Virus record (IMG/VR): IMGVR_UViG_3300049793_000366
Span: 1 to 64,000 of that record
Length of the DNA stretch: 64,000 nucleotides
Direction: 5' to 3' (one strand)
Numbering within the stretch: position 1 is the first letter of the stretch; each line of letters opens with the position of its first letter. Below are positions 1 through 64,000 of the stretch, one piece after another. The notes beneath the pieces are model-generated. The model was not told where the DNA came from. It saw only the letters and a program-made list of their open reading frames with translations, and searched no databases. Both the position numbers and the translations under genes were made by a program.

Positions 1-417
1 CTATTTGTTTTCTTTTTCTATCTGTAAAAGCCATTTCAAATCTTCTTTTACTTGTTTAGGGAACCATTTTACTAAATAATCTATATCTTCTAAACGCAGA
101 CCATAGTATCTAAGTAGCATCATTTTTTCCTTCTCACTAAATCCATCATCTTCGCTTTCTGTTGGTTTGTTTGTAGCTTTAGACCAGATCCATTTTGGAT
201 AAGGTTTATTATATAAAAAATAATACCAACAATCGAATGCTAATGATTTATCTATTTTCTTATGATTTAACTCACTCGCAAACTCAGGAAAACCTTTGGA
301 TAAATATCGATTAATTATGAAGAAGTATTTCTCTTTAAGAGCATCGCTTAAATCTGGAAATTTATTCTTATCCTTAATCAAGACGTTACAAACGTCAAAT
401 AATGTATCATTTATCAT
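1..417 (-). CDS. putative clamp loader small subunit (T4 gp62-like)
   Basis: FFIINRYLS..ASELN..DKSLAFD..KWIW..LLRYYG resembles the gp62 FMINRALS/ANEMN/YYG pattern; 138 aa. Confidence 0.5.
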   Translation of the reverse strand: MINDTLFDVCNVLIKDKNKFPDLSDALKEKYFFIINRYLSKGFPEFASELNHKKIDKSLAFDCWYYFLYNKPYPKWIWSKATNKPTESEDDGFSEKEKMMLLRYYGLRLEDIDYLVKWFPKQVKEDLKWLLQIEKENK

Positions 418-446
418 AACATTTTATTTTTTAATTTGTAAAAGTT

Positions 447-971
447 TTAACAGATTAACGAGTTTATACGCATATCTCTATATTCAGACATATCCAATAG
501 CTTAACAAAGTCTTCTGGGAATGCTGATATTATTTGAGCGCGAGTTAGTTCACCTGAGTATTTACCTGGTGTTTCATTCGCAGTAACATATTCACCATTG
601 TCTAATTTATATTCAAATCGATGACTTAATGCGTTGTAATAATACGGACTGTGTTCTACTTTAGAACGTATTGCGGGTAATTTATTAATCTCAGTGAGTA
701 TTTTGACCAAATTTTGACCAAGTTCCTTATGATTATGTGGATTTGGGTTTGATGAGCCATAACCATATGACATACCAGAAGTCATACTGGACATAGTAGG
801 ATTATGTATATTTTGTTGATTCGCCAAAGTCTCATAATATTCACAGTAACAAGCAAGTAGCTCTACTACTGTATTATTCTCTACACCTAATTGTGAACTT
901 AAAACTGGCTTCCACCTTTTAACGTGTTTAGCACAATCCTTTAAAATTAAATCCAATTGATTTTTTGTCAT
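447..971 (-). CDS. hypothetical protein with C-terminal RDMRINSL motif
   Basis: 174-aa ORF; carries the shared C-terminal motif. Confidence 0.7.
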   Translation of the reverse strand: MTKNQLDLILKDCAKHVKRWKPVLSSQLGVENNTVVELLACYCEYYETLANQQNIHNPTMSSMTSGMSYGYGSSNPNPHNHKELGQNLVKILTEINKLPAIRSKVEHSPYYYNALSHRFEYKLDNGEYVTANETPGKYSGELTRAQIISAFPEDFVKLLDMSEYRDMRINSLIC

Positions 972-1015
972 ATCAACATTTTTTTGTATTTTTATACAAA
1001 ATTTAATAAAAGTTT

Positions 1016-1675
1016 ATGAAACAGTACCCATCCATACCTTATTGGTCATCCGATTTACTCGGTGAGTCTTGTATTGCATTTGATAAGCTGGATGGATCTA
1101 ACATTCGCTGTGAATGGAGCAGAAAGCGTGGTTGGTATAAATTTGGCACCAGAACACAAATGATTGATGAACGAAATGAAAACTTCGGTGATGCTATACC
1201 ATTATTTCTTGATAAGTATGGTGATGATTTGGGTAGAGTTTTTCATGACAGACAATATAAATCAAAACCTAATTATGTCGCTTTCTTCGAATACTTAGGA
1301 CCTAATTCATTTGCTGGCCAGCATTCAATAACTGATAAAAAAGATGTTGTTCTTCTCGACATATCAGAATATAAACGTGGTTTAATACCACCAAAAGAAT
1401 TTGTTCAAAACTTCGGACATCTACATATTCCGAATATAATCTATCAGGGATATCTAAATCAACAATTTATCGATGATATTAAAAATGGGCAATACCCAGT
1501 AGATGAAGGTGTTATGTGCAAAGGTACTCGAAAAACCAAGGGTAGTGAGCTTATTTGGATTGCTAAAGTCAAAACAAAATCTTGGGTAGATAAAGTAAAA
1601 GCCAAGTATGGCGCAGAATGGACAAGGAAAGAACTTAATGGTGATAAAAATCTCATAGATTATTTTAATATATAA
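1016..1675 (+). CDS. ATP-dependent RNA ligase family protein
   Basis: Ligase motifs: I KLDGSN, III FFEYLG, IIIa LLDI, IV EGVMCK, V AKVK. Confidence 0.75.
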   Translation: MKQYPSIPYWSSDLLGESCIAFDKLDGSNIRCEWSRKRGWYKFGTRTQMIDERNENFGDAIPLFLDKYGDDLGRVFHDRQYKSKPNYVAFFEYLGPNSFAGQHSITDKKDVVLLDISEYKRGLIPPKEFVQNFGHLHIPNIIYQGYLNQQFIDDIKNGQYPVDEGVMCKGTRKTKGSELIWIAKVKTKSWVDKVKAKYGAEWTRKELNGDKNLIDYFNI

Positions 1676-1678
1676 TTT

Positions 1679-2035
1679 GTGATTCTGTTTAAGTGGTTAA
1701 ATGAGCAATATATACAACTTAGCTCTTATTTGCGTACTATACAAAAAGCCAAAACCAGTAGAATAGAAGTTGAAAGTGATGTCAAAGGTATCATTGATTT
1801 CTTTCACTACAATGGTGTATATAGCATAAGAGACTACCATGAGTTGAATGATTTAGAAAAATCATTCATAAAATCGATGCTTCGTACCAGAAGCAGACAG
1901 CATCAAATCGAAGTCGAGTTTCATTTAGAATTAGAACTTGCCAATAAGCAACAGTTGAAGCGTATGTTAAAAATGTACGAAGAAGAAGAGAATTATGAAA
2001 AGTGTTCTGTGATTAAGAAGAAGATTGATTCGTAA
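1679..2035 (+). CDS. hypothetical protein with C-terminal UVR (UvrB/C)-like motif
   Basis: Ends EEENYEKCSVIKKKI; start codon uncertain. Confidence 0.5.
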   Translation: MILFKWLNEQYIQLSSYLRTIQKAKTSRIEVESDVKGIIDFFHYNGVYSIRDYHELNDLEKSFIKSMLRTRSRQHQIEVEFHLELELANKQQLKRMLKMYEEEENYEKCSVIKKKIDS

Positions 2036-2480
2036 CATACTTTATGTTATAGAATATTTGAATTGGACATTTGTATTTCTTAAAATCTTTAAATTGAAGC
2101 ATATCAAAGTCAACACAATGATAGGGACCGAAATCATCTTCTCCTTTTAAATCTTGTTCATCGCAAAATTTGAAATCATATTTTAATGTAAACCTTACAA
2201 ACTCCTTTAATAAATAATCTCTTATAAAGAGTTTAGCCTCTTCGTAACTGGAATTATTATACATCGCTGTAATAGTTTCAATATCTGAATCATTCGGAAC
2301 AATTTCAGCACTTATTGTAAATACGTTACTTGGTTCATCAACTACATCGTAGTATACCTCTAATTCATTAACTTCATACGAACACTCTTCGAAATATAGA
2401 GATACCCATTCTTTAACTTTCTGTGTTGATAGAAATTCAGAATTCTCCGTAAGAAGCTTAAATGACTTTAAATATTTCAT
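2013..2480 (-). CDS. hypothetical protein, N-terminal MKYLKSF family
   Basis: MKYLKSFKLLTE; TAATATATA directly upstream. Confidence 0.7.
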   Translation of the reverse strand: MKYLKSFKLLTENSEFLSTQKVKEWVSLYFEECSYEVNELEVYYDVVDEPSNVFTISAEIVPNDSDIETITAMYNNSSYEEAKLFIRDYLLKEFVRFTLKYDFKFCDEQDLKGEDDFGPYHCVDFDMLQFKDFKKYKCPIQIFYNIKYVTNQSSS

Positions 2481-2484
2481 AAAT

Positions 2485-2528
2485 TATATATTAAAAATAA
2501 CCATACAAGATTTGGATTATAATATATA
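2485..2528. promoter_or_regulatory. back-to-back TAATATATA motifs (putative late promoters)
   Basis: Minus 2485-2493, plus 2520-2528. Confidence 0.6.
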
Positions 2529-2532
2529 CCTT

Positions 2533-3252
2533 ATGATTGAATTGAATAAGGTTTACCACGACGATTGTATAAATATTCTAAAGCAAATCAGCGATAAGTC
2601 AGTAGACTTAATACTTACAGACCCTCCGTATATAATTTCACGCAAGAGCAATTTCATTCACGCAACTGAGAATATAGATCCAGTAGTGGTTGGTAAGTTC
2701 TACAAACATTCAATCGATTTTGGTGATTGGGATAAAGAACAACTTAACATTGATGAATTGTTTGCCGAATTCAGTAGAATATTAAGACCCGGTGGAACAG
2801 TGATATGGTTCTATGATGCTTGGAAGATTGGTGAGATAAAGGATATAGCGGAAGGCTTAGACTTTAAGCAACCAAGAATATGTCAATGGGTTAAGAATAA
2901 TCCAGTACCAGTAAACTCTAAACACAATTACCTATCAAATGCTATTGAGTTCTTTGTAACATTTGTAAAGAGAGGTAAGCCAACATTTAATTCGCAATAT
3001 GATAATGGAATTTATAATTACCCAATCTATCACGCGAAAGATAGATTTCACCCAACTCAAAAGCCAATAGAATTATTTAAGGAATTGATTATAAAGCATA
3101 GTGATGAAAATATGATTGTACTTGATCCATTTGCGGGTTCTTCCACGACAGCCATTGCGGCTATGGAAACAAACAGACGATGGATTATGATTGAAAAAAA
3201 TATTGAATATTATGAGAAATCCATCGAAAGACTTAAGCTCGTATATCAGTAG
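2533..3252 (+). CDS. DNA N6-adenine/N4-cytosine methyltransferase (beta class)
   Basis: LTDPPY, HPTQKP, LDPFAGS in beta-class order; ATG 2533 preferred to TTG 2512. Confidence 0.9.
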   Translation: MIELNKVYHDDCINILKQISDKSVDLILTDPPYIISRKSNFIHATENIDPVVVGKFYKHSIDFGDWDKEQLNIDELFAEFSRILRPGGTVIWFYDAWKIGEIKDIAEGLDFKQPRICQWVKNNPVPVNSKHNYLSNAIEFFVTFVKRGKPTFNSQYDNGIYNYPIYHAKDRFHPTQKPIELFKELIIKHSDENMIVLDPFAGSSTTAIAAMETNRRWIMIEKNIEYYEKSIERLKLVYQ

Positions 3253-3412
3253 TATCGTAGATACAATAACAAAGGATGACCCTGTAAGAAAAAGGTGGTT
3301 TCCGGAATATCTCAAGATGAAGTATGTGGATAGATTATCTGCTGAAACATTAGAGGGATTCTGTTTCAGAATGGAGAGAGACAGAAAAATAGATTACATT
3401 ATTAATATATAA
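3212..3412 (+). CDS. small hypothetical protein with C-terminal RDRKIDYII motif
   Basis: Overlaps the methyltransferase end; shared C-terminal motif. Confidence 0.55.
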   Translation: MRNPSKDLSSYISSIVDTITKDDPVRKRWFPEYLKMKYVDRLSAETLEGFCFRMERDRKIDYIINI

Positions 3413-3415
3413 ATT

Positions 3416-4072
3416 ATGAAACATATTAGAACATTTGAAGAGTTAAACTTCGATACATACTACAATGCTGGTAAGAAGCTAAAAGACGAAGCTAAAGTAC
3501 CGGGCGGTAAAAGCTGGGAAAGAGATAAAACAAACACGCATTATAAAAGAGGTGCTGAAATACATAAATGGGCTTATACTAAAGAGTATAAAGATTTAGG
3601 TATTTTGGATGTTTATAGCAACAAAGGTGGTGGTAAAGCTGAGGCTATGATATCATCTTTACATATAGACCCTCTTAGTTTTTTTGAGAGTTTTATAGCT
3701 GAGGATGACCGTCCAGAGACAGGGTATATCACTATGTTTACTCAGGTATATAATATGAGTAGTGATGACGTTGAAGATTTATATTTTATAAACCTTCCAC
3801 TTAGATGGACTAACGATAAATTTCATGTAGATGGTGAACCAAACATAGACACAGATATGATAACATTGAAAGATAGACAATCAGCTATGAAGTTACGTAA
3901 GGCATTGAGTCTTGGGAATTGGATATCTGAGTTATCAAGCGATCCTAAGCTTGATAACTACGATGAGGATCTTGATATTAAGCACCAGTTTATGTTATAC
4001 TCTACACCAGATGAGTATGAAAAAATGATTAATGCATTCAAGAATATATCAGTAAATAAACTATATAAATAA
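3416..4072 (+). CDS. hypothetical protein, N-terminal MKHIRTFEE family
   Basis: N-terminal motif; TAATATATA at 3403. Confidence 0.7.
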   Translation: MKHIRTFEELNFDTYYNAGKKLKDEAKVPGGKSWERDKTNTHYKRGAEIHKWAYTKEYKDLGILDVYSNKGGGKAEAMISSLHIDPLSFFESFIAEDDRPETGYITMFTQVYNMSSDDVEDLYFINLPLRWTNDKFHVDGEPNIDTDMITLKDRQSAMKLRKALSLGNWISELSSDPKLDNYDEDLDIKHQFMLYSTPDEYEKMINAFKNISVNKLYK

Positions 4073-4074
4073 AT

Positions 4075-4362
4075 ATGAACTTTAGAAAAAGAACGAAAGA
4101 GGAAGTTGACTACGCAGTTGACGTTAAAAAAGATTTTACCGGAGGTTATGAATTCATGCCTTGGTTATTATGGATGAGACCTATGTACGTAGTTGGTATG
4201 TTTGGTAACCTAGCATTTGGTATAGCTGGGTGGAAAATAGGAATTGTTGAACAGGATCCTATCGGTTTTGCTGTTGGTGGATTTTTCACAGCCGCATCAA
4301 TATTAATATTCTTCTTACTTAGAAGAGATTTCAAAGAAGGAAAGCAAGGAAAAACAAGATAA
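4075..4362 (+). CDS. small membrane protein
   Basis: Two hydrophobic segments. Confidence 0.6.
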   Translation: MNFRKRTKEEVDYAVDVKKDFTGGYEFMPWLLWMRPMYVVGMFGNLAFGIAGWKIGIVEQDPIGFAVGGFFTAASILIFFLLRRDFKEGKQGKTR

Positions 4363-4363
4363 T

Positions 4364-4399
4364 AAAAAAAGCACTCAATCGAAATCGAGTGCTTTTTTT
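4364..4399. terminator. bidirectional intrinsic terminator
   Basis: AAAAAAAGCACTC..GAGTGCTTTTTT between convergent genes. Confidence 0.8.
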
Positions 4400-5165
4400 A
4401 TTTCCAAATACTTCCTAAATCAATCTTATTATTTATCTCCACTACTTTATTATTATTCTTAACTGAATATTTTGAGAAGCCTTTAAAGCGTTCAATTATA
4501 TTATTGATTCTTGCTTTTTCTGAATCATCCATATCATTATTAAATATCTCTATTAAATTATCAATCTCTGAAAAAGTCAACAATTTTTTATTACCCAAGA
4601 AGTACATAAAATTATAATCATATGTATTGTAAATCTGTGAATTTGGTGCCTGTGACTTTTCTATTAAATAGTGAGTCAATGAAGTTTCTATACCAATTGA
4701 TGGAATAGAATATCTATAACCTTCTATTGTAAATTCTTTAGTATCGATATTAAAACTATCTTTTAATAAATCAGTTAAATTGAAGTAATTGAATTTATCA
4801 GGTGTGAAATCTACAAACTCTTGCTTACCAGTTACATCATTATAATACTCAATCTTAATTGTCTTGTTTTGAGAATAAGATACTATTTGTAAGAATATGA
4901 ATACAACATCAATGCTCTTAATATCTTCAAATGTGTATTTTGATGGCATAGTAGTGTATTTCCTAACTATGTTTTTAACCAGACTCAAAACAACAGCTAT
5001 ATCATTGGTATATAGTTTTTCATATTCAAGAATATCCTCAACTGATGCCTTCTTAATCCATAACCTAAAATCAGCATTGTAGAATATACCCTGAGAAGGT
5101 AAGCTCTTTATCACTATTTCCTTTCGTTTCCTTATTCTATCAAGCCAGTCGAATATAACCTTCAT
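4398..5165 (-). CDS. baseplate hub/tail assembly protein (T4 gp26-like), paralog of 62130..63071
   Basis: LPSQGIFY..IKKASVEDI..IKSIDVVFIFLQI..YSIPSIG parallels LPLGMFY..VRAAQVKEI..VKDGDRIYLIFLI..IAPPTIG. Confidence 0.55.
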   Translation of the reverse strand: MKVIFDWLDRIRKRKEIVIKSLPSQGIFYNADFRLWIKKASVEDILEYEKLYTNDIAVVLSLVKNIVRKYTTMPSKYTFEDIKSIDVVFIFLQIVSYSQNKTIKIEYYNDVTGKQEFVDFTPDKFNYFNLTDLLKDSFNIDTKEFTIEGYRYSIPSIGIETSLTHYLIEKSQAPNSQIYNTYDYNFMYFLGNKKLLTFSEIDNLIEIFNNDMDDSEKARINNIIERFKGFSKYSVKNNNKVVEINNKIDLGSIWK

Positions 5166-5260
5166 TGAGAAATTTTTATTTCTTTATATATCCAAGAAAT
5201 TGCCTTTTGTTCACAGTCAAATTGTAAAAAACCTTAAATTTTAACTTAAACCGCTATAAT

Positions 5261-5292
5261 TTTGCCGATTTAGCATAAAGTTTGTATATTAG
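5261..5292 (+). promoter_or_regulatory. Bacteroidota-type promoter (variant)
   Basis: TTTG-N20-TATATTAG just before ORF 5298. Confidence 0.5.
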
Positions 5293-5297
5293 CATAT

Positions 5298-5774
5298 ATG
5301 AGTATGAACAGAAATAGGGAATATACTAAGGAATTAGCCCAGCGTATTAAGCTTCACTATGAGCATTCCGACTTCAGTAAAAAGTTTATAGAAACTTTAC
5401 TTGAGGATAGAAAATACTGCACTGATAGAATACTCAAAATAGCCAGCGAAGAGTTTAATCGAACACTTTCACATAAAGATGCAATCACGGTTCTACAATA
5501 TGTTCAATTAAATATACATAGACTTGCGGAAACAAGTGGTGTATATGCTGATAGTAGAACAATCGATGCTGTTATGTTTGGTGAACAAGAAGAAGAGATA
5601 AATTACACAAAATTAAACTTCGTACCATCTGCTAAAATCCTATATGATGAAGGATTTTATACAGAAAGCATGAAGCGTTATGGTAATAGTGGGTATATCG
5701 GTTATAACTTAGATTACATCGGTGTTAAAGTAGACCTAAGTGAAGATATTTTAGATTCAGCTCTTACTTATTAA
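5298..5774 (+). CDS. hypothetical protein
   Basis: 158-aa ORF with upstream promoter. Confidence 0.65.
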   Translation: MSMNRNREYTKELAQRIKLHYEHSDFSKKFIETLLEDRKYCTDRILKIASEEFNRTLSHKDAITVLQYVQLNIHRLAETSGVYADSRTIDAVMFGEQEEEINYTKLNFVPSAKILYDEGFYTESMKRYGNSGYIGYNLDYIGVKVDLSEDILDSALTY

Positions 5775-6792
5775 ACCTGTTATAGGCTTGTGTAGTAATC
5801 TGAACGAAGTTTGCATTGCCTTTGAACTCTTCAATCGTTCTGAATCCACAATAGCTCATGTTAGATTTTAAATAATCAGTGAAGTTTTCAACCCAAGAGT
5901 TAAGTGAGTATTCTACTCTATTATATTTAGTGATTCCCTCAGCAGTTTTCAAATCGTCTTTCTTCCAAGTCTTTTGAACTTCTTTAGTTGACATTCCTCT
6001 GTAATACTTATAAATATCTTCACCTAAAGAAAAGCGATTTAAAGCGTCTTCTGAGCCAATTTTGATATATTGCTCACCTACTTTAGTATAACTGTCTGAA
6101 ACGCTCTCTAAACACTTATTAAGTATACCACCAATCATAACTGCATCGGCACCTAAGCCAATTGCTTTTATTATATCAGAGAAGTTTCTAAATCCACCAT
6201 CAGCTATAATCTTAGTAGGATTAGTAAACTCTTTACTGATTACACCACATTCGAATATCAGTGATGCCATAGGGTAGTGAATTGCTACATTAGCTGACGT
6301 TGTGCAAGCAGAACCACCACCAATACCACAGCGCACCCAATCAACACCAATTTTACAAAATTCTCTGTATGTTTCTGGGTTAGCGATATTACCAACCATT
6401 AACTCAACATCGTATTCTTTTTTAATTCGAGAAGCTATATCAAATAACTTCTTCATATGCCCATTCGCGATATCAATAAGAACTTTTTTGGGTAATAATT
6501 TACCCGCTTCTACAATTTCGATTATCTCGTCTAAACCATATGCGTAAAATAAATGTGTATTGCTACCTGTGAAGTTGATACCTCTCGGTAGACAAATATT
6601 TATACCCTTTTCATAAAATTGATTAGCATTATCAGAGCCAATAACAGTGTCCATTGGTGCTGTGAAGAGTGGTAACATATTGATACCATTCTCTACTTTA
6701 AGTGTTGGGCTTACTTCTTTGCGACTATCTATATCACTAATTGTTGCCGGAACAATAGTAATATCGTTCCAATCGAATTTAACTTGACTCAT
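5764..6792 (-). CDS. IMP dehydrogenase/GMP reductase family enzyme (probably GMP reductase)
   Basis: TAPMDTV, DIANGH, GIGGGSACTT catalytic loop, IIADGG, YRGMST..AEG; no CBS domain and no flap RY dyad. Confidence 0.85.
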   Translation of the reverse strand: MSQVKFDWNDITIVPATISDIDSRKEVSPTLKVENGINMLPLFTAPMDTVIGSDNANQFYEKGINICLPRGINFTGSNTHLFYAYGLDEIIEIVEAGKLLPKKVLIDIANGHMKKLFDIASRIKKEYDVELMVGNIANPETYREFCKIGVDWVRCGIGGGSACTTSANVAIHYPMASLIFECGVISKEFTNPTKIIADGGFRNFSDIIKAIGLGADAVMIGGILNKCLESVSDSYTKVGEQYIKIGSEDALNRFSLGEDIYKYYRGMSTKEVQKTWKKDDLKTAEGITKYNRVEYSLNSWVENFTDYLKSNMSYCGFRTIEEFKGNANFVQITTQAYNRFNK

Positions 6793-6821
6793 TTATGTTA
6801 TTTCTTTTTAAGAGGATCCTG

Positions 6822-7085
6822 TTATGGATAGATTGTATAATCCTCTTCAATAGTTACTTCTGCGAATTTGTAACCATCATTTTTCTTAGCAACAAAAAAT
6901 AGTTCGACTGTCTTAAGCTTCAATTCATCAGAATCTTTACCTACTAAAAGAACGTTGAATTCTTTCTCCCACTTCTTACCTATATTATAGGCTTCTGACA
7001 ATTTTTCAATAGCCGTTCTTGATGATTTGTGTGAGTCATAATAAAGTCTTACACTTGCTTCGAATGTTCTGTTCTTAATTTCCAT
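6822..7085 (-). CDS. hypothetical protein
   Basis: 87-aa ORF in a minus-strand gene run. Confidence 0.6.
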   Translation of the reverse strand: MEIKNRTFEASVRLYYDSHKSSRTAIEKLSEAYNIGKKWEKEFNVLLVGKDSDELKLKTVELFFVAKKNDGYKFAEVTIEEDYTIYP

Positions 7086-7116
7086 GTTGGTTATATGAAT
7101 TTAGTAGAGTGAAAGT

Positions 7117-7425
7117 TTAATTAAATAGCCTGTTTATTTGCGTATCTCTGGCTGATTCTGTATCTAAAACATTAAATACGTGAGCATCAAGTTCATAGAA
7201 CATACCAGATTCATAGATTCTGAGCGTACCACGGTCATTTAACACAGATATAGAACTACCATTCAGTTTAATTATTTTGTATATCTTCCCAGGTGTTAAT
7301 GCCGCATTGGCATACGCTCCCCATCTTGGGTTATCAAACCTATAATAAGCATATCGGGATTCACTTGTAACCCTGGCTTGTTTTTTAATTTTAGCTTTAT
7401 CTACTTTTAATCCGTTAAACCACAT
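7117..7425 (-). CDS. hypothetical protein with C-terminal RDTQINRL motif
   Basis: LTPGKIYKI core plus shared C-terminal motif. Confidence 0.65.
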   Translation of the reverse strand: MWFNGLKVDKAKIKKQARVTSESRYAYYRFDNPRWGAYANAALTPGKIYKIIKLNGSSISVLNDRGTLRIYESGMFYELDAHVFNVLDTESARDTQINRLFN

Positions 7426-7427
7426 TT

Positions 7428-8918
7428 TTAATATAGCTGTTCAAATGTTTTTATTTCATTACTTGATACTCTTCGCACTACTTGTTTTTTATTTATGCTG
7501 TGTACCGTTTTTAATCCCATCGCGCCTGCTAAATGCATAACTGAATGAACTGTATTCTTGTGAAAGTTTTTAACTCTCTCTGACTTTCTAACTGGGTCAA
7601 GTGAGTTCCATTTATTTTTATTTTGTGTTGCTACACCAACTGGACATTCATCTGTATTACAAAGTCGTGCTTGAATACAACCCAATGATAACATAAACCC
7701 ACGAGCAGAGTTAACAAGAGACGCACCCATCGATAGGGCTTTCAATACATCAAAGGCATCAATCATTTTACCAGATGCTATGATTTTAATCTCATTTTTC
7801 TTACCATACATAATCATCAGTTTATCAACAATACTAAGCGCATCAATCAATGGTGTTCCAACATTATTTGTAAACTCTAAAGGCGCGGCTCCTGTGCCAC
7901 CCTCTGAACCATCTATTGTTATAAAGTCAGGACAAATATTTAATTTATTCATTGCGATAAATATATCCTCTAATTCAGATGCATTACCAACACATAGTTT
8001 AAATCCAACTGGTTTACCACCTGATAATTGTCTTAACTTCTCAATGAATAAAATTAAACCTTCGGAGTTGTTGAATGATGTATGATAAGGTGGTGAATCA
8101 ATTTGTATGAATGGTTCAACACCTCTGATGTTAGCAATCTCTGGTGTGTTCTTTTTTGCTGGTAAAACACCACCGTGTCCGGGTTTCGCACCTTGTGATA
8201 GCTTAAGTTCAATCATCTTCACCTCTGGTCTTGTTGCGTTCTTAGTAAACATATCGATGTCAAAGTATCTAACACCATTTATTGTTTTACCTGCGCCAAA
8301 ATAACCAGTACCTATTTGAAAGCATAAATCACCACCTTGTAAATGATATTCTGATATCCCACCTTCACCAGTATTATGGTAGAATCCACCCAATTTAGAA
8401 CCTTGATTTAATGATTTGATAGCTGTTGGTGATAAAGCACCATATGACATTGCTGAGATATTTAATATTGATGCGCTGTATGGTTGTTTACAGCGAGAGC
8501 CACCAATTAAAACTCGCGGTTCATCGGCTATCTTAGTAGGATATATTGAATGATTGACCCACTCAGTACCAACTTTCTTTAAATCATGTTGTGTACCGAA
8601 TGGTGTAGAATCTATCTCATTTTTAGAACGCTGATATACGACAGACCTCTGTTCTCTTGTGAACGGAGTTCCGTCGATATCTGTCTCAATAAAATATTGA
8701 AGTAATTTAGGTCTTAGTATTTCTGCGAACCATCTGCCTCGACCAATAATTGGATAATTTCTCCAAAGTGTGTGCTTTGTTTGTTTTACATCAAACAGTG
8801 CAATCACGGCTAACAAGAGAAATATAACGCCCAGTGATAGTAATGATACAGAGCTACTTGTGTAGCCAAAAAATGTAGTAGCGAGTGCTAATGCTAATAG
8901 TGTGTATGTAATTTTCAT
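7428..8918 (-). CDS. FMN-binding glutamate synthase family protein (YerD-like) with N-terminal membrane segment
   Basis: ISAMSYGALS, HNTGEGG, ELKLSQGAKPGHGG, DGSEGGTGAAP, Fe-S motif CIQARLCNTDECPVGVATQ. Confidence 0.92.
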   Translation of the reverse strand: MKITYTLLALALATTFFGYTSSSVSLLSLGVIFLLLAVIALFDVKQTKHTLWRNYPIIGRGRWFAEILRPKLLQYFIETDIDGTPFTREQRSVVYQRSKNEIDSTPFGTQHDLKKVGTEWVNHSIYPTKIADEPRVLIGGSRCKQPYSASILNISAMSYGALSPTAIKSLNQGSKLGGFYHNTGEGGISEYHLQGGDLCFQIGTGYFGAGKTINGVRYFDIDMFTKNATRPEVKMIELKLSQGAKPGHGGVLPAKKNTPEIANIRGVEPFIQIDSPPYHTSFNNSEGLILFIEKLRQLSGGKPVGFKLCVGNASELEDIFIAMNKLNICPDFITIDGSEGGTGAAPLEFTNNVGTPLIDALSIVDKLMIMYGKKNEIKIIASGKMIDAFDVLKALSMGASLVNSARGFMLSLGCIQARLCNTDECPVGVATQNKNKWNSLDPVRKSERVKNFHKNTVHSVMHLAGAMGLKTVHSINKKQVVRRVSSNEIKTFEQLY

Positions 8919-8935
8919 TTATGTGTAATATTGTC

Positions 8936-8967
8936 CAAATATACGGAACATAAATGAAAAATACAAA
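8936..8967 (-). promoter_or_regulatory. Bacteroidota primary-sigma promoter
   Basis: TTTG-N20-TATATTTG upstream of the glutamate-synthase-like gene. Confidence 0.75.
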
Positions 8968-8971
8968 TATT

Positions 8972-9100
8972 TTAGTGATTAACTAAAAGATATGAACCGA
9001 TTATGAAAGCACCTAATAATACAAGCCATCCAATTGGAATTGTTTCGCCTTTACTGTGGTCAACCACAAATAATTTACCGGCAAGTTTTAATTTTCTCAT
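8972..9100 (-). CDS. small membrane protein (42 aa, not in ORF track)
   Basis: MRKLKLAGKLFVVDHSKGETIPIGWLVLLGAFIIGSYLLVNH; fills a gap in the minus-strand run. Confidence 0.45.
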   Translation of the reverse strand: MRKLKLAGKLFVVDHSKGETIPIGWLVLLGAFIIGSYLLVNH

Positions 9101-9230
9101 CGAGGTTTAAATTTAATTGTTCATTATTACTTACAGCAAGAATTTCCTTTTCTTGTTTATCCTGTTTGAGATTTTCAACATATACCTTTAACTCACGCTC
9201 CCAAAAATCTCTTCTTTCTATATCATTCAT
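9075..9230 (-). CDS. small hypothetical protein (51 aa, not in ORF track)
   Basis: MNDIERRDFWERELKVYVENLKQ...; begins 5 nt after the stop of the preceding minus-strand gene. Confidence 0.5.
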   Translation of the reverse strand: MNDIERRDFWERELKVYVENLKQDKQEKEILAVSNNEQLNLNLDEKIKTCR

Positions 9231-9235
9231 ATACT

Positions 9236-9538
9236 TTAGTAGAATATATACCTATCATTTTCAGTGATACAGTATATAGACGTTGCGATTATTCTTACAT
9301 CACCTTGTGTCTCATCAACAATAAATCTCATCGCTCCATCGATTAAATCATTGTTAAGAATTTTAATTGGTAGATTATTCATACCATTTAAAATTGTCCA
9401 TATAATGTCACCCTTATCAATCGTGATTGAGTGTTTACCTGTTAATTTACCTTTGTCTCCTTCTTCGTAGTAGGATTTCTTAATAAACTCACGCAATGTT
9501 TCAGCGTTGTCAAATTCAATCTTTAATTCGTTTTTCAT
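9236..9538 (-). CDS. hypothetical protein
   Basis: 100-aa ORF. Confidence 0.6.
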   Translation of the reverse strand: MKNELKIEFDNAETLREFIKKSYYEEGDKGKLTGKHSITIDKGDIIWTILNGMNNLPIKILNNDLIDGAMRFIVDETQGDVRIIATSIYCITENDRYIFY

Positions 9539-9580
9539 AGTAGTATGTTTATTAGTTCATACTTTCTATAATCTAAACAA

Positions 9581-9904
9581 TTAAAAGTTGTTAGAAATCT
9601 TCCTATCCCTCATTTCTGATATTGCTTCATTCAATAATTCCTGTAATGTATCAGCAGATGTACTCCAATGTGAGTTACTATCAACCTCTATAAAAAAATC
9701 ATCAATGAACGAATCAAGTTTAAAATATTTACCATAGTTCTCAACAAGCCAAATCAATTTCTCTTTAGACTTTATATAATCCTTTGATACGCTACTTAAA
9801 TGAACATCATTTTTAACGGTACAACATTGTCCAAATATATGAGTACGCAATTCATCTTTGATGTATTTAGCCGCTTCTGGTGTGTGTTCGAGAGTTTCTA
9901 ACAT
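9581..9904 (-). CDS. hypothetical protein with C-terminal RDRKISN motif
   Basis: ATG 9904 overlaps the upstream gene end; shared C-terminal motif. Confidence 0.6.
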   Translation of the reverse strand: MLETLEHTPEAAKYIKDELRTHIFGQCCTVKNDVHLSSVSKDYIKSKEKLIWLVENYGKYFKLDSFIDDFFIEVDSNSHWSTSADTLQELLNEAISEMRDRKISNNF

Positions 9905-10410
9905 TCTAAATATTTTAAAATTGATTCCCAATCTGGAAATCTACCAGTACCGAAATGTATATGTTCTCCTTTAAACTCAGTAACACCATATTTTGTCCTA
10001 TCATCAATCAATGCTTTTCCGGCGAATAAGCTTTTGTCATTTGATAATATCAATCTTTTATAAGCAACATCACCAAGGTATTTCTCAACCCATAATCGCT
10101 TATCAATGTAGCATGATGGATTTTCCCAAGATGGTGCTGATAGAATATAGACTTCGTATTTAGCAGCTAATCGATGAAATGCTTCTACTGCTCCTTTTAT
10201 TGGCGGAACATCTGCGTAGAAGCCAGGTGTGTGATAAAATTTTTTATCGAATAATGTTTTCGTATCAATTCCTAATTTAGTTGACCATTCAGACATCCTA
10301 ACCTCAAGGTCAACTATTACTCCGTCCATATCGACAAATAATAATTCTTTTGGATTTTCTAAGTAACCATAAACTGGATCTCTTTCGGAGTTTCCGTGTT
10401 GTTCTTTCAT
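9898..10410 (-). CDS. 5'(3')-deoxyribonucleotidase (NT5C, HAD family)
   Basis: FVDMDGVIVD, ILSAP, DKRLWVEKYLG, LIDD. Confidence 0.88.
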   Translation of the reverse strand: MKEQHGNSERDPVYGYLENPKELLFVDMDGVIVDLEVRMSEWSTKLGIDTKTLFDKKFYHTPGFYADVPPIKGAVEAFHRLAAKYEVYILSAPSWENPSCYIDKRLWVEKYLGDVAYKRLILSNDKSLFAGKALIDDRTKYGVTEFKGEHIHFGTGRFPDWESILKYLEC

Positions 10411-10709
10411 ACTAATGTACTAATTTTTTTGTGCCGAGCTATTTGCTTCTCGGTTAAGTTCGAATCACAGAAATGAATGTCCGCCTCTTTAGCTGTGAAG
10501 TAATATAATTTAATCGGTAGTCTATGATTCCACCAATCATAAAATCTCTTATCATATCTTTCAACTTCTATTGAAAAGCCAAACCCAGTTTTGCGAGTAC
10601 CGTGTAACAACGTTAAGTCACCACAACCTTTTATTCGATAAGTTTTACCTTCTTCGATAAAGCCGCGGGATTTAATGCAATATAGTTCTGTGCCTATTTC
10701 TAATTCCAT
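10407..10709 (-). CDS. hypothetical protein with C-terminal RHKKISTL motif
   Basis: GTELYCIK..EGKTY core plus shared C-terminal motif. Confidence 0.65.
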   Translation of the reverse strand: MELEIGTELYCIKSRGFIEEGKTYRIKGCGDLTLLHGTRKTGFGFSIEVERYDKRFYDWWNHRLPIKLYYFTAKEADIHFCDSNLTEKQIARHKKISTLV

Positions 10710-10937
10710 TTAAAATTCTACTGGTCTGAGTATGAATAACTTATCAAGTGTTACTTCATCTGTTTTTTCTAATACTTTAGAAACAATAAACTCATCGATG
10801 ATATTGATGTCTTCGTCGGTGTTGATACCTTGTATTGTTTTTGAAATAGCAGTTCCGAGATTGGGGAACTTTGGGTCATATTTACTCATTATCTCAAAAA
10901 GCTCACCCTTATTACTGTTGTTGAAGTTTAGTATCAT
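10710..10937 (-). CDS. hypothetical protein
   Basis: 75 aa; TATATTTG -7 element at 10958-10965. Confidence 0.6.
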   Translation of the reverse strand: MILNFNNSNKGELFEIMSKYDPKFPNLGTAISKTIQGINTDEDINIIDEFIVSKVLEKTDEVTLDKLFILRPVEF

Positions 10938-10983
10938 ATTTTATCGTATCTTATAAACAAATATAAGGATAAAATCCGAACTT

Positions 10984-11625
10984 TTAGCTCCTACGATTAA
11001 ATCTTTTCAACGTTTTTTTGAACAATGTTGATTTTTTGTAAATCTCATCATTCAAGTGTAGCGGAGAAGTAGAAAGGTATGCTTGTGATTCATCAATATG
11101 AACTTTGTCCGGATATCCAGCATCAGATAGATATTCTTTCAATAATGCTTTACTCTGATGTGTGAAAGAGTCCCATATTTTATTAACCTCTTCCTTATAT
11201 TCAGTATTTATGTAATATAATCCATGTGCTACTTCATGTTCGAGTGTTTTATCATCATCTTCCTTTATACCAATCAAATAAAAGTCACCATCACCGTGAA
11301 TCATACGAGCTTCATCATATATGTCAAACATTCTCGTATCGTGTTGATTTAAATCAAGAATTCCAATTCTCTTTACTTCTTCAATAACGGTTGATGGTAT
11401 ATTGAAACCAGTCCAGTCTTCGTGATATGAAAATGCACCATTGTCGCAAACTTCTTTAACGTACCAATCCATGTATTGAACTATCGTGAACTGTTTACCT
11501 CTTATTTGGTCACTATTAGATTCGTAGAATTCTTGATATCGTAAGAACGTCATTGCTAAATCATATGACTCTTCAAATTGAACCAGATAGATACCATCTA
11601 AATATTTGCTGAGTTTATACATCAC
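10984..11625 (-). CDS. putative zincin-like metallopeptidase
   Basis: HEVAH (HExxH) followed by DESQAY. Confidence 0.5.
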   Translation of the reverse strand: MMYKLSKYLDGIYLVQFEESYDLAMTFLRYQEFYESNSDQIRGKQFTIVQYMDWYVKEVCDNGAFSYHEDWTGFNIPSTVIEEVKRIGILDLNQHDTRMFDIYDEARMIHGDGDFYLIGIKEDDDKTLEHEVAHGLYYINTEYKEEVNKIWDSFTHQSKALLKEYLSDAGYPDKVHIDESQAYLSTSPLHLNDEIYKKSTLFKKTLKRFNRRS

Positions 11626-11999
11626 TCTCCAAGAGCTTCTATTTTAATATCTCTTCTTATTTGTTTCAGTATTGTTTTCATTTCGGTTGAGATGTAATCA
11701 GAAGCATAAAATAATTGATATACATCATCATGGTTTGTCTCTGATATACTCATAGACATATTTCTATGTTCAGAGTTAATAGTCATTGTTATCTCAAACG
11801 CATAACCAAGTGTTGCCTTAGCTGGTAGAAACTGTGTATCAATCTTTTCAACTGAAATTGGCGACTCATCAAATATTTGCTCAGATGTATCATACAATAA
11901 TATTCGAGCCTCTGTTGAGGCAAGTATACCAGTCTCTTTCTCAATGAGAACAGCATAATAAGTAGCATTTTTATAAACCAACTTATTGTTTATTAACAT
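11622..11999 (-). CDS. hypothetical protein with C-terminal RDIKIEAL motif
   Basis: Shared C-terminal motif. Confidence 0.65.
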   Translation of the reverse strand: MLINNKLVYKNATYYAVLIEKETGILASTEARILLYDTSEQIFDESPISVEKIDTQFLPAKATLGYAFEITMTINSEHRNMSMSISETNHDDVYQLFYASDYISTEMKTILKQIRRDIKIEALGE

Positions 12000-13507
12000 T
12001 AGTCTTTAGTTGCGATTATCAGTCGCTTACCATTTTGTTGTCTTTTAAAAATGTGGATTGGAAAGCCCCATAAGTATTTAACATATGGTAAAACTTTATC
12101 AACCTCTTTCATATTTAAATCCTTATTATCTGTTGGTATATATTCAAGAGTCAGTGACCTTGTACCGTAGACATCAACATCGAATACTTGAATATCTGGT
12201 ACATATCTGGATCTTGAGTAGTGAGCAGATAAAGCTTCTCTTACTCTTTTGTAACCAGTTTCGTTATGAATAGCAGATACCACATAGTTTTCCTCATTAG
12301 CTGCTTCATCATCTATTAAGAATAACTTCATATCTCGCATAACCTTTGGTGAAAGGTATTGTAAAACAAAAGATTCATCTTTGAAATTATTCATAGCAAA
12401 GTGAACTTCATCTAACCAATCCTTACCGATAAGATTTGGAAACCATTTCTTATCTTCTTCTGTTGGATTTTCACAAATACGTTTAATATCCTGTAACATA
12501 TTGAATCCTAAAGTATATGGATTTAATCCTGAGTAGTACTTAGAATCAAATGCTGGTTGTGATAATACGTTTGAATGATGATGAAAAAATTCAATCATAA
12601 CACCTTCGTCTAAATAACCATCGTCAAACATTTTATTCATTATGTGATAGTGAACAAATGATGCACACCCTTCATTCAAAACTTTTGTTTGACCTTGTGG
12701 GTAGAAATATTGGCTTATCTTTCTTACGATTCTTACAATTTCTCTCTGCCAAGCTTTAAGTGTTGGTGAATTCTTTTCGATGAAGTATAAAATATTTTCC
12801 TCTGGTTGTTCAGGGAATCTACTTTTACTCATTCTTTCTTTCTTTTTACTATTATCTGGTAGAGTTCTCCAAATATCAGAGAAATTAATTCTATCGTCTT
12901 CAATAGTCTTCTGAAGTCTTTCATTTTCTTCTTTAGGCGATAGCTTACGTGGTTTCTTATACTTATCTACACCATAGTTCATAAGTGCGTGACAAGCATC
13001 CAGAGTAGCTTCAACTTCTTCATAACCATATCTTTCTTCACACTTATTAATGAAGTCTTTTGCGAAAACTAAATAGTCAATTATAGAATCTGCTTGAGTC
13101 CATAATTTAAACATATAATTATTTTTAAAGAAATGATTATGACCATAATTGGCATGAGCTAATACGAGCAACATTAAGCAAGTCGTATTTTCTTCCATGT
13201 TATATGAGATACAAGGATTAGAATTAATAACTAATTCATAAGCTAATCCCATTTGACCTCTTTTATATTTATTCTGATTTATAACGAAGTCTTTACCGAA
13301 TTTCCAGTGATTGTATTGAAGAGGTAATCCAATTAATGAATACGCATCTAACATTTGTTCAGCAGTAACAATTTCGAATTGATTCGGGTAAGTATCGAGC
13401 TTAAGATAATCCTTAGCAATCTTTGATATTATCTTATCTGCTTCCTCTACTGTTTCTATGCTCCATTCGGGAGTAGAAAACATTTTCTTAAGTTCCTTCT
13501 TTGTCAT
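11999..13507 (-). CDS. spoVR: SpoVR/YcgB family protein
   Basis: LDTYPNQFE, YNHWKFGK, LAYELVINSNPCISY, HANYGHNHFFKNN, QYFYPQGQTKVLNEG, NPYTLGF. Confidence 0.92.
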   Translation of the reverse strand: MTKKELKKMFSTPEWSIETVEEADKIISKIAKDYLKLDTYPNQFEIVTAEQMLDAYSLIGLPLQYNHWKFGKDFVINQNKYKRGQMGLAYELVINSNPCISYNMEENTTCLMLLVLAHANYGHNHFFKNNYMFKLWTQADSIIDYLVFAKDFINKCEERYGYEEVEATLDACHALMNYGVDKYKKPRKLSPKEENERLQKTIEDDRINFSDIWRTLPDNSKKKERMSKSRFPEQPEENILYFIEKNSPTLKAWQREIVRIVRKISQYFYPQGQTKVLNEGCASFVHYHIMNKMFDDGYLDEGVMIEFFHHHSNVLSQPAFDSKYYSGLNPYTLGFNMLQDIKRICENPTEEDKKWFPNLIGKDWLDEVHFAMNNFKDESFVLQYLSPKVMRDMKLFLIDDEAANEENYVVSAIHNETGYKRVREALSAHYSRSRYVPDIQVFDVDVYGTRSLTLEYIPTDNKDLNMKEVDKVLPYVKYLWGFPIHIFKRQQNGKRLIIATKD

Positions 13508-13552
13508 TATTGATTGCTTATTTTAGTGCTAATAGAATAGCTATGTATTTTA

Positions 13553-13888
13553 TTAGAAATAAATTGAAAAAGTTGAGAGTGTTTTTACTTTCAATTCATC
13601 TGGTAAGAAATCTCCAACTCTCTGAACCTTATCTTCGCCGATTAATTCATCAAGTTTTTGTTCTCTAACCCTTTCTGGTGAGTTCATATACCAATCATAC
13701 CAATAATCACTACTGTATGGTTGACACATTGCACAATTGCAATAATCATAGTCTCTTTCATCTTGTTCTATACACCAATAGCATCCGTCAGCGCAGATAG
13801 AACCACAATAAGCACAACCGTGTCTTAGTTCCTTATCGATTCTTTCTTCTTCTTTTTCTACTTTTGTTTTATTTTTACTAAGTGACAT
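13553..13888 (-). CDS. Cys-rich hypothetical protein with REQKLDEL motif
   Basis: CAYC..C..CYWC..CNCAMC suggests metal binding. Confidence 0.55.
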   Translation of the reverse strand: MSLSKNKTKVEKEEERIDKELRHGCAYCGSICADGCYWCIEQDERDYDYCNCAMCQPYSSDYWYDWYMNSPERVREQKLDELIGEDKVQRVGDFLPDELKVKTLSTFSIYF

Positions 13889-13930
13889 AATTGTATATAT
13901 CATTGGATAAAACTAGTTGATATCCAAAAT

Positions 13931-13963
13931 AAAAAAATCCCGATGAAATATCACCGGGATTTT
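13931..13963 (-). terminator. intrinsic terminator after gltX
   Basis: AAAAAAATCCCG..CGGGATTTTT hairpin. Confidence 0.75.
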
Positions 13964-13983
13964 TATTTAACATTTATGACTTA

Positions 13984-15510
13984 TTATAGACAGTTTTTTA
14001 TTCTATCACTTGTTTGATTACTACCTATAATGAACATAGTAGAAATCAAATCTGGTCCAGGAATACCACCCGTTACAGCAATTCTAAGTGAAGGCATTAC
14101 TTTACCCATCTTTATACCGCTTGATTCACATGAGTTATAAATAGCATTTTTAATACTATCAATATCCCAATCAATGGTTCCGAAATCTATTTTAGAAAAA
14201 ACAGTTTTGAAATCATCACTTATTGATTTCTTATCTGCTAAGTCAATAGCATCGTTACTGAAAAATAATCTCGCAGTTGGTAATAGGTCAATCATAAATG
14301 TTGCTCTTTCTTTACAGATAGTAGCAATCATAGAAGTCTCAACTGAACCATATTCAAACTTATCAGATCCATCGATATTATCTTTGATGTACTTAATAAG
14401 CACATCATCTGGAAGCAATCTTAGATAGTGAGAGTTGAACGAATCTGCTTTCTTGTGGTCAAACTTAGCACCGTGATGAACACATCCTGATAAACTAAAT
14501 TTATCAATAAGTGTATTCATATCCATAAACTCAACATCATCACCCGGATTCCAACCAAGTAGTGCTAAGAAGTTAATGAACGCATGAGGGTCATATCCTT
14601 TTTCTTTCCAACCAGTAACGGTTGTAACATCACCTTTATCATCGCTAACATCACAAGTCAATGGGAATACAGAGAAGCCATATTTATCAGCCATACGCTT
14701 TGATAACTTACCTTTACCATCTGGGTTTAATAGAAGTGATAAGTGAGCAAACTTAGGTGGTGTCCAACCAAAAGCATCATATAAAAGTACGTGAATTGGT
14801 GTTGACGGTAACCACTCTTCACCGCGAATAACGTGTGTGATTTCCATCGTGTGGTCGTCTACTACGTTAGCAAAGTGATATGTTGGAATACCATCTGATT
14901 TAATCAATACTTTATCATCAACTTCGTTTGTACTAATGGTGATGTCGCCACGAATTTCATCGTTGAATGTTACATCAATATTCGCATCAACTTTGAAACG
15001 AACAACATAAGTAGCACCAGAAGCTATTAAAGCATCAACTTCGTCTTTTGATAATGTTAATGAATTCTTACCATACATACGGGTTTTGAATCCGTATGAA
15101 GCCGGGAATCTATTTTCTTTACCGTCTTTAATAACAACGGCGGCAAAACGTTCAGCGAGTGCATCGATTTCATCTTTGCTATCAAACGCAATATAGGCTT
15201 TACCATTCGCGATTAATTCATCAACGAGTGGTTTATAAACATCAAGCCTTTCGGTTTGTCTGTAAGAGCCATATTTTGGATTTGGGTTCCACGGTGATTC
15301 ATCAGGTGTGATACCTACCCAATCAAGAGATTTTTTAATGTAGTCTTCTGCCCACGGTACAAAGCGTGTTCTATCAGTATCTTCGATCCTTAGGATGAAT
15401 GTACCATTGTTCTTTTTAGCAAAGAGATAGTTGAATAGTGCTGTGCGTAAACCGCCTAAGTGTAAAGGCCCTGTGGGTGATGGTGCAAAACGAACTCGAA
15501 TATTTGACAT
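13984..15510 (-). CDS. gltX: glutamate--tRNA ligase
   Basis: RFAPSPTGPLHLGG (HIGH), RIEDTD, PTYHFANVVDDH, HVIRGEEWLPST, KLSKR. Confidence 0.97.
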   Translation of the reverse strand: MSNIRVRFAPSPTGPLHLGGLRTALFNYLFAKKNNGTFILRIEDTDRTRFVPWAEDYIKKSLDWVGITPDESPWNPNPKYGSYRQTERLDVYKPLVDELIANGKAYIAFDSKDEIDALAERFAAVVIKDGKENRFPASYGFKTRMYGKNSLTLSKDEVDALIASGATYVVRFKVDANIDVTFNDEIRGDITISTNEVDDKVLIKSDGIPTYHFANVVDDHTMEITHVIRGEEWLPSTPIHVLLYDAFGWTPPKFAHLSLLLNPDGKGKLSKRMADKYGFSVFPLTCDVSDDKGDVTTVTGWKEKGYDPHAFINFLALLGWNPGDDVEFMDMNTLIDKFSLSGCVHHGAKFDHKKADSFNSHYLRLLPDDVLIKYIKDNIDGSDKFEYGSVETSMIATICKERATFMIDLLPTARLFFSNDAIDLADKKSISDDFKTVFSKIDFGTIDWDIDSIKNAIYNSCESSGIKMGKVMPSLRIAVTGGIPGPDLISTMFIIGSNQTSDRIKNCL

Positions 15511-15528
15511 ATTTTTTTAGATTTAATA

Positions 15529-15560
15529 CAAATGTAATACAATCCTTTAAAATATGCAAA
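15529..15560 (-). promoter_or_regulatory. Bacteroidota primary-sigma promoter of gltX
   Basis: TTTG-N20-TACATTTG. Confidence 0.75.
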
Positions 15561-15573
15561 TATTCGGACGTTT

Positions 15574-15969
15574 TTATTTGCTGTTTTCAGCAAATTTATC
15601 AAGATATTTTTTCTCTAACTTAGTCAAAGAGTCAATACCTTTTTTACCAATTTTATCCAATAGTTTATCACATTTTTCTTGTGATACTGCTTCGATAGAA
15701 TCAGTAGATAAGTTTGGTAATTTCAATAGTTCGTCACCGAAGTCTTCGGTAATTTCAACGTGCTTACGATTCTTCTTAGTAGTATAAGCTACTATAAGTC
15801 CTGTTCTTTTATCAATAAAAACTTTAACAAACCCACACTTCTTACTCGCTTTCAAAATTTCAATCGATAGTTCCTCTGAGACTCCTACTGACGTAGCAGC
15901 TTCAAGGGCTTCTGGTAATCTTTCATAGTTAAACTTTGTTAGGTCAATGGCTACGCAATTTTGAAACAT
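15574..15969 (-). CDS. hypothetical protein with C-terminal DUF6576-like motif
   Basis: DKLLDKIGKKGIDSLTKLEKKYL; TAAATTTG element at 16000-16007. Confidence 0.6.
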   Translation of the reverse strand: MFQNCVAIDLTKFNYERLPEALEAATSVGVSEELSIEILKASKKCGFVKVFIDKRTGLIVAYTTKKNRKHVEITEDFGDELLKLPNLSTDSIEAVSQEKCDKLLDKIGKKGIDSLTKLEKKYLDKFAENSK

Positions 15970-16097
15970 AGAGTTGTTTTTTTATGGGTTAGTGAATTAC
16001 AAATTTACAAGTTAACATTATACTAAAAATTATTCTTCTTAACTTTTACTAACAGCGATGAAGAAGATATCAACATCGCTGCTATTAAAGTTGAAAT

Positions 16098-16928
16098 TTA
16101 TTTTGCTCTAAAAGTTTCGTACTGAATTTGTCCGTTTTTGTAGAAGAATCTTAACCATCTTCCACCTAATGATGGCGGTGCAAATCCTTTCATGTTTTCC
16201 CACTGACCATTTGTTGAGTCTTTGTAAGTTCCCAACTGAAGGTGTTCTTGTTCGTAAATAACTTGATTACCTTGGTCATTAAGTTTCATTCTTGGACGTG
16301 ATAAAGCAAACTCGGTGTGAATGTGACCCGATACTAAAATATCAGCATCAATAAAATCTTGTCTACGTGCTGTTGATAACACACCTCTTGTTACTGGAGA
16401 GTTACCACCTGAACCGTGAGTGTAGTACATAGTTTTTGCTACTCTAGATCCACCAGCTTCGTGTTCGAATTGGAATCTAATCCAACCAGTGTATTTTCCT
16501 TTGATGATATTTGGATTAACTTTCTCAATTAATCTATCAGTCAAATTAATTTCCTGACGATTTTGAATACTGATTTCGTGGTTACCCTCAGCAATCATAA
16601 TGATATTATCTTTATACTTTTGTAAGTATGAAGCCGCATCATTTACAACAGCATCGAAATAACTACCTTTACAATACTCTGGTCTGATGTCTGATTTCCC
16701 AGAACGTGGGTCATACTTACCACCCATTACATCGAAGAAATCACCGAAGTCTAAAATACCGGCTCCTTTTTCAAGTGCTTCATCGTGGTGTATCTTTAGC
16801 ATACCCCTTTCACATTTTTTATTATCGTAATGTACGTCTGAGTGCAATAAGAACCACTGCTCCCAATCTTTTTGATAGGTCATTCTAATAACCACACAAT
16901 CATTTTTAATTTCGGTTTTGTAAGCCAT
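16098..16928 (-). CDS. calcineurin-like metallophosphoesterase
   Basis: SDVH, GDFFD, GNHE, THG, GHIH; likely start MAYKTE at 16928 after CAATATATA. Confidence 0.85.
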   Translation of the reverse strand: MAYKTEIKNDCVVIRMTYQKDWEQWFLLHSDVHYDNKKCERGMLKIHHDEALEKGAGILDFGDFFDVMGGKYDPRSGKSDIRPEYCKGSYFDAVVNDAASYLQKYKDNIIMIAEGNHEISIQNRQEINLTDRLIEKVNPNIIKGKYTGWIRFQFEHEAGGSRVAKTMYYTHGSGGNSPVTRGVLSTARRQDFIDADILVSGHIHTEFALSRPRMKLNDQGNQVIYEQEHLQLGTYKDSTNGQWENMKGFAPPSLGGRWLRFFYKNGQIQYETFRAK

Positions 16929-17331
16929 CTTGGATTGTTTTGTTTTGTACTGTATATATTGAATCCTGATGGTGTTTACTTGAAAGATATTATTTTGTGA
17001 AATTATTCGACCAAAGCTGTTTTTTTGTAGACGGACTTCATTTTCTTTACTACCAAAATTGTAGAAACTTTTCCACGGATTATACCCTGGTAAAGTGGTA
17101 TGAGTATTTTGATAATTAGTGAAGTTCATTCCGTAAAGAGTTGTGTGTCAGTGTGTTACTTATCGATGTACGGATGGTATATTATTTGAGAGACCAGAAA
17201 TACTCGAATTGTGTGAGCAAAAATAACTCTTTTTATGTAACATTTTCTACAATGTTCATTAATCTTTTCAACACTCATTTGTTAATAATGCGAAAAAGTC
17301 GATTCACCGAACCTCTGAAAGCCTTTATCGA

Positions 17332-17628
17332 CTAGCGATTCGATGGCATATCCATGCGAATTTCTATCTGAATATTTAATTGGTCGTCAACATTAACGCT
17401 TTTAACCTCTCTGTTGGTTAGTCTATCGCCTGGTTTAGGAGCAAATCTATACTGATTATTAGTACTTTGTGTATTTAAATAGCTTTTAATCTGGTCTTCT
17501 TCATCAATAAAGGGATTCTGATTGGCACCATTTTTTGTAAGGTACTCTTGAATTACTTCGTTGGGATTATTTACAACCTTGTCTTCTATGTGTTGGTCTT
17601 CTATGACTCTTATTTGAACGTTACTCAT
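17332..17628 (-). CDS. hypothetical protein
   Basis: 98-aa ORF downstream of the endolysin. Confidence 0.6.
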   Translation of the reverse strand: MSNVQIRVIEDQHIEDKVVNNPNEVIQEYLTKNGANQNPFIDEEDQIKSYLNTQSTNNQYRFAPKPGDRLTNREVKSVNVDDQLNIQIEIRMDMPSNR

Positions 17629-17643
17629 AATTAAAAATTATTT

Positions 17644-18210
17644 TTAAGCTACTAAATCATTTCCTTCACCAGGAACGACTTTACCGAATACAGCTTTTGC
17701 TTTCACTAAATATTTCTTTCTATCATCGAAGCCATTTAACCCACCATTAACAAGCTTAGTTATTTTGGTAACATCATCTAAGTCAGCATACTTATTTAGA
17801 TTTCTCTTATTCCAAAACCATCCTGCTGAGATAATTCCCCACTGATGATTTTCTAATAATAAAGGTTGATTTACGAAATCAACACCAAGGTCTTTAGTTA
17901 AAGATGCGTAGTTTGCTCTTCCTGTGATTTGAATAACACCTCTTCCTTTAAATCGGACACCATCACCAGGATTAACATTACCTAAATCTTTTCTACCTTC
18001 GTATGCTGTACCAGAAGCAAGCTCTCTGAAGTAAATAAATGAACCTGACTCATGTAACACTTGTGCTAAAAAGTGACACACACGCAATGTGGTGTTTATC
18101 TGATACTTTTCTAAGCACTCGTTAAGAGGACCAACTAATTCAGTTAGTAATGTAACGTTTTTGGTAGATGCTATTGCTTTTAATTGCTCAAGTGTTATAT
18201 ATGTTTTCAT
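17644..18210 (-). CDS. glycoside hydrolase family 19 endolysin
   Basis: FLAQVLHESG..RE, YEGRKDLGN, GRGVIQITGRANY, AGWFW, TKLVNGGLNG. Confidence 0.9.
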   Translation of the reverse strand: MKTYITLEQLKAIASTKNVTLLTELVGPLNECLEKYQINTTLRVCHFLAQVLHESGSFIYFRELASGTAYEGRKDLGNVNPGDGVRFKGRGVIQITGRANYASLTKDLGVDFVNQPLLLENHQWGIISAGWFWNKRNLNKYADLDDVTKITKLVNGGLNGFDDRKKYLVKAKAVFGKVVPGEGNDLVA

Positions 18211-18263
18211 TGTAATACATAGTTTTTTTATATATTAAAATGAAAACAGGGATTTGTGCTAAT

Positions 18264-18291
18264 AAAAAATCCAGCAATTATGCTGGATTTT
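18264..18291 (-). terminator. intrinsic terminator
   Basis: AAAAAATCCAGCA-ATTA-TGCTGGATTTT. Confidence 0.75.
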
Positions 18292-18296
18292 AAGGC

Positions 18297-18452
18297 TTAT
18301 TGGGATTCTTTACCTGATTGGTAAATTGTGTTTATCAACGTGACCAACTTTTTCTGTTCAGTTTTGTTGAGCGATGTGTTAATTAAAAATAAGTCTAACT
18401 TCTTTTTAATTTCTGCTGGTATATCAGCGTTTAACTCTTTTGTTGCTTCCAT
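18297..18452 (-). CDS. small hypothetical protein (51 aa, not in ORF track)
   Basis: MEATKELNADIPAEIKKKLDLFL...; lies between a gene and a terminator. Confidence 0.55.
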   Translation of the reverse strand: MEATKELNADIPAEIKKKLDLFLINTSLNKTEQKKLVTLINTIYQSGKESQ

Positions 18453-18457
18453 GTTTG

Positions 18458-18961
18458 TTATTTTAAAATGTTATCAATCCTGAGTTCTCTCATTTCATCT
18501 TTGGTTAATACCTTATTGAGTACATCACTGAGTATATATGGATTGAAGAATTCAATTATCGTATTGGTGCTATCGCCTTCTCTATCAAATAAGAATATAT
18601 TAACAATGCCATTTTTGGCTAATTCGATCCTAATTCGCGCCTTTTCTCGCTCAAGTGAATAAAACTTATTCAATGCTAAGTCATTATTATAAGGTGAAGC
18701 TTCAAAGCCGAGTTCATATAGTTTATTAATAATAAAACCTCTTCTCTCTTCTTGTGATTCACTCTTAGTATAAGTATCGTAGTAAATATTAAGACTTGGG
18801 TAATGTCTAATCGTATCTACTCCAATTACCAACCAATCAATTATGTCATTAGTCTCGCTCATATTAAGCGTAGCAAAAGAGTTTGAGTTAACTACACACT
18901 GATGTATGTTAGTTTTCTCATATTTACTTTCAGCTTCTAATATTGCGTAACCTAATTGCAT
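18458..18961 (-). CDS. hypothetical protein with C-terminal RELRIDNIL motif
   Basis: Shared C-terminal motif. Confidence 0.65.
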   Translation of the reverse strand: MQLGYAILEAESKYEKTNIHQCVVNSNSFATLNMSETNDIIDWLVIGVDTIRHYPSLNIYYDTYTKSESQEERRGFIINKLYELGFEASPYNNDLALNKFYSLEREKARIRIELAKNGIVNIFLFDREGDSTNTIIEFFNPYILSDVLNKVLTKDEMRELRIDNILK

Positions 18962-19203
18962 TAGATATAATAGTTTGAATCGTGGTCTAGTATCTTATTC
19001 TTCTCTTTCAAAAGTGCTGAACATTTTTCATACTCTTCGCGCTCTTGGAAATAATCTATAATCAAATCGATATAATCAGTCGTATATGTTTCCATTAGTG
19101 GATTATGTCTCAACCCCTTTTTAATTCTTTCGTAGTCTTCTTGCATTACGTAATCAAGGTTTTCTTGTATTATAGCAGACATTATCTGACTCTTGTTGTT
19201 CAT
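18961..19203 (-). CDS. small protein with UVR-like motif
   Basis: IDYFQEREEYEKCSALL. Confidence 0.55.
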   Translation of the reverse strand: MNNKSQIMSAIIQENLDYVMQEDYERIKKGLRHNPLMETYTTDYIDLIIDYFQEREEYEKCSALLKEKNKILDHDSNYYI

Positions 19204-19205
19204 TG

Positions 19206-20408
19206 TTAGTTCTTATTTTCATAGATTGACTTCCTAACATCCAACATTAATTCGCCAACTAATTCGTGGTGAACTTCATCTGGGATATCGGCATTATCAA
19301 ATGCTTGGTCAATTTCTTTTATTTTCACTTCTGCTTCATTAATAAGAGTTTGTAAATCAACTTGTCCCTTTCTTATAGAAATTAAATATTGAGCATCCGG
19401 TCTTCTAACAATAACACCTTTCCCATCAGCTATCTCTTTAGCCATATTCAAAAGTCTTTGACAGTGTAACATATTCTTACCGTCTATTTTTTGACCATGT
19501 GCTTCAACATCTACCCAACGAGCATCGTTTTTGTTTTTCAACCAATCTTGATAAGACCTGTAATCATCGCAGTGCTGTGAATAACCATCCCTATTATATG
19601 AGATATAACCCAGAAATCCATCAGTATCTTTTGGTATAGAAGAAAGTCGTATTGTATTCGAATCTTCAAATGCAATACCCTTATATCCTTTACCTGGAGA
19701 CAGTTTGAATCCGTTCAAAGTAAGTAGGTTTGAAAGTTTAAATATAAACTTTGTTACTTTTCTCGCTCTTAATGATATCTTCTCAGAATGTAATGCAACT
19801 GAGTCATAATCATAAAACATAGAATAAACATCCCTTGCGTGTGGAAGAGCAGCTAAGCCACAAAACATTTGGTCAAGACCTCTATCTGTTAGATATTTAT
19901 TTAACGGAATAGATTTTTCACCAGCGAAAAAATATGCGAAGTCAATTGGATGTTTCCTTTCAACTTTACCCTTTTCCCAGTTTACTTTTTTATTCTGACC
20001 CTTTGCTTTAGAAATTTGTTGTCTCGCATAACCACCAAAACTCTGCTTACATTTTTTTGTAATGAATTTGTCTTTTTCTTTTAAAATTAATTCAAAAGCT
20101 GGGTGCTTATAGATTATACAATCTTCTGGTGTGTTTAACAGCTCAATCATTGTAGGATTGGCGGTTGCCAGTAATTCTAAGAATCTTTTCAATTCATAGA
20201 AAACTGTATCGTTCTTATCATCATTGACCTGCTCTTTATAATTATTACTTAGGATATCATCTTGACTTTGTATGTAAACACCAGCATAATCTTCATCAGA
20301 AGATGCAATATTTGTCCCATACGCATGAGAACCCCTTAGTGTAATAAACAGAGGGATGGCGTTTGGACAACGCTGGTGTATAAAGTCTTTGAAGTATTCT
20401 AATTTCAT
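19206..20408 (-). CDS. Pol-beta superfamily nucleotidyltransferase (RlaP/NrdC.11-like)
   Basis: GSHAYGTN..SDEDYAG, ANPTMIELL, FGGYA..Q, DGKNMLHCQRLL. Confidence 0.85.
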   Translation of the reverse strand: MKLEYFKDFIHQRCPNAIPLFITLRGSHAYGTNIASSDEDYAGVYIQSQDDILSNNYKEQVNDDKNDTVFYELKRFLELLATANPTMIELLNTPEDCIIYKHPAFELILKEKDKFITKKCKQSFGGYARQQISKAKGQNKKVNWEKGKVERKHPIDFAYFFAGEKSIPLNKYLTDRGLDQMFCGLAALPHARDVYSMFYDYDSVALHSEKISLRARKVTKFIFKLSNLLTLNGFKLSPGKGYKGIAFEDSNTIRLSSIPKDTDGFLGYISYNRDGYSQHCDDYRSYQDWLKNKNDARWVDVEAHGQKIDGKNMLHCQRLLNMAKEIADGKGVIVRRPDAQYLISIRKGQVDLQTLINEAEVKIKEIDQAFDNADIPDEVHHELVGELMLDVRKSIYENKN

Positions 20409-20548
20409 AATTTTCGTAAAGATACAAATTGTCCATTAATGAACAACACTTTTATAATTATTTTCACAAAAGGTTTACACACAAAGGAAAAAAAATTGAA
20501 ATCCACTGGTTTAAATAAGAGTTGAGTGAATTAGTAAAAATATAATTT

Positions 20549-20557
20549 TAATATATA
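20549..20557 (+). promoter_or_regulatory. putative late promoter of the fibre cluster
   Basis: TAATATATA. Confidence 0.6.
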
Positions 20558-20580
20558 CTCTAAAAACAGGATTAAAAGGT

Positions 20581-21486
20581 ATGCCTAATACATATAGCTT
20601 TTTCGGATCAGCAACGTACTCAACAACTACTGCTACACTAGACGAGTTAATGGCAAATTTGCCAGATAACAACGCTAACTTAATTGATCCAAAAGATTTA
20701 AGAGATACTGCTTTCACATTATGGGATAGAATCGATATATTATCCGCTTCTGTTTCAGCGGGTGGCTCCTTTTCTGCTGAGTACTTAAGACCAACGCCTA
20801 CCGCAATAGCAGTTGGCGGAGCATCTATTGGTACTACATTTAGCGGAACTGTTCAAGATGCTTTGGATAAAATATTATACCCATACATAGGACCAGATTG
20901 TTCTTTATCAGGTGGTGGTAATAGAGAATTCGGTTCAACTACCTCAGTTACATTAACTTGGTCAGTTACCAAAAATTCCAATCCAATTGCGACAATCACA
21001 GTTGATGGTAATCCTATTTTTCCAACAGGAAACAATCAATCTGGCGCTCAAGGTGCTACTGCTACTGCTAACGTTAATACAACATTCAATATGTCAACAA
21101 CTGACGGTACATCATCAGATAGCGCGAGTACAACAGTTACTTGGTTGAACAGAAGATATTGGGGTATATTCCCAACATTCACAGCGTTGAATAGCGCACA
21201 AGTACTTGGTTTAACTGGTGCTGGTTTAGGTACGGGTAATGAGTTGTCTTCAACAAGAGTTCAAACAAGAAACGGTATTAATGGCGGAGGTAACTACATT
21301 GTATTTGCTTGGCCAACAACATTCGGTACACCAACATTTATTATAAATGGTTTACCTAACTCAGCATGGACTAAAATAAATAATTCATTCTCATTTACTA
21401 ATGCGAATGGGTATGTAAATAATTATGATGTTTGGATTTCTAACACGATTCAAAACTCACCAATAACAACGTTTCAAATTAATTAA
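20581..21486 (+). CDS. virion structural protein (fibre/appendage)
   Basis: Thr/Gly/Ser-rich, beta-rich; first gene of a co-oriented cluster behind TAATATATA. Confidence 0.65.
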   Translation: MPNTYSFFGSATYSTTTATLDELMANLPDNNANLIDPKDLRDTAFTLWDRIDILSASVSAGGSFSAEYLRPTPTAIAVGGASIGTTFSGTVQDALDKILYPYIGPDCSLSGGGNREFGSTTSVTLTWSVTKNSNPIATITVDGNPIFPTGNNQSGAQGATATANVNTTFNMSTTDGTSSDSASTTVTWLNRRYWGIFPTFTALNSAQVLGLTGAGLGTGNELSSTRVQTRNGINGGGNYIVFAWPTTFGTPTFIINGLPNSAWTKINNSFSFTNANGYVNNYDVWISNTIQNSPITTFQIN

Positions 21487-21491
21487 GCAAT

Positions 21492-23423
21492 ATGTCACAG
21501 AATATAGGTACATTAATAACCGCTCCAATTAGACCAAACGATTCATTAGATCCAATCGCATCAGCGTATTCAAATGAGTTACTTGGTGGTTTGCATTCTG
21601 TTACGTCAAGTTCAGACCGTGATGCTATCATGTCAGTTAGAAGAACTTGGGGTATGATGTGTTATGTAGTCAATGATGATACAACGTATCAATTAACTTA
21701 TAACTATGTTGATAATACATTAACTAATAATAATAACTGGAAAGAATTCACTGGTGGTTCTGGTGGCGCGGCTTCAACTGAGTGGTTGGATTCTGCTATA
21801 TCTGCTACATATACAGCTCCACCAGCAACATATTCAGTTGGTGATAGATATTTAATAATAGGAGCAGGAAGTGGTGCTTGGTCTGGTAATACAGATAAGG
21901 TAACTGAATATAAATCTTCACCATCTCTTGGTTGGTATTATACTGAGCCAACTGATAACACAGCACTAAGAATTGATAATCAAGATAATGCTGTTTATAG
22001 ATATGAAGGTGTTTATCCTTCTGGCCAATGGGCTGCTGATAGAGCAAATCAAATTCTTTATGTTACGACTACTACATCTGATGCTATGGCATACAGTGGT
22101 ACTGTTTTACCTGTGTTAAATTATTACACAAAAGATACGATATACTTAGTACAACCAATACTTACAAACGTTGGTCCTGTTACGATAGATGTCAATGCTC
22201 TTGGTGCGGTTAATGTTAAGAAAGATAATGGTTCAGGTAGCTTAGTTGACTTAGATGCTGGTGAATTTAAATCTGGTATAATTTATAACTTAACATTTGA
22301 TGGATCTTACTTTCAAGCACAGATAGCACCTAATACGTTACCTGCACCTGATAAGTTTACGATTAGTGCGTTGGGTACTAACTCATATGTTGGTACAGCA
22401 TCACCTACACTTGGTACATATTCTGCTGGTCATATTTATTTAGTTGATTTTGAATATTCAAATACCAGCTCAGTAGTCAGTTTAGACATCGATTCTTTGG
22501 GTCCAATTGACTTAATTAAATTTGATGAAACAGGTCCTGTTCCACTAGTAGCAGATGATTTGGAACCTGGTCAGATATATTATTTAGTTTATGATGGTAG
22601 TAACTTCCAAGTTAATACGAGTGACCCAGCAGCGGCTCCTGTATCATATACAAACTTAGCACCAGTTCCAACTACAATGGGTGGAATTTCTGCTGGTACA
22701 ACATTTAGTAATACATCAATGCAACAGATGTGGACAATGTTATTATACCCATATCAAGTAGCTAACTTCACCGGTTTTTCAATCGGTGGTGCGGCTCCTG
22801 CTACATTTGAAGTTGGATATACAATATCAGCGGGTACATATTCGTTCGTATGGTCAGAGTCTTATCCAGCTAACGTTACTAACTCTATTACACTTAGAGA
22901 TATATCAAGTAGTAAAATTTTATTAACTGGTACAGCTAATGATTTCAATGCTGCTATTGGTATTACATATTCAATTCGTAAAACTGTTGCTACATCTCAT
23001 GTGTGGAGAGTATCTGGTACTAGAACAAACGGAACACCTATTTCGAGAGATGTATCATCATCTTGGAGATGGAGACTATTCTATGGTGCTACAACATCTA
23101 CATCACCAACAGCGAGTGGTGTACAAAGTTTATCAAATCAGTCATTAGCAACAACATTTGCTGGTACTTATAACTTCACTAATGGTGGTTATAAATATGT
23201 GGGATATCCAAGTGCGTTTGGTAATGTAACATTATTTAAAGATTTCAATACAAATTTATCTATTGCTATGGCTGATGCGTCTGATGGTTACACATCAGTT
23301 CAACCAAATGGATTAAATTATAAATCAGTGAACATAACAAACGTACACGGTGTTACAACTGGGTATAAGTTGTTTAGAACAAAAAATATATTAGGTGGTA
23401 CTATTAGTATAGTAGTGTCATAA
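21492..23423 (+). CDS. modular tail fibre/appendage protein with DUF2793-like domain
   Basis: YLIIGAGSGAWSG..GWYY segment; duplicated LDIDSLG..L.A..L..G.IY.L.YDG..FQ module. Confidence 0.65.
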   Translation: MSQNIGTLITAPIRPNDSLDPIASAYSNELLGGLHSVTSSSDRDAIMSVRRTWGMMCYVVNDDTTYQLTYNYVDNTLTNNNNWKEFTGGSGGAASTEWLDSAISATYTAPPATYSVGDRYLIIGAGSGAWSGNTDKVTEYKSSPSLGWYYTEPTDNTALRIDNQDNAVYRYEGVYPSGQWAADRANQILYVTTTTSDAMAYSGTVLPVLNYYTKDTIYLVQPILTNVGPVTIDVNALGAVNVKKDNGSGSLVDLDAGEFKSGIIYNLTFDGSYFQAQIAPNTLPAPDKFTISALGTNSYVGTASPTLGTYSAGHIYLVDFEYSNTSSVVSLDIDSLGPIDLIKFDETGPVPLVADDLEPGQIYYLVYDGSNFQVNTSDPAAAPVSYTNLAPVPTTMGGISAGTTFSNTSMQQMWTMLLYPYQVANFTGFSIGGAAPATFEVGYTISAGTYSFVWSESYPANVTNSITLRDISSSKILLTGTANDFNAAIGITYSIRKTVATSHVWRVSGTRTNGTPISRDVSSSWRWRLFYGATTSTSPTASGVQSLSNQSLATTFAGTYNFTNGGYKYVGYPSAFGNVTLFKDFNTNLSIAMADASDGYTSVQPNGLNYKSVNITNVHGVTTGYKLFRTKNILGGTISIVVS

Positions 23424-23439
23424 AAATAAAGGTTAAAGA

Positions 23440-24147
23440 ATGGCTCAAATACCGGGAAGTATACCAATTACAGGTCTCTTAGCAACGACTGACTCAACTG
23501 ATAACTATGCTATCATTGATCCTCAATATGGTATTGATGGTTTAAGAAACGTTGCCACACAGGCTGACCGAAATAATATCTCTCTTCTTAGAAGAAGGGA
23601 AGGTATGATTGTTGGTACACTTGATGATGGTTCTTATTGGAGGCTTACTGCTTCAACAGGAAGCAATACGTGGGCATTGGGTTCAGCTAGTAACTGGGAG
23701 CTATGGACTGTAGCTGGTGGTAGTGGTAATGCTTCACAGAATAAATATTATATTGCGCCGAGTGATACCGTTATCGTTGCTACATATTCACAATACTGGA
23801 TATATGGTAACTTAACCATTGATGGTGTATTGGAAAATTATGGACAAGTAGTTATAGCAAACGGTATTATGGATTTAAGTGGCGGTGGAACATTTTCTAA
23901 TAGTGGTACATTATTATTTGAGACTCTTAGTGTTGGTGATAATATGACTAAATACTCAGCTACATTTTCATCAAGTGCTAACACACCTTTTACGATTTCA
24001 CATAATTTAAATACATTAGACTTTGTAGCATCTGTTAGAGAAGGTACAAATTTAATAAATGTAGATATCAATATTGTTGATAATAATAGTATAGAAGTGA
24101 CTTCTTCACAGAATGTAACTGCTAGGATAAACATAATTGGACTATAA
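23440..24147 (+). CDS. virion structural protein (fibre module)
   Basis: Shares modules with 21492 and 24147. Confidence 0.65.
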   Translation: MAQIPGSIPITGLLATTDSTDNYAIIDPQYGIDGLRNVATQADRNNISLLRRREGMIVGTLDDGSYWRLTASTGSNTWALGSASNWELWTVAGGSGNASQNKYYIAPSDTVIVATYSQYWIYGNLTIDGVLENYGQVVIANGIMDLSGGGTFSNSGTLLFETLSVGDNMTKYSATFSSSANTPFTISHNLNTLDFVASVREGTNLINVDINIVDNNSIEVTSSQNVTARINIIGL

Positions 24148-24725
24148 TGGCAAGTAATAAAATATACAACATACAAGATTGGGCTAATGTAGGTTCGGTT
24201 AGTGTACCAGGGGCTTCTTCATCTAAGATTTATCCTAAGGTAGACGGTTGGTACGTTATGAATTCTGGTGGAGTGGAAAGTAAACTTGCTACATCAGGTG
24301 ATACAAGCGATATTCAGAATAAGTATTATATAGAGCCTACTGAATTTGTTAGCGTTGCTACATATTCACAATATTTAGTATATGGTGACCTTAAGGTAGA
24401 TGGTATACTTGAGAACTTTGGTCAAGTAGTTATTTTAAACGGTACTTTAGATTTAACTGGTGGTGGAACATTTTCTAATAGTGGTACATTGTTGTTAAAA
24501 ACATTACAAACTGATTCTGAAAAGAAATATTCAGCAACGTTTTCATCAACTGCTAATACACCATTTACTATTACACATAATTTAAATACATACAGCTTTG
24601 TTCATTCATTCAGGTCTGGTTTAAATATAATATCAGCACAGGTTAATATAGTTGACACAAATAGTATTACGGTAACCACAACACAAAACGTAACGAATGT
24701 TGAAATAAATATAATTGGCATATAA
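24147..24725 (+). CDS. virion structural protein (fibre module)
   Basis: Shares modules with 23440 and 24725. Confidence 0.65.
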   Translation: MASNKIYNIQDWANVGSVSVPGASSSKIYPKVDGWYVMNSGGVESKLATSGDTSDIQNKYYIEPTEFVSVATYSQYLVYGDLKVDGILENFGQVVILNGTLDLTGGGTFSNSGTLLLKTLQTDSEKKYSATFSSTANTPFTITHNLNTYSFVHSFRSGLNIISAQVNIVDTNSITVTTTQNVTNVEINIIGI

Positions 24726-25219
24726 TGGATAACATGATATATCATATACCTGATTGGGCAAATATAAGCACTGTAAGTAATCCAACAGCATCATCATCTA
24801 AGATTTATCCTAAATCCGATGGGTGGTATGTTATGGATGATACTGGTACTGAGAAGAATATTGTAGTGGGAACTGGTACTTTAAATTACCTACCTAAATT
24901 CGCCAGTGGTGGATTATCAGATAGTGTAATATCAGATGATGGTACTAATGTTAATATTTCAATACTTTCAGGAACAGGCGACAGAATGGTTGAATCTGAT
25001 TCAAGTGGTACTATTACCGCGAGTAGAAGTGTTATAAATACATTTGGTATACCAAATACCGAGAAGTTGAAACTTGAAAATCCAAGTAATTGGGATGTAA
25101 ATGGTGAATACATAGGTACTGCTATTACAGGTACATACCAAGGTCAGAAACACTATGATGATAATTATCTATACGAGGCTGTTGCTAATGATTTTTTCAT
25201 AAGATTAATAAGAGGATAA
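24725..25219 (+). CDS. virion structural protein (fibre module)
   Basis: GTGTLNYLPKF..LSDSVI.DDGTNV fibre-type segment. Confidence 0.65.
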   Translation: MDNMIYHIPDWANISTVSNPTASSSKIYPKSDGWYVMDDTGTEKNIVVGTGTLNYLPKFASGGLSDSVISDDGTNVNISILSGTGDRMVESDSSGTITASRSVINTFGIPNTEKLKLENPSNWDVNGEYIGTAITGTYQGQKHYDDNYLYEAVANDFFIRLIRG

Positions 25220-25223
25220 TAAT

Positions 25224-26612
25224 ATGTCATATAACGGGAATATACTACAAAGTGTCGGTACACCAGATGAAAGAATCATAGCTTATGGTGCTTCATTTGA
25301 TAGTACTAACTGTGGATTATTTAAAGGTTCTGTTGATTATGATTTTAATCTTAGTACTCCTGTAGATTCTTTCTATCTAGTAACTCCATATACATCTGAT
25401 TTCGATTTATCAGTTAATAACTTTTCAATAGAGGCATATTTTAATGCTAATAGTTTCACCAATGATATGGCAATTTTAGCTAAAGATACATATGGTTCTA
25501 ATTTCGATTGGACTATTATAATAGTTAATAATACTACATTGAGAATGGCGACATACGCCACATCACAAAATCTATACGTTACCGTTCCACCTATGAATGT
25601 AGGTCAATGGTATCACGTTAAATTTCAACGTGTAGCTGGAGTAAATACATTCTATTTAGATGGTGTGTCTTATGGTAGTAATTCGATGCTTATATCTAAC
25701 AGTAGCCAAGTAAATATAACAATAGGGTGTACATCTTATAATAATCCAGGTTTACACTTTGATGGTTATTTAGATAAGATAAAGATAATTAATAACGGAA
25801 TAACTGTTTTAAATTTAGAATTTGAGTCTATTGACACAGGTAATTTAACAATAACAGATGCTACCGGAAAAGTATTTGAAATACTACCTGAGCCTATCGA
25901 TATACCAAAATATATCTTAGATGTAAATGACATCGTAAGGTCAAGTTTAGTTTTAGAATTAGATCCAGTGAGTATAAACACATATACTAGAAGCGGCACT
26001 ACCGTTAGTAATATAGTAGATGAAAACGAAACTGGGTCTTTAGACGGAGCAACATGGAATAGCACAACTGGTGTTATTGATTTAGATGGTGTTGATGATA
26101 AAATAGAATTCTCAACAGTTGGAACTGGTTTTAATCCAGATGGATTAGCCAACTATTCAATACAAGTTTGTATTAATAACACTACTGATACTGGTGGCAT
26201 CATTAACATATATGACTACCCTAATCCATCAGGTAATGGAATAGAAATGGAATTGTTTGGTGGAGTTATCTATGTAGCTTTTACTACAAGTGACTATGGT
26301 TATTTTAACTATGGTGCCACTGGTCAATGGGTTAATATTTGCTTCACATATGATGGCGCAGAAAGTGGTGATTCAAATATTTTAAAATTATACATCGATG
26401 GTGTAGAAGTTGCGGGAAGTTATAGTGGAACATTACCATCAACAATTGATAACTCAACAAATCTACCAATGATTATTGGCCTATTGCGTCCAGGTGCGAG
26501 TTCATTCAGATATCTACAAGGTTCATTTGGACATGGTTTAATATATTCGAAAACATTATCATCAGAAGAAGTAATGCAAAACTATAAAGTAACAAAGACT
26601 AATTTTTTATGA
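25224..26612 (+). CDS. LamG/concanavalin A-like lectin domain fibre protein (two domains)
   Basis: FSIEAYF, GQWYHV..R..YLDG, FDGYLD; second domain GQWVNICFTYDG..LYIDG, YSKTLSSEEVMQNY. Confidence 0.8.
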   Translation: MSYNGNILQSVGTPDERIIAYGASFDSTNCGLFKGSVDYDFNLSTPVDSFYLVTPYTSDFDLSVNNFSIEAYFNANSFTNDMAILAKDTYGSNFDWTIIIVNNTTLRMATYATSQNLYVTVPPMNVGQWYHVKFQRVAGVNTFYLDGVSYGSNSMLISNSSQVNITIGCTSYNNPGLHFDGYLDKIKIINNGITVLNLEFESIDTGNLTITDATGKVFEILPEPIDIPKYILDVNDIVRSSLVLELDPVSINTYTRSGTTVSNIVDENETGSLDGATWNSTTGVIDLDGVDDKIEFSTVGTGFNPDGLANYSIQVCINNTTDTGGIINIYDYPNPSGNGIEMELFGGVIYVAFTTSDYGYFNYGATGQWVNICFTYDGAESGDSNILKLYIDGVEVAGSYSGTLPSTIDNSTNLPMIIGLLRPGASSFRYLQGSFGHGLIYSKTLSSEEVMQNYKVTKTNFL

Positions 26613-27730
26613 TATTAAGTAACATTGACATAATTCGAGATAATTTGGTTTTAAACTATGAAACCATAAATAGTAGGTCTTATCCCCGTGTAGGAACTTC
26701 TATTTATGATTTAACTACATATGGTCATACTGGAAGTCTTGTTAACGGAACATCATTTGATTCAACTGATGGTACTTTTGTATTTGATGGTGTTAATGAT
26801 TATATACAAGTCAACAACGATGGTGAAATTACACCTAGTAGTGTATCAATCGAAGTTTGGGTTTACCCTACTGGTTTAACTGCTACTACAAATCAAAATG
26901 TTTTTAGAAATGATGACAGCGGAACACCAAATCAAATGATTGCATTTCAAAATTCAGGAACTATTTTAAGCTTTGGATTAAATACAGAAACAACTGGTTA
27001 TTCAGAAATGGAACACACAATAAACCCAGCTACATATTCAAATACATGGATGCATATTGTTGGGACTTATGAAGATGGCTTAAAAAGACTTTATATAAAT
27101 GGTCAAAAGGTTGAAGAAGCAACGGTATTAAATGTTGGTAGTCCATACGGTACGTTATGGAATAGAGATGGTTGGAATGATTTAAGTGATTATAATACTA
27201 CGAGGGTTTATACTGATTGGCAATTAACATCTGGTTCCAACCCACCATCAATGGTTGGTGAAGAATGGGTTATGTTTGATTACATTAATAATAAATACTA
27301 TAAAATTATGTTCACTTCATGGACTGCTGGTAATTCCGGTGGTGGATTTGCTTATGAAAGACAAGAAATATTATCATCTGTTTCATTTGGTACTCTTGTG
27401 TCATTTAGTAAGCCTAATTATGCTACTGGTACGGTGGATAATATAGATACTGGTTTAACGATTAAAAGAAATAATAATCAAGGTATTTATAATTCAGCAT
27501 CCGAAGTAGGATATGTTGCTTATTATTCAGTTGGTCATTATGTTTATGGGTCTGGTTCTGCTGGTGATGCGGTATATGATGATACTAATGATTTATCTAT
27601 TGGAACTTGGATAAGCAATATAAGTGAAAGTTTTACTGGAAAGATTGGAGCGATACGAATATATAATACATCATTACAACCAGAAGGAGTATTGCAGAAT
27701 TATAATGCAAATAAAAATAATTATTCATAA
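26609..27730 (+). CDS. LamG domain protein with an inserted domain
   Basis: FDGVNDY, SIEVWVYP, WMHIVGTY..LYING, FTGKIGAIRIYN..QNYNA. Confidence 0.8.
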   Translation: MILSNIDIIRDNLVLNYETINSRSYPRVGTSIYDLTTYGHTGSLVNGTSFDSTDGTFVFDGVNDYIQVNNDGEITPSSVSIEVWVYPTGLTATTNQNVFRNDDSGTPNQMIAFQNSGTILSFGLNTETTGYSEMEHTINPATYSNTWMHIVGTYEDGLKRLYINGQKVEEATVLNVGSPYGTLWNRDGWNDLSDYNTTRVYTDWQLTSGSNPPSMVGEEWVMFDYINNKYYKIMFTSWTAGNSGGGFAYERQEILSSVSFGTLVSFSKPNYATGTVDNIDTGLTIKRNNNQGIYNSASEVGYVAYYSVGHYVYGSGSAGDAVYDDTNDLSIGTWISNISESFTGKIGAIRIYNTSLQPEGVLQNYNANKNNYS

Positions 27731-27732
27731 AG

Positions 27733-28011
27733 ATGTCATTCATTCAAAACATAGACGCATCCAGAATTAAAGGCATTGATGCTTTAATAACTTTAGGTAA
27801 AACACAATCAAGCGGTGTTACATTTAGTGCATCTGTTACTAATACAATTACACACAATCTTAATAGCACAGGTATTGTTGTTCAGATGTGGGATGTATCA
27901 ACAGGTGAAGCTATTTATGGAACACTAGATAACAGAACTTTAACAACAGTTGATATAACACTTTCGGCTACATTTAGCTCACCTGGTGTTGATATAATCA
28001 TTATTGGATAA
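27733..28011 (+). CDS. small virion structural protein
   Basis: TITHNLNS module shared with 23440 and 24147. Confidence 0.6.
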   Translation: MSFIQNIDASRIKGIDALITLGKTQSSGVTFSASVTNTITHNLNSTGIVVQMWDVSTGEAIYGTLDNRTLTTVDITLSATFSSPGVDIIIIG

Positions 28012-28126
28012 ACTTTATTTTTAAACTTAATATATAATTGAATAGAAACCCTTTTGTGTAGTTGATTTGTGTGGTGGGTTAAAAATAAACAGTATATGGA
28101 TTCCTCGGATACCGATAAACAATTAA

Positions 28127-28399
28127 ATGAAAATGAGCAAACAAAGACTAGCAACAATATGTCTAATGTTGGGGATGTTTTTCAACCCCTTTGGCTTCGA
28201 TGCAGTACAGGTGATGTTAATAAATTCAACTGGCAGTTATTGGAAAGCCAATTTAGTATTGTATTGCCTTGCGGGATTCTGTTTTGGGCTGTACTTCTTA
28301 TTTTCGGGTAATAATCCATTCACATCAATCAAGAATATTCTTTCAGATTTGTGGTTAAAGAGAAAAAGAAAATCTAAACTAAATAGTCTATTTAAGTGA
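28127..28399 (+). CDS. small two-TM membrane protein (holin-like candidate)
   Basis: Two hydrophobic helices, basic C-terminal tail, TAATATATA at 28028. Confidence 0.5.
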   Translation: MKMSKQRLATICLMLGMFFNPFGFDAVQVMLINSTGSYWKANLVLYCLAGFCFGLYFLFSGNNPFTSIKNILSDLWLKRKRKSKLNSLFK

Positions 28400-28702
28400 G
28401 CTTAGAATTTCATCGAATGTAGCTGGTGTTAAATCTTCAATCTGTGATATAACTGGCTCACACTGTCTTTCTCTACATAATTGTAAATACTTAGCAACTA
28501 ATTCTTTTACTTCATCATTGTCGTAAAACTCACCAGTTAATTCAGAAAATAAAAATGACGTATCACCCTTATCTATTGTTGGTGGTATATTATCATATCC
28601 GTAGTTAACACCACCTAATCCAAATGCTGGTGCGCCTGAGCCACCAGAGAATCCATGTGTTAATGATGTTTCGAATACTTCAAATGATTTTAAATACTTC
28701 AT
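28388..28702 (-). CDS. hypothetical protein, N-terminal MKYLKSFE family
   Basis: MKYLKSFEVFE; TAATATATA 4 nt upstream of the ATG. Confidence 0.7.
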   Translation of the reverse strand: MKYLKSFEVFETSLTHGFSGGSGAPAFGLGGVNYGYDNIPPTIDKGDTSFLFSELTGEFYDNDEVKELVAKYLQLCRERQCEPVISQIEDLTPATFDEILSSLK

Positions 28703-28745
28703 TGTCTATATATTAAACAAACAATTTAATTTAACTATAACATCT

Positions 28746-29396
28746 ATGTTCAGTTACTATGGCTCAAAGAGCAAAATTGTGGATCACTACCCAAGTCCTA
28801 AACACGATACAATCGTTGAGCCGTTTGCTGGCTCAGCCAGATATGCGTTAAAATATTGGGAAAAAGATGTAGTTCTCATAGAGAAATTCGACAAGGTATT
28901 TAAGATTTGGAAATATTTACAGAGCGCATCAACAGATGATATCTTAAAACTTCCGGTATTAGAAGTTGGTCAAACATTAAATGACTTTCAACTACTTTGT
29001 GATGAAGAAAGATGGTTAATCGGATATCACCTTAGAAGAGGTTGTGCGAGACCATCATTATCAAGTGGTGATAGATGCTCTTGGGATAAAGATAAAGTGA
29101 GAATCGCGAATGATTTACATAAGATAAAACATTGGGATATTAAATTCGGTGATTTCTTCGAGCAAGATATTATACCAAATGCTACCTATTTCATTGATCC
29201 ACCATATACTGTTCAGAAACATAAATATAATCATCATAAGATTGATTATGACAGACTAAAAGGAGTTATTGATACGATAGATAGCCAAGTTATTGTATGT
29301 GGTAATTCAGATGATAAATGGCTTGAATTTGTACCATTAAAGAAGATGTTTGGTAATAAGAAGAGCCATATAGAATGTATATGGACTAAGAACTAG
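28746..29396 (+). CDS. DNA adenine methyltransferase (D12/Dam-like)
   Basis: FSYYGSK, EPFAGSA, FIDPPY. Confidence 0.85.
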   Translation: MFSYYGSKSKIVDHYPSPKHDTIVEPFAGSARYALKYWEKDVVLIEKFDKVFKIWKYLQSASTDDILKLPVLEVGQTLNDFQLLCDEERWLIGYHLRRGCARPSLSSGDRCSWDKDKVRIANDLHKIKHWDIKFGDFFEQDIIPNATYFIDPPYTVQKHKYNHHKIDYDRLKGVIDTIDSQVIVCGNSDDKWLEFVPLKKMFGNKKSHIECIWTKN

Positions 29397-30115
29397 CTTC
29401 GATAAATTCCTAATTTACTGAATATTTCTTTTCGAGTATAAGTTATACCGTTATATGTTAGTGTAAAGTCTTTTGGGTCTTCTAATTTAAGTTTCTCACC
29501 ATCTATAAGAACAGTTAACCAAGGATTATCACCAGCCATTTTCCATTTTAATAATGGTGCTTCAATATTAACATCTTTGTATATAACATCAGATTTTTTA
29601 ATATTGTCAACGAATTCCTTTCCAAAGTCTATCATCCTTTGTCCACCAGAATCTAAGAACATTTGCTTGTAATCAATAGCATTGTCGTTCTTTAGCTTCT
29701 TTAGTTCATCCGATTTCTGTTTTACTAATTCATCTGAGTCTTCTTTTGTAATAAGTTTGTAGAATTCTACTAAATCCCATTTATCAGTTTCTTTATCATA
29801 GATACCCTTTGCCCAAGCATCTTTTATACCTTCTTGTTTTGTTTTACAATGAAATCTTCCTTGTGCAAAGAAATTCCAATGGTCAGATATACGAATAGTG
29901 CCATCATGTGTTAAATTCCAACCTTTCTTCTTACTGTAAAATGAATTAGAGATAGGACTTTTGAATACGAATTCCCAATCTAATATTTCTCGCGTAGCTT
30001 CAACAGGGAAATTATTAAAAAATCCACTACTAACCCATTTCATCAATAAATGCTTAGGAATAGGTTCACCATTTTTGAATTTGGCTTCTGTTATAAACTC
30101 TAAATATTTTAGCAT
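29393..30115 (-). CDS. hypothetical protein, N-terminal MLKYLEFITE
   Basis: N-terminus close to T4 CTS MKTYQEFIAE; contains IRISDHWNF. Confidence 0.65.
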   Translation of the reverse strand: MLKYLEFITEAKFKNGEPIPKHLLMKWVSSGFFNNFPVEATREILDWEFVFKSPISNSFYSKKKGWNLTHDGTIRISDHWNFFAQGRFHCKTKQEGIKDAWAKGIYDKETDKWDLVEFYKLITKEDSDELVKQKSDELKKLKNDNAIDYKQMFLDSGGQRMIDFGKEFVDNIKKSDVIYKDVNIEAPLLKWKMAGDNPWLTVLIDGEKLKLEDPKDFTLTYNGITYTRKEIFSKLGIYRS

Positions 30116-30597
30116 TAATCCCCTTTAACTGGTATTTTTTCAAAATATTCGCTATGTGGCTCAAGTGACCACTTATTATTTCCTTTATTGAAAAGGTTAT
30201 ATAAATATTTATCATCAAGTAAATACTTTTCACCTTTATCTAAGGTAAGTTCTACTGTTTCGGAATCCCAATTCATTTTCTGATTAACTATCTTCAAACC
30301 AATTGGTCCATTTCTATCAACCATATTACAGATAATAATAGCACCGTTGTCAATTAATTCCTGAATCTTTTCTGCTACTGACTGCTTCGATAAGAGAACA
30401 TAATCTTGAACATCCCTGTCCTTTAATGTGTTATAAAGATCCAGAAAACTCTGTTCTTTATCAGTTAATATATTACCGGCAGAAATCTTATCAAGAATTC
30501 TGTTGAGTTCCGCTTCCTTAACTGATTCGTTTAAGAATACGTGGCGCAGCCATCCTTTGAAGTTCATAATGTGCGATGTTTTTTGATTGTTACTCAT
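30115..30597 (-). CDS. hypothetical protein with DUF6576-like segment
   Basis: ELNRILDKISAGNILTDKEQSFL; TAATATATA upstream. Confidence 0.6.
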   Translation of the reverse strand: MSNNQKTSHIMNFKGWLRHVFLNESVKEAELNRILDKISAGNILTDKEQSFLDLYNTLKDRDVQDYVLLSKQSVAEKIQELIDNGAIIICNMVDRNGPIGLKIVNQKMNWDSETVELTLDKGEKYLLDDKYLYNLFNKGNNKWSLEPHSEYFEKIPVKGD

Positions 30598-30601
30598 AAA
30601 G

Positions 30602-30634
30602 TATATATTAAAAGAGCAAAGTATTTAATATATA
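30602..30634. promoter_or_regulatory. back-to-back TAATATATA motifs
   Basis: Minus 30602-30610, plus 30626-30634. Confidence 0.6.
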
Positions 30635-30706
30635 CCTTATATAATAAACTCTACAATTTGATGGACAAGTTAAGCATAATTTATAAGGAACCAAAATAAA
30701 TTTAAT

Positions 30707-33700
30707 ATGGATAAAAAGAGTATAGACGCACTTTCAAATCTATCCGATGCGATTGACCAATTGAGTCAGGCTATCATCGATGCCAAGCAAAAGCCTGGTA
30801 ACGCTGGTAATCCATTAACTCAAGCGGTTGACTTGGTTAATCAGTTAAAAGAAATAAACCAGAGTTTATCAGAGATTAAGGATGATAATAAGAAGATGAT
30901 GTCCAAACAAGACGAAATTCTTAAGCTCTCTAAAGAAATAAAAAACAGCAAAGAGAATAACAATGTGTTCTCACAAGCTGGTGACAATAAGCAAAAGATA
31001 AAAGATGGTGTTTCATCCATCGTAGTTATAGCAGTTGGTGTTCTTGCCATTGGTATGGCTTTCAAATTAATAGGTAAGGTAGACTTTCTATCAGTAGTTG
31101 CTTTGGGTCTTGCTATTCCATTAATAGCACTTGCTTTCAGTGAGGTTATTAAAGCGAAGATAACAATAAAAGATGCGCTACAAGCTAGTGGTGCTTTAGT
31201 CATCATATCAGCTGCTATTGCTTTAGCTTCGATGGCATTGTCATATGTACAAACATTATCATTTACACAATTAGTAACTACTATTGGAATTGGTTTTGCG
31301 TTCTCATTATTATCAGAGTCAATTGGTGACTTATCCAGAAGTGTAGCTAAAGCATCTATTAAAGGTTTATTAATTATGCCATTTGTTTTAGTAGCGGCTT
31401 CAACTGCTATCATGGCATCTTCATGGATTTTAAAAGCTGTTCAACCAGTTGGGTTCTTCCAATTGCTTACTACTATTGGTATTGCGGCGGCTTTCGTTGT
31501 TCTGAGTTATGGTATTGGTAAATTAGCACATAGTCTAAAGGATGTTAGTATTAAAGGTGTAATATTATTACCTCTTGTATTGGTAACAACAGCATTCGCA
31601 ATATTAGGAGCATCATATTTATTAAAAGATGTTCAACCAGTTGGATTCTACCAGTTGCTTACTACTATTGGTATAGCCGCGGCATTCACTGTATTAAGTT
31701 ATGGTATAGGCAAACTTGCTAGTAGCTTGAAAGACGTTAGTATAAAGGGTGTAATATTATTACCTCTTGTATTGGTAACAACAGCAATGGCTATATTGGG
31801 TGCCTCGTATTTCTTAAAAGATGTTCAACCAGTTGGGTTAGTTCAGTTGTTGACATCAATAGGTATAGCCGCAGTATTTGTTGTTATATCGTTTGGGTTA
31901 GGCTTATTAGTTAAAGCTATGTCTAAGATTGATTGGGCTGATATATTGAAGTTACCATTAATGATGATAACAATCTCTGGTGCTATATGGGCATCATCAC
32001 ATATTTTAAAAGACACAGCAGTAATTCCATTTAGTAACTTATTTAATATTGTTCTATTTAGTATAACATTAACAATAGCTACAATAGCTGTTGGTGCCGC
32101 GATGTGGATTTTTGATAAGATGGGCTTATCAATATCAAATGCTATAAAGGGTGGATTGGTAGTAGTATTAGTTGCTCTTACAATCATGGCGGCATCACAA
32201 ATATTATCGATGGGTGATTATACTAACTTCCCAAGTATTGATTGGGCATTAGGTACAGGATTATCAATTGTTGCCTTCGGGTTATCAATGGCTGTATTAG
32301 GTTTTATTGCTATATCTGGTGTTGGTGCTGTTGCTCTTTTGGCTGGTGCTGTTGCTGTCTTAGGTGTAGCCGCTACAATAGTTGGTGTAGCCGAGATTCT
32401 TAATATGGGTAACTTTAAAAACTTCCCATCAGTTGCTTGGTCAACAAGTGTTGGTCTATCAATGACAGCATTCGCATTGGGTATGACTTTATTAGGTGGT
32501 ATCATAGTAGGTACATTTGGTCTTGGTGGTATTATGTTAGCGGCTGGTTCGAATGCGATGCTCACAGTAGCTCAAACAATCGTTGATGTTGGTGCTATTA
32601 TAGCTGGTGGTAAGTTTACTGGTGGTCCTAGTAAAGAATGGGCAGAGGGCATAGGATTAGCTCTGGGAGCATTTTCTCCAGTGTATGGATATCTAATGCA
32701 ATCACAAGTTATGAGTATATTTGGCGGTGATGCTATGAGTGGTGAAGAATATGGTCAAGTAATGGTTGATATAGCACAATCGATAATTAAAGTGGCTGGT
32801 GTTTTCAATGCGGCTGGTGTTAGTGTTTGGGCAAATGCTCCAACTAAAGAATGGGCAGAAGGAGTTGGTATGGCAATTGGAGCATTTGCTCCTGTTTATT
32901 CAGCTTTGGATAAAGGATTAGGTGATAGGTTGATGGATATGTTTATGGGAGAAACCGATAAGGCAAAACAGATGAGTGATGCTATGGTTACTATCGCTAA
33001 AGCAATCATTGACGTAGCTGCTATATTCGCGGCATCAACACAACAATATAAAGGAGGTCCGTCAAAAGAATGGGGTGAGGGAGTTGGTTCCGCTATTTCA
33101 GGATTCGCAGTAGCGTATGCCGCATTAGAAGAAGCTGACTTAGAGGACTCTGATGATATATTAGAATATGACGGAGCATTGAATGAAATTGTTAACTCAA
33201 TTATTAAGGTAGCTCGTAAGTTTAATGTTGCTGGTGATATATTCAAAACAAGTGTAAATAAATCATTCTTTGAAAATATAGCTGGAAACATAGAATCTTA
33301 TTTAGATTTAATTGATGATGTTTCGGTTGGATCTTCTGTAAGTACAATGGTTCTTAATAACATCGTTGACCAAATTATATTAATAGCTAAGAAGTTTAAC
33401 TCACTTGGTGACAACTTCAATGTTTCTATACCTAAATCATTCTTTGATAGCGTAGCCGCTAACGTAAAAGCATACATAGCAATTACTGATTCAATTCCTA
33501 TGTCAAGTGGATTATTCGGTGGTTCTAAGCTTAAAAATATAATTAGTGATATAGCTCTTATGGCTGTTGCTTATAAGAAATTAGCTAAATCAATCGGTGA
33601 GGTTGGTAGTAACTTAACTCAATTGGGTGAAGAGCAATTTAATAATTTAAAATATCTAACTGCTAACATAGCAATGTTATCACTTGGTGATCCTGACCAG

Positions 33701-34006
33701 TTAGAAGCTAATATTGATTTATTAGAAGAGAAGTCAGAAACTCTTGCTGAGACATTCCAAAAAATGTCTGAAGAGTTAGCTAAACAGAATGATATCTCAT
33801 TATCATCATCTACTGATATTAAAGCAAGCACATCCGTTAAGACTGGTACCGCTAATAAAGTTACTAAAACTAACGATGATTTATATAGCGCACTTCAACA
33901 AATAGATGCTAAATTGGCTACAATAGCTTCTAGTGCTAATAATTTAGCGAGCTATGTTGATGAACTTAGAGGTAAAACTAAACCAACAATTACTAATAAA
34001 CGATAA
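30707..34006 (+). CDS. tape-measure-like protein with many hydrophobic helical repeats
   Basis: 1099 aa; coiled-coil ends, 64-aa hydrophobic repeats, three P[ST]KEW.EG.G repeats; TAATATATA upstream. Confidence 0.6.
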   Translation: MDKKSIDALSNLSDAIDQLSQAIIDAKQKPGNAGNPLTQAVDLVNQLKEINQSLSEIKDDNKKMMSKQDEILKLSKEIKNSKENNNVFSQAGDNKQKIKDGVSSIVVIAVGVLAIGMAFKLIGKVDFLSVVALGLAIPLIALAFSEVIKAKITIKDALQASGALVIISAAIALASMALSYVQTLSFTQLVTTIGIGFAFSLLSESIGDLSRSVAKASIKGLLIMPFVLVAASTAIMASSWILKAVQPVGFFQLLTTIGIAAAFVVLSYGIGKLAHSLKDVSIKGVILLPLVLVTTAFAILGASYLLKDVQPVGFYQLLTTIGIAAAFTVLSYGIGKLASSLKDVSIKGVILLPLVLVTTAMAILGASYFLKDVQPVGLVQLLTSIGIAAVFVVISFGLGLLVKAMSKIDWADILKLPLMMITISGAIWASSHILKDTAVIPFSNLFNIVLFSITLTIATIAVGAAMWIFDKMGLSISNAIKGGLVVVLVALTIMAASQILSMGDYTNFPSIDWALGTGLSIVAFGLSMAVLGFIAISGVGAVALLAGAVAVLGVAATIVGVAEILNMGNFKNFPSVAWSTSVGLSMTAFALGMTLLGGIIVGTFGLGGIMLAAGSNAMLTVAQTIVDVGAIIAGGKFTGGPSKEWAEGIGLALGAFSPVYGYLMQSQVMSIFGGDAMSGEEYGQVMVDIAQSIIKVAGVFNAAGVSVWANAPTKEWAEGVGMAIGAFAPVYSALDKGLGDRLMDMFMGETDKAKQMSDAMVTIAKAIIDVAAIFAASTQQYKGGPSKEWGEGVGSAISGFAVAYAALEEADLEDSDDILEYDGALNEIVNSIIKVARKFNVAGDIFKTSVNKSFFENIAGNIESYLDLIDDVSVGSSVSTMVLNNIVDQIILIAKKFNSLGDNFNVSIPKSFFDSVAANVKAYIAITDSIPMSSGLFGGSKLKNIISDIALMAVAYKKLAKSIGEVGSNLTQLGEEQFNNLKYLTANIAMLSLGDPDQLEANIDLLEEKSETLAETFQKMSEELAKQNDISLSSSTDIKASTSVKTGTANKVTKTNDDLYSALQQIDAKLATIASSANNLASYVDELRGKTKPTITNKR
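31350..31920 (+). repeat. 192-nt coding tandem repeat (about 3 copies)
   Basis: GTTCAACCAGTTGG at 31439, 31631 and 31823; spacing is exactly 192 nt. Confidence 0.85.
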
Positions 34007-34045
34007 ATAGATGCATCAAATCTAATTTATTTAATATAATCATTT

Positions 34046-34462
34046 ATGAAAATATCATTATGGAAAAAAATAAAGCTATACTTTGTCTATAAAAAGATTG
34101 TAAAGCAAGCGTCTTTTCTTTTACAGAATGAGACAAACCTTAGACTGGATAAAGTCGGTAGACTATATACAGTGTTGAATGTAAATGTTGAAGATATTAA
34201 GAACTACGGTCCTAAATTATCAGCACAGATTATTCAAAAATATGTAAATGATTACATAGCAACAGTCGATAAAGCATTCTTTCAAATCGGATTAACTGAG
34301 TTAGTTGGATTATTAGACATCAAAAAACTTGATGAAACTAACTATCTTATTATATTCGGTTACTCATTCTTGAATACTAAAAGAATTGCCAATATCATAT
34401 TAACTGTTGGTATAACAGCCATCCTGGCTATTTTATATTTACTTTTTTTTAAATTTCTTTAA
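34046..34462 (+). CDS. membrane-anchored hypothetical protein
   Basis: C-terminal hydrophobic helix. Confidence 0.65.
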   Translation: MKISLWKKIKLYFVYKKIVKQASFLLQNETNLRLDKVGRLYTVLNVNVEDIKNYGPKLSAQIIQKYVNDYIATVDKAFFQIGLTELVGLLDIKKLDETNYLIIFGYSFLNTKRIANIILTVGITAILAILYLLFFKFL

Positions 34463-34510
34463 ACTTACATCCCAGATAGGATATAACTTAAAAATTAAAA
34501 CTTAAAAACA

Positions 34511-34942
34511 ATGGATAAATTTTATGACCTGTCACAGGACAGTATCGACCAATTCTATGACGTTTTCAATAAGAAAGCTTTTCCGGTTAACGTAGGATTC
34601 TCTTTCACGGGCAATAGTAAACAGAAAAAGGCAATCGCAATAGCGAAAATACCAGACCAATACGCATTTAAAATGCAAAAGGAATTATTGGTATCAATGA
34701 ATGAAGACTTAATGAATAAGTTTGATGATACAGCTCTTCAAATTTTAATCGAACAAGAAATCGACAAGTTAACAATTAATGCTGGTGATGGTAAAATCAA
34801 AATGGTTAAACCAGATATTTCTACATTCTCTGCTCTTATTAATAAATACGGTATTGAAGAAGTTAGTAGAGCTAACCAAGTTGAATTATTAAGTGTTCAA
34901 CAGAAAGAAGACCAAGATTCGGATGACGAATTTATTGTTTAA
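34511..34942 (+). CDS. phage metallopeptidase-like protein with degenerate active site
   Basis: ILIEQEIDKL..KPDISTFSALINKYG matches the pattern L.DHEL.H..HD.EEF..IV.RYG without the His residues. Confidence 0.4.
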   Translation: MDKFYDLSQDSIDQFYDVFNKKAFPVNVGFSFTGNSKQKKAIAIAKIPDQYAFKMQKELLVSMNEDLMNKFDDTALQILIEQEIDKLTINAGDGKIKMVKPDISTFSALINKYGIEEVSRANQVELLSVQQKEDQDSDDEFIV

Positions 34943-35016
34943 AAGTTGTAAACAAATTAATTATTAAATATAAAAGATAATCTAAACCAAAAGGTTAAAT
35001 AAAATCAAAAAAATAA

Positions 35017-35709
35017 ATGGATAATCAAATTCAAACACACACTGTTAAGCCAGAAGTATCATCTATTATTAACGGGACAACAGTAAGATTCATTTCTACT
35101 GAGTCAGAAGTTAACTTAGATAACAAGCTTAAAGCTATCGAAGATTACATGGCATCTAACAATGCTCGTGGTAAATCAGAAGAAGAGAAGAACAAAGCGT
35201 ATGGTGAAGCACAAAAGTTTCACAAAGAATACTTACACGAGTTCTTAGATACGAAGTATAACTTCTATTTAAATCGCGTTCAGTATAACTTCCTTACTGA
35301 TTTATTACTTTCTAAATTAGAATATGATGTAAATACAGTATTCATCGCAATCGAATTAAGTAATTTACTTGGTTCAATGAAAAACACTGGAAAATATACA
35401 AATGACAAAGAAGTAATTTCTTACGAGATTAATGCTACTGAGTTAACGTATATCTATCACTTAATCGCTAAACATACAGTAAAAGGCTTATCAAAACAAG
35501 CTTATACATTTGCTGAAATTCTTAGCAAGATTGGTGAACTTAGCAAGATTTTCAACTATTATGAAACTGCTAACAAGAATTCAGTTGATGATATCAGTCA
35601 TTGGGTTTACTCATTTGATGAGTCAATTCAGATTGAAGGACAAACACTTGAGCCTACTGAGACTTCTGAAAAGAAATCTAAGTCAAAGAAAAAAGAAGCG
35701 GCTGAGTAA
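35017..35709 (+). CDS. hypothetical protein
   Basis: 230-aa ORF followed by a terminator. Confidence 0.7.
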   Translation: MDNQIQTHTVKPEVSSIINGTTVRFISTESEVNLDNKLKAIEDYMASNNARGKSEEEKNKAYGEAQKFHKEYLHEFLDTKYNFYLNRVQYNFLTDLLLSKLEYDVNTVFIAIELSNLLGSMKNTGKYTNDKEVISYEINATELTYIYHLIAKHTVKGLSKQAYTFAEILSKIGELSKIFNYYETANKNSVDDISHWVYSFDESIQIEGQTLEPTETSEKKSKSKKKEAAE

Positions 35710-35728
35710 TCAGATTATTCTTTAAATT

Positions 35729-35762
35729 AAAAGCCCTCAATTATAAAATTGAGGGCTTTTTT
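35729..35762. terminator. bidirectional intrinsic terminator
   Basis: AAAAGCCCTCAATT..AATTGAGGGCTTTT. Confidence 0.8.
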
Positions 35763-35763
35763 A

Positions 35764-37749
35764 TTAGTCTAATGGTGGTAACTCGATGTCTCCACCGCCA
35801 CCTCCACCACCACCGGATGCGTAGTATGCCACAGTTGTGTATTTACTTTCAACCATCCAATCAATGTTAGTAGATGCTATACCTTTAACAGAAACTTTAA
35901 CAACTTTCGCTGTATTATCAACTGTATAAGAAGCCGAACAACCAGACATAGAACCATCAAAGTGATAAAGAGTTAATGATACTGGTTTAGGATTTGTAAT
36001 AGAGTTTAAAGCAACATCATATCTTGCTACACCTTCTCCTTGTGCTATGTATGCTAATCCGTTTGAAGATACACCCATTATCTGAACGTTAAACTTATAT
36101 ACAACACCAGATACTCCAGTAGGTGGATATAAACCAAATTTCTCAGACACACCATCACAGAATATTTCAGTTAATGTTGCATTAGACGTTGTACCATGAT
36201 GTGTTACGAATCCATATTGATTTCCAATACGAGGACCTCTTGACCATTCTGCGTGTCTATTTGAAGCCGCTAAACCACCAGCGTGTGAGTAGCTAGAGTT
36301 TGCGTGTGCGCTACCTTCTGCGTGAGAAGCCATACCAGCAGCGATAGAAAATGCACCTTCTGCGTGAGAATAAGTAGCACTTGCTGTCGTATAATAACCC
36401 TGTACGTGTGATGCTACACCAACTGCATTTGCTCTAAGACCTTCTGCGTGAGAATAATCACCAGTAGCTAAATTTAAAAATCCTTCAACGTGTGTTGATA
36501 CTCCACCACTCACGTTACTTACACCCTCAACGTGTGAGTATGAACCAGATGCTATATTAAGATAACCTTCTGCGTGAGAACCCAAACCTGAGGCAATATT
36601 ATAACGACCTTCTGCGTGAGATGCTAAATTACTCGCTGTTGTACCACTACCTTCTGCGTGAGAAGATGTACCAGTAGAAAATGTGTTATCACCTTCTGAA
36701 TATGAATAGTTACCTGATGCTACTGTTGTATTACCAGAGGCATGAGAAGCGGAACCAGATGCTACGTTACCATATCCCTCAACGTGAGAGTTAGCACCAT
36801 CAGCAGAGTTATTATGTCCTTCTGAATGTGAGTTAGCAGCACTGGCTGTTGTGCCACTACCTTCTGCGTGAGAGTTTATACCATCAGCAATTGTTGAATT
36901 ACCTTCGCTATGTGAGTTATTACCATTCGCAGTAGTACTTAAACCTTCTGAATGTGAGTTATCTCCGTTAGCTGTTGTTAATGAACCTTCTGAGTGTGAA
37001 TTATCACCATCAGCAGTTGTTATGTTACCCTCTGAGTGAGAGCTAATACCATTAGCAGTAGTTGTATTACCTTCGCTATGTGAATAGTTACCTATTGCTT
37101 TTGTGCTTACACCTTCTGAGTGAGCTGAGTTACCAGAAGCAATAGTTAATGAACCCTCTGAGTGAGCGCCATTATTAGTAGCTGATGTACCAAATCCCTC
37201 AGCGTGTGAAAAATGTCCACTCGCTGTTGTACCACTACCTTCTGAATGTGATGCTGTTGCTGATGAATATGTACTTAAACCTTCTGCGTGAGAACCCACC
37301 CCAGTTGATTTAGTATAAACACCCTCTGAGTGTCCACCACTACCACTTGCTGTTGTACCAAGTCCTGTTGCTTGTGCGGCATATCCACTCGCTTTTGTAT
37401 TATATCCAGAAGCCATTGCGCTTTCACCAGAAGCATTTGCTGAATTACCGTGTGCGAATGACGCTGCTCCGGTAGCTGATACGATAATACCACTCGCAAA
37501 TGAATAAGATCCTGATGCGTTATTTGTTTCACCTATTGAAAATGAGTAAACCCCATTATCAGCAATAATAGAACGTGTACCTATGGTACCTTTGTCTATG
37601 AAGGCAGTATAGATAACATCTCTGAAATCCTTAGCCGTGATATCCCCTGTTACGTTATCTTTCAATACGTATAACATTGATGAAAGTGAGGTGTCTGGGC
37701 TTTGACCCAGTGGAGATGATCCTAAATAAGTACTTGTTGTCCCTGCCAT
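35764..37749 (-). CDS. tail fibre/adhesin with YadA-head-like beta-roll repeats
   Basis: About 29 copies of the 14-aa unit SH[AS]EGxxTxAxGxx. Confidence 0.8.
   Translation of the reverse strand: MAGTTSTYLGSSPLGQSPDTSLSSMLYVLKDNVTGDITAKDFRDVIYTAFIDKGTIGTRSIIADNGVYSFSIGETNNASGSYSFASGIIVSATGAASFAHGNSANASGESAMASGYNTKASGYAAQATGLGTTASGSGGHSEGVYTKSTGVGSHAEGLSTYSSATASHSEGSGTTASGHFSHAEGFGTSATNNGAHSEGSLTIASGNSAHSEGVSTKAIGNYSHSEGNTTTANGISSHSEGNITTADGDNSHSEGSLTTANGDNSHSEGLSTTANGNNSHSEGNSTIADGINSHAEGSGTTASAANSHSEGHNNSADGANSHVEGYGNVASGSASHASGNTTVASGNYSYSEGDNTFSTGTSSHAEGSGTTASNLASHAEGRYNIASGLGSHAEGYLNIASGSYSHVEGVSNVSGGVSTHVEGFLNLATGDYSHAEGLRANAVGVASHVQGYYTTASATYSHAEGAFSIAAGMASHAEGSAHANSSYSHAGGLAASNRHAEWSRGPRIGNQYGFVTHHGTTSNATLTEIFCDGVSEKFGLYPPTGVSGVVYKFNVQIMGVSSNGLAYIAQGEGVARYDVALNSITNPKPVSLTLYHFDGSMSGCSASYTVDNTAKVVKVSVKGIASTNIDWMVESKYTTVAYYASGGGGGGGGDIELPPLD
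36280..37530 (-). repeat. 42-nt coding tandem repeat
   Basis: ACCTTCTGCGTGAGA-type units recur with 42-nt period and encode SHAEG repeats. Confidence 0.85.
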
Positions 37750-37769
37750 GATTTTATATATTTAATTTT

Positions 37770-40700
37770 TTAACTAAAAGACGAACTAAACGCCGAACTA
37801 TATGCTGTATTTAAGTTTGTAACAACTACTGTTGGTGCAACCTGAGTCGTATCAATATTTTCAACAATTAAGTTATTCGGTGGTCTTAATTCATAATTTT
37901 TCTTTGATGTATATATCTGTCCATAGCCGTTATCTGAGGTTACTTCCACAAGAATGTATGGGTCGATTAATGTATCTACTGTAAAATGATATTGAGTTAA
38001 GTCACCACCAACTCTATATTCATTGAATGTTTGAACTGGACTTAGATTAATTTCTCTCCATTCAGTTATATTAAACCACTCATTCGTAGCTGAATATGGA
38101 ACACCAGTTAAGTATGAAGCCGTACCAGAAGATGTAGCTGACATTGTAGCTGATGAAGTAAACCCATATTCATAAACATTACTATTGTAGCTAACAAGCT
38201 GACCAAGTAAATAAGCTCTATCTGGTCTCCATTCCTGAATACCTTCGTGCTTTTTAGGATTGATTGTTCTATTTGGTACTGCTGATGAACCTGTTGCTGA
38301 TTCATATAATTTACCCAAGTATTGAATTCTTGAACCAACTGTATAATTTTCAAATGGTAACCACTCTTTATAAGTTTGGTATGTTCTGATATTTACATTG
38401 AAGTAGTCAGGCATATCACTCATAGTAGCTGATTTGAAATCAATTGCAACATTGAATACTGATGAACCAGAGTTAATAGGCATCACATATGCTTCATTGA
38501 TATCGAAGTCAACTGGTACCATACTCTGTTTAACGTTGAATATAGCTATATCATTATTTCTATGAGTTATCGTTTTTTCACCAACGAAATCAGTTCTACC
38601 AGTAATGTCTAATATCTTATGAGAGATTGGAATGACATTTCTCTGTAACCATCTCTTCAATCCAAGTAATTTAATAACTACTTCATCAATGGAATACATA
38701 AGTATGTAATTACCTTCTTTATCCGTAATATGGTACGTCAAATTAAATAAATTTGTACCATCAAAATTTGGATTAGGTAATGTATGTGATAGGAAATCCT
38801 TAGGAGTCCAGCCCTCAACAGTATTATCAAATATATCAGGAATTTCAACCTTGAAAAGTTTCCCATTGTTGATTGACCTTTTATTTACGTTTCTATAATA
38901 CTCATATAATTCTAAATCATTATAACCAAAGAAGTTTATGGCATTTATGATAGCTTTATAAGAACCAACATAAGGGAAAATGTCATGACGAGTCATTAAC
39001 ATCTCTTTTCTCTTTTTATTTAAATAGTTCCAATCAACACCTTGTTCATTGATATCATATTCCTTGAAGATGAATACATCCTGTGATGTGACATTCTTAC
39101 CAACATTCGTTAATTCGATATCATAACGAACATCTTCAATCTCTGTTTGACCAATCACATTGAATCTCGCAATCTCTCTATCCATTACCGTTATTGTAGT
39201 CTTTAGATAAGCTGTCTTACCAACAACTGGGTAATCATCTACAATTGTTTTCTCTGGTACTAAATCAGAACCACCTTCAAATGGTAATAACACAAGTATT
39301 CTTGTATAGATTTGGTCAATGATAAATTGTTTACCATTATTAAATGATATGAACTGTTTCTTTACATTAGTAGTATCTTTTAAACTAACTTTAATACGTT
39401 GACCCTTTTGTAATCCATTACCAGTAAACACCTCCAATGAATTCACATCTAAGTAGATATAAGAATATGTAAGACCACTATTTGCGTCAAACGATGATGT
39501 AAATGTTAAAGTATTATTGGAAACATTATCTGATGTTATATCAAGAACGATATTCTCAACCTTCATTAATTGTAATGTAGATTGGTAAACACCTTCATCT
39601 AATGAATTAAATCCAACGAAAAGCTCTAACGGCTCTGGCATGAATGAAACATTCTCAGTAGAGTCTATGTAATCTAACTCGTAAGTTATTTCATCAAAAA
39701 CAGTTTGTTGATATTCAGGTAATGCTACCTTATTAATATCTTTATTTGGTGAGTTAATTAATGAAATTTTTGTAAGTGGTTTAGGTCCAACATAAGCATA
39801 TGAACCAGTTATTGGTAATTGAGTACCAGAGAAGTCATAAATAAACATATCTGGTTTTGTATCATCAACCCATTTCCACTTGTAGCTAACTTGACTATCA
39901 CCTTCGAAATTCTCTCTTGGTCTTCTTAAGTATTCACGAGTTTTAATCCAGAAATTTTGTTTCTGAACGTAGTTTGGATCTAATGTACCATACATATTAC
40001 CAGCATTAGCAGTAGCATAATTACCTGGTAGAAGAGTAATAGTTGAACCAAGAGTAACAGATACTTCCGAAATTTGGTCTGTTGCTGGCATTATACCCCA
40101 CATACTTCTTCTGCGCGGGTTATAGATAATCTTGCTCATAACATCCGGAACAAGAATTGTTTGCTTAATCTGACCTACGATTGGGTCGATAACTAAAACG
40201 TTATTCGTACCTTGACACGCCATATAAATATCAGTATCATACTGATTAACTTCTAATGGTCCCCAGTTACCCATCAACATCGTGTAATTTAAATTACCAG
40301 ATTGGTCAAATGAATAATAGTTGTTATTATCACCAGATTGATATAGATTCGTAGTATATGGATTTACCACCATCGAATTATTAGTACCCGATGCTGGTAA
40401 TAAAGAAGATATTGAACCAGAGATTATTCGGAATGTATTATTATCAAATCCGTAAATATAATTACCTAAATCATCAAAGTATAATTGATGTTTTAAGTTT
40501 GGTACTGAGTAACTTGCTTGTATTGCTCTTGTCGCACCATCAATTTGTAATAATGTATTAGTATCAGTTGTGACATACACATCATTATCAAACGTATTGA
40601 ATTGTAACTTATAAGTATTACCACTACCGAATCCAAGTGTCTGAACTACTGGTCCCATTGAGTTTCCTGATGTCCAGAAGTTTAATCCTTGGTAGTTACT

Positions 40701-43493
40701 ATATGATACCCATATATCACCATTACTTTCGTTGATAGATAAGTCAAAAGCAATTCTACCAGAAGGTAAGTTTATAGTAGTTATAATTGTATTTAAAATA
40801 GGGTCTATACAGAACAATTGTGTCTGAGTTAAAGCATATAAATAATTATTAATAGGATTAAATCCTAATGATACAGATTGTGTATTACCACCTAAGTTAA
40901 TAACACTTATTTGTGCGCCATTGTTAGCATCGATAACTGTTATGTTATCACCCAACGCGAATATAGATTGAGATAAATGTACATATTCAATGTCAACCAT
41001 ATTATCTTGACCCACATAAGTGTAAGTATTGTATGTATTTAATGAGTTATAGTTAATGCTGAATGAACTTGTTCCAAACGCACCAATCATATAAGGACCA
41101 GCAGTTCCAGAAATAACTGGAATGATAGGACAACCAGTTTGACCAAATCCAGCATTGAACGCTAACGTAAAGAATGCTGATGTCAAACAAGCCTCATCAG
41201 TTGTTCCCCAAAACGGACCTTGATAACTAAGAGAGAATCTGAATGGATCTAAGTATGTAATATTGTACTGTTGATTCTGTACCTGATGTACTGTATTTTG
41301 TACAGATACTAACATACCCGTAGCGAAACCAGCTTCTTCTAAAGAAACAGTACCGTATGACGATGATGTACCACTTATTATAACTTCGTTAGAAGTAATT
41401 AACGAACCATTATTACCCTTGAATTGTTTAAGTATTGAAACTGATTTCTGACCAGGTAAAAATGCTTTACCCAATTTGATGTCTAAGTTTACTCTTTGAT
41501 GCATACTATTAACATCAAACTCTAATGTGTTGTTTATATTAATTACACGTATTTGAAAATCTCTTAACTCATCAGCATATTCATCAACCCAATCAGCTAA
41601 TGTTTGAGCTATTGTACCGTTGAATAACTTAGTATAAGTTCTGTTATTTACAGTGATAGTAACGAAGTTACCCATGTCATAGAAAATAACTTTAGTATGT
41701 GGGATATCAAAATCTGCCGTTGTACCAACTTCAACTGAGAAGTCAAATGGTACGTTAGGATATTCAGTTCTTAAATTAATTGTGTTGTAATAAATCGATG
41801 GAACTGAACCAATGTATGTTAAATCTGCGATTATACCCAATGATACCAATCTTGAGAAATATGATGTATACCAATTTCTTAAGGTCTTATCTATTGTACG
41901 AGCCATATCAACGTTGACACCAATGTAAACCCATTCGATGTCCATATCGTATACCATACCATTTATTCTTACGATAATACCAAATTCATCAATATCAGTG
42001 AATATTATATCATAGTCAAAATTCTCAGATTTATTCTTATTTAATTCAGTTGTTAGTTCTTCTTTAACAGTTGTAAATTTTTCATAGTGTAGAGATGGTA
42101 TTGTCTTATCAACTAAACTAGGTCCGAATAAGTATTTAACTTCTGCGTATTTAGATGGGTAATGTAGTTTCGAAACAAGTTCATTAGTAGTCTCATCGTA
42201 GAATAAATCTATATTGAAAATACTGAAATCAGCCTTGAATTTCTCAGCAGCACCAGCTAAAGTATAAGCAGTAGATGATGTACCTGATGATGTACCACTT
42301 GTTGAAACAGTAGCAACGTGTGTGAAGAACAGATGATTACTTGTAAGGTATACATCAGTGTTCAATAATGTTTCATTGATTAATGGTTGTTCTATTGGTA
42401 AATATGTAGGTGCTGACCAACGTGTAGTATCTAAAGGAGATACAGTTAAGCCAACGCTTTGTGTATATGCTTGAATACACTGGAATATTTTATTATTAAA
42501 TAATACTTGTGATTGTGTAGCATAGTAATTAGGCGCACCAAATGGAGCAATAGCCGCTACTTTATAGAAATTAGTATTGGATATTGATGATGGTACTTTA
42601 AACTCAACACCTGGCTTTAAATAGCTTGGTATAGTCGATGAAAATCCGATTATATTAGAAGTTGAATTGAATACTAAACCACCAGTATATACTTTTGGTA
42701 AATCAGTGAATAACAATAATTCAATTGCTATATCATCCGATGATACAGTTGTTCCCTTTGTTCTATATTGATTATAAATTTTATCATATGAGTCCTTATT
42801 CTCAACAGACACAACCTTTTCATTGTACGTTGTATTAATAAGAGATAACTTCTTTCCATTATAAAGCTTATCATAGAAAGTAGGCTCAGACCAGAAAGAT
42901 ATTAAGTTAGTAAATGTTACCGATTCAATATAATCATAAACACCAACAGCATTTACACCACTGATTGATATATTTTGAAACGATGATGTTGCAGAATAAG
43001 ATGCGTTCCATGTTGTTTCGAATGTAGCATTATCCACATTTGAAATAATCATAATTGCTCCTTTTTTAGTATTAACTACTGTGAAGCATTCATTTGGATT
43101 ACCAAATTCAAATATATTCTGATTGAATTTTACTTGAGACCCAATTGGGTATTTAGTTTCGAAGTCAAAACCATATATCCATTTAGAATAGAATGATGGG
43201 TCTGGATTTGTAGGTTCAATCTTTGTTACAGACTGTGTAGTATAGTTATTACCATAGAAGTTAAATCCATATTCATTGAATAATTGATATTTATCTAATT
43301 GTAAGTCACCTGGTATTTCATAATCAAATGCTGGGATTTTCTCAAACATATATAGACCAATGGTCTTGAATGTATCAGATGAATTTTCGTGAAATATAAC
43401 ATTCCCTTCGAATCTTTCCGCTGGTTCATTGTACGCGAAGTTCATATAATCACCTTCTTTGTTAAACCAGATTAAATTTTTATGTTGACTCAT
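37770..43493 (-). CDS. large baseplate/structural protein with beta-propeller and CBM-like repeats
   Basis: 1907 aa; YVTN-like NPINNYLY/NPYTTNLY repeats; W....Y..G..[IV].Y....YE modules; GSYKAIINAINFFGY wedge-like segment; TAATATATA upstream. Confidence 0.65.
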   Translation of the reverse strand: MSQHKNLIWFNKEGDYMNFAYNEPAERFEGNVIFHENSSDTFKTIGLYMFEKIPAFDYEIPGDLQLDKYQLFNEYGFNFYGNNYTTQSVTKIEPTNPDPSFYSKWIYGFDFETKYPIGSQVKFNQNIFEFGNPNECFTVVNTKKGAIMIISNVDNATFETTWNASYSATSSFQNISISGVNAVGVYDYIESVTFTNLISFWSEPTFYDKLYNGKKLSLINTTYNEKVVSVENKDSYDKIYNQYRTKGTTVSSDDIAIELLLFTDLPKVYTGGLVFNSTSNIIGFSSTIPSYLKPGVEFKVPSSISNTNFYKVAAIAPFGAPNYYATQSQVLFNNKIFQCIQAYTQSVGLTVSPLDTTRWSAPTYLPIEQPLINETLLNTDVYLTSNHLFFTHVATVSTSGTSSGTSSTAYTLAGAAEKFKADFSIFNIDLFYDETTNELVSKLHYPSKYAEVKYLFGPSLVDKTIPSLHYEKFTTVKEELTTELNKNKSENFDYDIIFTDIDEFGIIVRINGMVYDMDIEWVYIGVNVDMARTIDKTLRNWYTSYFSRLVSLGIIADLTYIGSVPSIYYNTINLRTEYPNVPFDFSVEVGTTADFDIPHTKVIFYDMGNFVTITVNNRTYTKLFNGTIAQTLADWVDEYADELRDFQIRVININNTLEFDVNSMHQRVNLDIKLGKAFLPGQKSVSILKQFKGNNGSLITSNEVIISGTSSSYGTVSLEEAGFATGMLVSVQNTVHQVQNQQYNITYLDPFRFSLSYQGPFWGTTDEACLTSAFFTLAFNAGFGQTGCPIIPVISGTAGPYMIGAFGTSSFSINYNSLNTYNTYTYVGQDNMVDIEYVHLSQSIFALGDNITVIDANNGAQISVINLGGNTQSVSLGFNPINNYLYALTQTQLFCIDPILNTIITTINLPSGRIAFDLSINESNGDIWVSYSNYQGLNFWTSGNSMGPVVQTLGFGSGNTYKLQFNTFDNDVYVTTDTNTLLQIDGATRAIQASYSVPNLKHQLYFDDLGNYIYGFDNNTFRIISGSISSLLPASGTNNSMVVNPYTTNLYQSGDNNNYYSFDQSGNLNYTMLMGNWGPLEVNQYDTDIYMACQGTNNVLVIDPIVGQIKQTILVPDVMSKIIYNPRRRSMWGIMPATDQISEVSVTLGSTITLLPGNYATANAGNMYGTLDPNYVQKQNFWIKTREYLRRPRENFEGDSQVSYKWKWVDDTKPDMFIYDFSGTQLPITGSYAYVGPKPLTKISLINSPNKDINKVALPEYQQTVFDEITYELDYIDSTENVSFMPEPLELFVGFNSLDEGVYQSTLQLMKVENIVLDITSDNVSNNTLTFTSSFDANSGLTYSYIYLDVNSLEVFTGNGLQKGQRIKVSLKDTTNVKKQFISFNNGKQFIIDQIYTRILVLLPFEGGSDLVPEKTIVDDYPVVGKTAYLKTTITVMDREIARFNVIGQTEIEDVRYDIELTNVGKNVTSQDVFIFKEYDINEQGVDWNYLNKKRKEMLMTRHDIFPYVGSYKAIINAINFFGYNDLELYEYYRNVNKRSINNGKLFKVEIPDIFDNTVEGWTPKDFLSHTLPNPNFDGTNLFNLTYHITDKEGNYILMYSIDEVVIKLLGLKRWLQRNVIPISHKILDITGRTDFVGEKTITHRNNDIAIFNVKQSMVPVDFDINEAYVMPINSGSSVFNVAIDFKSATMSDMPDYFNVNIRTYQTYKEWLPFENYTVGSRIQYLGKLYESATGSSAVPNRTINPKKHEGIQEWRPDRAYLLGQLVSYNSNVYEYGFTSSATMSATSSGTASYLTGVPYSATNEWFNITEWREINLSPVQTFNEYRVGGDLTQYHFTVDTLIDPYILVEVTSDNGYGQIYTSKKNYELRPPNNLIVENIDTTQVAPTVVVTNLNTAYSSAFSSSFS

Positions 43494-43519
43494 CTCTGTT
43501 CCCGATTCTGAATTTTATG

Positions 43520-43555
43520 TATATATTATTTGTTAGCCGTTACATTTAATATATA
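43520..43555. promoter_or_regulatory. back-to-back TAATATATA motifs
   Basis: Minus 43520-43528, plus 43547-43555. Confidence 0.6.
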
Positions 43556-43560
43556 AACAC

Positions 43561-43950
43561 ATGAGATTCTTAAAGAAATTTAAAGAGGTATTTAAAAAAC
43601 CAGAAGATAAGAAGGAGACAAATGAAATTTTGCTCAAAAAGCTAGAATCCGAGGTAGATGTTTACTTTCAAGGATTGATTGACGAGAGTGAATTATGGGA
43701 AAAGGAAGTTGAATATAGTTTCATAACTGGTATACAAACATTACAAATTGCTTTCAGATTCAATGAAGAAGATAAAGCTGTTATGAGAAATAATATGGTT
43801 TCTCTAAAAAAGGAAGCAAAAAGATGTTGTTCAGTACTTATGAGTGACCATCCATATATAAAATTTGAAATATATGCTGGGCCAGATATATCAATAGCTT
43901 TTGATGAGCTACAAATACACATAACAATAGAGAATGAAAGGACTAATTAA
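43561..43950 (+). CDS. hypothetical protein, N-terminal MRFLKKFKE
   Basis: N-terminal motif; TAATATATA at 43547. Confidence 0.7.
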   Translation: MRFLKKFKEVFKKPEDKKETNEILLKKLESEVDVYFQGLIDESELWEKEVEYSFITGIQTLQIAFRFNEEDKAVMRNNMVSLKKEAKRCCSVLMSDHPYIKFEIYAGPDISIAFDELQIHITIENERTN

Positions 43951-44377
43951 GAAATTCAATGACTATATAAAGTCTATAAATCCGGAAGAAAAAGAACCTA
44001 TTGACCCAAGAACTTTAAAATTGGAAGACATCAATAGACATTTTCAACTACTATGTGATACAGCATCAAATATTAGATTTAGTGAAAATGATTCATTCAG
44101 CATACCAACTCTACAAGGGCATCTTGGATATCCATGTATTGCTGTTGTGTATGAATTCACAGGGGAAGAAGTAGATGAGTTCGATTCGTGTGCTAAATAT
44201 GCAAATAGAGCATCAAATATATTTGAAAAGGAAACAGAATTTACAGTATATGTAGAAGAAGGAACTATAAATGATTATGTATATGGTTTGGATAATAATC
44301 CAGTAGAAAAGGTTATTGGTAAAACCATTATAATTAAAATCTTTAATAAAAAAATACCAAATGTACGTGCGAGATAG
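43934..44377 (+). CDS. hypothetical protein, N-terminal MKGLIKKFND
   Basis: N-terminal motif. Confidence 0.65.
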   Translation: MKGLIKKFNDYIKSINPEEKEPIDPRTLKLEDINRHFQLLCDTASNIRFSENDSFSIPTLQGHLGYPCIAVVYEFTGEEVDEFDSCAKYANRASNIFEKETEFTVYVEEGTINDYVYGLDNNPVEKVIGKTIIIKIFNKKIPNVRAR

Positions 44378-44780
44378 TAGGAATATTAAAAAATTCGTAG
44401 ATTATTACAAGAATGATAAGAATATATCAGGTGATGATAATAGGAAGCTAGTCAAATATGTAGACGAGAATATGATGTTTGACTTCAAAGACAATGATAT
44501 CGAATATAGTATATATGGTCACTACGACTTTAACTACGGTAGTTATCAGGGTTTAGTTGTTCAAATATTCAGACATAGTAATAGTGATTCAGAACTTGGT
44601 GCTTGCTTCAATGGTAAGGAAAATTGCGTAATCTATGATGATGCGTGTCCATTATATCCATATATACTTAAGCTACACCAAAAGGTAAATACTCTTATTA
44701 AGACTGAGCTTCATGTTGAGTCAGACACAACAGTAGTTACTATTACTTTTAGTTTTCTGGATGGCAAAATTAATATATAA
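44361..44780 (+). CDS. hypothetical protein (RNIKKFVDY near N-terminus)
   Basis: Variant of the N-terminal motif. Confidence 0.65.
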   Translation: MYVRDSRNIKKFVDYYKNDKNISGDDNRKLVKYVDENMMFDFKDNDIEYSIYGHYDFNYGSYQGLVVQIFRHSNSDSELGACFNGKENCVIYDDACPLYPYILKLHQKVNTLIKTELHVESDTTVVTITFSFLDGKINI

Positions 44781-44798
44781 CAAAAATAAAGCATCTGA

Positions 44799-46202
44799 AT
44801 GAAAAAGTGGATTAAATCTTTCGAATCATTTAAGCAAACATATGAGGCATTTTCATCGAGAGATAAAGAAGCCGCAATTGTTCAGGTATTATCCTACATC
44901 AAGAATAATACAGAGATTGACTTCTACCCATACGGTGAACATTTCAACATAGAAAAAGGTCCCAGAAGCTTTCAAGGTGAACTATATTTATCAATAATGT
45001 CTGAGAAAGCTATACGCTTTAACTGGGCTATTGATTCAACTCGCTCAGAGATACATTCTATTGATTTATGGAGTAACTTTAGCTTTGATTCTAATCCTGA
45101 TTATACATTAGAATTGAATGGTAATTCAATTATACAAGTACTTAAACAAGTATTCACATTCTACATTAGTCCGGAAGATTCTTTAGCGAAAGCAAAATAC
45201 GAACAAGAATTAGAATTACAAGAAGGTAAGTTAAATGAAGAAATTCTTAGAAAAGCATTAGATGATGAAAAGGCAAGATTGTCTAAAATGTCAAATGCTG
45301 AAGCTATTGAAAAGCAGAAGAAACTTATTAGTACCATCGAAGCACATTTGGCTGACCCTGAGTTTACAACAACTTATACAATTGAAGAAGCTGAGGTAGA
45401 AGCTAAGAAGGATCCTAAAATGGATGTATTCAAAACAATTGAATTAAATACAATTCAGGTTGCTCGTGGTAGGTCAAATTCATTGATTATAACAGGACAA
45501 GCCGGTATCGGTAAGACTAATACTGTAACTGAGACTTTGAGTAGTATTGGTTTAAGACAAGGTACTGCTTACTTTAAAGCAACTGGTGATATTTCAACAC
45601 CAGGATTATATGAGATTTTATTCAAATATCGTAAACGTTTAATATTATTCGATGATTGTGATGCGGTTTTTAATGACCCTGATTCAGTGAATATGTTAAA
45701 GGGTGCTTTAGATACTTATGAAAAAAGAACCGTAACAAATCTTAAAAAGGGTTCATCATACTATGATGCCGAAGGAAAAGATGATATGGAGTTAGATGAA
45801 ATATATGACAAAGACGGTAAGCTACCAAAAAGCTTTATCTTTCAGGGTCAAATTATTTTCGTGTCTAATTTACCAGAAAATAAATTTGATGCTGCTATCA
45901 TTTCACGTTCATTACACGTAGATGTGACTTTATCAAGAGAAGAAGTAATTAAACGAATAAGACAAATTATGGTTAGAATTTCACCAGAAGTTGAACCAGT
46001 TAAAAGAGAAGAAGCTTTCGCATATTTATTAGAGATAACAGCTAATTATCCTACTAAATTTGATTTGAACATCAGAACATTAATACACACTATTAATCTT
46101 CGTTCAAGTCCGGAAAATGAAGAAATCATCACAGTGGCAGATGTTTCGATGCCTGCATGGAGATGGTTGGTTAAACAATACCTCATTAAGGATAAAAAAT
46201 AA
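44799..46202 (+). CDS. AAA+ ATPase with N-terminal MKKWIKSFESF leader
   Basis: Walker A GQAGIGKT, Walker B LILFDDCD, IIFVSN sensor, AIISRS Arg finger. Confidence 0.8.
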   Translation: MKKWIKSFESFKQTYEAFSSRDKEAAIVQVLSYIKNNTEIDFYPYGEHFNIEKGPRSFQGELYLSIMSEKAIRFNWAIDSTRSEIHSIDLWSNFSFDSNPDYTLELNGNSIIQVLKQVFTFYISPEDSLAKAKYEQELELQEGKLNEEILRKALDDEKARLSKMSNAEAIEKQKKLISTIEAHLADPEFTTTYTIEEAEVEAKKDPKMDVFKTIELNTIQVARGRSNSLIITGQAGIGKTNTVTETLSSIGLRQGTAYFKATGDISTPGLYEILFKYRKRLILFDDCDAVFNDPDSVNMLKGALDTYEKRTVTNLKKGSSYYDAEGKDDMELDEIYDKDGKLPKSFIFQGQIIFVSNLPENKFDAAIISRSLHVDVTLSREEVIKRIRQIMVRISPEVEPVKREEAFAYLLEITANYPTKFDLNIRTLIHTINLRSSPENEEIITVADVSMPAWRWLVKQYLIKDKK

Positions 46203-46213
46203 CACACTATGTA

Positions 46214-46357
46214 ATGAAAAAACAAGCAAGCAATGCCACCTCAAGTGGACTTTCTAAACCGAAAATTAAAAGAAGTGGTATTCATTCTAAGAAGAAACAC
46301 TCTGCTAGTAAAAGGTCTAAGAATTACAAAAAGAAGTATAGAGGACAAGGTAGATAA
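46214..46357 (+). CDS. small, very basic protein (47 aa, not in ORF track)
   Basis: MKKQASNATSSGLSKPKIKRSGIHSKKKHSASKRSKNYKKKYRGQGR. Confidence 0.7.
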   Translation: MKKQASNATSSGLSKPKIKRSGIHSKKKHSASKRSKNYKKKYRGQGR

Positions 46358-46375
46358 TCTTGTCACAATAATAGC

Positions 46376-48112
46376 ATGAAATACATAAGAAGCAGACAAA
46401 CCCATTTGACATTGGAAGAAGCAAAGCTTCGTGATGTTTTACTTGAACCACAAAAGAGGCGAGTTGCCGCAGTTTGGGGTGATAAGTATTTAGATTATGA
46501 AGAGATTGAACCTACTAAAAAGATAACACAGGGTAAATGGAAGCTATCTGATGAAGATAGAGATAAGGCTATTAATGAGTTTTTCGCAACAGATTATAAA
46601 TGGGTAATGGATTCATTGAATTCACTTCCTGATGAGTTTGTGACGGCGGCACAGAAATGCTTATCACCGGATAATAGAACAGTTGAGTCTTGGATGCTTA
46701 GTAGATTAAAAAAAGCATTCAATACAAGCGAATTCAATATTCGAAGACTAAGTATTTCACAATTATCAAGTTTTAATTTTCCAATATTTGCGTTGATTAG
46801 TGCTTCTGAAACAAAAGCAGATTCAAAAATTGTAAGAGATGAAGCCGGAAAGCCAATAAAAGATGAAGCTGGTAATATGATGCGCGAACCTAAAGAGGTT
46901 GGTGAAATTGTACGTTCTGGTAATTTTGGTAATATCAACACATTCATAAATTCTTACAATGCGGCTTTCCCATCTAAGAAGATAAGCGAAGACTTATTTA
47001 CTAATGAGAATTTTGCAAATATTGTTAATATGGTTAATGATAATCCTGATGTAATGGATTTTGATTTATTTGGAAATCACGACATATACTTGATGATTGA
47101 GCATAACGCTGTTCATATTATGAATATGTCAGTGTCTAAGTTTTATAAATCATGTCAGGAGTTATACTTCGGTGGTGGTCACGGTACTGAATATATGATT
47201 AACTTACTAATGAATGTATTTGACCCAAATACAATTCCTGCTTTTTTAGTTTTTGATACACCATATTATAACGTATCACAAGGTGGTGGTGAAAAAGAAA
47301 AATTATCTGATGTTCTACCACTATGTAGAAGATTAATTAGGTCAATTGAAGGATTTGATTGTGAATATGATGATAAGTCTGAGCCAGTATTATTTTTTGA
47401 TAAATGTTATCCTGAAAGAATGTCTGATGTCGCACAAGATATCATTGAGAAATACAGTCATAATTTTAGAACAGAACAAGGTATTAGAAGTTACATATTA
47501 GCACCAGATATTGATATGTCTGATGCTGATTCTATGAGCGACCCTTATATGGATCACTTATCTATAACTAAAAAACAGAGAATTGGTAGAAATACTAAAT
47601 GTATTTATTTAAGCAGAAACATTGATTGGCGTAATGTTATCATTACACCAAATACGGTAGTTAAGGAAATCATTGTTGAAACAACAAAGTTACCGTCTAA
47701 TTTCTTCGAACATAATATAAAATCAGATTGGGTTAAGTTTAAATACTTAAAGATAGATGACTTCACTCCATTTAAAAACTTACTAACTGATTCAATAGCA
47801 TTTTATCAATGTAATTTGAATAGTGATTTTATATCACAGTTAAAAGAAGCTTGTCCAAATATTAAAAAATTATCACTGGGTTCAGTTGATGCTAATATTA
47901 AAAATTTAAGCATCTTAGAAAATATAGAAGAATTAGAATTAATTTATTCTCTGTCTCGTAGAGATAAAATAGAAGAGTACATTGGTGGATTAAATAATTT
48001 AAAGAAACTAACATTATCAGGTGATTTAACAAAGAATCCATCTAATGTTGAGTATATTTCACGATTAAGAAAAAGTGAAGTAATAGTAGAATTAAAGGGA
48101 TTGGTTATATAA
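46376..48112 (+). CDS. hypothetical protein with C-terminal leucine-rich repeats
   Basis: MKYIRS..LEE start; CPNIKKLSL, LENIEELEL, LNNLKKLTL. Confidence 0.65.
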   Translation: MKYIRSRQTHLTLEEAKLRDVLLEPQKRRVAAVWGDKYLDYEEIEPTKKITQGKWKLSDEDRDKAINEFFATDYKWVMDSLNSLPDEFVTAAQKCLSPDNRTVESWMLSRLKKAFNTSEFNIRRLSISQLSSFNFPIFALISASETKADSKIVRDEAGKPIKDEAGNMMREPKEVGEIVRSGNFGNINTFINSYNAAFPSKKISEDLFTNENFANIVNMVNDNPDVMDFDLFGNHDIYLMIEHNAVHIMNMSVSKFYKSCQELYFGGGHGTEYMINLLMNVFDPNTIPAFLVFDTPYYNVSQGGGEKEKLSDVLPLCRRLIRSIEGFDCEYDDKSEPVLFFDKCYPERMSDVAQDIIEKYSHNFRTEQGIRSYILAPDIDMSDADSMSDPYMDHLSITKKQRIGRNTKCIYLSRNIDWRNVIITPNTVVKEIIVETTKLPSNFFEHNIKSDWVKFKYLKIDDFTPFKNLLTDSIAFYQCNLNSDFISQLKEACPNIKKLSLGSVDANIKNLSILENIEELELIYSLSRRDKIEEYIGGLNNLKKLTLSGDLTKNPSNVEYISRLRKSEVIVELKGLVI

Positions 48113-48113
48113 T

Positions 48114-49772
48114 ATGAGAAAATTACTTTTATATGAAGCTTTCACAGCTAAGTCTATTGTTAAAACAATAGGATTTTTGAAAAAGAATGTCGGAGACGAA
48201 GGTACTCAAGAATTCATATCAGCACTAAAAGATATGAGAACTGCGTTTGATATATCAATCGATAAGATTGATGACCAATACATGGATTACATGGGTAAGA
48301 AAGATGCTTTAGCTATATCCGGAAAAACAGATGACCCAGAGGATAAAGAAGGTATTTTTTGTTTAAAGTTTTGGTTCTCAACTGAACTTGGATTTTTGGG
48401 ATATACTGGAACTGGTAATACTGAATTTAAATTTAATGATCCAGAACTTATTATTAGATTAAAACAAAATGGTATTCCAACACCATCTATATTAGAAAGC
48501 ATTGGTATAAAGAGTGGTGTTGTTACGCCATTGGGTGATGATGACGATATGTTTCAGGATTTAAAAACCGGAGATACAATAGTTGGTTACTTCGATGAAG
48601 ATAGAAAAGATAGTAGATTCTCTAAAGCTACTATATTTGTTGATAAAAGACATGATGATAGAATATTTGTATATGCTATACAAGATGTAACAGATGGTAA
48701 TACACCTGAGAATGAGGGTTGGGAGCAATACGGTAGCTATGGTCACGTCATATACACTTATAATAGAGGTAAAAGAGATGATTGTAGAGATATTTGTTTA
48801 TACACTAATGATGATAGTCCTTTAAAATTAGGAAATGAAATATTAGGTGACGATGCTAATAATCCACTTAAGCATAACCTACCATTTGATAAATATAAAC
48901 ACATAACAGATTGGAATGTAGAAAGCCATAGAAGTATGAGTACTGCTAAATTAAAAAAGGCTGACTTCGCTATTATACTTTATGTAAATGACTTGAAGAA
49001 GTCTGATTTAGTAAAGCCAAGCACGGTAATGAGTTATAGAGAAAAGTCAAAAGAAGGTGCATCAAGACTATTAACAAATGATGAGTATAGAGCAATTAAT
49101 TTACAGAGATATGTTGAGCATATTGCTAAGTCTATTGGTATATCAGCAAAAGATATTAATTTTAAAAATTTAGAAAAATTACCAAAAAGTTTATTAGCTG
49201 GTAAATTTGCTTTAGTAGCATTAAAAGGAACTGACGTAATACGTAAGTTAAATTCATTTATTGATTCTACTAATAACTTATTCAAAACGTATAAAGCATA
49301 CCAAGAAAGTGGTGGAGAAGTAGATTTGGATTATTACTTTGATGATTTCAAAAGACTTTACTTTAGTGTTATGAGAGATAATAATCATCATAGATATGAT
49401 GTCAATTACAACGAATGTATTAGAGTATTAGATGAGTCGGGTCATCGTAATACCGAAAGAGTAAAAGGATTATTAGCTAAGATAATTAGCATTGGTGAAA
49501 TGATACAACAATATATTGGTAGCGAACCAATAACAACACCAACACATCTTAAGATGCTTAAATTTAAGTTGGATAACATCAGAGATGTATCAACAACAGA
49601 TGAGTTTGGTATTGATGGTAGATTAGACTATTGGATAGACCATTTACATTATGCTGATTCAGATAGTCCAGTTTCGGATGCTGAACGCTTATTAAATCAC
49701 AGTGATGAGCAACTACAAACATATGAAGAGAATTTAGATAATTTATCTACATACATTCGTAGTTTAACTTAA
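48114..49772 (+). CDS. hypothetical protein, N-terminal MRKLLLYEAF
   Basis: 552-aa ORF; variant of the N-terminal motif. Confidence 0.7.
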   Translation: MRKLLLYEAFTAKSIVKTIGFLKKNVGDEGTQEFISALKDMRTAFDISIDKIDDQYMDYMGKKDALAISGKTDDPEDKEGIFCLKFWFSTELGFLGYTGTGNTEFKFNDPELIIRLKQNGIPTPSILESIGIKSGVVTPLGDDDDMFQDLKTGDTIVGYFDEDRKDSRFSKATIFVDKRHDDRIFVYAIQDVTDGNTPENEGWEQYGSYGHVIYTYNRGKRDDCRDICLYTNDDSPLKLGNEILGDDANNPLKHNLPFDKYKHITDWNVESHRSMSTAKLKKADFAIILYVNDLKKSDLVKPSTVMSYREKSKEGASRLLTNDEYRAINLQRYVEHIAKSIGISAKDINFKNLEKLPKSLLAGKFALVALKGTDVIRKLNSFIDSTNNLFKTYKAYQESGGEVDLDYYFDDFKRLYFSVMRDNNHHRYDVNYNECIRVLDESGHRNTERVKGLLAKIISIGEMIQQYIGSEPITTPTHLKMLKFKLDNIRDVSTTDEFGIDGRLDYWIDHLHYADSDSPVSDAERLLNHSDEQLQTYEENLDNLSTYIRSLT

Positions 49773-50884
49773 TCTTCCTTTTTGAATTTATAATTTGTAT
49801 TGTAAATATCAATGATGTGTTCATATTCACCCAATACACCTAATTTGGTTTTATCCGCATCATATGTTTGTTGCTGAATGTAATCTTTAATCATTGATTC
49901 AAATTCAAAGTTTGTTTCAGTTGTGAATTCTGTTTCACGTAATCCCTTTTCGACATCGGTTTCAACTTGCTTTGCTTCATTGATATCATCGATGTATTCT
50001 ACTGATGAAAATCCACCAGTTTCAAGAATTTTCTCAAGTTTTCGTCTAAGCTTACGGTTACCAATTAATAAAGAGTTAGAAATATATAAATCTATATAAT
50101 TATTAGTATTGATAACTCCCAAATCTTCTACATCCATCTCTGTTAATATTGATAGCTTTTCAAATCGAGGTGATAATGTATTAGGAATAAACTTCTCACT
50201 CATATCATCAAAATCCAATATGAATATACCCTTCTGGTTACTCATATCATTTCTATCCATCTCATAAGGAGAACCGACGAAGGTAAAGTTAGCACTTCTT
50301 TGTACTAAGTGAATATGCCCTGAGTACACTTTCTTGAAACCACCAAATTCAACAACTTCTATTTTATCTCTATTTTTATGAGCTACTGATTTAAGATGTA
50401 ATCTTGCGCCATTCAAATCAGAGTGACAGAATAAGTAATCACAACCACTATACTTACGCAATAGTGCTATTTGCTCATTCTTATGTTCAACCCAAGGCAT
50501 CATTAGAACATCCCTGTTATCGAATCTTACTTTAGTAGTAGTTTCATATAGTGTTATGTTTGGAATGAATTTAATAGACTTTGGTGAGTTTATATCATTG
50601 GTTGATTTATTTGAAATGTCGTGGTTACCAATCAACATATGAACTGGTAAGATTTGACCAATCTCTTCGAATAAGTCGATAACGGTGGATATTACTTCTA
50701 CCGGAATCTGATTTCTATTATCGAATAAGTCACCACAGTGTATTACGATATCACCCGGTAATGATTCTTTTTTTAAAAGAGGAATAAAAAATTCCTTAAA
50801 GTATTTTACCATCATTTTAAGCCATTTATCCGAGTTTATGGGATAAACACCAAAGTGGGTATCAGAAATTACAAATGCTCTCAT
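49769..50884 (-). CDS. recombination endonuclease (T4 gp47/SbcD/Mre11 family)
   Basis: ISDTHFG, GDLFDNR, GNHD, MMPW, SGHIH, VGSPY. Confidence 0.9.
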   Translation of the reverse strand: MRAFVISDTHFGVYPINSDKWLKMMVKYFKEFFIPLLKKESLPGDIVIHCGDLFDNRNQIPVEVISTVIDLFEEIGQILPVHMLIGNHDISNKSTNDINSPKSIKFIPNITLYETTTKVRFDNRDVLMMPWVEHKNEQIALLRKYSGCDYLFCHSDLNGARLHLKSVAHKNRDKIEVVEFGGFKKVYSGHIHLVQRSANFTFVGSPYEMDRNDMSNQKGIFILDFDDMSEKFIPNTLSPRFEKLSILTEMDVEDLGVINTNNYIDLYISNSLLIGNRKLRRKLEKILETGGFSSVEYIDDINEAKQVETDVEKGLRETEFTTETNFEFESMIKDYIQQQTYDADKTKLGVLGEYEHIIDIYNTNYKFKKED

Positions 50885-50946
50885 TTAATTAAAAAGTTCT
50901 TTTGTTATTGTATTGATAATCCACGCATTTGTTTAATATATAACAC

Positions 50947-51171
50947 ATGAAGAAGCACAGATATACCGGAGAATTTGTCATACTCAAAAGAGACCTGAGA
51001 AAGGTCACAATTGACAAAATAAGCGTAGATGGAGATAGCTACTTCATATCATATTTTACAGAATATAATAAGGTCACTTATGAAATAATAACTGAATCGG
51101 ACATATTAACAGAAGAAGAATATGATAAAATAAAGGATAGGACGAATAAAATTAATAGATTATTCGAATAA
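50947..51171 (+). CDS. hypothetical protein with C-terminal RTNKINRL motif
   Basis: Shared C-terminal motif; TAATATATA at 50934. Confidence 0.65.
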   Translation: MKKHRYTGEFVILKRDLRKVTIDKISVDGDSYFISYFTEYNKVTYEIITESDILTEEEYDKIKDRTNKINRLFE

Positions 51172-51172
51172 T

Positions 51173-51204
51173 TTTGGTCACATATAAACTTTTGTTTATA
51201 TTTG
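51173..51204 (+). promoter_or_regulatory. Bacteroidota primary-sigma promoter
   Basis: TTTG-N20-TATATTTG. Confidence 0.7.
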
Positions 51205-51210
51205 TGTATT

Positions 51211-51543
51211 ATGTCAATGAAAATAGCACTATCTGGTAAATTCTCATGTTATGAGTTAATCTGTGACGATGATGGATTGATTAGGTGTCATAACTTAAAG
51301 GATGATACTACTCAAACATTATGTACATTTGATCCTACATATTTGAGTATTAGATTTAAGTCTGAGCGTTACAAAAACTTAAGAAAGTGGATGGACCGTA
51401 AAGTAAGAATACTTTATGAGTTAAATAAATCACGCCGCTCTTCTTACTCAATGACATCTGGTGAGAAAACCAGGATAATCAATGAGTTCTATTCTACTCT
51501 TAAAACAGAGGTTAGAGAGTTCAAATTGAAAGACTTAGAATAA
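51211..51543 (+). CDS. hypothetical protein with C-terminal REFKLKDL motif
   Basis: Shared C-terminal motif. Confidence 0.6.
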   Translation: MSMKIALSGKFSCYELICDDDGLIRCHNLKDDTTQTLCTFDPTYLSIRFKSERYKNLRKWMDRKVRILYELNKSRRSSYSMTSGEKTRIINEFYSTLKTEVREFKLKDLE

Positions 51544-51545
51544 AA

Positions 51546-51577
51546 TTTGCTTATTCTGAATTAATTACATATATTTG
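51546..51577 (+). promoter_or_regulatory. Bacteroidota primary-sigma promoter of the ileS leader
   Basis: TTTG-N20-TATATTTG. Confidence 0.75.
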
Positions 51578-51618
51578 TAGTCAAGAAAACAAATGAAATA
51601 AATTTCAATATATACAGT

Positions 51619-51681
51619 ATGAACTTTAACAGTATTATAATTATTCGTAAATCAACTCCTTGGTATAAACCAATTGGATAA
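51619..51681 (+). CDS. Ile-rich attenuator leader peptide MNFNSIIIIRKSTPWYKPIG
   Basis: Four consecutive Ile codons (ATT ATA ATT ATT) upstream of a terminator and ileS. Confidence 0.8.
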   Translation: MNFNSIIIIRKSTPWYKPIG

Positions 51682-51702
51682 CGAATAGTTATTACCCAAC
51701 TG

Positions 51703-51737
51703 AAAAGCCCAAGGACATTAAGCCTTGGGCTTTTTTT
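51703..51737 (+). terminator. attenuator terminator in the ileS leader
   Basis: AAAAGCCCAAGG-ACATTAAG-CCTTGGGCTTTTTTT; the 5' arm can alternatively pair with TCCTTGG at 51657-51663. Confidence 0.85.
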
Positions 51738-51774
51738 ATTGCAAAAAATCTAAAAACAAAATAAACTTAAAAAT

Positions 51775-54003
51775 ATGAAAGAGAAAAACCTAAATATGCC
51801 TCAAACAGACTTCACACAGAGGTCAGAGTCATTGAAACGAGAACCAGAATTACTTAAACTCTGGAATGAGCTTGATGTACTTAAGCTTAGAAATGAATTA
51901 AATAGTGATACATTCACTTTACACGATGGACCGCCGTATGCTAACGGTGATGTTCACGTTGGTCACGTACTTAATAAAGTATTAAAAGATATGGTTGTTA
52001 AGTATCAACTAATGAGTGGTAAGAAAGTCAATTTCAGACCAGGATTTGACTGTCATGGTTTACCAACTGAATTAGCTGTTCTCAAAAAGCATGGCAAACT
52101 TGATGTGTCTGAACTGAGAGTTAAATGTAAAGAGTGGGCAACTGAGTATTCAGATAAGCAACGCGAATCATTTAAATCATTGGGTGTTTTCGCTGAATGG
52201 GATAACCCGTATTACACGATGTCACCTGAGTTCGAAGTTGGACAGCTTAAAGTATTATATAAGCTCTTAAACGATGGATTGATGTATCTTGATAGTAGAC
52301 CTGTGTATTACTCACCATCATCAAGAACTGTTTTAGCCGAATCAGAGCTTGAATATAAAAACAGAAAAGACAAATCTGCCTATTTCACCTTGGATGCCGA
52401 AGATGGTAGATTATTATTGGTTTGGACTACACAACCTTGGACAGCGTTAGGTAACGTAGCTGTTTGTGTTAATAACAGACTGACGTATGTAACAGTTGAA
52501 CAAGATTCTAAACTATATGTTGTTGCTAAGGATTTAGCTCACGTATTGAGTGGTGTTGTTGTAGATGAATATAGTGGTGAGAGTCTTGTTGGTCTTAAGT
52601 ATCACAATAAACTAACTAATACAGAGGGTGTTGTTGTGTCTGATAAATTCGTTAAGTCAAATAGTGGTACTGGTTTAGTACACTTATGTCCAGCACATGG
52701 TGAGGATGACTTCGATGTGTGTCAGAAACATAATCTATCATGTGATGATTTGACTGATTCTGGTGGTAAACTTCTTCTGAATGGGTTATTCTGTTTAGAC
52801 CAAGGTTCAGAGTCAGTTCTTGATATGATGAAAGAAAATGGTATGTTATATTCAACGTCTGAATATGAACACTCTTATCCACATGACTGGCGAACAAACG
52901 GACCTGTTTATTTTAAGCTAACTGAGCAATTCTTCCTTGATTTGGCTGAGTTAAAAGAGAAAGTATTAGCTGTCCTACCTACTGTTGATTTCACAGAAGA
53001 GCGTTGGAAAAACAGATTAACGAATATGTTGAATTTAAGAGACCGTTGGTGTTTATCGCGTCAAAGAAAATGGGGATTCCCTTTAGCTGTATTTCTTAAA
53101 GACGGTAAGCCATTTACGCATCCAGAATTAGAAGCTCACTTATTTGAGTTGTTTAAGCAGAATGGCTCTGATGTTTGGTTTAACTCAACAGAAGATGAAT
53201 TATTACCTGAGCAATTTAAGAATACTGGTTTAGTTAAGTGTGATTATACATTAGATGTGTGGTTTGATTCTGGTGTTAGTTGGTATTCAGTTGTGGGTGG
53301 TCAATCAGATGTTTACTTCGAAGGTTCAGACCAACACAGAGGTTGGTTTCAGTCTTCATTACTAACATCAGTAGCAATGACTGGTGAAGCACCTTACAAA
53401 AAAGTACTTACACACGGATTTGTATTGGATGATAAGGGAAGAAAGATGTCTAAATCATTAGGTAATGTTGTAGAACCAAAGACTGTTCAACAAAAGTATA
53501 ATACTGATGTGCTTAGATTGTGGGCGGCTGTTGTTAACTATGGTGATGATGCACAATTAGGTGATGGTGTGTTGAAGAGCTGTTCTGAATATTATTTCAA
53601 ATTTAGAAATACGCTTAAATATTTACTTGGTAATATGTATGGGTATGATTTTAGAGAGGTACAGCTAAATGAAAAAGATAGACTGGCTCTTACTCGATGT
53701 GATGCTATGTATAATAATTGTTTAAAGTCATATTCCGAGTATAACTTCAGAAAAGTATTTGAAGAATTAATGTCGTGGGTTTCAGAATTTTCAAGTCAGT
53801 ACTTAGACAATCAAACAAAATCCTTTTTATATGAATATGATGTTAATTCCGATGAACGTCAACAATGTCAATATGTTCTTAGGTATGCATTAGAGCGTTT
53901 TATGAAAGTACTTGCTCCTATGTGTTCATTTTTAGCAGAAGACGCTTATCAACATTATGAGTTCAAACAAGATGTTTCTGTATTTATGGAAAAAATGGAA
54001 TAA
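51775..54003 (+). CDS. ileS: isoleucine--tRNA ligase (type 1), C-terminally shortened
   Basis: HDGPPYANG, HVGH, PGFDCHGLP, WTTQPWT, GTGLVH.CPAHG.DD, WCLSRQRKWG, EGSDQHRGWFQSSL, KMSKSLGN. Confidence 0.95.
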   Translation: MKEKNLNMPQTDFTQRSESLKREPELLKLWNELDVLKLRNELNSDTFTLHDGPPYANGDVHVGHVLNKVLKDMVVKYQLMSGKKVNFRPGFDCHGLPTELAVLKKHGKLDVSELRVKCKEWATEYSDKQRESFKSLGVFAEWDNPYYTMSPEFEVGQLKVLYKLLNDGLMYLDSRPVYYSPSSRTVLAESELEYKNRKDKSAYFTLDAEDGRLLLVWTTQPWTALGNVAVCVNNRLTYVTVEQDSKLYVVAKDLAHVLSGVVVDEYSGESLVGLKYHNKLTNTEGVVVSDKFVKSNSGTGLVHLCPAHGEDDFDVCQKHNLSCDDLTDSGGKLLLNGLFCLDQGSESVLDMMKENGMLYSTSEYEHSYPHDWRTNGPVYFKLTEQFFLDLAELKEKVLAVLPTVDFTEERWKNRLTNMLNLRDRWCLSRQRKWGFPLAVFLKDGKPFTHPELEAHLFELFKQNGSDVWFNSTEDELLPEQFKNTGLVKCDYTLDVWFDSGVSWYSVVGGQSDVYFEGSDQHRGWFQSSLLTSVAMTGEAPYKKVLTHGFVLDDKGRKMSKSLGNVVEPKTVQQKYNTDVLRLWAAVVNYGDDAQLGDGVLKSCSEYYFKFRNTLKYLLGNMYGYDFREVQLNEKDRLALTRCDAMYNNCLKSYSEYNFRKVFEELMSWVSEFSSQYLDNQTKSFLYEYDVNSDERQQCQYVLRYALERFMKVLAPMCSFLAEDAYQHYEFKQDVSVFMEKME

Positions 54004-54042
54004 AAAGTTAATATATAATTATAATAAAAATATTATAAATAC

Positions 54043-54471
54043 ATGAAGCATATAAAAACATTTGAACAATATTCACCAGCAACCGAAGTGAATGAAGAAC
54101 TATTTGGTAAATTATTACAAGGTGGTAAAGACTTCATCATCGATGGTAAATCGTTAGCAGAACTTAAAACTAAATATGCTAATGTAGTTAAAGATGGTCA
54201 GGTTATTTCTAAAGCTAAAGAACAACCACTTGTTACTATTGAAGAAGGTAAACCATTAAGAGGTAACCCACCTACGATGGCTCGTATTAAAGAACTTAAA
54301 GCAAAATATAACATGGATGATGCACAAGCTTTAGAAGCGACATTAAAGATTTACGATTGGAATGGTAACATTTTAATGGATGGTGAGAAGTCAACATTTG
54401 ACACTAACACTAAGAAGTTCACAGTTATTCAAGCTAAAAGCACAAGAGGAACAGGTTTTAACGTAAGTTAA
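54043..54471 (+). CDS. hypothetical protein, N-terminal MKHIKTFE family
   Basis: MKHIKTFEQY..EVNEE; TAATATATA at 54009. Confidence 0.7.
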   Translation: MKHIKTFEQYSPATEVNEELFGKLLQGGKDFIIDGKSLAELKTKYANVVKDGQVISKAKEQPLVTIEEGKPLRGNPPTMARIKELKAKYNMDDAQALEATLKIYDWNGNILMDGEKSTFDTNTKKFTVIQAKSTRGTGFNVS

Positions 54472-54947
54472 ACAATATAAAACTTTATTTGAAAATTACA
54501 GAAGCCGACCATACGATATCCGTACTGGTCGTTTTCTGTATATTGGTTAAACCCCTTCCATTCAATGATGTTATTCTTATATTCAGCGGGGTTATATGAA
54601 TTTTGTATTGTATCATTTATTTTAAACTCATACTGAGTCTTAAATCCGTCTTTTTCTAAAAACTTTCTTCTTCTATCTAATAATGTTTTGATAGTATCGA
54701 ATTCTTTTTTAGCATCATCTTCTGGTATTCTTCTTTTACAAACAATTAATAAATATCCTGCTCCTTTTTCTGGAATCAACTGATATCCTTCTTCTGCTAA
54801 TGGGAAAAATAATTCATGTTCTATTTGCTTTACGTCAGTCATGTTTCTAATCATGCGTCTTAAAGCATTGTGCAATTCGTCAAGAACACCACCTATTTTA
54901 TTGTAGTACTTATCATCAAATGATTCGAATGTTTCTAAATTTCTCAT
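54468..54947 (-). CDS. hypothetical protein, N-terminal MRNLETFESF
   Basis: N-terminal motif. Confidence 0.7.
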   Translation of the reverse strand: MRNLETFESFDDKYYNKIGGVLDELHNALRRMIRNMTDVKQIEHELFFPLAEEGYQLIPEKGAGYLLIVCKRRIPEDDAKKEFDTIKTLLDRRRKFLEKDGFKTQYEFKINDTIQNSYNPAEYKNNIIEWKGFNQYTENDQYGYRMVGFCNFQIKFYIV

Positions 54948-55696
54948 TCTACTAATTTTGGCATTGTATCTATTCGAGATTCTGCTAAATCCAATAGTTT
55001 TTCTTTATATGTGTTTAATGTTTGTAAATTACTTTCCGTTAACTCTTTTCTATTTAACATTGGTTCTAAATCCGGGTAATGTTTGATTATACCAGACTTT
55101 GTATAAGAATCTGGTTCATTACCATCGATTAGAGAAAAGAATTGACCAAACTGAAAAGCCATTACTTTATAGATATCTTTAATAGACTCTTTCTTTCCTG
55201 GAAAGTCAGTCATAGTTACGAAATCAATCTGTCTTATTACAGGAAGTTTTAATCTTAAATCGCCGCGCAATGCTGGTTTAACTACTGTTCTAAGATGAGA
55301 ACGAGAATAGAATGATAAGATACCTCTACACACTCTTAATAACTTTTGATTAGTGTCTCTTTGTACTACTGATTTTATTTGGTTATCAAAATATTGTTTG
55401 TGATTATCATAAGTATAATACAAAGCATTATTTACCTCATCAGCAGTGCCTTTGAATACTTTAACAATATGACCATTCTCAAGAACAGCTAAATTGCAGT
55501 TTAAAACCTTATCAGATAAAAGATTAGATAATTCAGCATTATAATGTTTACATATGTTATGAGCCGCATCAATATTTTGAGGAATATCATCAACAAATAT
55601 CATTACGTCATAGTCTTGACTATTCTCAGATCCAAAGATTTGAAAAACATAGTCTATATTTTCAGCCATTTCATTGAACTTTTTAAGATATTTCAT
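54944..55696 (-). CDS. putative Pol-beta-fold nucleotidyltransferase with MKYLKKFNE leader
   Basis: IFGSENSQDYDVMIFV fits hG[S]xxxxDxDhhh. Confidence 0.55.
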   Translation of the reverse strand: MKYLKKFNEMAENIDYVFQIFGSENSQDYDVMIFVDDIPQNIDAAHNICKHYNAELSNLLSDKVLNCNLAVLENGHIVKVFKGTADEVNNALYYTYDNHKQYFDNQIKSVVQRDTNQKLLRVCRGILSFYSRSHLRTVVKPALRGDLRLKLPVIRQIDFVTMTDFPGKKESIKDIYKVMAFQFGQFFSLIDGNEPDSYTKSGIIKHYPDLEPMLNRKELTESNLQTLNTYKEKLLDLAESRIDTMPKLVE

Positions 55697-56075
55697 TAAT
55701 GAGTAGTTTTATGTCAATTGTTTTAAATCTAAATAAAATTGATGTATAAGGACCCGTTAAATATTCAGAATTACCCTCTGTTAATTCTAACTCATATTTC
55801 TTAGCAAATTTAGTCAATTTATTTCTAATATCCTCAATTAATGGATCATTTATTATAAATTTAAAGTCATAGCAAATGTTACCGTATGAATCTTTAGCTA
55901 CTCTATCTTCATCTAAACCAGGATAGGGTTTTTTATATATAAATTGTACTTGTTCATCAGCGTCATATTCCTCAAACTCAATGTATAAAAGCCTTTCAAG
56001 TGAACCTTTAGCTACTGAAAAATCTGAAAATGTTACTTGATTTTCATTTATAAATTCGGAGTAGTTCTTCTTCAT
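55683..56075 (-). CDS. hypothetical protein, N-terminal MKKNYSEFINE
   Basis: CTS-like N-terminus; TTTATATATA upstream. Confidence 0.7.
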   Translation of the reverse strand: MKKNYSEFINENQVTFSDFSVAKGSLERLLYIEFEEYDADEQVQFIYKKPYPGLDEDRVAKDSYGNICYDFKFIINDPLIEDIRNKLTKFAKKYELELTEGNSEYLTGPYTSILFRFKTIDIKLLINEIS

Positions 56076-56111
56076 GTTGTATATATAAAGAAGAATTCTC
56101 GTTTTTTTATT

Positions 56112-56120
56112 TAATATATA
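56112..56120 (+). promoter_or_regulatory. putative late promoter of the tail tube gene
   Basis: TAATATATA. Confidence 0.6.
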
Positions 56121-56197
56121 CTAAAGAGTTAATGCCCAGAATAGGTTGGAACATAAGCTTGATAAATATATAGAGTAATAAAAATAATATAGAAGAT

Positions 56198-56815
56198 ATG
56201 CCATTACCGCATTTTACAAACGTAACCAGTCATTTCGGTGATAACCAAGGTCCATTCGAAGCAGTGTACCCAGGGTTATTCGAGATATCATTTGTTTTGC
56301 CTGCTACATTAGTAGCTCAAAATAGAGATCCATTAATGTTGTTAGAAAACGCAACTAACATTTCAGGATTCGAGTTAACACCAACTATCAATGAGCAGTC
56401 TCAAAGATTCAAGTACTCTACTAGAGTTTACTTACCTCTTCCTGAGAAGACTCACACTACGTTTGATATTACATTCAACGTAAATGTGAATCACGCTGGT
56501 TCTATGTACACATGGAATACACTTAGGTCTTGGTATGACTTACTTTGGAATTCACAAGTAGGTACTAACTTCTACAAAAGAGATATGGTAGGTACTGTTA
56601 TCGTTAACCAACACGATAAGAAAGGTTTCATCATTAGAAGAATCACTTTCCACAATACTCAAATTAAAGGTATTGATGGTGCTGTATCTGAACTTGACTG
56701 GTCAAAAACTGGTGATATCGTAACTGGAACAAAGGCATCTTTCGTATGTGATTACTGGACTGATGAATGGATTGATCCAAACTACGCTCAAGTATTACCA
56801 CCATTATCGGTATAA
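56198..56815 (+). CDS. tail tube protein (T4 gp19-like)
   Basis: MPLPHF start, FEISF..P, ITFNVN, LRSWYDL..N, ELDW, F.CDYW; TAATATATA upstream. Confidence 0.7.
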   Translation: MPLPHFTNVTSHFGDNQGPFEAVYPGLFEISFVLPATLVAQNRDPLMLLENATNISGFELTPTINEQSQRFKYSTRVYLPLPEKTHTTFDITFNVNVNHAGSMYTWNTLRSWYDLLWNSQVGTNFYKRDMVGTVIVNQHDKKGFIIRRITFHNTQIKGIDGAVSELDWSKTGDIVTGTKASFVCDYWTDEWIDPNYAQVLPPLSV

Positions 56816-56862
56816 TTCTAAACTAAAGAAGCTAATATATGAAAAATATAAAATCAATAGAT

Positions 56863-57459
56863 ATGAAACATTTAAAGTCTTTTCAGATGTTTGAAAACGA
56901 AGGGCAAGTAGCCCCAGCAGAAGCTACAAAAGCACCTGCTGAAATGCCAGTTGACAGAGCGGCTGTTGAAGCTGTTGTTAAAAAGCAATCACCAGAGCAA
57001 TTACAACAATTTGTTAATGAGTTAGCACAGAAACTTGGTTTAAGTGTCGAACAACTTAAAGACGAAGAGTTGGTTAAGTCTAAATTGGCTGAATTGACAA
57101 AGAATGAATCTTTTGAAGTTGATGAGACAAATGAAGGTTTAAAAGATATGTTTGCTTCTTTAAAAGCTAAAGCTGCTAAAATACTTACTTGGGCTGGTTT
57201 AGGTACAGTGGCGGGTGGTCTTATTAATTTGGCAATTGATGCTGGATTTAACGAACACGCTATAAACGCGGCTGATTATACAGGTGCTACATTACACATG
57301 AGTAGTATGGCAATAGCTTCAATTATAGCTTTGGTAGCTGGTACTGCAATGACTGTTGTTGGTATGAAGAATCTACCAAAAACTGCGACAGCGGGTGCTG
57401 AGTTATCCGATGCTCAAAAAGCTCAAATAGCAAGAAGAAAAGCAAGATTTGGTAGATAA
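56863..57459 (+). CDS. membrane-segment protein with MKHLKSFQMFE leader
   Basis: Alternative start 56839 (MKNIKSID); acidic N-half with NES/NEG sites; two C-terminal hydrophobic helices. Confidence 0.7.
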   Translation: MKHLKSFQMFENEGQVAPAEATKAPAEMPVDRAAVEAVVKKQSPEQLQQFVNELAQKLGLSVEQLKDEELVKSKLAELTKNESFEVDETNEGLKDMFASLKAKAAKILTWAGLGTVAGGLINLAIDAGFNEHAINAADYTGATLHMSSMAIASIIALVAGTAMTVVGMKNLPKTATAGAELSDAQKAQIARRKARFGR

Positions 57460-57677
57460 TGAAACACTTACAATCATTTAACGAACATAACGCTACACCT
57501 GCAATCTACCACAGTAGAATTACAAAGGGTAAGACCAAAGTCTCTTATGATGATAAAAAGGGTGTTATAATTGACACTGATGTAGACTCAGAAAAAATAC
57601 TAAACGTACACATCAAATATGAAGATGGTACTGATGGATGGGAAGTCGCTGATGATACTAAGATGAAATACATTTAA
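57459..57677 (+). CDS. small protein, N-terminal MKHLQSFNE
   Basis: N-terminal motif. Confidence 0.7.
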   Translation: MKHLQSFNEHNATPAIYHSRITKGKTKVSYDDKKGVIIDTDVDSEKILNVHIKYEDGTDGWEVADDTKMKYI

Positions 57678-57678
57678 T

Positions 57679-57711
57679 AAAAACCCTCAAAAATCAATTT
57701 GAGGGTTTTTT
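57679..57711. terminator. bidirectional intrinsic terminator
   Basis: AAAACCCTCAAA..TTTGAGGGTTTT. Confidence 0.8.
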
Positions 57712-58072
57712 ATTTAGTTTCGAGTTTAATGCGCTTTATTTCGAGAATACATTCTAATGAATATCTTTCTTCTTCTGATTTAATTAAATCTTTCTCAGAT
57801 TTCTTATTATATTTAGTAAAGATGAATGCGTGAAATGCTACGTTTATAATTAATGCGATAGGGTGTGTTAAGTTCTCCCACTTAGCTCCACATAAATAAG
57901 CACTAAACATACCAAGACAAACACATAGAGTTGCAACTATGAAAGCAAATAATTTAGAATCTAAAAAAATAAGAGTCTTAAGTAATAAAATAGCTAAGTT
58001 TACTTCTTTCATAGATTTATCTCCAAACTCAGTTTGAATTTCTGCTAATATTGTAAGTTTATCTTTTCTCAT
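57710..58072 (-). CDS. membrane protein
   Basis: Two hydrophobic helices. Confidence 0.6.
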   Translation of the reverse strand: MRKDKLTILAEIQTEFGDKSMKEVNLAILLLKTLIFLDSKLFAFIVATLCVCLGMFSAYLCGAKWENLTHPIALIINVAFHAFIFTKYNKKSEKDLIKSEEERYSLECILEIKRIKLETK

Positions 58073-58101
58073 ATCTTTTTAGTTTAGAGTTATTGTGAAT
58101 A

Positions 58102-58133
58102 CAAATATATATTAAATAATCCGGATTTCCAAA
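58102..58133 (-). promoter_or_regulatory. Bacteroidota promoter overlapping a TAATATATA motif
   Basis: TTTG-N20-TATATTTG; TAATATATA at 58106-58114. Confidence 0.7.
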
Positions 58134-58217
58134 TTTTCATCCACTATTTTTGGACATTTTTTAAATTTTCTTCAATTTTACTATTAAATATACAACAAAA
58201 GTACCATAAAAGCAAGC

Positions 58218-58247
58218 AAAAAACCCAGTCTAAATAGACTGGGTTTC
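58218..58247 (-). terminator. intrinsic terminator
   Basis: AAACCCAGTCTA-AA-TAGACTGGGTTT. Confidence 0.75.
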
Positions 58248-58249
58248 AA

Positions 58250-59197
58250 TTAGTTAAGCTTAATACCCGTTACTGGGTCATAGTTTAAAATAAGAATTTC
58301 TAAACCTTTTGTTTGTTCTCCTTTATTTTCGTGATTATTACCACCTTGAGCAGAACTTCTGAATACTTCCTTTTCAGTCCAGTAGTATTTATCTCTTGGT
58401 AGAATTTCTTCAAGTAATGGGAAATAGTAATATGATAATGACCAACGACTCTTAGTAGTTTTCAATAACTCTAATAATCTTCTATGTGATTGAGGTCCAA
58501 ATACACCCTCAGCATCACAGCCATACCAAAATAATCTACGAGCATCATCTTCGCCTTTCTCTTCGTTAAATCTCGCATATGGAGGGTCTAAGTAGATATA
58601 AGTATCATCAGCATCATATTTAGTAATAAGCTCTTCAAAATCGATGTTATACCAATTGGTGATTGAATTAAGTTTGTCTGTGTATGTATTCTTTTTAAGT
58701 TTATTGATTAAAATCTCTAACTTAAGTTTGTCGTGAGATTTCTTATAACCATTGAAACCAGCACCGCGAGGATATACTGAATTATGAGCAGATGTAATTA
58801 AGAAAGCATACATAGCCGCTTTTTCAAAGTCACCAATCTCAAAGTCTGAATTATCTAAGAAGTCATTCTTAACATACTCTCTGTATATTGCTTTAAAGAA
58901 ATCCCATTTCTTTAAAGGGTCTGTTTCAGTAGTGAATAATACTGTTGATTTAAGTTTATCAATAGCATTAAGCATTTTCTCTGGTTCAGAGCAACATCTA
59001 TAAAGATTTACTTGATGCCTATTTTTATCATTGTAGACAACCGTATCAAATATAAGTGATGGGTCATCCATATATGTTCCCATTGAACCGCTAAATGGTT
59101 CGAGATATGTGTTTATACCACTTTTGGGTATTTTAGAGTTAATGAACTCAATAAAGGCGTTTGATGATTTACCACCGAAATAACTGATAACAGACAT
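58250..59197 (-). CDS. DNA adenine methyltransferase (Dam/D12 class)
   Basis: ISYFGGKS, EPFSGS, VYND, IYLDPPY. Confidence 0.88.
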   Translation of the reverse strand: MSVISYFGGKSSNAFIEFINSKIPKSGINTYLEPFSGSMGTYMDDPSLIFDTVVYNDKNRHQVNLYRCCSEPEKMLNAIDKLKSTVLFTTETDPLKKWDFFKAIYREYVKNDFLDNSDFEIGDFEKAAMYAFLITSAHNSVYPRGAGFNGYKKSHDKLKLEILINKLKKNTYTDKLNSITNWYNIDFEELITKYDADDTYIYLDPPYARFNEEKGEDDARRLFWYGCDAEGVFGPQSHRRLLELLKTTKSRWSLSYYYFPLLEEILPRDKYYWTEKEVFRSSAQGGNNHENKGEQTKGLEILILNYDPVTGIKLN

Positions 59198-59284
59198 TTT
59201 TCCATTGCTTATTTTTATAAGTCTTATAGAAGTTGTATTTCCAAAAGTTTAATATATACTAAAATTAAGTCCTGTAAGAACTGT

Positions 59285-59797
59285 ATGAAATACATTAAAA
59301 TGTTTGAAAATTACGATGAGCGATTTTCTAAAATAGAAAGAGTTTTGCGTAGTTTAAACTTTAGAAAGAATAGAGATCCTAAGCCTATACATATCGTTGG
59401 TGGTGGTAATGGTAGTGGTAAAATGCACTCAATTAAAACTGTATTAGACCAGATGGACGAGGAATATATTATAATAAATACAAACGAAGCTACACCAACA
59501 TCATTCTATATGACCTTATATGAGTATAGTGATAGTGATACTATCGTTGTTATTGATGAGATGTGTAATAATTCAAGCACTAATAATCAAGCAAGAATAA
59601 ACAAAACCATTGCTCAATTGTGTAAGGGTGAAATGATAACACATCCATATCCCAATGCTCCAAATCCACCTAATACTATATTACAATTTGAATTTAAAGG
59701 AAGAGTAATATTATCAACAGCAGATTTGACAAATACCAGAGATATTAGTGGACTATACGATAAAAATTTAAACACTATATTTTTGGGATTTAGTTAA
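59285..59797 (+). CDS. short degenerate AAA-like ATPase with MKYIKMFE leader
   Basis: GGNGSGKM Walker A variant, VVIDE, FEFKGRVILST; resembles the 44799 protein. Confidence 0.55.
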   Translation: MKYIKMFENYDERFSKIERVLRSLNFRKNRDPKPIHIVGGGNGSGKMHSIKTVLDQMDEEYIIINTNEATPTSFYMTLYEYSDSDTIVVIDEMCNNSSTNNQARINKTIAQLCKGEMITHPYPNAPNPPNTILQFEFKGRVILSTADLTNTRDISGLYDKNLNTIFLGFS

Positions 59798-59800
59798 AGT

Positions 59801-59826
59801 AAAAAATCCAGTCATTGACTGGATTT
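59801..59826. terminator. bidirectional intrinsic terminator
   Basis: AAATCCAGTC-ATT-GACTGGATTT. Confidence 0.8.
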
Positions 59827-59827
59827 C

Positions 59828-59954
59828 TGGTCTCATTTATCACCGTAACTCGTAAGCAAGAAGACCAATTCTCTTACTCACCACCTAATGAACAACAGAT
59901 ATTAATCTGAGCCCCATCTTTCCGATGGCATGATAAAGTGTATCTCTCGATACA
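59828..59954 (-). ncRNA. putative structured ncRNA downstream of tmRNA
   Basis: GAGA-tetraloop hairpin; closing stem TTTATCAT/GTGATAAA enclosing three hairpins; possible TGGTCT/AGACCA pseudoknot. Confidence 0.5.
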
Positions 59955-59955
59955 G

Positions 59956-60348
59956 GGTGGAGAAGACGGGAATCGAACCCGTGTCCAATGATATCAGTGA
60001 ACTACTTTCTACAAGTTTATTTTAGTTTTCTAACTAAACCAAATAATCAATTTTTTTAACGACTAAAGAGATAATATGTCGCCGATTCAGTTATATACCA
60101 CTTGTGTCGAGAACTGTGGTTCCGAAGATTTTGTCGATTTTAAGCAATCTCAAGTTCTTCAACTTGAGTAGCAGTAGTCTTAGACTTTGCTAATACACTT
60201 AAAATATCGGATAACGATCCGACTTCGTTTGTAATTACGTTGCCGTTTACAGATTTTATCTACTAATTTATTAATCGCACGTTTTATTAGACAAAGCGAT
60301 ACTTGCTTATAACTCTCATCTCATCACCGTCGAAGCCTTAACTTCCCC
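59956..60348 (-). ncRNA. ssrA: tmRNA
   Basis: 5' GGGGAAG pairs with 3' CTTCTCC-A giving G3:U; TTCGAC D-loop analogue; T arm ACGGG-TTCGATT-CCCGT; internal tag frame 60244-60140. Confidence 0.93.
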
Positions 60349-60368
60349 GTTTACTGATTAAAGTATGA

Positions 60369-60377
60369 TATATATTA
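60369..60377 (-). promoter_or_regulatory. putative late promoter of tmRNA
   Basis: TAATATATA 20 nt upstream of the tmRNA 5' end. Confidence 0.6.
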
Positions 60378-60411
60378 CAATGGAAAAGGAAAGTTTTTCT
60401 ATTTTGAATAT

Positions 60412-61143
60412 TTATTTTCTTAATTTATCTTGTTCATCCATTATTCTCAACATTTCTGGTTCATTACCAGCTTGAATAGCCTTTCTCAACTCTTTATTTA
60501 AGTCATCATATCTTTTATTATTAGCCCACTTTTGTAATTCACCTTCATCACTACCTAAGCCATATCCATACCTATATACTTGAATAACTAATAATAAAAG
60601 CTCTGGATATTCTTCATCTTCATGGTCTTCTATAAACTTTTTATAAATATTTCTATCATTTATTGATTGTTGTATATCTATACACGTAGCTAATACCGAT
60701 CCAGATTTTATCTCTGGCCCTTTATAGTTTAACTTCTTATCATCTATTTTATCAAAATTAGCCATCTTCATCATATCCGACATTAGCTCTTGAAAATCCA
60801 CTCTGAAATCTGAATTTGGATTTAATGGTTTATGATAACCAATACTATACCCAACATTAATTATGTATGCTACTAATTGCTGAGTGGATGATTTTGGTGT
60901 ATTAAATATCTCAGTATATGTAATATCACCGAAGTGTTCATCAATAATACTTTTTATTTTATTATCATCAAGATAATCTAATTGATAGTTTGTTGTTATT
61001 AGTTTAGTTATAACATTCACAAATTCTACTAAATGTTCCTTAGCATATTCAACGTCAGCTTGTGTACTAGCATTCATAGCCGCTATTTGTTTATCAAGCT
61101 CATCTCTATCAAAGCTTTCGTTAAATTTCTTAAGATATTTCAT
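60412..61143 (-). CDS. hypothetical protein, N-terminal MKYLKKFNES
   Basis: True start likely 61143; TAATATATA at 61149-61157. Confidence 0.7.
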   Translation of the reverse strand: MKYLKKFNESFDRDELDKQIAAMNASTQADVEYAKEHLVEFVNVITKLITTNYQLDYLDDNKIKSIIDEHFGDITYTEIFNTPKSSTQQLVAYIINVGYSIGYHKPLNPNSDFRVDFQELMSDMMKMANFDKIDDKKLNYKGPEIKSGSVLATCIDIQQSINDRNIYKKFIEDHEDEEYPELLLLVIQVYRYGYGLGSDEGELQKWANNKRYDDLNKELRKAIQAGNEPEMLRIMDEQDKLRK

Positions 61144-61156
61144 ATAATTATATATT

Positions 61157-61191
61157 AAAAAAGCCACTTAAATTTCTTTAAGTGGCTTTTT
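61157..61191 (-). terminator. intrinsic terminator
   Basis: AAAAAGCCACTTAAA..TTTAAGTGGCTTTTT. Confidence 0.8.
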
Positions 61192-61207
61192 AGAAAAAAC
61201 TAACAAA

Positions 61208-61912
61208 TTATTTAGACGTAGCATCCTTATCTTCATCAGATAGGAAATCCATTGACGCATAAGTATCATTAGCAATAGACGAAGCTCTCATAGAGAAAGA
61301 CTTAGACATACTCTTATATACTTTAGCATTAGATTCAACATCAGAACTAAATTGCATTACGTTGCTTACGTTGATACCATAGTTTCTTGCAGTCGATATA
61401 GAATCGATATTTGCTCCAACAAATGTAAATGTCCAACGCTCAGTTTTTTGTAATTCTTCAATCATTGATTTAACTTTACCACCATCGAATTCTCTTGATG
61501 CGTTCTCTTCACCATCAGTGATGATTACTACAACAGCAGATGCTTCACCAGTAGCGATTTTATCTTTAATTGTATCATTAAGTCTTGTAACACCAACACC
61601 AATAGCATCTAATAATGCTGTCATACCATTACAATTATAATTACTTGTAGTGATATGCTCTAATAAAGATGCACTTCTATCATTATATTCAATTGTTACG
61701 CTGTTATTGAAATGTAAGAAAGACATTGTATATTTTTGGTCAGGAAATTCCTTCTCCAATTGTTTAACGGTATCTATTTGTTCATTAACACCACTAATAG
61801 TGCTTTTTGATAAATGACCCATTGATGAACTACCATCTACGATAAGTAAATAGTGAGTTTCTTTCACTGCCATTTTAGTTCCTGTTTTGTCAATTACGAT
61901 TGCTTTGCTCAT
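61208..61912 (-). CDS. von Willebrand factor A (vWA) domain protein
   Basis: MIDAS DGSSSM, TALLDAIG, IITDGEENASRE, FVGAN. Confidence 0.88.
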   Translation of the reverse strand: MSKAIVIDKTGTKMAVKETHYLLIVDGSSSMGHLSKSTISGVNEQIDTVKQLEKEFPDQKYTMSFLHFNNSVTIEYNDRSASLLEHITTSNYNCNGMTALLDAIGVGVTRLNDTIKDKIATGEASAVVVIITDGEENASREFDGGKVKSMIEELQKTERWTFTFVGANIDSISTARNYGINVSNVMQFSSDVESNAKVYKSMSKSFSMRASSIANDTYASMDFLSDEDKDATSK

Positions 61913-61921
61913 ATTTTATAT

Positions 61922-62158
61922 TTATTTTTTAAATTTGCCCGCCATCGAGCTAAAATCCCTCATATATGAACTTGGATTCATATTAGGTTGATTTTTTTCT
62001 TGTTTATCTCTGTCCTTATTCTCTTCTTCTGTTAATTCATTTACCAATTTGACAACTTCTTCAAATTGCCAAAAAGGTAAATTATTAGCATCCGTCTCAG
62101 ACATATGATAGTGCTTACTAAGCAATAGTTTATTTTTTAATAAACTGGTCAAAGGCAT
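61922..62158 (-). CDS. small baseplate hub assembly protein
   Basis: LSKHYHMSETDANNLPFWQFE..L..EEENK resembles the short gene that follows gp26 in T4-like phages; ATG 62158 overlaps the upstream gene. Confidence 0.55.
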   Translation of the reverse strand: MPLTSLLKNKLLLSKHYHMSETDANNLPFWQFEEVVKLVNELTEEENKDRDKQEKNQPNMNPSSYMRDFSSMAGKFKK

Positions 62159-63071
62159 CTGGAAGAGAGAAAATAGCTGACGGTCCGTTGGGAAATACCA
62201 TATCAGTGTGGACCTCCTCGCCACACTGGGTACATTTCTTTTTTAAATTCTTAATACCAAACTGCATTTTATTAACAGCCGCATTTAAGAATTGGAAAGA
62301 AGGAATAGACATTTGTTGGAATTCTAATAACTTAGATTTAATACCATCAACTGTAATACCATTTCTACCAACTAATGTGAATGGAATAATTTTCAAGAAT
62401 GATAAGTTTGGTGTTTTCTTATCATTGTATTCCTTTACAATATATTCAGTGAATGACTTCTGTAACCCAATTGTTGGTGGTGCAATTTTAAACACAGAAC
62501 CTTCAACTGTTTCGAAGATAAATTGTTTTTCAATGCTATCGAAATACTTATCAAGTGCTTCCGGCATTAAATGATGTTCAAAGTTTTGACGCTTTAATTC
62601 AACTGATAATTCGCACCCACATTGACAAGTAGCATTTGTAGACAATATGTTACCAGCTTGGAATGTTAACTCACGAATTAAGAATATTAAGTATATTCTA
62701 TCACCATCTTTAACATCCATGTATGAACCAACTCTATCATCAACATACTTTACACGAACGCAAGCAGATAGCATATCATTCATTTTTTCAATCATATCAT
62801 AGAAGTTTTTATCATCTACCATTGAATATGCTTGAATTTCTTTTACCTGTGCCGCACGTACCATTATTTTAGTACCGTTTTGATAGAACATACCAAGCGG
62901 TAAATCTTTAGCATCAAACGCGAAATACTGTAAATCTGCTATACGACCAGTATCTTCTTGTTTTAGCCCTTTAATAGATTCCTCAAATTGTGGAACCTTT
63001 GTTTTATTTACGTCAGTTTCATCTAAATACTTTTTTAGAAATTCTTCTTCGTTAATCTGAGATTGTGTCAT
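62130..63071 (-). CDS. baseplate hub protein (T4 gp26-like)
   Basis: LPLGMFY, D..YLIFLIRELT, CQCG and CTQCG zinc knuckles; next to the tail sheath gene. Confidence 0.7.
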   Translation of the reverse strand: MTQSQINEEEFLKKYLDETDVNKTKVPQFEESIKGLKQEDTGRIADLQYFAFDAKDLPLGMFYQNGTKIMVRAAQVKEIQAYSMVDDKNFYDMIEKMNDMLSACVRVKYVDDRVGSYMDVKDGDRIYLIFLIRELTFQAGNILSTNATCQCGCELSVELKRQNFEHHLMPEALDKYFDSIEKQFIFETVEGSVFKIAPPTIGLQKSFTEYIVKEYNDKKTPNLSFLKIIPFTLVGRNGITVDGIKSKLLEFQQMSIPSFQFLNAAVNKMQFGIKNLKKKCTQCGEEVHTDMVFPNGPSAIFSLPDAFDQFIKK

Positions 63072-63155
63072 ATGACTTTATTATTTTTATCGATATCCTC
63101 TATTATAGAATTATATATTGGATTGTTTTCGATTCCCACCTCAATTGATGCAAAT

Positions 63156-63183
63156 AAAAAAGCCTTGATTTCTCAAGGCTTTT
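63156..63183 (-). terminator. intrinsic terminator after the sheath gene
   Basis: AAAGCCTTGA-TTTC-TCAAGGCTTT. Confidence 0.75.
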
Positions 63184-63204
63184 GAATTATTAGTTTTTAA
63201 GTGA

Positions 63205-64000
63205 TTATGGGTTTAAGAAACCACCTGACTGAATAGCACCAGTTCTAAGAACCGTAACGTTATTCACAATAACACCCATACCTTTTATCGGTTCAACATA
63301 AGTATCTAAGACACCAAATTGATTATCGATAATTTCAGAAGTATTATTTTCTTCGTCAATCTTATTGAAGAAATTAAATAAACCATTTCTGTTTACAAAT
63401 CTCTCGCAGATTGCGTCAGCTTTTAACTTAATCTCTGCTCTAACATCTGGAGTATTGTACTTCCATTGGTAGTTTAATAACATAGCAGCTATTTCTTTCT
63501 CAAGCTCAATTAGAACCTCTCTAACGTGAATGAATGATAAAGCTGACCTTAATAATGTCTGAGCAGTGTTTTCAGTTTCAATTACGAAACCTCTGTTCTT
63601 CTTAGACACGATTGGATTGGCGTGCATTCCATTCAAGTTTTCAATGTCTTCTGAGTTGAAATTCATCTCAAGAGCGCCGATACCAGTAACAACACCGTTA
63701 GTAACACCAGCCGCGATTGTCCAAGGCGTAACGTTAGTTTGATTGCTGTTAATCTTTCTCATATACGTTGTCGCAACGAATGATGCTGGTGGGAATTCAG
63801 TAGGTCTTCCATTATCGTTTATGATAACATAAGGAGCGAAATAACCAACTGTTGACACACCTGCTCCTTCTGCGAAAGAGTATAAGAATGCTGGGCTTGA
63901 CTCAGGATCTCCACCTAAAGCTATATAGCTTGTTTGTAGAACACCTTCTGTATTTACGAATGTAGGTGATGTAGAGTTCTTAAAGCTTCTCATAGAAGGC
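63205..64000 (-). CDS. tail sheath protein, C-terminal part (T4 gp18-like); extends beyond the window
   Basis: PPASFVA, PWTIAAG..G, ANPIV, SALSFIHVREVLI, DEENNT.EIIDN, YVEPIK. Confidence 0.88.
   Translation of the reverse strand, partial: PSMRSFKNSTSPTFVNTEGVLQTSYIALGGDPESSPAFLYSFAEGAGVSTVGYFAPYVIINDNGRPTEFPPASFVATTYMRKINSNQTNVTPWTIAAGVTNGVVTGIGALEMNFNSEDIENLNGMHANPIVSKKNRGFVIETENTAQTLLRSALSFIHVREVLIELEKEIAAMLLNYQWKYNTPDVRAEIKLKADAICERFVNRNGLFNFFNKIDEENNTSEIIDNQFGVLDTYVEPIKGMGVIVNNVTVLRTGAIQSGGFLNP

What the first reader, a model, noticed from the sequence alone, without database searches (positions are those of the whole stretch)
59828..59954. Unassigned structured RNA between tmRNA and its terminator
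Seen on the minus strand: hairpin TGTATC-GAGA-GATACA directly after the tmRNA 3' end. Then a stem TTTATCAT(59937-59930)/GTGATAAA(59843-59836) encloses CCATC-GGAAA-GATGG, CAGAT-TAAT-ATCTG and GTAAG.AGAA-TTGGTC-TTCT.CTTAC. The last loop region (TGGTCT) is complementary to AGACCA (59833-59828) outside the stem, which would form a pseudoknot. No ORF lies here and the region is GC-richer than the intergenic background. Inference: a co-transcribed ncRNA, possibly a ribozyme or processing element for tmRNA 3' maturation, or a protein decoy.
Basis: partly seen in the sequence, partly recalled or inferred. Interest (0 to 1): 0.7.

Follow-up and report, generated by a model that had tools for sequence, protein, structure and literature searches.

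The report
New structured RNA behind phage tmRNA
Right after the tmRNA gene of a roughly 0.5-0.7 Mb soil phage lies a conserved, intricately folded non-coding RNA that matches no described RNA family, and it looks like an independent passenger RNA carried on the tmRNA transcript, not a tool for finishing the tmRNA.

Summary
Window 59827-59954 (minus strand) holds a hairpin P0, then a four-way junction (P1-P4). A pseudoknot joins loop L4 to the tail behind P1, and an intrinsic terminator follows (59801-59826).

Homologues turned up only in a few uncultivated relatives: L008, L018/L019, L009/L010, and partial contigs from four public sequencing runs. In a hand-curated alignment of three full sequences, 101 of 102 pair cells are paired. 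Thirteen of 34 pairs changed on both sides and stayed paired, including one pseudoknot pair (G-C to A-U). P1 is 100% invariant. No Rfam family matches any of the three homologues.

The idea that it matures the tmRNA 3' end is weakened:
- In L009 the tmRNA ends in its own terminator, and the element sits about 0.8 kb away behind a methylase gene, with its own promoter-like motif and terminator.
- Other relatives have the tmRNA without the element.

Best reading: an autonomous structured RNA of a new family. In this window it is transcribed as the tmRNA 3' trailer and probably released when the tmRNA 3' end is cut. It probably acts in trans through its fold. Its partner and function are unknown, and no expression data exist.

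The parts
60366..60398 (-). Promoter-like motif upstream of the tmRNA (AAAAACTTTCC ... TGTAATATATAT). Presumed start of the transcription unit that includes the element.
   Evidence: Conserved upstream of the tmRNA in window, L008, L018, L009 and L022. A similar motif precedes the detached L009 copy of the element. It is not a genome-wide motif. Its function as a promoter is inferred.
59955..60348 (-). tmRNA gene. Its 3' end reads ...CUUCUCCACCC, so CCA is not encoded.
   Evidence: Rfam RF00023, 83.6 bits, full model. ARAGORN.
59939..59954 (-). P0 hairpin UGUAUC-GAGA-GAUACA, directly after the tmRNA.
   Evidence: Kept in L008 and L018. In L009 another hairpin (AUCCC-GCACA-GGGAU) sits 7 nt before P1.
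59930..59937 (-). P1 5' strand, UUUAUCAU.
   Evidence: Pairs with 59836-59843. 8 of 8 pairs in all homologues and 100% invariant in sequence.
59914..59928 (-). P2 hairpin CCAUC-GGAAA-GAUGG.
   Evidence: L009 has UCUAC/GUAGA: 3 of 5 pairs changed on both sides and stayed paired.
59891..59913 (-). P3: basal GGC/GUU plus hairpin CAGAU-UAAU-AUCUG (59896-59909).
   Evidence: Five stem versions, all pairable: CAGAU/AUCUG, UAUAU/AUAUA, UAAGU/ACUUA, ?AGAU/AUCUA and UGAAU/AUUCA.
59852..59881 (-). P4 stem-loop. Basal stem GUGAGUA/UGCUUAC. Loop L4 contains UUGGUC at 59863-59868.
   Evidence: A 7-bp stem is kept with other sequences in L008 (AUAAGGU/GCCUUAU) and L009 (UAAGCCC/GGGCUUA).
59836..59843 (-). 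P1 3' strand, GUGAUAAA.
59827..59833 (-). Tail AGACCAG, the pseudoknot partner of L4.
   Evidence: Window UUGGUC/GACCAG. L009 UUAGUC/GACUAA, where G-C became A-U on both sides.
59801..59826 (-). Intrinsic terminator AAAUCCAGUC-AAU-GACUGGAUUU followed by a U run.
   Evidence: It forms together with the element in the MFE. An equivalent terminator follows the element in L008, L018 and L009.

Best explanation
Window 59827-59954 (minus strand) encodes an autonomous, tertiary-structured non-coding RNA of a family not described so far.

Anatomy. A 5' hairpin P0 is followed by a four-way junction. The junction is closed by a sequence-invariant 8-bp stem P1 and carries hairpins P2, P3 and P4. A 5-7 bp pseudoknot between loop L4 and the tail just 3' of P1 locks the fold. 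A constitutive intrinsic terminator follows.

Shown:
- The fold is present.
- It is conserved and covaries in relatives.
- It lies on the tmRNA strand.
- It is single-copy in the genome.
- It belongs to no Rfam family.
- In a relative it can be separated from the tmRNA.

Inferred:
- In this phage it is made as the 3' trailer of the tmRNA primary transcript, using the tmRNA promoter and the only terminator.
- It is set free as an RNA of roughly 150-160 nt when the tmRNA 3' end is cut. That cut has to happen in any case, because the gene reads ...ACCC instead of ...ACCA. The phage carries its own CCA-adding-type enzyme and SmpB.
- P0 and the terminator hairpin would protect the two ends of the released RNA.
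- It then acts in trans through its folded shape, as a binding site for a protein or a small ligand. It does not act by linear base pairing, because its loops are not conserved while its junction strands and P1 are.

The partner is unknown. One candidate, from co-occurrence only, is the orphan 243-251 aa protein encoded just upstream of the tmRNA.
For: Structure:
- Separate MFE folds of the window, L008 and L009 cores all give the same four-way junction.
- In a curated three-sequence alignment, 101 of 102 pair cells are paired and 13 of 34 pairs changed on both sides and stayed paired. Sliding the 3' partners by 1-3 positions drops pairing to 36-46 of about 100 cells.
- The pseudoknot shows a G-C to A-U exchange.
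- Further P3 variants in contigs of four other runs are also pairable.

Homology:
- A covariance model built without L009 finds the L009 copy at E = 1.7e-5 in the syntenic interval.

Strand:
- Folding energy is -37.8 against -23.3 kcal/mol for the opposite strand, and G-U pairs occur in P1, P3 and P4.

Autonomy:
- In L009 the tmRNA (5757-6142) has its own terminator. A methylase gene (6214-6894) follows, then the element (6928-7026) with an upstream motif like the tmRNA promoter and its own terminator.
- The element is absent next to the same tmRNA family in L022/L023, L004/G001 and L006.

Co-transcription in the window:
- There is no spacer and no promoter-like site between the tmRNA and the element.

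Processing context:
- CCA is not encoded. A CCA-adding-type gene and an SmpB gene are present in the genome.

Constraint beyond pairing:
- UUUAUCAUG and CGGUGAUAAAU are invariant, although the core is only 67% identical between window and L009.
Against: - No transcript evidence at all. No RNA run holds the element.
- Only three clearly distinct full-length sequences plus fragments are known, all from one small phage clade. P1 never varies, so P1 has no covariation support.
- The structure was derived from the same sequences it is scored on.
- The P4 columns of L009 are aligned by position in the stem, not by sequence.
- Release by 3' processing, action in trans and any partner are inferences.
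- The candidate protein partner rests only on co-occurrence inside one syntenic block. Its structure model was unusable (pLDDT 45).
- The promoter-like motif before the L009 copy has a spacing about 3 nt shorter than the tmRNA one and is untested.
Confidence: 0.55

Rival explanations
1. A cis-acting element for the tmRNA. It would either be a new self-cleaving ribozyme that cuts at or near its own 5' edge and so defines the tmRNA 3' end, or a structure that directs or blocks host RNases to shape or stabilise the tmRNA precursor.
For: - It begins one base after the tmRNA in window, L008 and L018.
- The tmRNA gene lacks CCA and therefore needs 3' cutting.
- A compact pseudoknotted junction with invariant junction nucleotides is typical of small ribozymes.
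- There is a precedent: HDV-like theta ribozymes lie beside phage tRNA genes and are proposed to process their 3' trailers (PMC10879173).
- A 5'-cutting ribozyme could equally free the L009 copy from the upstream methylase mRNA.
Against: - In L009 the tmRNA ends directly in its own terminator and the element is 0.8 kb away.
- L022/L023, L004 and L006 carry the same tmRNA family without it. tmRNA maturation therefore does not need it.
- No hammerhead, twister, twister-sister, pistol, hatchet, hairpin or HDV model matches at E up to 10 in any of the three homologues.
- The strand order of the helices does not fit the HDV nested double pseudoknot.
Confidence: 0.17
2. A riboswitch-type aptamer whose expression platform is the terminator. 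It would control read-through into the D12 adenine methylase gene, which lies downstream in the same orientation in all relatives.
For: - A four-way junction plus a 3' pseudoknot immediately followed by a terminator is classical riboswitch anatomy (SAM-I/IV-like in outline).
- In L009 the order is promoter-like motif, element, terminator, about 80 nt, then the D12 methylase gene.
- Methylases use SAM.
Against: - In window, L008 and L018 a gene on the opposite strand lies between the terminator and the methylase. In the window the methylase is divergent from that gene, which leaves only an 87-nt intergenic region for its promoter.
- A conserved promoter-like sequence lies downstream of the terminator in both L009 and the window.
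- The element and the terminator form together in the MFE, with no conserved alternative (anti-terminator) pairing.
- No SAM, SAH or other riboswitch model matches.
Confidence: 0.07
3. A degenerate tRNA or tRNA-like mimic (cloverleaf-shaped). It would serve as a decoy or substrate for tRNA-handling enzymes or for host anticodon nucleases, or be a Y-RNA-like module.
For: - The outline is cloverleaf-like: a closing stem of 7-8 bp followed by U-G, then three hairpins.
- It lies next to a tRNA-like gene.
- The genome holds 61 tRNA genes.
Against: - ARAGORN calls nothing here.
- The middle hairpin loop has 4-5 nt instead of 7 and varies in sequence.
- The third hairpin has no T-loop consensus and pairs with the tail instead.
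- 7-8 extra nucleotides separate P4 from P1.
- ACCA in the tail is not conserved (GACUAA in L009).
- No YrlA or Y_RNA match in the window, and no Ro/TROVE gene in the genome.
Confidence: 0.08
4. No RNA function. The region would be a chance-foldable spacer, or a DNA-level element such as inverted repeats for a recombinase or a replication or packaging site.
For: - No expression data exist.
- P1 is an invariant inverted repeat at the DNA level.
- The family is tiny.
Against: - Thirteen pairs changed on both sides and stayed paired, including a pseudoknot pair that a DNA cruciform would not need.
- G-U pairs work on one strand only.
- The two strands fold with strongly different energies.
- The covariance model finds the element in the syntenic interval of a relative whose tmRNA is 77% identical and whose neighbouring protein is 44% identical.
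Confidence: 0.04

Closest known systems
HDV-like theta ribozymes next to phage tRNA genes (PMC10879173)
   Same: A compact pseudoknotted RNA placed directly 3' of a phage tRNA-type gene, on the same transcript.
   Different: The helices are not ordered as a nested double pseudoknot. No HDV-type Rfam model matches. A relative carries the element detached from the tmRNA. Self-cleavage is untested.
sRNAs released from tRNA precursor spacers, e.g. E. coli 3'ETS-leuZ (my own knowledge; mentioned in 10.1101/2021.04.25.441314)
   Same: An RNA expressed as the trailer of a tRNA-type gene, freed by the processing of that gene and ending in the operon's terminator.
   Different: 3'ETS-leuZ acts by linear base pairing as a sponge. 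Here the loops are variable, while the junction and P1 are conserved, which points to shape recognition.
SAM-I / SAM-IV riboswitch aptamers (Rfam RF00162, RF00634)
   Same: A multi-helix junction closed by P1, with a pseudoknot that involves a hairpin loop, directly followed by an intrinsic terminator.
   Different: No match to the core consensus. The pseudoknot partners differ. There is no competing anti-terminator, and in this window there is no downstream gene to regulate.
wcaG RNA motif (RF01761)
   Same: It occupies the equivalent place, between the tmRNA and the terminator, in sister phages L006 and L004. This shows that the tmRNA trailer of this phage group carries different RNA modules.
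   Different: It has a different architecture (two tandem GUUU-hairpin-UGGUG units). The L006 match is only 25.4 bits, below the gathering score of 42. There is no match in the window.
tRNA / bacterial Y-RNA-like (YrlA) tRNA mimics
   Same: A cloverleaf-like outline and a position next to a tRNA-like gene in a phage.
   Different: It fails the anticodon-loop and T-loop features. There is no Rfam match and no Ro60/TROVE partner gene.

Membership tests
tmRNA (RF00023) | The region is part of the tmRNA model (tRNA-like domain, pseudoknots, tag frame). | tested here: not met
   The full model (positions 1-374) is already satisfied by 59955-60348. The element lies outside it.
tRNA | A 7-nt anticodon loop, a T-loop UUCRANY with a 5-bp T stem, and the acceptor stem directly joined to the T arm. 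| tested here: not met
   ARAGORN finds no tRNA here. The P3 loop is 4-5 nt and variable. The P4 loop is UUGGUC or UUAGUC and pairs with the tail. There are 7-8 nt between P4 and P1.
HDV-like / theta ribozymes | A nested double pseudoknot (P1, P1.1, P2, P3, P4) with the cleavage site at the 5' end of P1. | tested here: not met
   No HDV-type model matches at E up to 10 in window, L008 or L009. The observed helix order (P1 closing, then three hairpins, then the L4-tail pseudoknot) does not fit.
HDV-like / theta ribozymes | Self-cleavage activity. | not testable with these tools
   This needs an in vitro transcription and cleavage assay.
Other small self-cleaving ribozymes (hammerhead, twister, twister-sister, pistol, hatchet, hairpin) | A match to the family's covariance model and conserved core. 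| tested here: not met
   cmscan with permissive filters at E up to 10 lists none of them in three homologues.
Riboswitch (any Rfam class, e.g. the SAM clan) | A known aptamer consensus. | tested here: not met
   No riboswitch family is among the matches.
Riboswitch (generic) | Mutually exclusive aptamer and terminator folds, and a regulated gene downstream. | tested here: not met
   The element and the terminator coexist in the MFE. The next gene in the window is on the opposite strand.
wcaG RNA (RF01761) | Two tandem GUUU-hairpin-UGGUG units. | tested here: not met
   There is no wcaG match in the window. It is seen only in relative L006, at 25.4 bits against a gathering score of 42.
Y RNA-like (YrlA, RF02553) | A match to the model and a Ro60/TROVE protein partner. 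| tested here: not met
   No YrlA match in the window. No TROVE domain in the 508-kb record, while the control genomes did respond.
Intrinsic terminator | A GC-containing stem followed by a U run. | tested here: met
   A 10-bp stem with a 3-nt loop followed by U6 at 59826-59801. The simple scan did not list it, so this rests on the sequence and the fold.

The most novel reading that the evidence does not exclude
The element is the founding member of a new class of catalytic or ligand-binding RNA. One version is a self-cleaving ribozyme that frees itself, and with it the tmRNA 3' end, from whatever lies upstream. The other is an aptamer that senses a metabolite. In either case huge phages would load it onto the tmRNA transcript to manipulate host translation or RNA metabolism.
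Probability: 0.15. Interest if true: 0.8.

Novelty: new variant of a known kind. Interest (0 to 1): 0.55.

Why it matters
Huge phages carry large sets of translation genes. This one has 61 tRNAs, a tmRNA, SmpB and a CCA-adding-type enzyme. Their non-coding RNAs beyond tRNA and tmRNA are almost unexplored.

This element is a compact RNA with a four-way junction and a pseudoknot. It has clear covariation, an invariant closing stem and no known family. That profile usually marks a ribozyme, an aptamer or a specific protein-binding RNA.

The comparison also suggests a general point. The 3' trailer of the phage tmRNA gene serves as a docking place for different structured RNAs: this element here, and wcaG-like hairpins in sister phages. 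Those RNAs would be expressed and released for free by tRNA-type processing.

If the function can be found, it may reveal a new way in which phages interfere with host RNA or translation.

Tried and rejected
Searches for homologues that found nothing:
- GenBank phages, blastn in distant mode with the tmRNA plus the element: no match.
- IMG/VR pattern scans with the tmRNA 3' end, with element motifs and with a three-block degenerate element pattern: no hits.
- The tag-end pattern hit only protein-coding look-alikes.
- Two scans of the genome collection: nothing.
- The metagenome scan gave only the L004 twin, L006 and one chance hit.

Searches through neighbouring proteins:
- The convergent 170-aa protein found no related locus in IMG/VR.
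- The 251-aa protein found one truncated IMG/VR locus, L003.
- The VWA and D12 methylase neighbours are widespread in T4-like huge phages, but the loci fetched have other gene orders and no element.

Other checks:
- A second copy in the own genome or in the 482-kb relative G001: none.
- Rfam: only sub-threshold hits that differ between homologues and are mostly driven by the terminator.
- Ro/TROVE partner: none.
- Structure of the co-occurring 243-aa protein: AF2 pLDDT 45, so no fold search was made. The Atlas search gave nothing usable.
- P1 strand words are not enriched in the genome.
- The upstream AAACTTTCC...TATATA motif is not a genome-wide promoter consensus.
- Expression: no RNA run holds the element. 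The RNA-labelled runs laid hold only relatives of the tmRNA.
- Kin or host genomes could not be searched, because no relatives are drawn for a virus record and L009's record is not held.

Ideas rejected:
- A T-box-like or tRNA-3'-end mimic reading of UGGU/ACCA. The L009 copy has UUAGUC/GACUAA, so ACCA is not conserved.
- A small ORF starting at the AUG behind P1, or at the AUG in its 5' strand. These frames are not conserved between homologues.

Full report
**Context.** The window is the first 64 kb of a 507,910-bp IMG/VR virus record from a soil metagenome. GC is 33%. The record holds 61 tRNA genes and one tmRNA. The protein database places the same genes on a 711,805-bp contig. The record also encodes SmpB and a CCA-adding-type nucleotidyltransferase. 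The tmRNA lies at 59955-60348 on the minus strand (Rfam 83.6 bits, full model; ARAGORN). Its 3' end reads ...CUUCUCCACCC, so CCA is not encoded.

- P0 at 59954-59939.
- P1 at 59937-59930 with 59843-59836.
- P2 at 59928-59914.
- P3 at 59909-59896.
- P4 at 59881-59852, with UUGGUC in its loop.
- The complementary tail AGACCAG at 59833-59827.
- An intrinsic terminator at 59826-59801.

The 128-nt element folds by itself into exactly this four-way junction (-37.8 kcal/mol, z = -3.0). The opposite strand folds much worse (-23.3 kcal/mol, z = -1.67). GC peaks here at 0.425. No Rfam family matches, even with permissive settings.

**Finding relatives.** GenBank phages and IMG/VR hold nothing close.

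Public reads showed relatives of the tmRNA in sediment, wastewater and rhizosphere runs. Some of these contigs run on into the element with a different but pairable P3.

Through the neighbouring 251-aa protein, which has only three clusters among 5.8 billion proteins, I fetched two kinds of locus:
- L008, whose protein is 69% identical.
- L009/L010, whose protein is 44% identical. These lie on a 709-kb contig of an NCBI MAG.

Through the VWA neighbour I fetched L018/L019. L008 and L018 carry the element directly behind their tmRNA.

A covariance model built from the window and L008 alone then found a divergent third version at L009:6928-7026 (27.8 bits, E = 1.7e-5).

**Structure is under selection.**
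- Between the window and L008, almost all differences fall in the P3 and P4 stems and keep the pairing.
- L009 also changes P2 (CCAUC/GAUGG to UCUAC/GUAGA), P3 and P4.
- L009 changes the pseudoknot as well: UUGGUC/GACCAG becomes UUAGUC/GACUAA, a G-C to A-U exchange.
- In a hand-curated alignment of the three distinct full sequences, 101 of 102 pair cells are paired. Of the 34 pairs, 13 changed on both sides with pairing kept, 2 changed on one side, 18 are invariant and 1 has an unpaired cell.
- Sliding the 3' partners by 1-3 positions leaves only 36-46 paired cells of about 100.
- Each core sequence folded on its own gives the same topology.
- G-U pairs and the strand asymmetry in folding energy place the RNA on the tmRNA strand.
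- P1 and its flanks (UUUAUCAUG and CGGUGAUAAAU) are 100% invariant, although the core is only 67% identical between window and L009. This suggests a sequence-specific role beyond pairing.

Caveats:
- Few independent sequences are available.
- The structure was derived from the same sequences it is scored on.
- P1 has no covariation.
- The P4 columns of L009 are aligned by position in the stem.
- The CM-made alignments (A3, A5) misplace one P3 strand of L008. I therefore counted pairs on my own alignment, whose rows were checked to be true substrings of the sequences.

**What it is not.**
- It is not part of the tmRNA model.
- It is not a tRNA. The loops have the wrong size and sequence.
- It matches no known ribozyme or riboswitch family in any of three homologues.
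- It is not a wcaG motif and not a Y-RNA-like RNA. The genome has no Ro/TROVE gene.
- It is single-copy in the genome and absent from a complete 482-kb relative.

**The link to the tmRNA is loose.**
- In L009 the tmRNA (5757-6142) is followed at once by its own terminator. An N6/N4 methylase gene comes next (6214-6894). Only then comes the element, which is preceded by a hairpin and by a motif resembling the conserved tmRNA promoter motif, and is followed by its own terminator.
- L022/L023 have the same tmRNA family with only about 30 nt before the next gene.
- L004 and L006 have other trailer contents, including tandem hairpins that resemble the wcaG motif (25.4 bits, below gathering).

tmRNA maturation in this phage group therefore does not depend on the element. 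The element is a self-contained module of hairpin, junction with pseudoknot, and terminator.

In the window it can only be co-transcribed with the tmRNA: there is no spacer and no promoter-like site between them. The tmRNA 3' end must be cut and given CCA in any case. The simplest model is that this cut releases the element as a stable small RNA of roughly 150-160 nt, protected by P0 at one end and the terminator hairpin at the other. This step is inferred, not shown.

**Function.**
- A terminator-controlling riboswitch is unlikely. The element and the terminator coexist in the MFE, there is no conserved alternative pairing, and in the window the next gene is on the other strand. The D12 methylase further downstream has a conserved promoter-like region of its own.
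- A linear antisense sRNA is unlikely, because the loops vary while the junctions are conserved.
- That leaves a shape-dependent role: binding a protein or a ligand, or catalysis.
- The orphan 243-251 aa protein upstream of the tmRNA occurs in exactly the lineages that have the element. This may be no more than shared descent, and its structure could not be modelled.
- There are no expression data.

**Verdict.** This is a real, conserved, pseudoknotted four-way-junction RNA of a new family, restricted so far to a small clade of uncultivated huge phages. In this window it is a passenger on the tmRNA transcript. The proposed role in tmRNA 3' maturation is not supported by the comparative data, although self-cleavage remains untested.

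Noticed in passing
window 60140-60244 (-), inside the tmRNA: The tag reading frame looks conserved at the protein level well upstream of ARAGORN's 16-aa tag. Window, L008, L018 and L009 share GNVITNEVGSLSD(I/V)LSVLAKS...QVEELEIA. L004 and L006 have GNVITNEVGS(K/R)ADVLAVLK..., with synonymous and conservative changes. The real tag may therefore be about 34-37 aa. Part of this stretch also forms a hairpin (60223-60206), so RNA structure could explain some of the conservation.
   Followed up: partly
L006:504-598 and L004 about 1395-1490: In sister phages with the same tmRNA family, the trailer between the tmRNA and the terminator carries two tandem hairpins (GUUUGUCC...GGACUGGUGGA). They resemble the wcaG RNA motif (RF01761, 25.4 bits, E 0.0076, below the gathering score of 42). 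L004 has a further 200 nt or so of possibly structured trailer. The tmRNA trailer seems to be a slot for different RNA modules.
   Followed up: partly
window 60412-61167 (-); L008:44-793; L018:5768-6466; L009:5001-5708: An orphan 232-251 aa, mostly helical protein sits directly upstream of the tmRNA. It has only three clusters among 5.8 billion proteins and no Pfam or PHROG match. It occurs in the same lineages as the RNA element and is absent from G001. The AF2 model is of low confidence.
   Followed up: partly
window 59285-59797 (+): The convergent 170-aa gene encodes a small P-loop-like protein with a Walker A-like GGGNGSGKM and a Walker B-like IVVIDE. It has only weak PHROG ATPase hits. 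It is present in window, L008 and L018. In L009 an N6/N4 DNA methylase gene on the other strand occupies this place.
   Followed up: partly
G000 whole record (e.g. 121630-121702, 118344-118712, 177791-178204): The record has 61 tRNA genes in arrays, including one with anticodon CUA (a UAG suppressor, which ARAGORN labels Pyl). It also has SmpB and a CCA-adding-type enzyme. IMG/VR labels the record a provirus, but the protein database places the same genes on a 711,805-bp contig.
   Followed up: no
window 59955-59957 (-): The tmRNA gene ends in ACCC, not ACCA. Relatives do not encode CCA either (L009 ...CCACUA, L004 ...CCACUG). The 3' end must therefore be trimmed and rebuilt.
   Followed up: partly
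contig with P0010, no DNA held: A more distant relative in this group of T4-like huge phages encodes a Ro60/TROVE protein with a vWA domain near its VWA gene. The window's own phage has no such gene.
   Followed up: partly
window 59198-59284 and L009:7060-7148: A conserved promoter-like sequence, AAACTTT ... TCTATAA ... TATAAAAATAAGCA, lies upstream of the D12 adenine methylase gene in both phages.
   Followed up: no

What the first reader, a model, noticed from the sequence alone, without database searches (positions are those of the whole stretch)
59956..60348. Phage tmRNA with an unusually long 34-codon tag ending EELEIA
Seen: tRNA-Ala-like termini. After GTAAAC the frame 60244-60140 reads GNVITNEVGSLSDILSVLAKSKTTATQVEELEIA*. 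The 3' end reads ACCC, so CCA is not fully encoded. No smpB is present in the window. Known: typical tags are about 10 aa and end in ALAA-like degrons; Bacteroidota tags usually resume at Gly. Inference: the long tag with an acidic end may rescue ribosomes while evading or redirecting ClpXP/Lon degradation. The resume codon is inferred.
Basis: partly seen in the sequence, partly recalled or inferred. Interest (0 to 1): 0.75.

Follow-up and report, generated by a model that had tools for sequence, protein, structure and literature searches.

The report
Huge-phage tmRNA with 34-codon tag

Summary
ARAGORN and Rfam RF00023 (83.6 bits, threshold 47) both place a one-piece tmRNA at 59956-60348 on the minus strand.

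- **Tag length:** ARAGORN reports a 16-residue tag. The supporting evidence is an invariant [U/C]AAAC-GGC-AAC-GU block, a U(-5)A(-4) context like Bacteroidota tmRNAs with GN... tags, indels in multiples of 3 inside the frame but of 1-2 nt just upstream, a third-position bias, and peptide conservation between divergent lineages.
- **RNA fold:** it covaries (24 of 47 pairs compensated), and G3.U70 is invariant.
- **Host record:** a 508-kb virus record with TerL, 61 tRNA genes and no 16S rRNA.
smpB is absent from the window but present at about 178 kb. The phage also encodes a CCA-adding enzyme, ClpP and a ClpC-type unfoldase. This argues against simple evasion of degradation and fits degradation, possibly by the phage's own protease.
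- **How unusual it is:** tags of 8-35 residues, and tmRNA plus SmpB in huge phages, are already published. Tags of 24-34 codons recur among large-phage tmRNAs.

Verdict: a new member of a known kind, of moderate interest.

The parts
59956..60348 (-). One-piece tmRNA (ssrA) gene, 393 nt up to the encoded ...ACC
   Evidence: ARAGORN. Rfam RF00023 at 83.6 bits, full-length model 1-374. Seven homologues were found.
60342..60348 (-). Acceptor stem, 5' strand (GGGGAAG), including G3 of the G3.U70 alanine identity pair
   Evidence: Pairs with 59959-59965. G3.U is invariant in 8 of 8 homologues, and positions 5 and 6 show compensatory changes.
60301..60329 (-). Helix 2, 5' strand (two segments, tmRNA positions 20-31 and 43-48)
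   Evidence: RNAalifold pairs alignment columns 22-33 with 365-375 and 45-50 with 343-348. Most of these pairs show compensatory changes.
60274..60300 (-). Pseudoknot 1, stem 1 (ATCGC 60296-60300 pairs with GCGAT 60274-60278) and its loop. The second stem (about GUCUA with UAGAU, ending near tmRNA position 91) is inferred only.
   Evidence: Columns 51-55 pair with 73-77. A-U changes to G-C in L035, and C-G changes to G-C in L066 and group B.
60245..60249 (-). Frame-setting element UAAAC immediately 5' of the resume codon (U at -5, A at -4)
   Evidence: The block [U/C]AAAC-GGC-AAC-GU is invariant in all 8 homologues. Bacteroidota tmRNAs have the same context (UAAAU|GGC, UACAU|GGC, UAACU|GGC). 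Conservation of U85/A86 is published (PMC1168896).
60242..60244 (-). Resume codon GGC (Gly), tmRNA positions 105-107
   Evidence: Indels of 1-2 nt occur just upstream of GUAAAC, while indels downstream are all multiples of 3.
60143..60244 (-). Tag reading frame of 34 codons: GNVITNEVGSLSDILSVLAKSKTTATQVEELEIA
   Evidence: Translation. Variable sites by codon position are 14/7/23 (p = 0.012). In the first 19 codons they are 7/2/14 (p = 0.009). The peptide is conserved against group B.
60140..60142 (-). Tag stop codon UAA
60188..60190 (-). GCA codon that ARAGORN took as the resume codon (rejected)
   Evidence: It lies 68 nt past PK1. Its upstream context is not conserved. ARAGORN's start points in groups A and B are not homologous positions.
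60206..60223 (-). Hairpin 1 inside the tag frame (codons 8-13)
   Evidence: 7 bp in the window sequence. It is kept in L035 and L066 through compensatory changes.
60149..60168 (-). Hairpin 3 inside the 3' part of the tag frame (CUCAAGUU/AACUUGAG), probably the helix 5 equivalent
   Evidence: 8 bp. L035 keeps it as ACUCAG/CUGAGU. Group B has CCUCGUU/AACGAGG at the same relative place.
60020..60039 (-). Conserved hairpin in the 3' pseudoknot region (GUUUAGUU/AACUAAAA)
   Evidence: Columns 320-327 pair with 332-339, with compensatory changes in 5 of 8 pairs.
59986..60016 (-). Helix 2, 3' strand
   Evidence: Partners of 60301-60329.
59966..59982 (-). T arm (ACGGG-UUCGAUU-CCCGU)
   Evidence: Stem pairs covary (columns 379-383 with 391-395). 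The loop is GGUUCGA-type.
59956..59965 (-). Acceptor stem 3' strand (CUUCUCC), discriminator A and the encoded CC. The next base (59955) is C, not A.
   Evidence: A phage CCA-adding enzyme gene lies at G000:118344.

Best explanation
This is a functional, phage-encoded one-piece tmRNA belonging to a huge soil phage (record 508 kb; the same SmpB gene sits on a 712-kb contig elsewhere).

**Proposed working**
1. The precursor is trimmed and its 3' end is completed to CCA. Only CC is encoded, and the phage has its own CCA-adding enzyme.
2. AlaRS charges it with alanine through the G3.U70 pair.
3. It binds the phage's own SmpB and enters ribosomes stalled at mRNA 3' ends.
4. Translation resumes at GGC (60244-60242), positioned by the upstream UAAAC element.
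5. The ribosome adds Ala plus the 34 residues GNVITNEVGSLSDILSVLAKSKTTATQVEELEIA and terminates at UAA (60142-60140).
6. The tag most likely still acts as a degradation signal, because its C-terminus is aliphatic-Ala. The likeliest protease is Clp. The phage encodes ClpP and a ClpC-type two-ring unfoldase and no ClpX, so the extended tag may be matched to that enzyme.

**Shown here:** gene, boundaries, fold with covariation, alanine identity pair, reading frame and its conservation, and the presence of the partner genes.

**Inferred:** charging, the exact resume nucleotide, actual tagging, and the fate of tagged proteins.
For: **Gene and fold**
- ARAGORN plus Rfam at 83.6 bits.
- 24 of 47 consensus pairs carry compensatory changes across 8 homologues. 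G3.U70 is present in 8 of 8.

**Resume at GGC**
- The block [U/C]AAAC-GGC-AAC-GU is invariant in two lineages that are otherwise too diverged for blastn.
- Saprospiraceae, Chitinophagales, Bacteroidales and Bacilli tmRNAs with canonical tags (GNSNYAMAA, GNTQYAMAA, GENNYALAA, GNDFNFSPAFA) have the same U(-5)A(-4)NNY|GGC/GGA context and a similar position: nt 83-102 against 98-105 in the phages.
- Indels of 1-2 nt lie just 5' of GUAAAC, while indels of 3 and 6 nt lie inside the frame.
- In group A, variable sites by codon position are 14/7/23 (p = 0.012). In the 19 codons that ARAGORN leaves out they are 7/2/14 (p = 0.009). The other two frames hold 2-5 stops in every homologue.
- L035 EVGSRADVLAVI against group B EVGTREDLVAAL: 15 of 36 nt differ, yet 6 residues are identical (Arg is AGA in one and CGT in the other) and 5 replacements are conservative.
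- The Rfam alignment also puts the consensus resume codon on this GG.

**Partner genes in the same record**
- SmpB: 178 bits, above the equivalog cut-off.
- CCA-adding enzyme.
- ClpP of cellular type with Ser/His/Asp intact.
- A 709-aa Hsp100 protein closest to ClpC, with VGF in the ClpP-docking loop.

**Phage identity:** TerL, 61 tRNA genes, no 16S rRNA.

**Possible expression:** two wastewater libraries labelled RNA-Seq have 188-206-nt contigs, about 97% identical, lying only inside the tmRNA and not on its flanks. Their differences keep the frame open.
Against: - No experimental evidence of charging, tagging or degradation exists. The phage and its host are uncultured.
- Only about four independent sequences exist in the close group and one tight cluster in the distant group.
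- The tag region folds into three hairpins that are themselves kept by compensatory changes. Part of the third-position bias may therefore be RNA-structural and not a coding signal.
- An 18-codon open stretch in AT-rich sequence is not rare by chance. My rough estimate, not a tool result, is about 0.27.
- Two in-frame codons upstream (GUA-AAC in group A, GCA-AAC in group B) cannot be strictly excluded as the true start.
- The tool flags the RNA-library contigs as 'probably DNA', and their depth is only 2.7-4.4.
- The link between the tag and the phage Clp protease rests on gene co-presence only. One other long-tag phage (G012, 95% complete) has neither ClpP nor a Clp ATPase.
Confidence: 0.78

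Rival explanations
1. ARAGORN is right. Translation resumes at GCA (60190-60188), giving the 16-residue tag AKSKTTATQVEELEIA. The 54 nt between GGC and that codon would then be an untranslated structured spacer containing a hairpin.
For: - ARAGORN's call.
- GCA (Ala) is the commonest resume codon (PMC1168896).
- The window sequence has U at -5 and A at -4 before that GCA too.
- The spacer does contain a hairpin kept by compensatory changes.
Against: - The resume point would lie about 68 nt past PK1, against roughly 10-15 nt in known tmRNAs.
- The context before that GCA is not conserved: UAUUA in the window, UUAAC in L035, and no homologous Ala codon in group B.
- ARAGORN's start points in groups A and B are not homologous positions.
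- The supposedly untranslated part is the best-conserved part of the peptide between lineages. It shows a 7/2/14 codon-position pattern, indels only in multiples of 3, and a switch between Arg codon families.
- ARAGORN truncates L199 in the same way, where UAAAU|GGC is again present upstream.
Confidence: 0.04
2. The frame is right but starts two codons earlier, at GUA (60250-60248) in this phage and at GCA in the divergent group. That would give a 36-codon tag: VNGNV... here and ANGNV... in group B.
For: - Both upstream codons are in frame and open in all 8 sequences.
- Group B reads GCA-AAC-GGC, which resembles the E. coli GCA-AAC-GAC start.
- The only change at the -1 position (C to U in L035) would be synonymous (AAC to AAU) in that reading.
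Against: - With GUA or GCA as the start, positions -5 and -4 would be A-A (group A) or A-C (group B) instead of the conserved U-A.
- Val is not among the resume codons listed in PMC1168896.
- Bacterial relatives with the same UAAAY|GGC-AAY context have 9-residue GN... tags called from GGC.
- The Rfam alignment places the resume codon on GGC.
Confidence: 0.1
3. The tmRNA rescues ribosomes, but its long tag with Glu near the end is not a degron for host ClpXP or Lon. Tagged products would be spared, or the phage RNA would mainly compete with the host tmRNA, for example to keep ribosomes free without triggering host responses.
For: - The tags here have Glu at -3 in most homologues (EIA, ELA, ELV, EVA) instead of the A-L/M-A-A of Bacteroidota tags.
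- From my own knowledge, the last three residues dominate E. coli ClpX recognition.
- No Lon and no ClpX were found in the record.
- One long-tag phage has no Clp genes at all.
Against: - The last two residues remain aliphatic plus Ala/Val in all 8 homologues, the usual non-polar C-terminus.
- The relative L035 ends in LVA, which from my own knowledge is an efficient degron variant in E. coli.
- The phage invests in an intact ClpP and a ClpC-type unfoldase with a docking loop.
- Strong conservation of both halves of the tag implies recognition by some partner.
Confidence: 0.2
4. It is not a working phage gene. It would be a host-derived remnant, such as an ssrA fragment duplicated at a prophage attachment site (IMG/VR labels the record 'provirus'), or a decaying pseudogene.
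For: - The IMG/VR class is 'provirus'.
- From my own knowledge, many prophages integrate into ssrA.
Against: - The gene is full length, with both halves of the tRNA-like domain.
- It lies about 60 kb inside the record.
- It is flanked on both sides by genes syntenic with other viral contigs.
- Its fold covaries.
- Its tag family is unlike any bacterial tag retrieved.
- Homologues sit next to the same VWA gene in at least 8 contigs from soil, sediment and wastewater.
Confidence: 0.02

Closest known systems
Bacteroidota one-piece tmRNAs (Saprospiraceae, Chitinophagales; tags GNSNYAMAA and GNTQYAMAA)
   Same: - One-piece architecture.
- Gly resume codon followed by Asn (GGC-AAY).
- U(-5)A(-4) context (UAAAU|GGC in Chitinophagales against UAAAC|GGC here).
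- Similar distance of the resume codon from the 5' end.
- Terminal Ala.
- The 3' 66 nt are 76% identical to the Chitinophagales RNA.
   Different: - The tag has 34 codons instead of 9.
- The C-terminus is E-I-A instead of A-M-A-A.
- The tag frame is folded into three conserved hairpins.
- It is carried by a phage.
- Outside the tRNA-like domain, sequence similarity is too low for blastn.
tmRNA and SmpB genes of huge phages (Al-Shayeb et al. 2020, PMC7162821)
   Same: A phage genome above 200 kb carries a tmRNA, SmpB, many tRNA genes, aminoacyl-tRNA synthetases and other translation genes.
   Different: That paper assigned tmRNAs with ARAGORN and, in the passages I searched, did not analyse the tags. 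Here the tag is re-derived and ARAGORN is shown to truncate it. Whether this genome belongs to one of that paper's named clades was not tested.
tmRNAs of cultured phages (mycobacteriophage Bxz1 group, Bacillus phage G; Hudson, Lau and Williams 2014, PMC4131195)
   Same: A phage-borne ssrA. The same paper also describes a TLD-only (tRNA-like domain only) form in phage DS6A. Similar TLD-only relatives of the present RNA exist (L056, L050).
   Different: The host phyla differ. No SmpB is listed for those phages in the passages read. Their tags were not retrieved here, so no sequence comparison was made.
Long tmRNA tags at the upper end of the natural range (8-35 residues, PMC8012679; Mycoplasma tags of about 27 residues degraded by Lon, from my own knowledge)
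   Same: The tag is far longer than the roughly 10-residue norm, with information spread along its length and not only in the last three residues.
   Different: No Lon gene is present here. The co-encoded protease is ClpP with a ClpC-type ATPase. There is no sequence similarity to Mycoplasma tags.
Other large-phage tmRNAs with extended tags found here (L199/L201 GKKSVWDAINSFGTPVTEVEYAYAA, L013 GNTNFWSLVNQGVNTPVAEELLAA, L008 AVELSTMTFEDAMAFVGADYAVAA)
   Same: - 24-25-codon tags.
- A Gly resume codon after UAAAU, UAAAC or UAAGU in three of the four.
- An acidic stretch followed by an aliphatic/Ala end.
- The 3' third of the RNA is 70-76% identical to ours.
- G011 (L199) also encodes ClpP and a two-ring Hsp100 protein.
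   Different: These are different tag families. Ours is the longest. G012 (L008) has no Clp genes.

Membership tests
tmRNA (Rfam RF00023, one-piece ssrA) | Match to the family covariance model above the curated threshold, full length | tested here: met
   83.6 bits against a threshold of 47, model positions 1-374, E = 5.8e-31. ARAGORN agrees.
tmRNA (Rfam RF00023, one-piece ssrA) | tRNA-Ala-like domain: 7-bp acceptor stem with G3.U70, T arm, discriminator A and a CCA end | tested here: met
   G3.U is present in 8 of 8 homologues. The acceptor and T stems covary. The T loop is GGUUCGAUU. CCA is encoded only as CC, but a CCA-adding enzyme gene is present.
tmRNA (Rfam RF00023, one-piece ssrA) | mRNA-like domain: a start-codon-less frame beginning shortly after PK1, preceded by the conserved U(-5)A(-4), and ending in a stop codon | tested here: met
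   UAAAC|GGC at tmRNA position 105, about 13 nt after the inferred end of PK1. The frame has 34 codons and ends in UAA. It is conserved in 8 homologues. The exact first codon is inferred.
tmRNA (Rfam RF00023, one-piece ssrA) | Pseudoknots (PK1 before the frame, PK2-PK4 after it) | tested here: inconclusive
   PK1 stem 1 is supported by two compensatory changes. PK1 stem 2 is invariant in the close group and unclear in the distant group. One 3' hairpin covaries. PK2-PK4 were not resolved.
tmRNA (Rfam RF00023, one-piece ssrA) | A cognate SmpB protein is available | tested here: met
   SmpB lies at G000:177791-178204. Pfam gives 178 bits, and the NCBIfam equivalogs give 185.7 and 178.2 bits, both above cut-off. 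The match reaches profile position 152 of 156, so the C-terminal tail is present.
tmRNA (Rfam RF00023, one-piece ssrA) | Alanine charging and trans-translation activity on stalled ribosomes | not testable with these tools
   This needs biochemistry or a tagged-peptide readout. The only hint of expression is short contigs in RNA-labelled libraries, which may in fact be DNA.
ssrA degradation tag (degron for ClpXP, ClpAP, Lon or Tsp) | Non-polar C-terminus ending in Ala-Ala or similar, recognised by a protease | tested here: inconclusive
   The last two residues are I-A (L-A, V-A or L-V in relatives), but Glu sits at -3 and there is no A-A. Recognition itself cannot be tested here.
TLD-only mini-tmRNA (as in mycobacteriophage DS6A) | tRNA-like domain present but the mRNA-like domain and pseudoknots absent | tested here: not met
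   The molecule is full length at 393 nt with an intact frame. TLD-only relatives do exist elsewhere (L056, L050).
Prophage att-site copy of host ssrA | A partial 3' ssrA fragment at the edge of an integrated element, identical to the host gene | tested here: not met
   The gene is complete, lies about 60 kb inside the record, is syntenic in other viral contigs, and has a tag unlike the bacterial ones.

The most novel reading that the evidence does not exclude
Large phages that carry their own trans-translation kit may have tags matched to the class of Clp unfoldase they also carry.

- Phages with ClpX keep short, bacterial-style ...RMAA tags (G006, G008).
- Phages with an N-domain-less ClpC-type two-ring ATPase plus ClpP have extended two-part tags of 25-34 residues. 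These have a conserved N-terminal half and an acidic stretch followed by an aliphatic-Ala end (this phage and G011).

On this reading, the long tag would be a private degron. It would route products of phage-rescued ribosomes to the phage's own protease, and possibly keep them apart from host-tagged proteins. It might also help the phage cope with read-through caused by its own TAG-suppressor tRNA.
Probability: 0.2. Interest if true: 0.7.

Novelty: new member of a known kind. Interest (0 to 1): 0.42.

Why it matters
- **Annotation:** the standard tool (ARAGORN) truncates the tags of this and other large-phage tmRNAs. Surveys that rely on it, including the huge-phage survey, will miss that many phage tags are two to three times longer than bacterial ones.
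- **Biology:** this phage carries a complete ribosome-rescue and proteolysis set: tmRNA, SmpB, a CCA-adding enzyme, ClpP and a ClpC-type unfoldase. The tag is conserved along its whole length in relatives from soil, sediment and wastewater. That makes it a good system for asking why a virus needs its own trans-translation and what a long tag is recognised by.
- **Limits:** it does not change the current understanding of tmRNA. The RNA architecture is standard and the tag length lies within the published range.

Tried and rejected
1. blastn of the tmRNA against 50,697 GenBank phage records found no match.
2. Exact-pattern scans with T-arm/acceptor, 5'-end and helix-2 motifs in viral and metagenome contigs gave only one distinct close relative (the L035 type). 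They also returned many unrelated tmRNAs, mostly two-piece alphaproteobacterial ones on viral contigs.
3. A protein anchor (the 313-aa neighbour) gave L048 and L049, which have no tmRNA nearby.
4. The VWA neighbour used as an anchor through the look-up of encoding contigs was productive in 6 of 9 look-ups. L060, L061 and L062 had no tmRNA in the flank.
5. The 709-kb relative found via SmpB (L057) could not be searched as a whole record.
6. SmpB as a host marker is not decisive. The best bacterial hits (50-58% identity) mix AT-rich Bacilli/Mycoplasmatota with Saprospiraceae and Chitinophagales.
7. Global TAG recoding is not supported. The standard code already gives 89% ORF coverage. Only the 460-480 kb bin improves markedly (0.60 to 0.77) when TAG is read as sense.
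8. A long-range pairing of the resume region with ...GUUGC... 70 nt downstream, predicted by RNAalifold, is broken at 2 of 6 pairs in the window sequence. I did not adopt it.
9. The sigma-70 promoter scan gave nothing above shuffled expectation. Two of the three terminator-like hits are the hairpin inside the tag frame, read on either strand.
10. I did not run complex prediction. A single unfoldase subunit with a 34-residue peptide would not be informative, and the tRNA-like domain cannot be supplied as one unaltered stretch.
11. A note written says '17/36 nt differ'. The script gives 15 of 36, and the report uses 15.
Full report
**1. The observation**

ARAGORN finds one RNA gene in the window, a tmRNA at 59956-60348 on the minus strand. 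Rfam's tmRNA model RF00023 matches 59955-60348 over its full length at 83.6 bits against a gathering score of 47, E = 5.8e-31, and is the only Rfam hit in 64 kb. The sequence begins GGGGAAG and ends CTTCTCC-A-CC. That forms a 7-bp acceptor stem with a G3.U70 pair, a discriminator A and two of the three CCA bases, with a C at 59955 where the final A would be. The minus-strand frame ending at 60140 translates as *IKSVNGNVITNEVGSLSDILSVLAKSKTTATQVEELEIA*.

**2. What carries it**

The window is the first 64 kb of a 507,910-bp IMG/VR virus record (class 'provirus', CheckV completeness 97%).
- The record is 33% G+C throughout. It has 61 tRNA genes, including one with anticodon CUA.
- It has a 725-aa open frame with a large-terminase domain and no 16S rRNA.
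- Neighbouring genes are syntenic with other viral contigs at 65-90% protein identity.
- The source sample appears to be a soil metagenome. Close relatives occur in sediment and wastewater.
- The standard genetic code gives 89% ORF coverage, so TAG is not globally reassigned.
- The phage's SmpB sequence is also recorded on a 711,805-bp contig, and a 76%-identical SmpB lies on a 709,085-bp contig. The true genome may therefore be near 710 kb.

**3. Homologues**

Pattern scans and look-ups anchored on the adjacent VWA-domain gene (61208-61912) recovered seven further tmRNAs of the same family.
- The close group comprises L058 (88% identical), L035 (76%, seen on five contigs) and L066 (77%).
- The divergent group comprises L059, L063, L064 and L065. 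Its Rfam scores are 36-41 bits, and blastn finds no similarity to ours.

An RNAalifold consensus of the eight sequences has 47 pairs, of which 24 show compensatory double changes. G3.U70 is present in all eight. The acceptor stem, T arm, helix 2, the first stem of pseudoknot 1 and a 3' hairpin all covary. This is an RNA under selection for the tmRNA fold.

**4. Where translation resumes**

Five lines of evidence point to GGC at 60244-60242.
- **(a) Invariant block.** The 13-nt block [U/C]AAAC-GGC-AAC-GU is invariant across both groups, although the flanks have diverged.
- **(b) Bacterial context.** tmRNAs from bacteria whose SmpB is closest have canonical 9-11-residue tags starting with Gly: GNSNYAMAA, GNTQYAMAA, GENNYALAA and GNDFNFSPAFA. 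Each is preceded by U-A-N-N-Y (UACAU, UAAAU, UAACU, UAAUC), at nt 83-102 of the RNA. The phage has UAAAC|GGC-AAC at nt 105, and the divergent group has CAAAC|GGC at nt 98. U(-5) and A(-4) are the published conserved upstream positions U85/A86, and Gly is the second commonest resume codon (PMC1168896).
- **(c) Indels.** Indels of 1-2 nt occur immediately 5' of GUAAAC. From GGC onward every indel is 3 or 6 nt.
- **(d) Codon-position bias.** In the close group, variable sites fall 14/7/23 by codon position (chi-square p = 0.012). In the first 19 aligned codons, the part ARAGORN excludes, they fall 7/2/14 (p = 0.009). The other two frames contain 2-5 stops in every homologue.
- **(e) Peptide conservation.** The peptide is conserved between the two groups where the nucleotides are not. 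L035 EVGSRADVLAVI and group B EVGTREDLVAAL differ at 15 of 36 nucleotides, split 5/2/8 by codon position. Even so, six residues are identical, including Arg encoded by AGA in one and CGT in the other, and five replacements are conservative.

Rfam's own alignment also places the consensus resume codon on this GG, though with low posterior probability.

ARAGORN's start points are not homologous between the groups. Their contexts are not conserved, and they would lie about 68 nt beyond pseudoknot 1. ARAGORN truncates another phage tag in the same way (L199).

One caveat applies. The tag region of the close group folds into three hairpins kept by compensatory changes (60223-60206, about 60186-60176 and 60168-60149). 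Some third-position changes may therefore serve RNA structure. Points (a), (b), (c) and (e) do not depend on that.

A start two codons earlier (GUA here, GCA in the divergent group) cannot be excluded, but it lacks the U-A context. I put the 34-codon reading at about 0.8, the 36-codon reading at about 0.1 and ARAGORN's at about 0.04.

**5. The rest of the pathway**

The record has one at 177791-178204. It scores above the NCBIfam equivalog cut-offs and extends to profile position 152 of 156, so the C-terminal tail is present. The record also encodes the following.
- A 415-aa CCA-adding enzyme, which fits the incompletely encoded CCA here and in relatives.
- A 289-aa protein with part of the AlaRS catalytic core, next to two tRNA-Ala genes.
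- A ClpP that scores 243 bits on a cellular ClpP model against 78 bits on the ClpP-like head-maturation model. Its Ser, His and Asp align with those of solved ClpPs.
- A 709-aa two-ring Hsp100 ATPase lacking the Clp_N domain. Its best structural relatives are ClpC proteins. It carries VGF in the loop aligned with the AGF and LGF ClpP-docking motifs, a segment that is about 10 residues shorter in ClpB alignments.

No Lon, no RF-1 domain and no ClpX-sized AAA_2 protein were found.

**6. How it most likely works**

Shown here: a structurally constrained tmRNA with the alanine identity pair, a conserved 34-codon frame in the canonical place, and a cognate SmpB in the same genome.

Inferred: end maturation and CCA completion, alanylation, entry into stalled ribosomes with phage SmpB, resumption at GGC, addition of Ala plus 34 residues, and termination at UAA.

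The fate of tagged proteins is not known. The last two residues are aliphatic plus Ala/Val in all eight homologues. L035 ends in LVA, which from my own knowledge is an efficient degron variant in E. coli. Glu at -3 and the lack of Ala-Ala differ from Bacteroidota tags. Conservation of the N-terminal half (GNV..EVG[ST]..D[ILV][LV]..L) across lineages implies that something reads it. The phage's own ClpC-type/ClpP pair is the obvious candidate, but the link is by co-presence only.

The suppressor tRNA gives a possible reason for a phage to boost rescue capacity. Read-through of TAG stops sends ribosomes to mRNA ends, and SsrA is known to cope with suppressor-tRNA read-through (Ueda et al. 2002, cited in PMC8012679). 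That link is speculative.

**7. Context and novelty**

tmRNA and SmpB genes in huge phages are published, though the tmRNAs were assigned by ARAGORN and the passages I searched contain no tag analysis (PMC7162821). tmRNAs in mycobacteriophages and Bacillus phage G, and a TLD-only form, are catalogued (PMC4131195). Natural tags range from 8 to 35 residues (PMC8012679). So neither a phage tmRNA nor a 35-residue tag is new in kind.

A small census of SmpB-bearing viral records and other hits gave the following.
- Extended tags: 34 and 29 codons in this family, 25 in L199/L201, and 24 each in L013 and L008.
- Short canonical tags: DDTTTYRMAA in a 193-kb phage (G006) and DDEIDFRMAA in a 554-kb phage (G008).

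The two short-tag phages encode ClpX, with equivalog scores of 556 and 410 bits. This phage and G011 (25-codon tag) encode ClpP plus a two-ring Hsp100 protein. G010 (46% complete) has ClpP only, and G012 (24-codon tag) has neither. The pattern is suggestive, but the sample is far too small to call.

**8. Expression**

In two wastewater libraries labelled RNA-Seq, the only contigs matching the 1-kb stretch at about 97% identity are 188-206 nt long and lie wholly inside the tmRNA (60132-60337). None lie on the flanking protein genes. Shorter, less similar pieces there match mainly the T-arm end and a segment near 60254-60310. The differences in the 188-206-nt contigs give L11Y and S16N, both residues also seen in L066, and keep the frame open. 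The tool marks these runs 'probably DNA' and the depth is 2.7-4.4, so this is only a hint.

**9. Verdict**

The functional speculation is untested, and the genome context modifies it. This is a new, well-documented member of a known kind, with an interesting but unproven twist about tag-protease matching. Interest is about 0.4.

Noticed in passing
G000:C1:121446-121514 (+) and 121630-121702 (+); outside the window, same genome (L002:1501-1569 and 1685-1757): A 69-nt tRNA-Ala-like element has a GGGGAUU/AAUCUCC acceptor stem with G3.U70, a D arm and a T arm, but only a 3-bp stub where the anticodon arm should be. Rfam tmRNA gives 22.6 bits, and ARAGORN does not call it. It lies 115 nt upstream of the TAG-suppressor tRNA (anticodon CUA). 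It could be a decayed tRNA or a TLD-like decoy.
   Followed up: partly
L056:777-862 and L050:20-105 (metagenome contigs): These are 86-nt TLD-only mini-tmRNAs (Rfam 65.6 and 57.1 bits). Their acceptor, GGCUUCGACG and T-arm sequences are the same as in this tmRNA, but the whole mRNA-like and pseudoknot part is replaced by one hairpin. They resemble the TLD-only form reported for mycobacteriophage DS6A.
   Followed up: partly
window 60206-60223, 60176-60186, 60149-60168 (-): Three small hairpins lie inside the tag reading frame and are kept in relatives by compensatory changes. The same nucleotides therefore seem to be under both peptide and RNA-structure constraint. Two of the three terminator-like hits of the scan are the first hairpin, read on either strand.
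   Followed up: partly
L199 (G011:C1:200185-200650) and L064/L065: ARAGORN truncates long tags in other phage tmRNAs too. In L199 it reports EVEYAYAA, where UAAAU|GGC opens a 25-codon frame. In the divergent group it reports ALQNN... This looks like a systematic under-call.
   Followed up: partly
G000:C1:423004-423711 (+): A 289-aa open frame matches only part of the class II AlaRS catalytic core (62.6 and 19.5 bits). It lies just downstream of two tRNA-Ala(UGC) genes (421162-421312). It may be a mini-AlaRS, which would be relevant to charging the tmRNA.
   Followed up: no
whole record; P0001 and P0003, L057: The phage's SmpB is also on record on a 711,805-bp contig, and a 76%-identical SmpB lies on a 709,085-bp contig of an NCBI assembly. 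The 508-kb 'provirus' record may be a trimmed piece of a roughly 710-kb phage genome, close to the largest reported.
   Followed up: no
G000:C1:460000-480000: Stop-to-stop ORF coverage in this bin rises from 0.60 to 0.77 if TAG is read as sense. Most other bins barely change, though 320-340 kb rises from 0.85 to 0.94. Together with the tRNA(CUA), this suggests local or gene-specific TAG read-through and not a genome-wide code change.
   Followed up: no
window 51775-54003 (+); 58250-59197 (-); 61208-61912 (-): The window holds a 742-aa class I aminoacyl-tRNA synthetase (tRNA-synt_1, 369 bits), a D12-class adenine methyltransferase, and a VWA-domain protein. The VWA protein is the conserved neighbour of the tmRNA in relatives.
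   Followed up: partly
L059:6297-6983, L063:5708-6391, L065:6233-6916: In the divergent phage group, a 227-228-aa protein with PCRF and RF-1 domains (a short release-factor-like protein) lies within 3-4 kb of the tmRNA. No RF-1 domain was found in the present record.
   Followed up: no
L057:3942-9845: In the 709-kb relative, smpB sits directly after an NAD salvage and synthesis cluster (NAPRTase, a nucleotidyltransferase, isochorismatase-family protein, NAD synthase, NUDIX). This is in line with reports of NAD+ pathways in jumbo phages.
   Followed up: no
G008:C1:333469-333888: The 554-kb phage G008 has a second, weaker ClpP-like match (87 bits) with an in-frame TAA. This may be a pseudogene or a divergent copy.
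   Followed up: no
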